From: Candidatus Hermodarchaeota archaeon
Lineage (GTDB): Archaea > Asgardarchaeota > Lokiarchaeia > Sigyniarchaeales > SOKP01
Assembly: GCA_048885925.1 (NCBI GenBank)
Contig: JBHLLG010000015.1
Location: 1-27,285 of the forward strand
Reading direction: 5' to 3'
Length of the DNA: 27,285 bases
Program-made: the position numbers and the translations under genes
The notes under the pieces: model-generated
Told to the model about the DNA's origin: nothing
What the model saw: only the letters and a program-made list of their open reading frames with translations
The model's database searches: none
In this document: positions 1 to 27,285 of the stretch, piece by piece
How positions within the stretch are numbered: position 1 is the stretch's first letter
How the letters are laid out: each line of letters opens with the position of its first letter

Positions 1-642
1 TGGATCTGTGGGATCTTCAAATATCGCACCAAGCATAGAATCTAAAACTGCTGCAATCGTGAATGTAAGAAATGCAGCACGAAGTAATTTGCCTTTCAAC
101 CTGATTTCACGATTTTCTGATTTAACAGATTTTTGAGCAAAAATAACTCCAGTTACCAGCATAACTAAAATAACAAGCAATAAGTAAATGGTTATGAAAA
201 GACCAAAATCAACTGTAAATGGTCGACTAGGATTTATTACACCAATTAAATCTAAATCGATAAAGAACAAAATAAAGAAAATTATTTCAAAGATTAACGA
301 AAGAATCACTGTAATGATCATAACTTTTTTTTGTGCTTTTCTATAAACCATATCTGTAAAAGCTGTTAACCAAGCTAATAATGCTATTGGAAGAAAACAA
401 TTCCCAATTATGAAATACCAACCAATGTTTAAGGATCGCTGAATAAAAAGATTCATCAATAAAGAAATTGAGTCTGGTACCCATGGGATACTTACGCCGA
501 TCCAACTAATTCCGACTAGTATTAACAAGCGGTTCTTATGTTCAAAATACTTCGAAAGAATTGTAAAGCCTATGATTAAGGAAATAACTACAAATATAAG
601 ACTAAAGCTTCCCTGAAGGATATCAACTAATTCAAGTACCAT
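1..642 (-). CDS. Multi-pass (7TM-like) membrane protein of an Asgard/Loki-expanded family; 3' end runs off the window
   Basis: Not in the ORF track; translated by hand. ATG at 642, open to base 1: MVLELVDILQGSFSLIFVVISLIIGFTILSKYFEHKNRLLILVGISWIGVSIPW... It has at least 6 hydrophobic segments and an upstream GAAGTGA SD-like motif. Confidence 0.8.
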   Translation of the reverse strand, partial: MVLELVDILQGSFSLIFVVISLIIGFTILSKYFEHKNRLLILVGISWIGVSIPWVPDSISLLMNLFIQRSLNIGWYFIIGNCFLPIALLAWLTAFTDMVYRKAQKKVMIITVILSLIFEIIFFILFFIDLDLIGVINPSRPFTVDFGLFITIYLLLVILVMLVTGVIFAQKSVKSENREIRLKGKLLRAAFLTFTIAAVLDSMLGAIFEDPTDP

Positions 643-762
643 AAATCATCACTTCTGTAAAAATACATTTTAGGTAAATAGTCTAGATTTAGATTGTTAA
701 ATATATATATTTATTTTTTAATAAATTCAAATTGAAGATCAAAATTAAAAAGGAGATTTATA

Positions 763-1848
763 TTAAATTATTTCATAACTTATAGATAACGTGTCTTCTA
801 CTCGTTCAGATAGTAATTTCAAATGTGTCATATATTCATTAAAAGAGATTTCTTGATTATTATATCTTTCTGTTAAGTTCCTGATTATATAAAAAGGTAG
901 GAATTTAATAAATCGAACATCTGAATAAGGATATACATAACCCTTCGCTTCATAAATAAAATTTTTATCTAAAAGTTCATTAAAGAGCTCTCCCCGATTA
1001 TTTAAAATATTAAGGCATTCATTAACCGTCAAATATTTTTCTCGTAATGTTTTTAATAAGATAAACACATCCTTATCAAACAGAACAGTGTTAATTAAGT
1101 TTTTATCCTCAAAGTCAGATATTTTGTAAACTTCGAAATAAAATTCTTTCAAAGAATCTTTATATTTTTTTAATACCTTTTCTGGAATTTGGTTTATAGG
1201 TAGATTCTTAGGAGGTATTCTTATGCAGGAAAGATCATTAATAAGAAAATAACATTCTTTACTACCGGGCACATTTTTCTTTACCACTAAGTTTTCTTGA
1301 AGGAAAGATATGAGTATCAAATCGATATTCACTGTAGAAAAACCATATTCATTTCTTAGAACATTTGTGAGTCCTATTTTTGATATTACTCCACTTCTTA
1401 AGATTTGTAGAATAGTAGATTTTATCCTATCTTGAAAAAATGTTTTTAGATTTTCTTCTTCATCCAATTTGGAGTAATTTCTTATTGTATTAAATGCTTC
1501 TGAAATTGCACGAGTAATTTTATTTGTATTAATTAACTCTACTAAATTTTTACTTATAAGGGCTAATATATCGGGAGATTCTATAATCATATCTTTACTA
1601 TCATCATTCTGTTTATAAACTAAAACCATAAAATATACTTCTCCCTCAAAAATTTGCATTATTGAAAGATAATAATTATCCTCATCCTCAGGCATAAATT
1701 CAATCATAGAATTTTCTTTATTTAACTCGTGTTTTGCCCAAATTTTCAAGAAAATCGGTTTTGGGGGGAAATTTTCCTCTGGAGGGTATTGTATAATAGG
1801 TTCAGGTCCTGTCTGGGTATTCCAATGTGCTAGAATTATTCTTTCCAT
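763..1848 (-). CDS. Longin/uDENN-like N-terminal domain protein with probable winged-helix region(s); NPRL2/3-like architecture
   Basis: N-terminus IILAHWNTQTGPEPIIQYP resembles the beta1-'GP'-beta2 start of NPR2/uDENN longin domains. The segment ILQILRSGVISKIGLTNVLRNEYGFSTVNIDLILISFLQENLVVKK has a wHTH-like pattern. Assigned by pattern recognition only. Confidence 0.55.
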   Translation of the reverse strand: MERIILAHWNTQTGPEPIIQYPPEENFPPKPIFLKIWAKHELNKENSMIEFMPEDEDNYYLSIMQIFEGEVYFMVLVYKQNDDSKDMIIESPDILALISKNLVELINTNKITRAISEAFNTIRNYSKLDEEENLKTFFQDRIKSTILQILRSGVISKIGLTNVLRNEYGFSTVNIDLILISFLQENLVVKKNVPGSKECYFLINDLSCIRIPPKNLPINQIPEKVLKKYKDSLKEFYFEVYKISDFEDKNLINTVLFDKDVFILLKTLREKYLTVNECLNILNNRGELFNELLDKNFIYEAKGYVYPYSDVRFIKFLPFYIIRNLTERYNNQEISFNEYMTHLKLLSERVEDTLSISYEII

Positions 1849-2146
1849 AATTATCTCTTAATTATTCTCCTAAAGATAATTTCATAAAAAGGTATGCAAT
1901 ATTTCTAATGAAGAACAGATTAATTTCTTCACCTATAATAAACATTTATTTATGAAAATTATTTTTCTCTTTCTTATTAATGGTTTTTGTTCTTATAATA
2001 TTTTATTGCTTAAAGAGCTAAATCTAATCTATTAAAATCTAATACTTTAATTTGAAATGTTAAAAAAACTTGATTTTACTCAAAAAAAGCTAAAAAGGTT
2101 AAAATGGCAAATTAAGAAAAGGTAATCTTTGTAATAGGATATTTTA

Positions 2147-2401
2147 TTAAAAGAATTCTGGATATGATTGCTCAATTCTATTAAGAGTGATTGCTAATAG
2201 ATTAAGAATCTCTTCACTGCTATTATTTTTAATATTTTCAATAAAATGATCCAAAATTTTATTACCAAGGGTTATATCGTCAATAGTTTTGGTACTTTTA
2301 TATTGGAACAGAATTTTAAACTCTTTTTCAATCCAATCTAAGTCATTTTTTAAACTTTGTATATAATATTCCTCTGTAAGTTCCTCATCAATATTCGACA
2401 T
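2147..2401 (-). CDS. Small acidic helical hypothetical protein (84 aa)
   Basis: ATG start preceded by AGGTGA SD; amphipathic helical composition. Confidence 0.75.
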   Translation of the reverse strand: MSNIDEELTEEYYIQSLKNDLDWIEKEFKILFQYKSTKTIDDITLGNKILDHFIENIKNNSSEEILNLLAITLNRIEQSYPEFF

Positions 2402-2404
2402 AAA

Positions 2405-2411
2405 ATCACCT
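2405..2411 (-). promoter_or_regulatory. Shine-Dalgarno motif for the 84-aa gene
   Basis: Minus strand reads AAAAGGTGATTTTATG; AGGTGAT matches the archaeal anti-SD. Confidence 0.6.
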
Positions 2412-2696
2412 TTTGTAATTTATTTTAAAATTGAATAGACAAATCTTCACAGATAAATGTTTGAAATAAATATAATATTAATCCTTATTACCTTGAATTA
2501 AAGATAGTGACGAATTATTTAAATTCATTCAAACCGTAAAATTTTTATAACAATGTTACGAACAAATCAAATTTGTACACAAAAAGAGATTGAATTGTAC
2601 AAAATATGCAAAAATCAAATAGACATAGAATCTAATAATCTAATTTGAACTCTATAAAAAAGTGGAGATTAATAGATTTTAAGTTAATTGAATGTT

Positions 2697-2870
2697 TTAA
2701 ATCCCTAATATTTTAGTGTAGTATCTCGTAAAGGCTTTAGATAATTCATAGATTGATTGGAGATTATTGGTACTTATAGCATGATTAAGATTCGCGTAGA
2801 ATTCATTTAAATTTAATTCATCATTTTCAATGAAAGTAATTGACTTAGAGTTCTTTTCTTTTTCATTCAT
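2697..2870 (-). CDS. Small hypothetical protein (57 aa from the ATG at 2870)
   Basis: Track ORF 2697..2894; the internal ATG (MNEKEKN...) is the more plausible start. No recognisable domain. Confidence 0.4.
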   Translation of the reverse strand: MNEKEKNSKSITFIENDELNLNEFYANLNHAISTNNLQSIYELSKAFTRYYTKILGI

Positions 2871-2940
2871 GGAGTATAATATTGTAATATGCAATAAAAA
2901 AAAAAGTAGTATCTAAATAATACGTTGGATTTGTTGAAAA

Positions 2941-3125
2941 TTAATTAGAATTTTTTCCAGATTTCTTCTTTTCGTGATATTTAACTAATATATAACGACA
3001 AACATTACAACTAAAACTGCTATTATGAGTAATAGTATATTATTAAAGAATTCAGATTGTGCATTAATTACAGAGCGATCAAACTCAGAATAATTTACAT
3101 TTTCTATTAATTGTGAATATACTAT
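2941..3125 (-). pseudogene. Remnant second copy of the 3' end of a DedA/VTT gene, frameshifted
   Basis: In frame right after the DedA TAA: IVYSQLIENVNYSEFDRSVINAQSEFFNNILLLIIAVLVVMFVVIY* (TAG 2987-2985). This aligns to the DedA C-terminus VIIDQSNYFNTILLIILATLALMIVLYY. A shifted frame continues YILVKYHEKKKSGKNSN* (TAA 2943-2941). Confidence 0.7.
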
Positions 3126-3974
3126 TTAGTCTTTTTTTAAATCCCTTTTTTTCACCAATCTTTTTATTATTAAGTAGTATAAAACGATCATTAAAGCTAA
3201 GGTTGCTAAAATTATTAATAGTATTGTATTGAAATAATTCGATTGATCTATAATAACATTTAAAGGTAAAGTATCAAAATCCAATGGTAATGTCAGACTA
3301 AACCTCATAAAAAGCAGCCAACCTAAAGTTGCATAAAAAAAAGATCTAAAAATACTCCCCAAGAAAGTACCTATAGAATATTTTTTTACATCAATATCAA
3401 CCAGTCCTGAAGTGTATGAGATGACATCAAATGGAATGAATGGAATAAACCTTGTGATTACAATTGCTAACATACCATGTTTTCGGATGAATTCATCAGC
3501 TATATCAATCGCTTTTTTACCAACAAATTTTTCCGCTAAAGGTCGCCCACCACGTTTACTTACATAATAACATAATATAGCTGCAGCCATTGATCCAATA
3601 ATTCCTAATAACCCTCCAAAAAACCAACCCCAAATCATTCCAGTAGCTAATAAAACAACTTCAGACGGAAGAGGGACGAGAAGACCTTGAACAGCCATAA
3701 TCGCTATAAATAGAAAAATACCTGCGATTCCAAGGCTGTAAATAGGATTTACAAAAAAGATTATAACAAATTTATAAAGTATTGTATTATCTACAAAAAA
3801 GATTATGTACAATAAAGCTAAAGACGCAACAATTAAAATTATGAATATAACAATATATGCAATCGTCTTATTATCAAAATGAGAAAAGTCAATTAGATTC
3901 TTAAGATATTTCTTAATTTTTGCTGAAAATGGTTTTTTCAAATCATTTTTTTCGTTTTTATTGTTCTCTGCCAT
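3126..3974 (-). CDS. DedA/TVP38/TMEM64 (VTT domain) membrane protein
   Basis: Motifs QGLLVPLPSEVVLLATGMIWG, GSMAAAILCYYVSKRGGR, ITRFIPFIPFDVISYTSGL. ATG at 3974 preferred over TTG at 3983. Confidence 0.9.
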   Translation of the reverse strand: MAENNKNEKNDLKKPFSAKIKKYLKNLIDFSHFDNKTIAYIVIFIILIVASLALLYIIFFVDNTILYKFVIIFFVNPIYSLGIAGIFLFIAIMAVQGLLVPLPSEVVLLATGMIWGWFFGGLLGIIGSMAAAILCYYVSKRGGRPLAEKFVGKKAIDIADEFIRKHGMLAIVITRFIPFIPFDVISYTSGLVDIDVKKYSIGTFLGSIFRSFFYATLGWLLFMRFSLTLPLDFDTLPLNVIIDQSNYFNTILLIILATLALMIVLYYLIIKRLVKKRDLKKD

Positions 3975-4083
3975 AACAGTCAAATCATAAAGTAAAAATT
4001 AAGTAATATTAGTAATTTAAATTTCTATAAAAAGTATTTTTTTCAATGTTCCTACTAAAGACATAATTGTTTTCTTTTTAATT

Positions 4084-4827
4084 ATGAGACCCTTTGTTTT
4101 TGCTCATCGAGGAGCTTCAGGATACGAGATAGAAAACACAATTCCTTCTTTTAAAAGAGCAATAAGTATGGGGGCAGGAATAGAAACTGATTTACAAATT
4201 ACAAAAGATAGTAAATTAATATGTTTTCACGATTCTTACATTGAAAGAAAAAGAGAATATTTTTCTATCAATTCTTTAAATTATGATGAGATACTTAATA
4301 TTAAATTTAAAGATGAGCGAAAAATTCCTCTTATTGAAGAAGTTTTTCAATTATTTATGGATAAACTAGGTAAATTAAGATATTGTTTTGATATTGCTAA
4401 CAGAAAAGTTGGATTAGAACTCTTAAATCTTGCACAAAAATACTCTCTTCTTAATACAATTGAAATTACAGATAGAAGATTAGCGGTTTTATCCCATTTA
4501 AGAGAGAAAAATGGTGACGTTAAGCTTATATATACACTACCAGAAAATACGAAATCCTTTATTAGTCAGTCGCTAAATGTCGAAAGGTTGAAAAGATTAG
4601 ACATCTCTACAGTAAACTTACAATGTACAAAATTTGTTAAAGAGAATTTTAAAGCTATAGTTGATAATGATTTAAAATGCTATATTTGGGGAGTAAATAC
4701 AAAAATGAACATGAAAAGAGTTCTAAAATTAAGGTATCGAGACCAAGGAGTAGAGGCAATATATACTGATTATCCAGACACACTCACTAATCTAATTATG
4801 AAATATTTTAAAAAAGATAATAATTAA
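4084..4827 (+). CDS. Glycerophosphodiester phosphodiesterase (GDPD family)
   Basis: FAHRGASG..ENTIPSF, IETDLQITKD..ICFHD, C-terminal AIYTDYPD. Confidence 0.93.
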   Translation: MRPFVFAHRGASGYEIENTIPSFKRAISMGAGIETDLQITKDSKLICFHDSYIERKREYFSINSLNYDEILNIKFKDERKIPLIEEVFQLFMDKLGKLRYCFDIANRKVGLELLNLAQKYSLLNTIEITDRRLAVLSHLREKNGDVKLIYTLPENTKSFISQSLNVERLKRLDISTVNLQCTKFVKENFKAIVDNDLKCYIWGVNTKMNMKRVLKLRYRDQGVEAIYTDYPDTLTNLIMKYFKKDNN

Positions 4828-4896
4828 TAATAGATTCTAATAAAATGGTTATTATTTAATTTATTTAATTTGAATAAAGCAACGTTAGGTAGAAGA

Positions 4897-5709
4897 ATGT
4901 TTAAAAATTTAATAGAGTCATTAATCTCGAAATTAATATTTATATTAATAATCATTTGGGTTATTCTTGCTTTAATATTTGGTTTTACAGATTTAGAAAT
5001 ATCAAAAGCTGTTGTCGATATAAATTCTCCTTGGGGAATTTTTGGAGATAAATATGGTGGAATACCTGGTTATGGTTTAATAGCAATTGCTTTATCTGTA
5101 TTGATAGGAGGGTTTAATCAAAATATAAAAGCTCAAAAAATTCCTGCATATATTATTATAGGTATTGGGATTACTCTATTGATTATTGGTTTATTTTTTA
5201 ATATTAAGGAGTTAATATTTGATGGGGGCACAATCTCCATTTGTTTAATAATATTTCTTAAGATGACATTTAATAAGGATTGGGCTAAATATAGAAAAAT
5301 TTCTACAGTTATTACTGCTTTAGCAATTTTAAATCCTTTATTATTTGTTAGAATTACCAAGGTGTTGTGTGGTAGAGTACGGTTTTATGATTTGACGTAT
5401 CCTAGTTTTTTTGAATATACTCCATGGTTTTTACCTCCTGGACCAACATCTAGTGGTAGATCTTTTCCATCTGGACACACAGCTATGTCATTTATGCTTT
5501 TACCATTATTGATATTATTTAAAGATCTAAAATGGAAAGATATACGTAGAATACTGGTTACAATCTTAGTACTGGGATGGGCTATTTTTGTAGGTTTATC
5601 TCGGATCGTTATTGGTGCTCATTATGCTTCAGATGTTTTATTTTCTGCCATGATGGCTACTATTATTACAATTTTACTTTATAAGAAAATATATTTAGGT
5701 AATAAATAA
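4897..5709 (+). CDS. PAP2-family membrane phosphatase
   Basis: C1 KVLCGRVRF, C2 SFPSGH, C3 SRIVIGAHYASDV, multiple TM segments. ATG at 4897 preferred over TTG at 4870. Confidence 0.92.
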   Translation: MFKNLIESLISKLIFILIIIWVILALIFGFTDLEISKAVVDINSPWGIFGDKYGGIPGYGLIAIALSVLIGGFNQNIKAQKIPAYIIIGIGITLLIIGLFFNIKELIFDGGTISICLIIFLKMTFNKDWAKYRKISTVITALAILNPLLFVRITKVLCGRVRFYDLTYPSFFEYTPWFLPPGPTSSGRSFPSGHTAMSFMLLPLLILFKDLKWKDIRRILVTILVLGWAIFVGLSRIVIGAHYASDVLFSAMMATIITILLYKKIYLGNK

Positions 5710-5733
5710 TAATTTAAAAAAATTGTTTCATAT

Positions 5734-6387
5734 ATGAAAGAAATTGTTAAAAATCTATATCACATAGGAGATTCTGGTTGTTCTGTTTATGTTATAAATA
5801 CAGAAAGTGAAGATGGACTTGTTTTAATTGATTGTGGAATGAGCTTAAGTTTAATAAAAAAAATTGATAAGGTTGGATTAAATCCAATGGATATTAAAAA
5901 CTGTATAATAACTCATTTTCACATTGACCATATAGCTGCATGTTCGGATCTTAAAGACTATAATAAAAAAGTAAAATTTTATGCTCATGAGATGGATGCT
6001 ATACCTATTGAAGAAAAAGGACATAATAGAGAAACAGCAGCTATATGGTATGGAGTTGAATATAGACCAATCAAACTTGAAAAAAGATTGAAAGGAAATC
6101 TTGAAATTTTAAAATTTGGGAGTTACGAATTTCAGTGTATCCATACTCCTGGGCATACTCCCGGATCTATTTCAATTTTAATCGAGATGAAAGATTTTAA
6201 TAAAAAAATTCTATTTGGTCAAGATTTGCATGGACCTATAATTCCTGGAGTCAGTAATTTTAGTGATTATCAAAAATCATTGAAAAAGTTATTAGAATTA
6301 AAAGCAGATATTTTATGCGAAGGTCATTTTGGAATCTTCCACCCTGCAAGTGAAGTTGAAAAGTATATAAAACAATATATAGAATAA
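5734..6387 (+). CDS. MBL-fold metallo-hydrolase (glyoxalase II-like)
   Basis: THFHIDH (HxHxDH), HTPGHTPGS, LIDCG, CEGH. Confidence 0.92.
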   Translation: MKEIVKNLYHIGDSGCSVYVINTESEDGLVLIDCGMSLSLIKKIDKVGLNPMDIKNCIITHFHIDHIAACSDLKDYNKKVKFYAHEMDAIPIEEKGHNRETAAIWYGVEYRPIKLEKRLKGNLEILKFGSYEFQCIHTPGHTPGSISILIEMKDFNKKILFGQDLHGPIIPGVSNFSDYQKSLKKLLELKADILCEGHFGIFHPASEVEKYIKQYIE

Positions 6388-6407
6388 AAAAATGAAAATC
6401 AGTATTA

Positions 6408-9400
6408 TTATTTGAATATTTGCATACTTTCTTTCTTTTTTATTTGTATATTGTCAAGATTCTTTTTTACAATGCCTGCAAATTCTGTTTCTTCTGCCCC
6501 AATCTTATCAATAATTTTAAGTGCTTCTTCAAATTGCCCGATAGCTTTGCTACGTTTTCCTTGGTCTTGATAAATTAATCCAAGATAATTAAGACATTCC
6601 GATTTTCTTTCAAGATGCCCAATTTGGCTGAAAATTTGAGCTGAATCGTTCATATATTTTAAAGCTTTCTTGTATTCCATTTGATCCATGTATATTAACC
6701 CTATTTTTTGCAGAAAATGTGCTTTATACTCTAAATTATTTAATGATTCTGATAGATTGAAACCCTCTTCATAATAACTTAAGGCTTCATCATATTTTTT
6801 CAGGTTAACTTTAATTGAACCCAAATTGTTAAGCGTTTCAATTACACCAACTTTATTTTCAAGATTTAGATAATTTTGATATGCTTGTTGTAACATTTCT
6901 AATGCTTCATCATACCTTATCTGGTTAATATAGATCTCACCGATCTTTTTCGTTGCTCTTGTAATTTCTGTAGGATTTTGTAAATCCTTAAAAATTTTTA
7001 AAGCTTCCTCAAAATGAGTTAGAGCTTCAGAATATTGCATTTTATTCTGGTAAATATTTCCAGCATTCAATAGATGTTTCGCCATACCGGGTAAATTTCC
7101 TAGTTCTTCATCAATATCCATTGCTTGCTCAAGAATTTTTAAAGCTTTTTCATAGTTTTTTTGTTGTTGATAAATCAATCCTATTTTTGAAAGAATTTCT
7201 GCTTTTTTTTCAAGATTTCCTATTTTATCAACCACTTGAAGCATCTCTTCAAAGTTTTTTCTTGCTTCCTCATAACGTTCTTGATATTGGTATATATTTC
7301 CTATTATTTCATGAATGCTAGCTTCTTCATCAAGATCTACTAAATCTTCTGCCGTATATAGTGCTTCTCCAAACCATTTTAGCGCTTCAGGATAATTGAC
7401 TTGATCTAGATAGGTATTACCGATATTTTTAAGTATTTCTACTTTCATATATAAATTTTCTAACCATTCAAATATTTGAAGAGCTTTCTCAAAATAAGAA
7501 ATAGCTAGGGAATAATTAATTTGATATAAATAATTAAATCCTATAAAATTTAAACAGATAGCTTTCTCCTCAAGAAGTCTTTCTTGTTCATAAATTTCTA
7601 AAGCGTTTTCAAACTTTTTTGATGCATCAGAATAATTTCCTTGATCTTGATCAATTAATCCCAGATTAATAATAATTCTAGCTTGACCTTCAACATTATC
7701 TAATTGTTTAAATAAGCTTAAGGCTTCTTCAAATCTAGTTAAAGCTTCAGAATAATTTCCCTGATCAAGATAAATCAATCCTATATTAGTAAGAGAATCA
7801 GCATTCCCATCTAGATTCTCTAATTCCAAATTAATTTTTATTGCTTCTTCAGCTTTTTTTAATGCCTCCCGAGATCTACCTTGTTTACGGTAAATCAAAC
7901 TCAATTTATTAAGATTTTTTGCTTTAGATTCAAGATCATCGAAATGATCATTAATTTCTAATAATTTCTCAAATCTTCTACAAGCTCTTAAGTATTGTTT
8001 CTGCTTTAAATAGATCGATCCAGTCTTTTTATATATTTCAGCTTTTTTCTGAAAATTTCCAAGCTCATCATATATTTTTAAAGAATCTTCAAACCATTCT
8101 AAAGCAAGAGGATATTTTTTTTGTTTTTGATATAAAATACCAATATCAAATGAATAATGAGCTTTCTTTTCTGAGTTTTTTAATTGATCAGCAATCCCAA
8201 TAGCTTCTTGAAAATAATTTAAAGCTTTAGTGAAATTCCATCCCTTTAGAAAAATCACACCTAGATTACGCAGAATATTCGCTTTTTCTTCTAATATTCC
8301 CAATTTATCATATAAATAAAGCGCTTCTTCATTTCTTTTTAATGCTTCTGAGAGTCGATCTAACATTATAAAGATTTCACCGATTTTATTGATTGATTTT
8401 GCTTTTCCCTTTAAATTTCCTAATTTTTCATAGAGATCTGAAGCTTCATAAAATCTTTTCAAAGATTCGAAATACTCTTGTTGTATTATCAAGATATCGC
8501 CAATTTTTCTCAAAATTTTTGCTTTTTCCCTTAAATTTTCTAATTTATCATAAATCTTGTTTATCGCTTCGAATTCTATTAATGTTTGGGAATATTTTTC
8601 TTGATCTTGATGAATTAATCCAATATTTTTAAGATGATGTGCTTTTCTAGTTAAATTCTTTAATTTTTCATCAATTTTTAAAGCTTCCTCAAAGCAATCT
8701 AATGCTTTAATATAATTCTTCTGTTTTCGATAAATTAATCCTAAATTACTAAGAACAATAGCTTTTTTTCTAAAAAGTTTTGATTTCTCTACGATTTGAA
8801 GTGCTTCTTCTAAGGATTTTAAAGCATCTAATAAATTCTCTTGAGCCATGAAAATAATTCCCATTTTAATAAGAGAAGTCGCTTTAGAATTATTATCTCC
8901 AATTTGATCAGCTATACGATTTACTTCTTGTAAACAGTTTAAAGCATCGCCATATTGTTTAAAATGAAAATAGATTTGGTAAGAAATAATAAATTTTATT
9001 AGTTCAGTTGGATTTGGTACATTATCTCGAATCCAATCCATAATTCCTATAGAAAAGTTTTCTGAACTCAAATCAGGCTTGATTTCTAATAAATCTTCCA
9101 ATAATATCGAGATATTTATATCTACTCGATATATGTGAATATCGTTATTCAGTTGTTTAATTTCAATAAGTTTATAATCTAATTTATCCAACTTCAGTGA
9201 TGATTGAATCTTATCAGTATCAATTTCATAAATCTGTTCTTCTACTATATAATCACTAACATGATTTATCCAAATGATATTTTGAAGATTCTGTATAATC
9301 TTCAGTGTCGGAATTATATCAGAATCATGATCGCCAGAATAACCAATAATAACAAGAGTACGTCCATCCATTAGATTATCGAATAGAGGACGCACGTATG

Positions 9401-10007
9401 GTTTTAATTGAAATAAATTTAATTTTTTAATATTAGTACCAAGAAGATTTATTGTATTAACTAATGAGTCTCTTGTATCTTCTTCTAGAATAAAGTTTTT
9501 AGTCGATCCATGAATTTTATAAATAGGAAATTTCCCATTTTTTATTAATTTATGAACTTCACAATATTTTTTAATACTCTTCTCAGTTATAGGTGTTACA
9601 ACTTTTTTCCGAGAAACGCCAGATTGGATAAGAGCTTGTTCGATTAAAAAATCAAAATTAGTCGTTAAAACTGGATGACCTTTTTCAAGCATTTTTGATA
9701 TAAAAAAATGTTGCATATTTGGTTTATCACACAGCTCATAATAATCAAGAATTTTCAATTTTTTATCTAAGCGTTCATTAATTATCTCCAATAACACTTC
9801 GAATTGTAGATATTTTAATTCTAGAATTTTTTTAATTTCAGTTTCTGCACATGTATAATTAATTATGCTTTCTATCATATCTTTAGTTTTTGGTAAAGAA
9901 GAAGGGGGATCAATCGAAACTCCCGAACCTATTAAAAACGTTAAATTATCCCCTTCTTTTAATACTTCTCTAATATTTAATTCATTAGTTATTTCAGCGG
10001 ATTTCAA
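6408..10007 (-). CDS. SIR2-like domain plus long TPR array protein (1199 aa)
   Basis: N-terminal FLIGSGVS..PSSLP, LTTNFD, YKIHGS, IIGYSGD (SIR2_2-type), followed by about 20 TPR-like repeats of about 40 aa. Confidence 0.88.
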   Translation of the reverse strand: MKSAEITNELNIREVLKEGDNLTFLIGSGVSIDPPSSLPKTKDMIESIINYTCAETEIKKILELKYLQFEVLLEIINERLDKKLKILDYYELCDKPNMQHFFISKMLEKGHPVLTTNFDFLIEQALIQSGVSRKKVVTPITEKSIKKYCEVHKLIKNGKFPIYKIHGSTKNFILEEDTRDSLVNTINLLGTNIKKLNLFQLKPYVRPLFDNLMDGRTLVIIGYSGDHDSDIIPTLKIIQNLQNIIWINHVSDYIVEEQIYEIDTDKIQSSLKLDKLDYKLIEIKQLNNDIHIYRVDINISILLEDLLEIKPDLSSENFSIGIMDWIRDNVPNPTELIKFIISYQIYFHFKQYGDALNCLQEVNRIADQIGDNNSKATSLIKMGIIFMAQENLLDALKSLEEALQIVEKSKLFRKKAIVLSNLGLIYRKQKNYIKALDCFEEALKIDEKLKNLTRKAHHLKNIGLIHQDQEKYSQTLIEFEAINKIYDKLENLREKAKILRKIGDILIIQQEYFESLKRFYEASDLYEKLGNLKGKAKSINKIGEIFIMLDRLSEALKRNEEALYLYDKLGILEEKANILRNLGVIFLKGWNFTKALNYFQEAIGIADQLKNSEKKAHYSFDIGILYQKQKKYPLALEWFEDSLKIYDELGNFQKKAEIYKKTGSIYLKQKQYLRACRRFEKLLEINDHFDDLESKAKNLNKLSLIYRKQGRSREALKKAEEAIKINLELENLDGNADSLTNIGLIYLDQGNYSEALTRFEEALSLFKQLDNVEGQARIIINLGLIDQDQGNYSDASKKFENALEIYEQERLLEEKAICLNFIGFNYLYQINYSLAISYFEKALQIFEWLENLYMKVEILKNIGNTYLDQVNYPEALKWFGEALYTAEDLVDLDEEASIHEIIGNIYQYQERYEEARKNFEEMLQVVDKIGNLEKKAEILSKIGLIYQQQKNYEKALKILEQAMDIDEELGNLPGMAKHLLNAGNIYQNKMQYSEALTHFEEALKIFKDLQNPTEITRATKKIGEIYINQIRYDEALEMLQQAYQNYLNLENKVGVIETLNNLGSIKVNLKKYDEALSYYEEGFNLSESLNNLEYKAHFLQKIGLIYMDQMEYKKALKYMNDSAQIFSQIGHLERKSECLNYLGLIYQDQGKRSKAIGQFEEALKIIDKIGAEETEFAGIVKKNLDNIQIKKKESMQIFK
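6450..9000 (-). repeat. Degenerate ~120-bp (40-aa) TPR-like coding repeats, about 20 copies
   Basis: Recurring A..L..IG.IY..Q..Y..AL..FEEAL.I...L pattern; boundaries approximate. Confidence 0.85.
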
Positions 10008-10200
10008 TATCTTTCGCTCCTATATATTATTAAATTCTTATATAAATTAAGATATTTGATTATTATTATCCTTAAAAATTTAGTCTTATATTATTTAATT
10101 ATCTTATTTAATTTTGATTAATCTCTATTAACTATTCATAAATGAAAGGATAATATAAAATTTTAAGCCCATAAAAATTAATTATACTTGAATATAACTA

Positions 10201-10689
10201 TTAATCTTTTACTTTTTCCTCTTTTCCCGTAATGTTAGCAATATCAAATCTCAAAATCCCCAAATTCTCATAAACGATATCTTTTTGCAAAAATTTTTTT
10301 TTTATAAGTTCTGGATCTGTCTCTAAATGATTAACTAATATTTCAATTCCATATTTTTTTTCATCTAATTTTTCTAAAATCACCATTTGGCCTTTAAATA
10401 CAACTGAACGAAAAGCTTGACCACATCCTTCCTTATAGCCATTATCTTCTATAACAGTACCACATACATATGGATTTGAATTTATAAAATCTATCTTTTG
10501 TCCTTCTTTAGCACAATGGAAAAAAAGAGCATTTTTAGATTCATCATATCCATAACTTAATGTAACGATATAAGGTTGGTTTTCCTTACACATCGAGATT
10601 ACCGCAAATTTTCCATTTTTTAAAATTTCTTTTATTTCTTCTCCATTTTTTATTTCTTTTTCACTTCTCCTTAAATGGTATTTTACCAA
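10201..10689 (-). CDS. Pyridoxamine 5'-phosphate oxidase-like / NimA-family flavin-binding protein
   Basis: LRRSEKEI, PYIVTLSYGY, FFHCAKEGQKIDFINSNPYVC, FRSVVFKG, ITGK. A TTG start at 10689 behind GAGGGGT avoids overlap with the upstream gene. Confidence 0.87.
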   Translation of the reverse strand: MVKYHLRRSEKEIKNGEEIKEILKNGKFAVISMCKENQPYIVTLSYGYDESKNALFFHCAKEGQKIDFINSNPYVCGTVIEDNGYKEGCGQAFRSVVFKGQMVILEKLDEKKYGIEILVNHLETDPELIKKKFLQKDIVYENLGILRFDIANITGKEEKVKD

Positions 10690-10705
10690 CTTGTACCCCT
10701 CTAAA

Positions 10706-11533
10706 CTAAAATTCAAAAAATTCTCTTATTTCTTCTTCTAATATAATTAAATCATCTTCTGCAAGAAAATCATGATCAAGGTGATCTTTAATAACTAAAT
10801 CACATTCTACGTTTGAATTTTTTAAGATCTCCTCAGCTTCAAAAATAGTAGTAAGTTTATCCCTATCTCCTAGAATCATTTTAAATTCTTTAACACTTAG
10901 ATGAGTTATAAAATTTTTGATTTGGAAATCCTTGTATTCCAATTCTTTCTTTGTCAATTCTATAAATTCATTAATATTACTAATACCTTTAACATTACCT
11001 GGAAGAAAACGGTTTATATAATTCAAAATTTTGGCAAAATTTTCATTGTAAACATGGTTCTCCAAATTTAAGATTGGACTAATTAATAGAAGTTTATTGA
11101 TTTTTTTAACCATAGAACAGAGGATCAACGCTATAAATGCCCCAAAGCCATATCCAATAATGTTTATATTATTTATATTGAAAATTTTATCTTCTGCCAT
11201 TAAATCTAAAAAGTTTATAAGTTTTACACCATCAGAAACTTGAGATTTGATTGAAATATTTCCTTCACTGAATCTATATCCCCTAAAGTTGAAAGCTATA
11301 AATGAATAGCCCATATCTAGCATAAATCTATAATTTTTTACAATTTCTTGCAATGGGAATAATTGTGGAAACCCATGGAAGTAAATAATAACAGGATAAG
11401 GTTTAATATATTTCTGAGGAGGGAAGTATAATAACCCTCTAATTATTTGCCCATCATTATTAATTTGAATTTCACTTACTTCATAGAGCCCATCAAACTG
11501 TTTATTTTTAAATTCCAAGAGAAGATCGACCAA
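10706..11533 (-). CDS. Alpha/beta-hydrolase fold protein lacking the canonical nucleophile Ser
   Basis: YFHGFP, FNFRGYRFSEG, nucleophile elbow IIGYGFGA, GDRD, LDHDF. Confidence 0.85.
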   Translation of the reverse strand: MVDLLLEFKNKQFDGLYEVSEIQINNDGQIIRGLLYFPPQKYIKPYPVIIYFHGFPQLFPLQEIVKNYRFMLDMGYSFIAFNFRGYRFSEGNISIKSQVSDGVKLINFLDLMAEDKIFNINNINIIGYGFGAFIALILCSMVKKINKLLLISPILNLENHVYNENFAKILNYINRFLPGNVKGISNINEFIELTKKELEYKDFQIKNFITHLSVKEFKMILGDRDKLTTIFEAEEILKNSNVECDLVIKDHLDHDFLAEDDLIILEEEIREFFEF

Positions 11534-11634
11534 AATTAAGTAATCATTAATTTTATCTAACTTATACTATTTAATAAAAGTAAGATTGTTTTAGAAGATT
11601 AGCAACTTTATATAAAATCATAGACGAAAATTAC

Positions 11635-12486
11635 ATGATAAGAGAAGACTGGCATACCCATAATCAACTCTGCCACCATGCAGTTGGCTCAATCGAGGAT
11701 TATATTAAAGAGGCAATTGGTTTGAAACTTAGAACCATAGGTATCAGTGATCATTTTCCCTATGAATTTTTACATAACATTGAAAGGATTCCTTATAAAG
11801 AGTATGCTATTACATTACCAGAAATTGAGAATTATATCTCCAATACAGAAAGTTTAAAGAAGAAATATAAAAAAGATATTATTGTGAGAATTGGATTTGA
11901 AATTGATTATTTTAAAAATCAGGAGCATGCTTTAAATAATTATTTATTGCCGATAGTAAATAGGCTGGACTATATCTTAGGTTCAATACATATTTTAAAC
12001 TTTTTTGATGGGAGAGGTGCTTGGAGTTTTGATGATAACCGATTTAGACAAGATTTCCAATATTATGGGACAGATCCTGTTTATTTGTTTTATTATAAAA
12101 CATTACAAAAGATGTTGAGTTCAAAAGATTTTGATTTTGATATATTAGCTCATTTTGATTTGCCAAAAAAGTTCAATGACATTCCAAATGATAAGGAAAT
12201 GATATGGAACGAAATGATGAAATGCCTTGAGCTTATAAAGAAAGAAAAAATCACAATTGAAATTAATACAGGTGGTTTAAGAAAGGACTGCAAAGAACAA
12301 TATCCGAGCAAGGAGATTATAAAAGAAATGTTTAATCTAGATCTAGATGTTTTATTATCATCAGATGCTCATGATCCCAAAGAGATTGCTTGGGAATTTG
12401 AAAAAATAGTAATAATACTAAAAAAAATCGGATATAGTCAGTTAGCTCATTTTAATAAAAGAGAAAAGACATATATAGAAATATAA
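11635..12486 (+). CDS. hisK: Histidinol-phosphatase, HisJ/HisK family (PHP domain)
   Basis: DWHTHNQLCHHA, ISDHFP, GFEIDY, DYILGSIH, LAHFDLPKKF, EINTGG, SSDAHDP. Confidence 0.85.
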   Translation: MIREDWHTHNQLCHHAVGSIEDYIKEAIGLKLRTIGISDHFPYEFLHNIERIPYKEYAITLPEIENYISNTESLKKKYKKDIIVRIGFEIDYFKNQEHALNNYLLPIVNRLDYILGSIHILNFFDGRGAWSFDDNRFRQDFQYYGTDPVYLFYYKTLQKMLSSKDFDFDILAHFDLPKKFNDIPNDKEMIWNEMMKCLELIKKEKITIEINTGGLRKDCKEQYPSKEIIKEMFNLDLDVLLSSDAHDPKEIAWEFEKIVIILKKIGYSQLAHFNKREKTYIEI

Positions 12487-12508
12487 AAACTTTCGAAACA
12501 AAAATAAT

Positions 12509-13312
12509 TTATAATTTCCTACTTTGCAACCACCCTTCAAGCGCAAGGGCGTTTAATAATTTAATATGTTTTGGATCTTGAGTAAGAATTACCATATTAT
12601 TATCCTCATGTTGCCCAATAACTCCAAATAATAATTCCTCTCCATCCCGGGTTAATACAAATCTATCTTGCCGTTCATAATTCCTTAAAGAAATATTATC
12701 TAAACTTTCATATTCATCTAATAATTCGGAGTGCACTTCAATCCCAGGATTAATTGAACAAGCAATCTTCATTGTCACAGAGGATCTAAGTTCATAAAGA
12801 TAAAGTTCCTGCAAATCTTCTATACTGGGAACAACAATCATTACACTAGAAATCGCTCTTTGTAATATTTCTCTCATTTTTTCAAGAATCTCAGTTTTAC
12901 TTATTCGTATAGCTGTAAAATCAACAATTTTTACAACCTTTGAACTAGATTGAGCTTTCCTTATTTTTTCAATTTCCAACTCTAAATTTTCTAAATCTTC
13001 ATCGGATTTCGTCAATTCTTCATTTAATATTTCCACTTCTTTCTGTAATTGCTTTACTAATTCATCTTTTTCTAATACAATATTTTGATCAACTGTAGTG
13101 GAACTTAATTTTTCGATTTCTTCATCTTTTAGTGTGATAGTCTTTTCTAATGTTTTAGTCTCATCATTCTTAGTCTTAAGGGTTTTTTCAAGAGTTTTGA
13201 TTTGTTCTTCTTTTAAATCTAAAGAATTCTCAAGAGTTTTAATTTGTTCATCTTTTAATTTAATAAGGTTATCTTTAGCTTCTAATTGTTTTCTTATTGA
13301 ATATTCATCCAT
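12509..13312 (-). CDS. Coiled-coil protein with C-terminal TrmB/PLD-like alpha/beta domain
   Basis: aa 1-120 is a heptad coiled coil. The C-terminal EILQRAISSVMIVVP...DRFVLTRDGEELLFG pattern resembles the PLD-like/TrmB sugar-binding fold but lacks an HKD motif. Confidence 0.6.
   Translation of the reverse strand: MDEYSIRKQLEAKDNLIKLKDEQIKTLENSLDLKEEQIKTLEKTLKTKNDETKTLEKTITLKDEEIEKLSSTTVDQNIVLEKDELVKQLQKEVEILNEELTKSDEDLENLELEIEKIRKAQSSSKVVKIVDFTAIRISKTEILEKMREILQRAISSVMIVVPSIEDLQELYLYELRSSVTMKIACSINPGIEVHSELLDEYESLDNISLRNYERQDRFVLTRDGEELLFGVIGQHEDNNMVILTQDPKHIKLLNALALEGWLQSRKL
13106..13258 (-). repeat. In-frame 42-bp (14-aa) tandem repeat, about 3.6 copies
   Basis: LKDEQIKTLENSLD / LKEEQIKTLEKTLK / TKNDETKTLEKTIT / LKDEEIEKL. 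Confidence 0.8.
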
Positions 13313-13550
13313 TATAAAAAGATTATAAGAATTTTTATTTATATTTTTAATTATAATGATTAAAATTTAAAAATTTGTCATTTGTAATTAGCTTTGTTTA
13401 ATTTTTTATAGAAATATCAATACTTACATAAGTTTAATCAAGTACATATCAGATTGAAATCTATAGTCTTTTAGTGAGCTAATTCTGATATCGCCAATTT
13501 AATACTCTATAGCATTCATATTTATATATTTATAATATAAATTATTATTC

Positions 13551-14291
13551 ATGAATGAGCACGAAAAAATTATTGAGGAATTGGAATCAGATGTGTCACA
13601 ATTAATAGAGAAAGAATTTGAATCTGGATCAGCAATAATAGGTATTAATATTGGGACACCTGAAGGTACCAAAATTGCTAGTAAATTTAAAAAGTCAATT
13701 AAAATGACAACTGGTGAAATTACAGCTGCAAATAGTAGTCTAGTATTCCTTTCATCAAAAATGCTCAAAGATAGTCTAAATCAAGAAGTAGCATATAACT
13801 TAATTACTGGTGAAGATAGAATTGTACTATCTATTTTAGCTGAAAATATTACTATGATAACTTATTTAAATAGAGAATTAGCAGAACTCGAGGGTATAGA
13901 TTCATATATTAATAAATTAAAGAAGTTAGCTTTACAAATTTCAGCAATAATTGAAACTTCAGATATCTTGAAAGAAGAAATCTTTAAAGGCCTTAAAAGA
14001 GCTATCCCTAATACATTAGTCCTAGCCATTATCACCAAAGATGGGTTGCCAATTAGAATTCAATCCACGATGCCAGAACCAATTTTATCCGCCATAGTAG
14101 CCGCATTATATAATTTATCTGGAGTTTTATTAGAAAAAAGTGGGATGGAATATTGCATAATTGGGGGAGAAAATGGTTCAGTAATTATTCATGATTTAGA
14201 TGAAAATAGAATTTTGGCCCTTGCTGTTCCAGAGGCAGATGAAAGAAAATTAGGCTCATATATCGCCAAAATCAAGGCAATTATCCAATAA
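13551..14291 (+). CDS. Tandem (double) roadblock/LC7 domain protein
   Basis: Two units with roadblock pattern: IIGINIGTPEGTKIAS..EITAANSSL..NLITGEDRIVL and VLAIITKDGLPI..LSAIVAALYNLS..IIGGENGSVIIHDL..ILALAV...LG. Confidence 0.8.
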   Translation: MNEHEKIIEELESDVSQLIEKEFESGSAIIGINIGTPEGTKIASKFKKSIKMTTGEITAANSSLVFLSSKMLKDSLNQEVAYNLITGEDRIVLSILAENITMITYLNRELAELEGIDSYINKLKKLALQISAIIETSDILKEEIFKGLKRAIPNTLVLAIITKDGLPIRIQSTMPEPILSAIVAALYNLSGVLLEKSGMEYCIIGGENGSVIIHDLDENRILALAVPEADERKLGSYIAKIKAIIQ

Positions 14292-15522
14292 TTTGATTAA
14301 TTTTATTTACAATCTCTTTTGCTCCATTAAAAGAATCAGAGAAATTTTTTGCTTCATATAAAATGGTACATAAGGGTTCTTCTTTTAAAATATTTTTTAC
14401 AGGTTCAGGCTTATCATGTATAAAATCAAGATTATTAATTTTTGGTAAGATTATTTTATCAATTTCTTTAGGAGCAAATAAAATTAATTTTGTAACATAT
14501 GATTTTATTGTTGCAAATCTAATTTTTTTTTTTATATTTTTCCATTCTTTTGAATCAAAACTCTTGATATGAAGATCTAAAAGATTTAAATTAAGAGCAG
14601 ATTCTGAAGCTTGAATTGAGCCAGGAATTCTGGGATTACATTCCATAAAATATGGATAATTATCTTTTAGAACGAAATCAAATCCATTGATTCCTTTTAA
14701 TCCCAGATAGTTAGTTAAATTAATCGAGATGTTAGAGATTAATTTTTCTATCTTTTTTGATAAACCACCGGGTACAATATTTCCGCAATACATAAACTCT
14801 TTTGGACAGAAGAGAAATTTCTTGCCAATGAGCTGTCGATTTATTGATATAATTTCACATTCTAAACTATTTGAAATCACAGTACAACTGATAGGAATTC
14901 CTTCAATATATTCTTGAATCATCCAATCTGATGGAATAAATGAAGATTTTTCAAATATTTTTATTTGAGAGTTCAAGAGTTCTTCATTATCGATTTTAAA
15001 AACATTGATACCACCAGCGCTCCTTTTCTTTTTTAAAATAAAAGGATATTTCATTTTATATTGATTAGAATGATATTTTTCAAAAGAACAATAACTTGGA
15101 ATTCGAAAACCTTGAGATTTAAGATAAGAAAGAATGAATTCTATATCTCGAGCTCTTTTTATAATACTTAAATCATTATTAGCATTTATAGTACTAGTTT
15201 TACTAATCTCGTCAAGAATTAACTTTCTTCCATCATAATCGTCATCTAAGCCACTACCTATTATTAAGAACTGTATATCTTGATATTTATAAAGTAATTG
15301 TAACCCAAATTGAATTAAAAATTTTCCATATTTTTCTTTAAGGGATTTGTAATTTCTATTCAATGCTTTAGTAATTATAATGGAGTCTTCAACATATGAA
15401 TAGAGGTCTAAATCTCCAAAAAAATCTACAGCATAAACTTTATAACCTGCTTCATTTAAGGAGTAAGCTAAGGGACGAGTATTAAATCCTATTATAAGAA
15501 CAGAATTTGATTTGTCAGCCAT
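14281..15522 (-). CDS. ATP-grasp carboligase (COG2232-like archaeal family)
   Basis: AVDFFGDLD, LKKKRSAGG, IQEYIEGIPIS, YCGNIVP, GINGFDFVL, MECNPRIPGS. Confidence 0.87.
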   Translation of the reverse strand: MADKSNSVLIIGFNTRPLAYSLNEAGYKVYAVDFFGDLDLYSYVEDSIIITKALNRNYKSLKEKYGKFLIQFGLQLLYKYQDIQFLIIGSGLDDDYDGRKLILDEISKTSTINANNDLSIIKRARDIEFILSYLKSQGFRIPSYCSFEKYHSNQYKMKYPFILKKKRSAGGINVFKIDNEELLNSQIKIFEKSSFIPSDWMIQEYIEGIPISCTVISNSLECEIISINRQLIGKKFLFCPKEFMYCGNIVPGGLSKKIEKLISNISINLTNYLGLKGINGFDFVLKDNYPYFMECNPRIPGSIQASESALNLNLLDLHIKSFDSKEWKNIKKKIRFATIKSYVTKLILFAPKEIDKIILPKINNLDFIHDKPEPVKNILKEEPLCTILYEAKNFSDSFNGAKEIVNKINQIIG

Positions 15523-15563
15523 TATGTATCATAAAAGAAGGAAAATTAAGTAATTATATCTAA

Positions 15564-17768
15564 TTACAATAATTTTTTTAATTCTAATACGAGTGATGAA
15601 GGATTATAGCGATCAAAACGATAGATTTGAGCATTTGCATATTTTTTAAAATTTTTTTTAATTTGATCTGCAGAATAAGTATGTACTCCAAGAGCATGTG
15701 TTGCATATGACTTTTTTGGTTCAAGTACAACCATATGGATTTTTTGTTTTGATAATTTTTTTGTCAGCTCTTTCAGTTCATTAGTAATTAAAGTATAATC
15801 GGTTTCAATCTGAGCAATTAAATCAGGGTATTTCACAGAGATATTTGCGCCACAATCACTACATATAAAGACAATTGGGATAATATTTCGATCCTTCAAT
15901 TTTTCAACTTTTATTAGCTCAGAAACTTTTTTTAAAGCTGCTGCCATTGGAGTATATGATTTTCCCTCAATTTTTTTTAATTTAGTAATAGCCATTTTAA
16001 AATTAACGGTTGGTTTCTGGAGAATAACGGCTTGTTTTCCACGAAATACAATTAAAGCTATTTTATCTCTCTTTCTATACCCTTCTCGATGGAGAGATAA
16101 TATTACATCAGTCATTTGTTTTATTACATAGTACATTGATGCAGAACTATCGAGAACAAAAAAAAGAGCTAAGGGCGCTCTATATTCATAGATTTTGTCC
16201 ATTAAATCATACTTATTAAAATGTATAGGAAAATCAATATCTGTATTATTATATGCTATATTATTTAAATAATTTCTAATTGTAGCGTCTAAAGCCAAAC
16301 TTTTTGGTTCATCCCGAATAGGACTTCTATATGAGACATATCTTCCTTTTTGAGATGAGGATATTTTAATTCTCCTTCCAATTCCTCTTCCACCATAATC
16401 AGATATCTTTCGATCCTTTCTGATATTATCTAAGATTGACGTCATTTTTTTTTCCATTTTATAAATAAATGGTAATGAACCAGTTTTAGGCTCAAAAAAC
16501 TTAAAATCATCTTCAATGGGAATATTTTTAACTTTCCAGCCTCCAGCAGGTTTAGGATTTCTCTTTTTGTTATCAGGATATTTTGGAGGAGGTAACTTCT
16601 GTTCTTGAGATTCTGGAATGTCTACTTTATCAGGATCTACCGATTGTCTTTTAAACTCTTTTTGAGGAGTATCATCATGTTTTAATGGTCCTTCCGTTTC
16701 TCGATTTGGCTGAAGAATTTTTGTGTCTTCATAAGCTTCTTTTATTTTTCCGTAGACTTCAGCGATCTTAGATTTTATTTCCTCTGGTGTCATTTCATAA
16801 TGCAGAGATTGAATTCTATGTTCAAACACTAAATCCATTGCAATATTTAAATCCTCTTCTATTATAATTTTTCTATTGTTTAAGGAAGCATGAGCTCGGG
16901 CGCACCTAATAAATGTGATATCAGCTCTTTGAGAAAAGATCTCTAATTCATTTACGATTTTAGTTACAAACTCATAAACAGAGCTTGGAATTTGAACTTG
17001 TTTTAAGATTTTACGAGCGTTTAGGATATTATTTCTTAATTTTTCTTGTTCTTCTTCAAAAGTCTCAATGAATTCTTTAGGATGATCCTCAAAATCTATT
17101 ACTCTTCTTGTGATTTCAGCACGTAATTCTGGATCTCTTGGTGCCTTTATTCGTACCTCTAAACCAAGACGATCAGCTATCTGTGGTCTGAGATCACCCT
17201 CTTCTGGGTTCATAGAACCAACAAGAACAAATCTTGAGGGATGTGACACTGAAATTCCTTCTCTTTCTATAATATTTACACCAGAAGCTGCAGAATCTAA
17301 AAGTACATCAACAATATGGTCTTGAAGTAGATTAATTTCATCAACATACAGAATACCACGATTTGCTTTAGCTAATAGACCAGGATGCAATGCTCTTATC
17401 CCCTCAGTTAATACTTTATCAATGGACAAACTCCCACAAACCATATCTTCAGTAACCCCTAAAGGTAAATTAACAAGCCACATATCTCTGAATTCCGTTT
17501 TAATTTGCTTTTTTTCCTTTTTTTCAATACAATTTTGACATAGATCTTCGATATCTGAATTAGGATCACATGAGAATTCACAACCCTTAACAACTTCGAT
17601 TTGAGGCATCAATTCAATAATAGATCTTACAGCTGTACTTTTTCCAGTTCCTTGTTGTCCGGTTAAGAGAATTCCTCCTATAGCAGGGTCAATAACGTTT
17701 AGAACTAATCCCATTTTCATTTTCTCCTGCCCGAGAATTGCTGTAAAAGGAAAGTTAATTTTTCTCAT
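15564..17768 (-). CDS. Chelatase ChlI/ChlD-like protein: AAA+ ATPase, Pro/acidic linker and vWA domain
   Basis: FPFTAILGQ, Walker A GQQGTGKS, PGLLAKANRGILYVDEINLL (Walker B), GSMNPEEG, MIDAS DSSAS, YTPMAAAL, SD. ATG at 17768 preferred over TTG at 17795. Confidence 0.9.
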   Translation of the reverse strand: MRKINFPFTAILGQEKMKMGLVLNVIDPAIGGILLTGQQGTGKSTAVRSIIELMPQIEVVKGCEFSCDPNSDIEDLCQNCIEKKEKKQIKTEFRDMWLVNLPLGVTEDMVCGSLSIDKVLTEGIRALHPGLLAKANRGILYVDEINLLQDHIVDVLLDSAASGVNIIEREGISVSHPSRFVLVGSMNPEEGDLRPQIADRLGLEVRIKAPRDPELRAEITRRVIDFEDHPKEFIETFEEEQEKLRNNILNARKILKQVQIPSSVYEFVTKIVNELEIFSQRADITFIRCARAHASLNNRKIIIEEDLNIAMDLVFEHRIQSLHYEMTPEEIKSKIAEVYGKIKEAYEDTKILQPNRETEGPLKHDDTPQKEFKRQSVDPDKVDIPESQEQKLPPPKYPDNKKRNPKPAGGWKVKNIPIEDDFKFFEPKTGSLPFIYKMEKKMTSILDNIRKDRKISDYGGRGIGRRIKISSSQKGRYVSYRSPIRDEPKSLALDATIRNYLNNIAYNNTDIDFPIHFNKYDLMDKIYEYRAPLALFFVLDSSASMYYVIKQMTDVILSLHREGYRKRDKIALIVFRGKQAVILQKPTVNFKMAITKLKKIEGKSYTPMAAALKKVSELIKVEKLKDRNIIPIVFICSDCGANISVKYPDLIAQIETDYTLITNELKELTKKLSKQKIHMVVLEPKKSYATHALGVHTYSADQIKKNFKKYANAQIYRFDRYNPSSLVLELKKLL

Positions 17769-17893
17769 AATTTTAGCAGTATTCTTAAAATTCAATTTTA
17801 TTTAATTTTTTAATCAATCGCTTATTTAAGCAAAGAAAAGCGTAATCAAATAAAAGTTTATCAAAATTAAAAATAAGATGTAAATTATTAAAA

Positions 17894-18881
17894 TTAAAAT
17901 TTCTTAGATAACTGTTTTAATTTTTTATCTAAGCCCGTAATAGATTCATCCCATTTTGAGAGAATATTTTCAACTTGAGGCACAATAGTTTCTTTTTCTT
18001 TATATTCCAAAAAGCCAACATATTCTTTAATATTTTCTATCTTTATAGATGTTTCAGCAACAAACTTGATAATTTCTTGAGTTTGATTTTTTAAAACTTC
18101 TGGAATTCTTGACTTTTCACCCCGTCTAGTTAATGATGTTAAATATTCTTCAGTTCCAAGAAATAATGAATCCATTTGTGTTATCTGTTCATCAATAAAT
18201 TTTTCATAGGTTTTAGGAACTTTGCTTTTTGGAAAGAAATTTGCTACATCGATAATGAATTTTTGCGTTTGTATAACTAACTGCTCCATACTTTCGAAAC
18301 CTTCAATTCTATAATCTACTGTATGATATGACGCTTCAACGCCAGAACTCACATCATCTAATCTAAATATTTGAAAGCCTGGATCATTTTTTAATTGTTT
18401 ATCAGGATCTCCCTTTTTTTCAGCCAATTCTATTTGACGAATTAATCTGACAGGATTAAATACCAATGAAACAGCTAATGGATTGTTTTGTTGATAGGAT
18501 AAAGTTGTTTGAATGTCTATATGGGACATCATCACCTTTTAGCTAAAGCTTGGAAACTCCAAAACTTTTGAAGCCTGGATGAGAATGCCACCATCCCACT
18601 ATAAATTCAGGTGGATCTTTTGAGAACACCTGTTCATCAATAATATATAGGGATTCATAATCTTCATTACTCCATTTATATTGATCAATAACAGCATCTC
18701 GATCCAATTCCTGATGCATAATTGGATAAGCTTCTGTTATAATAACATTATCCCCTTCATTTCTTCCGGTAAAAACACCACTAACTTCTAACCAATCGTC
18801 TTTAGGTATACGTGTATTAGCAAATCTGACTGATGCAGCAACAAATGTTTGATAAGCATGCTTTGGAATTATAACAGTCAT
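17894..18881 (-). CDS. MPN+/JAMM (Rpn11/CSN5-like) metalloprotease interrupted by a 31-nt insert; predicted spliced CDS join(18881..18570,18538..17894), 318 aa
   Basis: Track ORFs 18543..18881 and 17894..18535 are the two halves of one MPN domain. Joined, they read LEVSG...IVGWWHSHPGF|KVMMSHIDIQTTLSYQQNNPLAVSLVFNP...GFQIFRLDD, colinear with the two intact paralogues in this window. Confidence 0.88.
18539..18569 (-). other. Putative bulge-helix-bulge (endonuclease-type) mRNA intron, 31 nt
   Basis: Intron RNA: AAAAGUUUUGGAGUUUCCAAGCUUUAGCUAA. Central helix GGCU/AGCU, bulges UC^A and AA^A, internal hairpin AAAG-U(U)UUGGA-GUU-UCCAA-G-CUUU. It contains an in-frame UAG, and its excision restores the frame and motif. 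Confidence 0.8.
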
Positions 18882-19144
18882 TTTAAAATCATCATTCTTT
18901 CAGTTAATTTTTATTAAATCGATTTTTACAAATTAATACTAATTTTGATATTTATGTCTTTTTCATTTTGTTAAAAAGTATTAAATTTTCTATTTTTCTA
19001 AAATTCAAATAGTAATCATCCCTCCCAATTAATTTTTTAATCCTAAAATAAATTTTTACATTAAATAAGAAATAATTTAAATTGTAAATTTTTCATTATA
19101 ATATTACTGAAACCGTATAATTTTTTAATAAAAAGTGAATTATA

Positions 19145-19801
19145 TTGACTGAAATTGGCTTCATTCCACTTACTAGTCAACTGGGAGTACCTGGTACTAG
19201 TTATAGGCTTCAATTAGGCTTAATTAACGAAAAGTGGGCTGTACGTATGCTCAAAGGGAAAGATCTAATAGACTCCTATATTTTTAAGGATGAAGACGTT
19301 GAGGGTGATTTTCCTAACCAAAATATTATTGTGGGTTGGGTTCTTAGAACGGTGGCAATACCGAATATTAATCCACATCAAGTAATGAAAACAACTCAAG
19401 CTCTTGTTAAGCAAGCACTCCAGAAAAGAGAAGAAAAGAAAGTAGTAGCACCCATATCAGAGACTAAAGAAGTTGAGTTAGAAAAGGTTCCAGAAAGTGA
19501 ATTGAAAAGAGTTAAAGCTCAAGGTTGGGTAAAACAAGAAGGAATGAAAACACAAGAAGAACTTGAGGAAGAACGTAGGCGAGCATTTAAAGAGAGAGTT
19601 ATCGCCAAAAAAGAAGAGGAACCTTTTGTACCTACATCAACTATAACTATAAAAACAACTAGAAATCTACCATCTATTCCTTCGATAGGAGAAACTGTAA
19701 AAGTACAAGTCAGTTCAGAAGGTGAATTTTGTCCTTTTTGCGGTAAAGATTTAGGATTTAAATTTTGTCCATATTGTGGTAAACCTCTGCCACATGATTA
19801 A
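19145..19801 (+). CDS. Hypothetical protein with C-terminal double zinc ribbon
   Basis: FCPFCGKDLGFKFCPYCGKPL at the C-terminus, charged linker, globular N-terminal domain; TTG start. Confidence 0.8.
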   Translation: MTEIGFIPLTSQLGVPGTSYRLQLGLINEKWAVRMLKGKDLIDSYIFKDEDVEGDFPNQNIIVGWVLRTVAIPNINPHQVMKTTQALVKQALQKREEKKVVAPISETKEVELEKVPESELKRVKAQGWVKQEGMKTQEELEEERRRAFKERVIAKKEEEPFVPTSTITIKTTRNLPSIPSIGETVKVQVSSEGEFCPFCGKDLGFKFCPYCGKPLPHD

Positions 19802-20023
19802 TTATCCAATAGTATTATTTTATTTTTAGCTTAAAATTTTATTTATTTTAGTTTAAATGGTACTTTAATTGACTATTTTGAAATTCAAAATTTAAAAAAA
19901 AAATAGAATGTTTTAAAGAAATAAATTTAATTTCTAATATTTTATTCAAATATTTATTTAAAACCAATTAAATTATATATATATCATTAACAAACTATAT
20001 TTTAACTTTTAATAAATATAACC

Positions 20024-21508
20024 GTGATACGATTGACTTCTGACAAGGTAGTTATTATCAAACCAAATGCGTATTATAAAATGCTACTGCATATCCTTCG
20101 ATTTGGCAATAAAGTGAGAGATCGAAAACAGTTCCGTGAATGTATGGGTATAATCATAGGATATCTTGAGGGTGAACCCGATAGAAAGGGAATTAGAGAT
20201 GTGATCATAGAAGATGCAATACCTATCTCTCATGGTGGTGCAATTGAAGTAGCTTTTGCTCCTGAAGATTATGTTACTTTTTCTATGGTAGATGAGGAAT
20301 ATGCTGAAAAAGGTTGGTTTAGTTGTGGCTGGTATCATTCACATCCCGGATTGGATATATTCTTCTCATCAACAGATATTAGAAATCAGTTAGGGTGGCA
20401 AACTCCAAATCCCAGTGCTGTTGGTCTTGTTTTTGATCATACATTTTTAGAAAAGCCTGGAGATTTAGGATTTCGTACTTTTCGATTGGATAATCCTGTT
20501 AAGGGGCAAATGTCTGATTACCATGAAGTTAAAGCGATTGTAGAGCCTCCAGATAATATTGAATTTTATATAAAATTAATGGAATTAATTAATAGTGTTC
20601 ATTCTAAGGAACCTCCAATTTTAGAAATAAATGAATTGCCTGATTTTTTTGTAGATGTTGCTTTTCCTAGTGAAAGTCAAATTTTTTCGAAGACTCCAAA
20701 ATTAGATTCACAAGGAATCCTTAATACGTTAAAGGAGGGAATATCGAATTTTATAGAGCAATCATTTGATCCATTACTTACTTTTCTTAATTCCTGGAGT
20801 GAAAGTTTAACTAAGAATAGTGTTGAGAAAAATATACAAATGAGAAAAGATATAATTACAATAAAGGATAACCTTAGTCAAGGAATTTCTAATTTACAAA
20901 AAGATTTCAAATTTGCATTAAAGGAGAAATTGAATGAATTAGATACATATATTGATGATAAATTCGAAGAATTTGATTCAGATCAAGAATATCTAGTAAA
21001 GTCAATTGATCAAATTAAAATTGAGCTTGAGGAACAATTTAATGTACTTTTTAAAGAAAAACTTAAGGAAAGTATTGATAATATTGTAGATCAATATAAC
21101 AAACTTATAGAAAGTCTTAAAAAAATTAAGGACCAAAGTCTTAAATCTTCTGAATCTTTAACTCAACAAATTCCGATTTTAGATAGATTGCTAAAAATTA
21201 CTAATTCTTTAGGAAATGTAATTCTAAATCAAGTAAATACAAAATCTGAAGAAGAAGTTGACAAATTCACAAAAATTGCTAATAAAATAATAGGAAATTT
21301 GATAAATTTAAATAAAGAAAATAAGAGTTTTCTATCAGATTTAAAAGCAGCAATAATATTATTAGAGAGCTCAAAAACTCCATTACAGAATAAAATAGAA
21401 TCGCAAAATGTCGAAATTAAAAATCTTCAAAAAGAAATATCAAGATTAAACAAAGAAAATCAAGAATTATTAGAAAAAATACAGCAATTTGAAAAAAAGG
21501 GGGAGTGA
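20024..21508 (+). CDS. MPN+/JAMM metalloprotease with long C-terminal coiled coil
   Basis: RECMG (Glu), GWYHSHPGLDIFFSSTD (intact HxH-x7-S-x2-D), about 270 aa helical/coiled-coil tail; GTG start. Confidence 0.9.
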   Translation: MIRLTSDKVVIIKPNAYYKMLLHILRFGNKVRDRKQFRECMGIIIGYLEGEPDRKGIRDVIIEDAIPISHGGAIEVAFAPEDYVTFSMVDEEYAEKGWFSCGWYHSHPGLDIFFSSTDIRNQLGWQTPNPSAVGLVFDHTFLEKPGDLGFRTFRLDNPVKGQMSDYHEVKAIVEPPDNIEFYIKLMELINSVHSKEPPILEINELPDFFVDVAFPSESQIFSKTPKLDSQGILNTLKEGISNFIEQSFDPLLTFLNSWSESLTKNSVEKNIQMRKDIITIKDNLSQGISNLQKDFKFALKEKLNELDTYIDDKFEEFDSDQEYLVKSIDQIKIELEEQFNVLFKEKLKESIDNIVDQYNKLIESLKKIKDQSLKSSESLTQQIPILDRLLKITNSLGNVILNQVNTKSEEEVDKFTKIANKIIGNLINLNKENKSFLSDLKAAIILLESSKTPLQNKIESQNVEIKNLQKEISRLNKENQELLEKIQQFEKKGE

Positions 21509-21514
21509 GGATTA

Positions 21515-22915
21515 ATGGTTAAAAATAAATCAAATGAAGATTCAGAGGGAAAAATAGTAAATAATAAAGGCAAATCTGAAAAAGGAGAAATTTTCATTAA
21601 GAAGGAAGCTTTCAGAAATATGTTTACTCACGTTTTACGGTTTGGAAATAATGCATTGGAAAAAAGTATAGAAGTGTTAGGTATTTGTATAGGAAAATAC
21701 TATATTACTGATAATAAAATAGTAATAGAAAATGCTATACCTTTAATTCACGGAGATAAAGTAGAAATTGGATTTGATAAAGAAATATATGAGTTATTTG
21801 AACAAATAAAAAGGAAATATCCTTATGATTTAGTTGGATATTATCATTCCCATCCCTCCTGGGGATTGTATCTCAGCGAGAGTGATTTAAAGAATTTACA
21901 GTATTTTCAACGAGATGACTTCCCATATGGTTTTGGGATTGTATTTGATCATACACTTATGGGTAAAGAGGGTAATTGGGGATTTGACATTTATAGATTG
22001 GATGATTATTCCAAAGCTGAAACGTATCATTCAGTATCGTTTGAAATTGAAATCCCCTCCTCCTTAGAATATTTTAAATGGGTTCAAAAATTTGTAGAGG
22101 ATTTTCAGAAAAAAGATCCTATCCTTATTAAAGAAATTAATGAATTTGTAGAACCAATTCCTGAAGACTTGCAAGAAATTCCCATATCCGAAGAAATACC
22201 ATTAATTGAAGAACAACAAGAAAGATCACCCCAAATTGCCCCGATTATTTCAGGAATTGAACAAGGAATAGAAAAATTTTCTAATATTTTCACAGATATT
22301 ATTGAAAATCAAATGAAAGTATGGATTAACGACATAAATCAAGGAACCTCTAAAGGAACTGAATATATTAGTAAAGCAGTAAGTAAAATGAAAGATGCAA
22401 TGAATTCTGGCCTTTTAAAAGTCGATAATTGGTTCAAGAAAACTTTAAATGAAACTGTTAATGATTTTAAACGAAATCTTTATAAATCCGTCGATAAGCG
22501 AATTGGAAGTAATAAAGATCTTGTAAAAGAGATATCTAATATGAAAAATGATTTTATGATAGCCTTAAGCAATTTAATCGAGGATAATATTAAAAACATC
22601 AATAATGAAACTCAACCTTTAATGACATCATTATCAGAAGATTTACAAGAAAATATTCAAACCCAATTAAAAATCCAAGAAACAATAACTGATCTTAAAT
22701 CAAATATAGTAGCAATAGATAGCCAAATTAGTTCACAAGCTCAAGATCTTGAAAAAAAGATGGAATTCTCAACAACACAATTACAGAAAATTATAGATGA
22801 AAAAATTGAAAAATTAAGCACGGAATTGCAACCATTTAAAGAGTATAACTCAGAAATAAAAATCTTACTTGAAAAACTTCAAAAAGTTATTACAGGTTTT
22901 AGAAATTTAAGTTAA
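21515..22915 (+). CDS. MPN+/JAMM metalloprotease with long C-terminal coiled coil (tandem paralogue)
   Basis: IEVLG, GYYHSHPSWGLYLSESD intact, FDH..GF.IYRLDD shared with the upstream gene; GGAGTGAGG SD; 6-bp gap to the upstream gene. Confidence 0.9.
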   Translation: MVKNKSNEDSEGKIVNNKGKSEKGEIFIKKEAFRNMFTHVLRFGNNALEKSIEVLGICIGKYYITDNKIVIENAIPLIHGDKVEIGFDKEIYELFEQIKRKYPYDLVGYYHSHPSWGLYLSESDLKNLQYFQRDDFPYGFGIVFDHTLMGKEGNWGFDIYRLDDYSKAETYHSVSFEIEIPSSLEYFKWVQKFVEDFQKKDPILIKEINEFVEPIPEDLQEIPISEEIPLIEEQQERSPQIAPIISGIEQGIEKFSNIFTDIIENQMKVWINDINQGTSKGTEYISKAVSKMKDAMNSGLLKVDNWFKKTLNETVNDFKRNLYKSVDKRIGSNKDLVKEISNMKNDFMIALSNLIEDNIKNINNETQPLMTSLSEDLQENIQTQLKIQETITDLKSNIVAIDSQISSQAQDLEKKMEFSTTQLQKIIDEKIEKLSTELQPFKEYNSEIKILLEKLQKVITGFRNLS

Positions 22916-22921
22916 TTAATT

Positions 22922-23200
22922 TCAAAAGAATTTTAAATTTGAGACATTTGAAATTTGTAATTTATATTTAGGAATATTAGTGTTTAATCTCTTTAATTCA
23001 TTCATTTTAGCAATTTTACTCAAAACCCTACCAATTTTATCTACTTTTATATCGATTCCGAACGACTCCTTGAGAACTGCATTAATCTTATAAGATGATA
23101 AGATCACTGTTTTAGAAATATTTCTTTCTGCAAGTAGTTCAATAGCTTTTTTAACCAATTGGATTAAGCTTTCTCTATTTTCAACTTTTTTTTTTTCCAT
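22922..23200 (-). CDS. Small basic protein, possible winged-helix DNA-binding domain
   Basis: Lys-rich 92 aa; LSSYKINAVLKESFGIDIKVDKIGRVLSKIAKMNEL...PKYKL has a wHTH-like pattern. Confidence 0.6.
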   Translation of the reverse strand: MEKKKVENRESLIQLVKKAIELLAERNISKTVILSSYKINAVLKESFGIDIKVDKIGRVLSKIAKMNELKRLNTNIPKYKLQISNVSNLKFF

Positions 23201-23497
23201 TTTTACAATAGTGAAATAAACTAAATATAATTAAAATTATATCTGAAAACTTTTAAAATTTTCATTAAGAATTAAAAATATTATAATTATTTATTCAGAA
23301 CTAAGAAGTTATAATTCTTATTTTGGAACTAAGATTCAGAAAAAGAACCTTCAAGATATTCTTAAGCAAAGAAGAGAAGTAGAGAAAAGTCTTGATGAAT
23401 AGTTGTTAAAGTATATCTAAAAAGAATAATACATCTTTTATGAAATTTTAAAAATTCTTATATACAACATATAATTATAATATTTTTAAGTTATATA

Positions 23498-25945
23498 ATG
23501 TCTGATAAGCAATCTAATTCTTCAAAAAAATCAAATAATTCAAAATTAGAAGCTAAGAAAAAGCGAGAGAAGTTAAAGCTGTCCAATACGTCTAAACCAA
23601 GAAAAAGTGGCTCAAGTAGAGGGTCAAAAAGCCGTTTCTCAAGGCAAGGTAAAAAGAATGGTGCTTTTAAAGCAAAATTGAAATCAATTTATAATAAACT
23701 CATCTATAAAGAACTTGCATATCTAGATGGCAAAGAGCCTGCCAAATCATACTCTTATGAAAAGAAATTTTATGGATTGTATGGAATTTTTATCCTATAT
23801 TCCTTACTTTTAATCACAGCTATTAATCTTCCAGGAAGTAAATGGGTCAACATATTGATGTTTGGAAACCCTTTTGTGTTTTCCAATACAATTGTAGCTT
23901 TTTTTCTAGTCTTATCATTTTTATTTAGTATAGATAAATTTCGAATCTTTATTTTTGAAAAAAAATCTGCATTAAAACAATTAATACTATATTGCGGACT
24001 TATCGCATTGTTATATACTCTTCTCTTATATATTTCCACCGATATTAATTTTATGACTTACTTATTGACGTTAGCCATGATCTGGTTAATTTTATTGAGT
24101 AGTAGATTTTATCTTTATTCGAGAAAATTCTCGACAAAGATAGAAGCACGATTTATTAAAAAATATTCAATTCCACGATATTTTTTTGCTATAATCACAC
24201 CATTCTTTATCCTAGGTGTCTTAGTAATAATCTCTTTATTTTTTAGAAGTCTTTTGGTATGGTTATCACTAGATTTTTTTGGAAATGTTGATCCTCAAAG
24301 TGCAGTCGGTGTTTATAATCTTGAAATGAATGTAATCATGCCGTTAATCTATTTTAGTTTAGTAATGACGCTTGTTTTTATCATTTTTGAATTTGTTTTT
24401 ACCCGTAGGAGAGCTGAAACGAGAAGAGCTGGAACTTTTGATAATTTTACTTTTTCATTGGTTGTTTTCTTTATTTTTTTCTTTCAACTTTTACAAATAG
24501 GTATTTTTATGTTATTACAAGATGATACTATTACGGCATTCAAGGCAACGATAGGCGCAACTGGTTCAGCGGTTTCATATATATTTATTTTTGAATTTAT
24601 TATATCAATGTATTTCCTATACAGAATTATACGGAAAATGGGAAAAACTCTTGGTTGGCGTATCCTTTTCTTTAAAAAAGACGGATTGATTCTACTATGT
24701 TTAGGGTGTGTACTAGCTCAAACTTTAACACGATTTTCACTTACAAATGAAATAAATTATCAGGTAATTACAGATATTGGGATTATATTAATGGCAGATA
24801 AGTATATTATCTCAGTTCTAATGATTTTTTTCTTAGGATGTACCTTATTGATATATTATCTAAAACCGCATGAAACCTCGATGTTTATGAGACTACAGAA
24901 AGAAACTGTTGCTAAAGAAGAAGAAAATATGGATAAAGTTTATAAGATCATTAGAAGTGAATATATTAGGAGGGGAGAAGCTTATCCCATCGAAATAATT
25001 GAACGTGAATTAATTAAGGCAACTCATTTATCAAAAGGGAATGTACATTCTCTTCTTGAGCAACTAGCAAAAATGGACATGAATATAGAACTAACATGGG
25101 ATAAAAAGGACATTGGAAAGCCAAAAAAAATGATAGATTTTGTATCTGTAACTGAACGTTTTGAGAGGAAAGGAATTGCTGAACAAAAAGCTAGAAGATA
25201 TCTAAGTGAACGATTATATAAAACCGCAACCGAAAAGAAAAGTAAAACCAGTAGATTGGGTAAAATCAAAGAAGAAAGTAAGCCTACAGATTATTTAGTA
25301 TCTTCACTTAGTGCTGGTTATGATAAAAAAGAAAGGGATAGAGAAATTTATCAACAAAGATTAAAAGAAACTCAAATTTCCTTTACGAATGACAAGATTA
25401 AGGAAGATTTAATAATTCGAATTATACCAATTATTAAAAAGGAATATATGTATCGAATAGAAAATCCTGAAAAAATACCATTTTTTTATATTCCAATATC
25501 TGAAATTTCAGCCCAAATTGAGCAAACTACGAAGATTAATCCTGGAGAATTGTATCAATTATTAAAACATCTTAATAAAAATGATTTGGAATTTAATTTA
25601 ATTGATAATCCAGAGGACCCAAATGATAAGATAATTCAATTCCTCCCATTTTCAGATGATAATATGATTTATTCACTAGCAGCATTTAGACCTGAAGAAT
25701 ATTCTGAGTTTAGGATTATAGTTACTAAAAATTTCCTTAAGGCTTTAAAAACGAAAAAAGAAAAAAGAATAATTTTTCAATTAAGAAAAGAAATTCAAGA
25801 GCAAACTGAAAACCAGAAATCTTGGCTTGATTTATTAAATAGCTTGTATAAGTATTATCCTCTATATATCGAACAATTAAGTCAGATTCCAAATAAACAG
25901 AAACTCTTAACGCGGTTAGATAGGTGGAAAAAAGTTTTTACCTGA
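23498..25945 (+). CDS. Polytopic membrane protein (about 10 TM) with basic N-tail and duplicated wHTH-like soluble C-terminal domains
   Basis: K/S/R-rich first 60 aa, hydrophobic aa ~90-455, soluble ~360-aa C-terminus with an internal repeat. Confidence 0.8.
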   Translation: MSDKQSNSSKKSNNSKLEAKKKREKLKLSNTSKPRKSGSSRGSKSRFSRQGKKNGAFKAKLKSIYNKLIYKELAYLDGKEPAKSYSYEKKFYGLYGIFILYSLLLITAINLPGSKWVNILMFGNPFVFSNTIVAFFLVLSFLFSIDKFRIFIFEKKSALKQLILYCGLIALLYTLLLYISTDINFMTYLLTLAMIWLILLSSRFYLYSRKFSTKIEARFIKKYSIPRYFFAIITPFFILGVLVIISLFFRSLLVWLSLDFFGNVDPQSAVGVYNLEMNVIMPLIYFSLVMTLVFIIFEFVFTRRRAETRRAGTFDNFTFSLVVFFIFFFQLLQIGIFMLLQDDTITAFKATIGATGSAVSYIFIFEFIISMYFLYRIIRKMGKTLGWRILFFKKDGLILLCLGCVLAQTLTRFSLTNEINYQVITDIGIILMADKYIISVLMIFFLGCTLLIYYLKPHETSMFMRLQKETVAKEEENMDKVYKIIRSEYIRRGEAYPIEIIERELIKATHLSKGNVHSLLEQLAKMDMNIELTWDKKDIGKPKKMIDFVSVTERFERKGIAEQKARRYLSERLYKTATEKKSKTSRLGKIKEESKPTDYLVSSLSAGYDKKERDREIYQQRLKETQISFTNDKIKEDLIIRIIPIIKKEYMYRIENPEKIPFFYIPISEISAQIEQTTKINPGELYQLLKHLNKNDLEFNLIDNPEDPNDKIIQFLPFSDDNMIYSLAAFRPEEYSEFRIIVTKNFLKALKTKKEKRIIFQLRKEIQEQTENQKSWLDLLNSLYKYYPLYIEQLSQIPNKQKLLTRLDRWKKVFT

Positions 25946-26088
25946 TTAACTAAAAATAGTTGGCATAATTTTTACTTTTTCCAAATAAGTATTCAATTTT
26001 AAACATATTTGAATTTAAAACTAATATAATAGAAAGCTTTAGAATATAAACTTCTTTCTAATCTTTAAAAGAATATTTTCTTATTAAA

Positions 26089-27285
26089 ATGACAGATTCA
26101 TTTAGTAAAAAAAGGTATAAATCTCCTTTAAAAATTTTTACAGGGTTATCTTCTTTTGAAATGCTCGCGATGTTTAGAAGAGGTCTTTTCTATACGTTTT
26201 TATCAATTTATTTAAGAGAATTTTTGCAAATGTCAGTTTTTGAGACTACATTATACGCTACATTACCCATGATTGCCTCAGTAATATTTCAGAATTTCGT
26301 TTGGGGTCCATTTAGCGATAAATTTCAACGTCGCCGAACATTAATTATTTTAGGAGAGATTCTTGCGGGGATTGGAACTCTTACTATTTGGGCAATTCAT
26401 TTCTCATTTACTAATTTGTATTTTGCAGGATATGTAATTATTATTGGCCTAACTATCGTAGAAATGTTTTGGTCAATGTCTAATATAGCCTGGTCCGCCT
26501 TATTGAGTGATTTATATCCCTCAGAAGAAAGGAGCAAGATTATGGGCCAATTAACCAGTCTGGGCGGATTAGGACGCATTATTGGGATATTTATTGGCGG
26601 ATTCTTATATGATTCTGGTTTTGGATTTAGAAATGGATCTTTATTTTTTGTTGCCTCACTTGTTATGATAATCTCAACAATTCCAATGTTGATGACCCCT
26701 GAGGGTGGAATTGATTTGAAAAAACAAGAAGAAACAGGCTTATTAAAACAAAATGAGATTACTTACAAAAAACAAAAGAGTGTTCTAATTTTTATTGTGT
26801 TTGTTGTTGCTTTAATTTTTATTAATTTTGGCAGAAATTCTATTGCTGTACCTTATTCTCAATATCTTAGTCTAAACTCTGGATTTAACTTAAATAGTGT
26901 AATGTTAAGTTTTGTAGCAAATTCCCGTTCAGTAGCAGTTATGATAACTGGATTCACAGCAGGATTTTTAAGTAAAAAATTGGGTCATTCAAAGGCTTTA
27001 ATTTTTGGAACTATGCTTGGAATAATTGCATTATTAATTACAGCAACTACAATATATTTGGAGATTATATTTATAGGTAGCTTCTTAATTGGAGCAGCAG
27101 AAGTTATAATTACTGCTTCATCATATGCTATGGCTTCTGTCTTAATTCCAGCAAGAATCCGCGCAAAATTATTTGCAGTATATAATACTACTTTTTTTTT
27201 ATCTTGGGGCTCTGCAAGTACATTGATTGCTGGACCTCTAATCGATCTTTTAATAAAAAAAGGAAAAGGTGAAGTATTTGCATAC
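26089..27285 (+). CDS. MFS transporter; 3' end runs off the window
   Basis: Not in the ORF track; translated by hand from ATG 26089: MTDSFSKKRYKSPLKIFTGLSSFEMLAMFRRGLFY...WGPFSDKFQRRR (MFS motif A)...SALLSDLYPSEERSKIMG; open to the window end. Confidence 0.9.
   Translation, partial: MTDSFSKKRYKSPLKIFTGLSSFEMLAMFRRGLFYTFLSIYLREFLQMSVFETTLYATLPMIASVIFQNFVWGPFSDKFQRRRTLIILGEILAGIGTLTIWAIHFSFTNLYFAGYVIIIGLTIVEMFWSMSNIAWSALLSDLYPSEERSKIMGQLTSLGGLGRIIGIFIGGFLYDSGFGFRNGSLFFVASLVMIISTIPMLMTPEGGIDLKKQEETGLLKQNEITYKKQKSVLIFIVFVVALIFINFGRNSIAVPYSQYLSLNSGFNLNSVMLSFVANSRSVAVMITGFTAGFLSKKLGHSKALIFGTMLGIIALLITATTIYLEIIFIGSFLIGAAEVIITASSYAMASVLIPARIRAKLFAVYNTTFFLSWGSASTLIAGPLIDLLIKKGKGEVFAY

What the first reader, a model, noticed from the sequence alone, without database searches (positions are those of the whole stretch)
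18527..18587. Candidate BHB-type mRNA intron splitting the catalytic motif of a JAMM (Rpn11/CSN5-like) protease gene
SEEN: the mRNA reads CAUUCUCAUCC-A-GGCU-UC^A-AAAG-UUUUGGA-GUU-UCCAA-G-CUUU-AGCU-AA^A-A-GGUGAUGAUG. GGCU (18575-18572) pairs with AGCU (18544-18541) as a 4-bp central helix (one G-U). Each strand is followed by a 3-nt bulge (UCA, AAA). The insert forms its own ~10-bp hairpin stacked on that helix. The exon flanks pair imperfectly (CAUUCUCAUCC/GGUGAUGAUG) after an A-A mismatch, so the exon side is a relaxed bulge-helix-loop form. KNOWN: archaeal splicing endonuclease EndA cuts after the 2nd nt of each bulge and RtcB ligates; protein-gene introns of this kind are rare, crenarchaeal cbf5 being the classic case. 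SEEN: cutting there removes exactly 31 nt (18569-18539), including an in-frame UAG, giving HSHPGF|KVMMSHID. That is the exact HxH-x7-S-x2-D JAMM spacing of the two intact paralogues nearby. RNA structure and protein motif independently predict the same 31 nt. INFERENCE: an endonuclease-spliced mRNA intron in an Asgard eukaryote-like gene. I cannot check whether it has already been reported.
Basis: partly seen in the sequence, partly recalled or inferred. Interest (0 to 1): 0.95.

Follow-up and report, generated by a model that had tools for sequence, protein, structure and literature searches.

The report
Mini-intron splitting an Asgard protease gene
A 31-base insert that breaks the active-site motif of a deubiquitinase-like gene in an Asgard archaeon has the hallmarks of a tRNA-type (bulge-helix-bulge) intron that must be cut out of the messenger RNA, a kind of protein-gene intron so far proven for only one other archaeal gene.

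Summary
On the minus strand, two ORFs (18570-18881 and 17894-18538) are the halves of one JAB/MPN+ gene. Removing 18539-18569 (31 nt) gives HSHPGF|KVMMSHID.

The case rests on comparison, not on the single fold. In the same genus, 38 of 49 full-length orthologues read straight through this motif. The other 11 carry a 29-, 30- or 31-nt insert at exactly the same F|K codon boundary. No orthologue in 84 other genomes of the order shows the split.

Insert-bearing genes are under the same purifying selection as intact ones (dN/dS about 0.09). The inserts are far better conserved than synonymous sites. The 4-bp central helix pairs in 44 of 44 cells, with two compensatory pairs. Both insert ends lie 2 nt past a helix strand.

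The genome encodes RtcB and an EndA resembling the Aeropyrum pernix enzyme in its substrate-broadening loop.

No member has a fully canonical motif: six are HBh'-like and five hBH-like. No RNA data could be obtained, so splicing is inferred.

Verdict: very probably a genuine endonuclease-spliced mRNA intron. It is a new member of a known but very rare kind. My literature searches found no earlier report in Asgard archaea.

The parts
18570..18881 (-). Exon 1 of the JAB/MPN+ gene. It runs from the ATG at 18881 and ends ...WWHSHPGF.
   Evidence: ORF list. Pfam JAB PF01398, E = 4.3e-10, profile positions 5-98 of 117 only. Collinear with intact orthologues.
18539..18569 (-). Proposed 31-nt intron (class A): AAAAGUUUUGGAGUUUCCAAGCUUUAGCUAA. 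It holds a stop codon in each of the two exon frames.
   Evidence: Absent from 38 of 49 same-genus orthologues and present at the same site in 11. Single copy in the genome. A covariance model finds exactly one site in each of the 11 bearers.
17894..18538 (-). Exon 2. It starts KVMMSHID; the stop codon is at 17894-17896.
   Evidence: ORF list. 214 codons, 66-80% identical to same-genus full-length orthologues, whose open frames extend upstream when no insert is present.
18572..18575 (-). 5' strand of the central 4-bp helix H (GGCU). It is exonic: the Gly codon plus the first base of the Phe codon.
   Evidence: Pairs with 18541-18544 in the minimum-energy fold. 44 of 44 cells are paired in 11 sequences, and 2 of 4 pairs show compensatory changes. 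C at the Gly third position in 10 of 11 bearers against 4 of 38 intronless genes.
18541..18544 (-). 3' strand of the central helix H (AGCU). It is intronic.
   Evidence: The variants AGUU and AACU co-occur with GACU and GGUU on the other strand.
18569..18571 (-). 5' bulge UC^A. The insert starts after its second base.
   Evidence: Unpaired in the fold and flanked by H and the intron hairpin. The boundary is fixed by comparison with intronless orthologues.
18538..18540 (-). 3' bulge AA^A. The insert ends after its second base. In this window it is followed by an A-A mismatch, so the fold shows a 2x4 internal loop.
   Evidence: Where the Pro codon is CCU, U pairs with the next A and the 3-nt bulge is clean (7 of 11).
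18545..18568 (-). Intron hairpin h' (7 + 3 bp, loop GUU), stacked directly on H.
   Evidence: In the six class A sequences the five pairs next to H are kept, with double changes in 3 pairs.
18578..18594 (-). 5' arm of the exon-exon helix (the Trp-His-Ser-His-Pro codons).
   Evidence: Pairs with 18521-18536 in the fold. The His codon CAU is complementary to the Met codon AUG.
18521..18536 (-). 3' arm of the exon-exon helix (the Val-Met-Met-Ser-His codons).
   Evidence: Two synonymous-site pairs are formed more often in bearers (9 of 11) than in intronless genes (16 of 38).
20024..21508 (+). Intact JAB/MPN+ paralogue (494 aa). Context only.
   Evidence: Pfam JAB, E = 3.9e-10. Motif HSHPGLDIFFSSTD.
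21515..22915 (+). Intact JAB/MPN+ paralogue (466 aa). Context only.
   Evidence: Pfam JAB, E = 1.1e-9. Motif HSHPSWGLYLSESD.

Best explanation
The gene at 17894-18881 (minus strand) is one functional JAB/MPN+ (CSN5/Rpn11-like) metalloprotease gene, interrupted by a 31-nt archaeal bulge-helix-bulge-type intron.

In the pre-mRNA, the last bases of exon 1 (GGCU) pair with the 3' end of the intron (AGCU) to form the 4-bp central helix. The intron body forms a hairpin on one side of that helix, and the exons pair with each other on the other side.

The RNA-splicing endonuclease EndA would cut 2 nt past each helix strand (UC^A and AA^A). RtcB would then join the exons to give ...HSHPGF-KVMMSHID..., restoring the zinc-binding and catalytic JAMM motif. 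The 31-nt intron would be released, probably as a circle.

Shown here:
- The insert, its exact boundaries, and its conservation at one site in 11 species.
- Covariation in the central helix.
- Purifying selection on both exons.
- The presence of EndA and RtcB genes.

Inferred: the cleavage and ligation themselves, and the enzyme that performs them.

Unspliced mRNA can only yield a 112-aa fragment lacking the Ser/Asp half of the motif, so an active enzyme depends on splicing.
For: 1. One site, many species. 53 genomes of the genus were searched and 49 have a full-length orthologue. Of these, 38 read HSHP(G/D)F(K/R)(V/I)M(M/L)S(H/Y)(I/V)D without interruption. The other 11 have an insert exactly between the F and K codons, with lengths 29 (1), 30 (3) and 31 nt (7). 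Four metagenome contigs carry it too, one with a new variant.

2. No single frameshift or readthrough rule fits the three lengths and their stop codons. Only removal of the whole insert does. In two sequences the boundaries cannot be slid at all.

3. The genes are not decaying. All 11 keep both exon frames open. Median dN/dS is 0.092 for 46 bearer-bearer pairs and 0.094 for 33 intronless pairs. A real remnant in G068 has lost its N-terminal half and carries an in-frame TAA.

4. The insert itself is constrained. Mean identity is 74% within class A and 91% within class B, against 37% and 58% at four-fold sites of the host exons.

5. Structure.
- Helix H is paired in 44 of 44 cells. GGCU/AGCU changes to GACU/AGUU and to GGUU/AACU, so 2 of 4 pairs are compensatory.
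- For the whole structure, 6 pairs show double changes against 2.1 expected, reached in 0 of 500 shuffles. Sliding the partner strand by 1-3 columns drops pairing from 85% to 22-51%.
- The unconstrained minimum-energy fold contains H in 7 of 11 sequences. In the other four the H-constrained fold is 1.3-4.0 kcal/mol above the minimum.
- Both insert ends lie 2 nt 3' of an H strand in 11 of 11, the two-fold symmetry expected of an EndA substrate.

6. Exon codons bend to the structure. The Gly/Asp third position is C in 10 of 11 bearers and 4 of 38 intronless genes (Fisher p = 1.2e-6, not corrected for relatedness). The one U has the compensating A opposite. The Lys codon is AAG in 9 of 11 bearers and has G at its third position in 16 of 38 intronless genes (15 AAG, 1 AGG).

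7. Machinery.
- RtcB is present (570 bits).
- One EndA gene is present. Its best solved match is chain B of the Aeropyrum pernix enzyme 3p1z (E = 5.5e-38). K and R of its 'NKPR' align with K44 and R46 of the Crenarchaea-specific loop.
- That loop gives the A. pernix enzyme its broad specificity for relaxed motifs (PMC3241643, passages).
- 21 of 25 genus genomes hold two EndA paralogues. This agrees with the (alpha-beta)2 type reported for Asgard archaea (PMC5829648, passages).
Against: - No RNA evidence exists. The junction, the free intron and the full-length protein have not been seen.
- None of the 11 sequences has a fully canonical hBHBh' motif.
  - Class A (6, including this window) has a clean 5' bulge and intron helix. 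Its exon helix is weak next to the 3' bulge: A-A in 4, C-A in 2.
  - Class B (5) has a clean 3' bulge and exon helix, but an enlarged 5-9-nt 5' bulge and no intron helix next to H.
- RNAalifold prefers another closing helix: GCUU of exon 1 with AGGU of exon 2. It is pairable in 44 of 44 cells, though without any double-sided change.
- Only one EndA gene was found in this 95%-complete assembly.
- The same geometry joined to two open frames occurs by chance hundreds of times in this 28% G+C genome. In-frame hits numbered 324, against 332 and 354 in the two wrong frames.
- The Fisher tests ignore relatedness. The clade tests used groups named after the tree was seen.
Confidence: 0.8

Rival explanations
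1. The gene is split into two separately translated polypeptides. The N-terminal 112 aa ends at the stop inside the insert. The C-terminal part starts at the ATG-ATG just after it. The two pieces reassemble into an active MPN+ domain. The conserved hairpin would be a spacer with some other role, such as translational coupling or RNA stability.
For: - Both halves are open and conserved in all 11 bearers.
- ATG ATG follows the insert in 11 of 11.
- A GGU(G/A/U)A stretch precedes it.
- Insert length need not be a multiple of three under this model.
- An exon1-exon2 closing helix is also fully pairable.
Against: - ATG ATG and the preceding AARGUN are equally present in intronless genes (the first ATG in 38 of 38, the second in 37 of 38). 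They encode the conserved KVMM and are not a start signal gained with the insert.
- The purine stretch lies only 0-3 nt from the ATG.
- The break falls within the 7 residues between the HxH zinc ligands and the Ser-x-x-Asp.
- The model does not explain three things: compensatory changes between the Gly codon and the 3' end of the insert; C at that codon in 10 of 11 bearers against 4 of 38 intronless genes; and both insert ends lying exactly 2 nt past a strand of a 4-bp helix in 11 of 11.
Confidence: 0.08
2. Translational bypassing, as in phage T4 gene 60 or the mitochondrial 'byp' elements (both recalled, not from any call). The ribosome would take off at the end of exon 1, skip the 29-31-nt hairpin and land at exon 2, giving the same protein without RNA splicing.
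For: - The insert size and hairpin resemble bypass gaps.
- In 5 of 11 sequences the first 2-3 nt of the insert repeat the first nt of exon 2 (AA or AAA, Lys). A matching take-off and landing codon is therefore conceivable there.
Against: - Matched take-off and landing codons are the defining requirement. They are impossible in 2 of 11 sequences (no shared base), and 4 more share only one base.
- The distance from the take-off codon to the first in-frame stop is not conserved: at insert offset 3 in class B, offset 9, 24 or 27 in class A, and no stop at all in G001.
- The model does not explain the helix between the Gly codon and the 3' end of the insert.
Confidence: 0.03
3. The insert is excised from the RNA, but not by EndA. 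Another nuclease or a structure-specific pathway would act on the hairpin, and the likeness to a bulge-helix-bulge motif would be partial and coincidental.
For: - The motif is relaxed in every member.
- Class B lacks the intron helix next to H.
- Loop and stem sequences are conserved beyond what pairing needs. This could reflect a sequence-specific factor.
Against: - The 4-bp helix with cuts 2 nt beyond each strand is the EndA signature.
- HBh' and hBH forms are known substrates of (alpha-beta)2 enzymes that have the specific loop (PMC5829648 and PMC3241643, passages).
- I know of no other archaeal pathway that removes such inserts (recalled).
Confidence: 0.05
4. The gene is a pseudogene or an assembly artefact: a chance insertion has disabled a redundant paralogue, or the 31 nt are a misassembly.
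For: - Two intact JAB paralogues lie within 4 kb.
- One same-genus genome (G068) does hold a decayed copy.
Against: - The insert is at the same site in 11 separately assembled genomes and 4 metagenome contigs.
- dN/dS is 0.092 between bearers, at synonymous divergence up to saturation.
- Both exon frames are intact in 11 of 11.
- The insert is conserved far above four-fold sites.
Confidence: 0.02

Closest known systems
The cbf5 pre-mRNA intron of Crenarchaeota (Watanabe 2002; Yokobori 2009, PMC2738675, passages read)
   Same: - A short BHB-type intron inside a protein-coding frame, often with a relaxed cleavage motif.
- Linked to a hetero-oligomeric EndA of broad specificity.
- Patchy presence among related species, read as gain and loss.
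- Removal restores a conserved protein.
   Different: - A different gene (a JAB/MPN+ protease, not a pseudouridine synthase) and a different lineage (Asgard, not Thermoproteota).
- cbf5 of this genome is uninterrupted.
- Here the intron splits a catalytic motif.
- Here two sequence classes occupy the same site.
- cbf5 splicing has been shown experimentally; this one has not.
BHB introns of archaeal tRNA genes, abundant in Asgard archaea (bioRxiv 10.64898/2026.10.13.758758, passages read)
   Same: - The same motif logic: a 4-bp helix with cuts in flanking bulges, half of the motif built from exon sequence.
- The same presumed enzymes (EndA, RtcB).
- A similar size.
- A history of repeated gain or loss.
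   Different: - The host is an mRNA, so there is no tRNA body to help recognition, and the exon helix is made of codons.
- A profile of this intron matches nowhere else in this genome.
- A covariance model of it finds only the same gene in 53 genus genomes.
The BHB intron in the 5' UTR of Haloferax volcanii HVO_1309 mRNA (PMC7714728, passages read)
   Same: An mRNA substrate of the splicing endonuclease outside cbf5. Its removal matters for expression.
   Different: It lies in the untranslated leader and does not interrupt the reading frame. It was confirmed in vivo and in vitro.
Unconventional splicing of XBP1/HAC1 mRNA (IRE1 cuts, RtcB or tRNA ligase joins). The details, including the 26-nt size, are recalled. 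Only the RtcB-XBP1 link was seen, in a search-listing abstract.
   Same: - Works alike in outline: a very short, non-spliceosomal intron is cut at two structured sites.
- The exons are joined by a tRNA-type ligase.
- The reading frame downstream changes, so the active protein depends on splicing.
   Different: A different endonuclease and recognition motif. It is regulated by stress, and no regulation is shown here. There is no evolutionary link between the introns.
Translational bypass elements (T4 gene 60, yeast mitochondrial byps; recalled)
   Same: A short hairpin-forming coding gap of tens of nucleotides inside a conserved gene.
   Different: The required matching take-off and landing codons are missing in most members. 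Covariation ties an exon codon to the 3' end of the insert.

Membership tests
Archaeal bulge-helix-bulge (BHB) intron, EndA/RtcB-spliced | A central helix of exactly 4 bp between the two splice sites. | tested here: met
   GGCU/AGCU in the window. 44 of 44 cells are paired in 11 sequences, with compensatory changes in 2 of 4 pairs. A competing 4-bp helix is also pairable but shows no double changes.
Archaeal bulge-helix-bulge (BHB) intron, EndA/RtcB-spliced | Splice sites placed symmetrically in 3-nt bulges on opposite strands, 2 nt into each bulge. The cut position is recalled, not taken from a call. | tested here: inconclusive
   The insert ends, fixed by comparison with intronless orthologues, lie 2 nt 3' of each H strand in 11 of 11. 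A clean 3-nt 5' bulge is seen only in the 6 class A sequences. The base pair closing the 3' bulge on the exon side (U-A) forms in 7 of 11. The window has UCA at the 5' site, and AAA plus an A-A mismatch at the 3' site.
Archaeal bulge-helix-bulge (BHB) intron, EndA/RtcB-spliced | Flanking helices h (exon) and h' (intron). Relaxed forms lack one of them. | tested here: inconclusive
   h' of 5-7 bp with 3 compensatory pairs in class A. In class B it is absent next to H under a 3-nt bulge; constrained folds place 3 bp of h' there only behind an enlarged 5-6-nt bulge. The three h pairs are formed in 7, 9 and 11 of 11. No member has both helices perfect, so the forms are HBh'-like and hBH-like. The literature lists these as substrates of (alpha-beta)2 EndA with the specific loop (PMC5829648).
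Archaeal bulge-helix-bulge (BHB) intron, EndA/RtcB-spliced | The host encodes the splicing endonuclease and the RtcB ligase. | tested here: met
   EndA PF01974, 101.7 bits. RtcB PF01139, 569.6 bits. EndA aligns with A. pernix 3p1z_B, including K44/R46 of the specific loop. A second EndA paralogue was not found in G000 but is present in 21 of 25 genus genomes.
Archaeal bulge-helix-bulge (BHB) intron, EndA/RtcB-spliced | Removal restores a product collinear with uninterrupted homologues. | tested here: met
   11 of 11 bearers give the same motif as the 38 intronless orthologues. In the window this is a 318-codon frame with one terminal stop.
Archaeal bulge-helix-bulge (BHB) intron, EndA/RtcB-spliced | A spliced RNA and an excised (circular) intron are observed. 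| not testable with these tools
   No RNA run holds the stretch, and none of the four runs laid covered it.
JAMM/MPN+ metalloprotease (CSN5/Rpn11-like) | An MPN fold with the E...HxH-x7-S-x2-D zinc and catalytic motif. | tested here: met
   Only after removal of the insert: HSHPGFKVMMSHID. An intact orthologue matches Pfam JAB over profile positions 5-116 of 117, E = 6.4e-15. The best solved matches are CSN5 (6.2e-10) and Rpn11 (6.4e-9), with the motif aligned.
JAMM/MPN+ metalloprotease (CSN5/Rpn11-like) | Isopeptidase activity on ubiquitin-like modifiers, and membership of a lid or signalosome-type complex. | not testable with these tools
The roughly 190-aa C-terminal part has no Pfam family above its cut-off.
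Translational bypass element | Matching take-off and landing codons flanking the gap. | tested here: not met
   The bases shared between the start of the insert and the start of exon 2 number 0 in 2 sequences, 1 in 4, 2 in 2 and 3 in 2... counted over 11 sequences as 0 (2), 1 (5), 2 (2), 3 (2).
Pseudogene | Relaxed selection, with further disabling changes. | tested here: not met
   dN/dS is 0.092 among bearers against 0.094 among intronless genes. No extra stop or frameshift in 11 of 11. Contrast the G068 remnant.
Group I or group II intron, intein, known RNA family | A catalytic RNA core, or an in-frame protein-splicing domain. | tested here: not met
   29-31 nt is too short, and the length is not always a multiple of three. 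No Rfam match at E up to 1 in 18300-18800.

The most novel reading that the evidence does not exclude
The intron is more than a passive passenger. It would be a site-specific BHB intron that moves between species into this one codon boundary. It would also make production of the active MPN+ protease depend on EndA/RtcB splicing, an XBP1/HAC1-like switch in an Asgard archaeon.

Leads pointing this way:
- Two intron sequence classes each occur in several separate clades of the exon tree.
- The introns are 74-91% alike where four-fold sites of the host exons average 37-58% identity (about 40% between hosts of different clades).
- The flanking codons follow the host's sister gene and not the other bearers.
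- The intron is confined to one genus: 11 of 49 there, and none in 84 other genomes of the order with a match.

The same data also fit one old gain with strong constraint and many precise losses.
Probability: 0.15. Interest if true: 0.85.

Novelty: new member of a known kind. Interest (0 to 1): 0.7.

Why it matters
Endonuclease-spliced introns inside archaeal protein-coding frames have been confirmed for a single gene, cbf5 of Crenarchaeota. A 2020 study still counted it as the only coding example (PMC7714728).

A second case, in another gene and in the Asgard lineage, would show several things:
- The tRNA-splicing machinery of the closest known archaeal relatives of eukaryotes also matures mRNAs.
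- Gene callers split such genes in two. Here a eukaryote-like deubiquitinase-type gene would be annotated as two fragments.
- Relaxed HBh' and hBH motifs can persist in codons, and they shape synonymous codon choice.

The 11 natural variants, with compensatory changes and two structural classes, form a ready-made mutational series for testing what an Asgard EndA accepts.

This does not bear directly on the origin of spliceosomal introns, because the mechanism is the known protein-enzyme pathway.

Tried and rejected
**RNA evidence.** The look-up of sequencing runs listed no RNA holder. One run of unknown kind held 0.20 of the words. Read laying on 18250-18850 with four runs laid nothing. This says nothing either way.

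**Genome-wide search for further coding introns in G000.** I scanned for the BHB geometry joined to two open frames of at least 60 codons. The scan recovered this intron but showed no excess of in-frame cases:
- 324 in frame against 332 and 354 out of frame with h and h' of at least 3 bp.
- 785 against 808 and 852 with h' of at least 5 bp.
- 627 against 691 and 720 with both frames closed inside the insert.

The scan therefore cannot tell whether other cases exist.

**Mobile-element idea.**
- An nhmmer profile of the insert hit only its own site in G000 (E = 3.9e-12; the next best was 1.3).
- Covariance model R1 found one site in each of the 11 bearers among 53 genus genomes.
- It gave one further weak hit (E = 0.018) that lies inside an intact 345-aa ORF of G014. 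I take that hit as chance.

**Internal control on tRNA introns.** aragorn called 31 tRNAs, 19 with introns. Its boundaries did not give clean BHB motifs, so no control could be drawn from them.

**Second EndA subunit in G000.** It was not found with Pfam PF01974 or PF02778 at E up to 10, nor by jackhmmer over all ORFs of at least 90 aa.

**RNAalifold** did not return helix H but an alternative closing helix. I counted both.

**Literature.** Six searches found no report of a BHB intron in an Asgard protein-coding gene or in a JAMM gene. Subscription journals and supplements were not searchable. The supplements of PMC5829648 and of the 2026 tRNA-intron preprint were not seen and may list EndA types or non-tRNA motifs.

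**Not done.** I did not predict a protein structure or complex, and I did not use the large protein searches.
Full report
**What is in the window**

On the minus strand, ORF 18543..18881 (112 aa) ends ...WWHSHPGFKSFGVSKL*. ORF 17894..18535 begins (K)VMMSHID.

The first ORF matches Pfam JAB (PF01398), but only over profile positions 5-98 of 117. Cutting out 18569-18539 joins the two frames into 318 codons with one terminal stop and the motif HSHPGFKVMMSHID. This is the HxH-x7-S-x2-D spacing also found in the two intact JAB paralogues at 20024-21508 and 21515-22915.

The RNA fold of 18595-18520 has a minimum free energy of -26.1 kcal/mol (z = -3.58; 0 of 200 shuffles as stable). It contains GGCU/AGCU, the UCA bulge, a 7+3-bp intron hairpin and a long exon-exon helix. 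The 3' site sits in a 2x4 internal loop.

**Is the single-sequence argument enough?**

No. I scanned the whole genome (3.9 Mb; the window itself is 27.7% G+C) for the same geometry flanked by two open frames of at least 60 codons. The scan found this site. It also found hundreds of others, and as many in the two wrong frames as in the right one: 324 against 332 and 354, and 785 against 808 and 852 with a looser rule. The coincidence of 'structure and motif' in one sequence is therefore weak evidence. The case has to rest on comparison.

**Orthologues**

A search of the 53 genomes of the genus gave a match in 50. One of these, G068, is a remnant covering residues 127-318 with an in-frame TAA.

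Of the 49 full-length orthologues:
- 38 read through the motif without interruption.
- 11 have an insert exactly between the Phe and Lys codons: G000, G001, G004, G005, G041, G044, G047, G053, G056, G065 and G066.
- Insert lengths are 29 nt (one), 30 nt (three) and 31 nt (seven).

The inserts bring a frameshift of +1 or +2, or, when 30 nt long, in-frame stops. The only rule that restores the protein in all 11 is removal of the whole insert.

A pattern scan of JGI metagenome contigs found four more copies, one with a new sequence variant.

Across the order, 153 genomes were searched and 134 had a match. None of the 84 matching genomes outside the genus shows the 213/214-codon split. Seven further loci at 59-66% identity are also uninterrupted.

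Record titles of close relatives read Promethearchaeota or Promethearchaeia archaeon, which belong to the Asgard group.

**Is the gene alive?**

- All 11 bearers keep both exon frames open.
- Median dN/dS is 0.092 for 46 bearer-bearer pairs and 0.094 for 33 intronless pairs (those with usable dS of the 55 bearer pairs and 40 sampled intronless pairs). Synonymous divergence is often above 1.
- The insert itself is conserved well above neutral expectation. Mean identity is 74% within class A and 91% within class B. Four-fold sites of the surrounding exons are 37% and 58% identical, or about 40% for class B hosts from different clades.

These results exclude a pseudogene and an assembly error.

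**Structure across the 11 sequences (alignment A1)**

Central helix H:
- It is paired in 44 of 44 cells.
- GGCU/AGCU becomes GACU/AGUU in G001 and GGUU/AACU in G004, two compensatory double changes.
- G065 has a G-U.

Whole proposed structure:
- 6 pairs carry double changes, against 2.1 in column shuffles (0 of 500 shuffles reach 6).
- Sliding the 3' partners by 1-3 columns drops pairing from 85% to 22-51%.

Boundaries: the insert ends are fixed by the intronless orthologues and cannot be slid at all in two sequences. They lie 2 nt 3' of each H strand in 11 of 11. This is the symmetric placement expected for the two active sites of the splicing endonuclease. The rule 'cut after the second bulge base' is recalled, not taken from a call.

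Two classes exist:
- Class A (six sequences, including the window) has a clean 3-nt 5' bulge and a 5-7-bp intron helix stacked on H, with three compensatory pairs. Its exon helix next to the 3' bulge is weak.
- Class B (five sequences) has a clean AAA bulge closed by CCU/AGG, but an enlarged 5-9-nt 5' bulge.

These correspond to the HBh' and hBH relaxed forms named in the literature (PMC5829648 and PMC6379350, passages).

The unconstrained minimum-energy fold contains H in 7 of 11 sequences. In the other four the H-constrained fold costs 1.3-4.0 kcal/mol.

**A caveat on structure**

RNAalifold returned a different closing helix, GCUU at the end of exon 1 with AGGU at the start of exon 2. It is also pairable in 44 of 44 cells, but shows only one-sided (wobble) changes.

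Codon data favour H:
- The third base of the Gly/Asp codon is C in 10 of 11 bearers and in 4 of 38 intronless genes (Fisher p = 1.2e-6, not corrected for relatedness).
- The alternative helix would accept U as well as C, and U is the commonest base in intronless genes (16 of 38).
- The single bearer with U has the compensating A in the intron.
- The Lys codon is AAG in 9 of 11 bearers; G stands at its third position in 16 of 38 intronless genes (15 AAG, 1 AGG). A Ser-Ser synonymous pair in the outer exon helix is complementary in 9 of 11 against 16 of 38 (p = 0.037 each).

**Machinery**

- G000 encodes RtcB and one EndA of 198 aa.
- The best solved match of that EndA is chain B of the Aeropyrum pernix heterotetramer 3p1z (E = 5.5e-38). 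The alignment runs through the N-terminal loop, with 'NKPR' opposite the A. pernix 'EKPR'.
- K44 and R46 of that Crenarchaea-specific loop confer cleavage of relaxed and bulge-helix-loop substrates (PMC3241643, abstract and passages).
- A second EndA gene was not found in this 95%-complete assembly. However, 21 of 25 genus genomes hold two paralogues of about 205 aa, including the bearers G001, G004 and G005.
- This fits the (alpha-beta)2 type with the L1 loop reported for Asgard archaea (PMC5829648) and the two paralogues seen in 44 of 60 Asgard genomes (bioRxiv 10.64898/2026.10.13.758758).
- aragorn called introns in 19 of 31 tRNAs found in G000, but its boundaries are unreliable.

**Rivals**

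- A split gene with two polypeptides. This does not explain the exon-intron covariation, the codon bias, or the fixed 2-nt offsets. The ATG ATG after the insert is simply the conserved Met-Met of all orthologues.
- Translational bypassing. This needs matching take-off and landing codons, which are impossible in 2 of 11 sequences and rest on a single shared base in 5 more.
- A multi-copy mobile element. The intron profile and covariance model find only this gene.
- A known RNA family. No Rfam family matches.
- The classical case. cbf5 is uninterrupted in this genome.

**History**

On a tree of the exons (49 rows, quick method), intron presence needs at least 9 changes. Trees that hold the five class B bearers, or all 11 bearers, together are rejected (p = 3e-140 and 2e-4). 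The groups were named after seeing the tree.

Class A occurs in all four main clades and class B in two. The intron is absent from the other genera searched. The flanking codons of a bearer resemble its intronless sister and not other bearers.

Two readings remain open: one gain near the base of the genus followed by many precise losses, with strong constraint on the intron; or lateral spread of the intron alone into the same site.

**Comparison with what is known**

The mechanism proposed is the known archaeal pathway. The closest case is the cbf5 intron of Crenarchaeota. It too often has a relaxed motif, is tied to a hetero-oligomeric endonuclease, and is patchily distributed (PMC2738675).

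A 2020 study still named cbf5 as the only coding-region example and added one 5'-UTR intron in Haloferax (PMC7714728). Six full-text searches found no report of such an intron in an Asgard protein gene or a JAMM gene. Supplements and subscription journals were not covered.

I therefore file it as a new member of a known kind.

**Verdict**

- An endonuclease-spliced mRNA intron: about 0.8.
- The missing piece is RNA or protein evidence of the junction.
- Interest: 0.7. This is a rare class, in the lineage nearest to eukaryotes, inside a eukaryote-type deubiquitinase-like gene. It comes with a natural series of 11-12 variants that makes the question directly testable. The chemistry itself is not new.

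Noticed in passing
window 15564-22915: Three JAB/MPN genes are clustered: the split one, plus 20024-21508 and 21515-22915, both with long C-terminal tails. Beside them lie a 743-aa Mg-chelatase-type AAA+ plus VWA protein (15564-17795, minus strand) and a 218-aa protein with a C-terminal double zinc ribbon (19145-19801). They may form one system (Pfam).
   Followed up: partly
L053 (G068:C2:11866-13444): One same-genus genome holds only a remnant of the orthologue, covering residues 127-318 with an in-frame TAA and no MPN half. It is a real pseudogene, and a useful contrast to the 11 intron bearers.
   Followed up: yes
alignment A1; loci L013, L015, L031, L032, L042 against L001, L005, L035, L037, L046, L048: Two sequence classes of the intron occupy the same site. 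Both are scattered over the exon tree, and both are far more conserved than the synonymous sites of their hosts. Whether this reflects loss or lateral spread is not resolved.
   Followed up: partly
G000 contig C22 (L022, 1177-1773): Only one EndA gene was found in this assembly, while 21 of 25 genus genomes have two paralogues. The found copy carries the Lys/Arg of the Crenarchaea-specific loop.
   Followed up: partly
window 18521-18594: The His codons (CAU) of HxH are complementary to the Met codons (AUG) of KVMM. The exon-exon helix is therefore largely built into the protein motif and also exists in intronless genes. This may be why this site can host such an intron.
   Followed up: partly
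L087 (G014:C56:7439-7476): The intron covariance model gave one weak hit (E = 0.018, 31 bits) that lies inside an uninterrupted 345-aa ORF. I take it as chance.
   Followed up: yes
window 6408-10007 and 13551-14291: A 1199-aa protein with a SIR2_2 domain and many TPR repeats, and a 246-aa protein with a Roadblock/LC7 domain.
   Followed up: no
L003 (G014:C11), upstream of 1240: The intact orthologue of G014 has no ATG, GTG or TTG at the position where the others start (MTVII...). The frame is open upstream (...GDLTVIIIPK). It may use an unusual start codon, or the start may have shifted.
   Followed up: no
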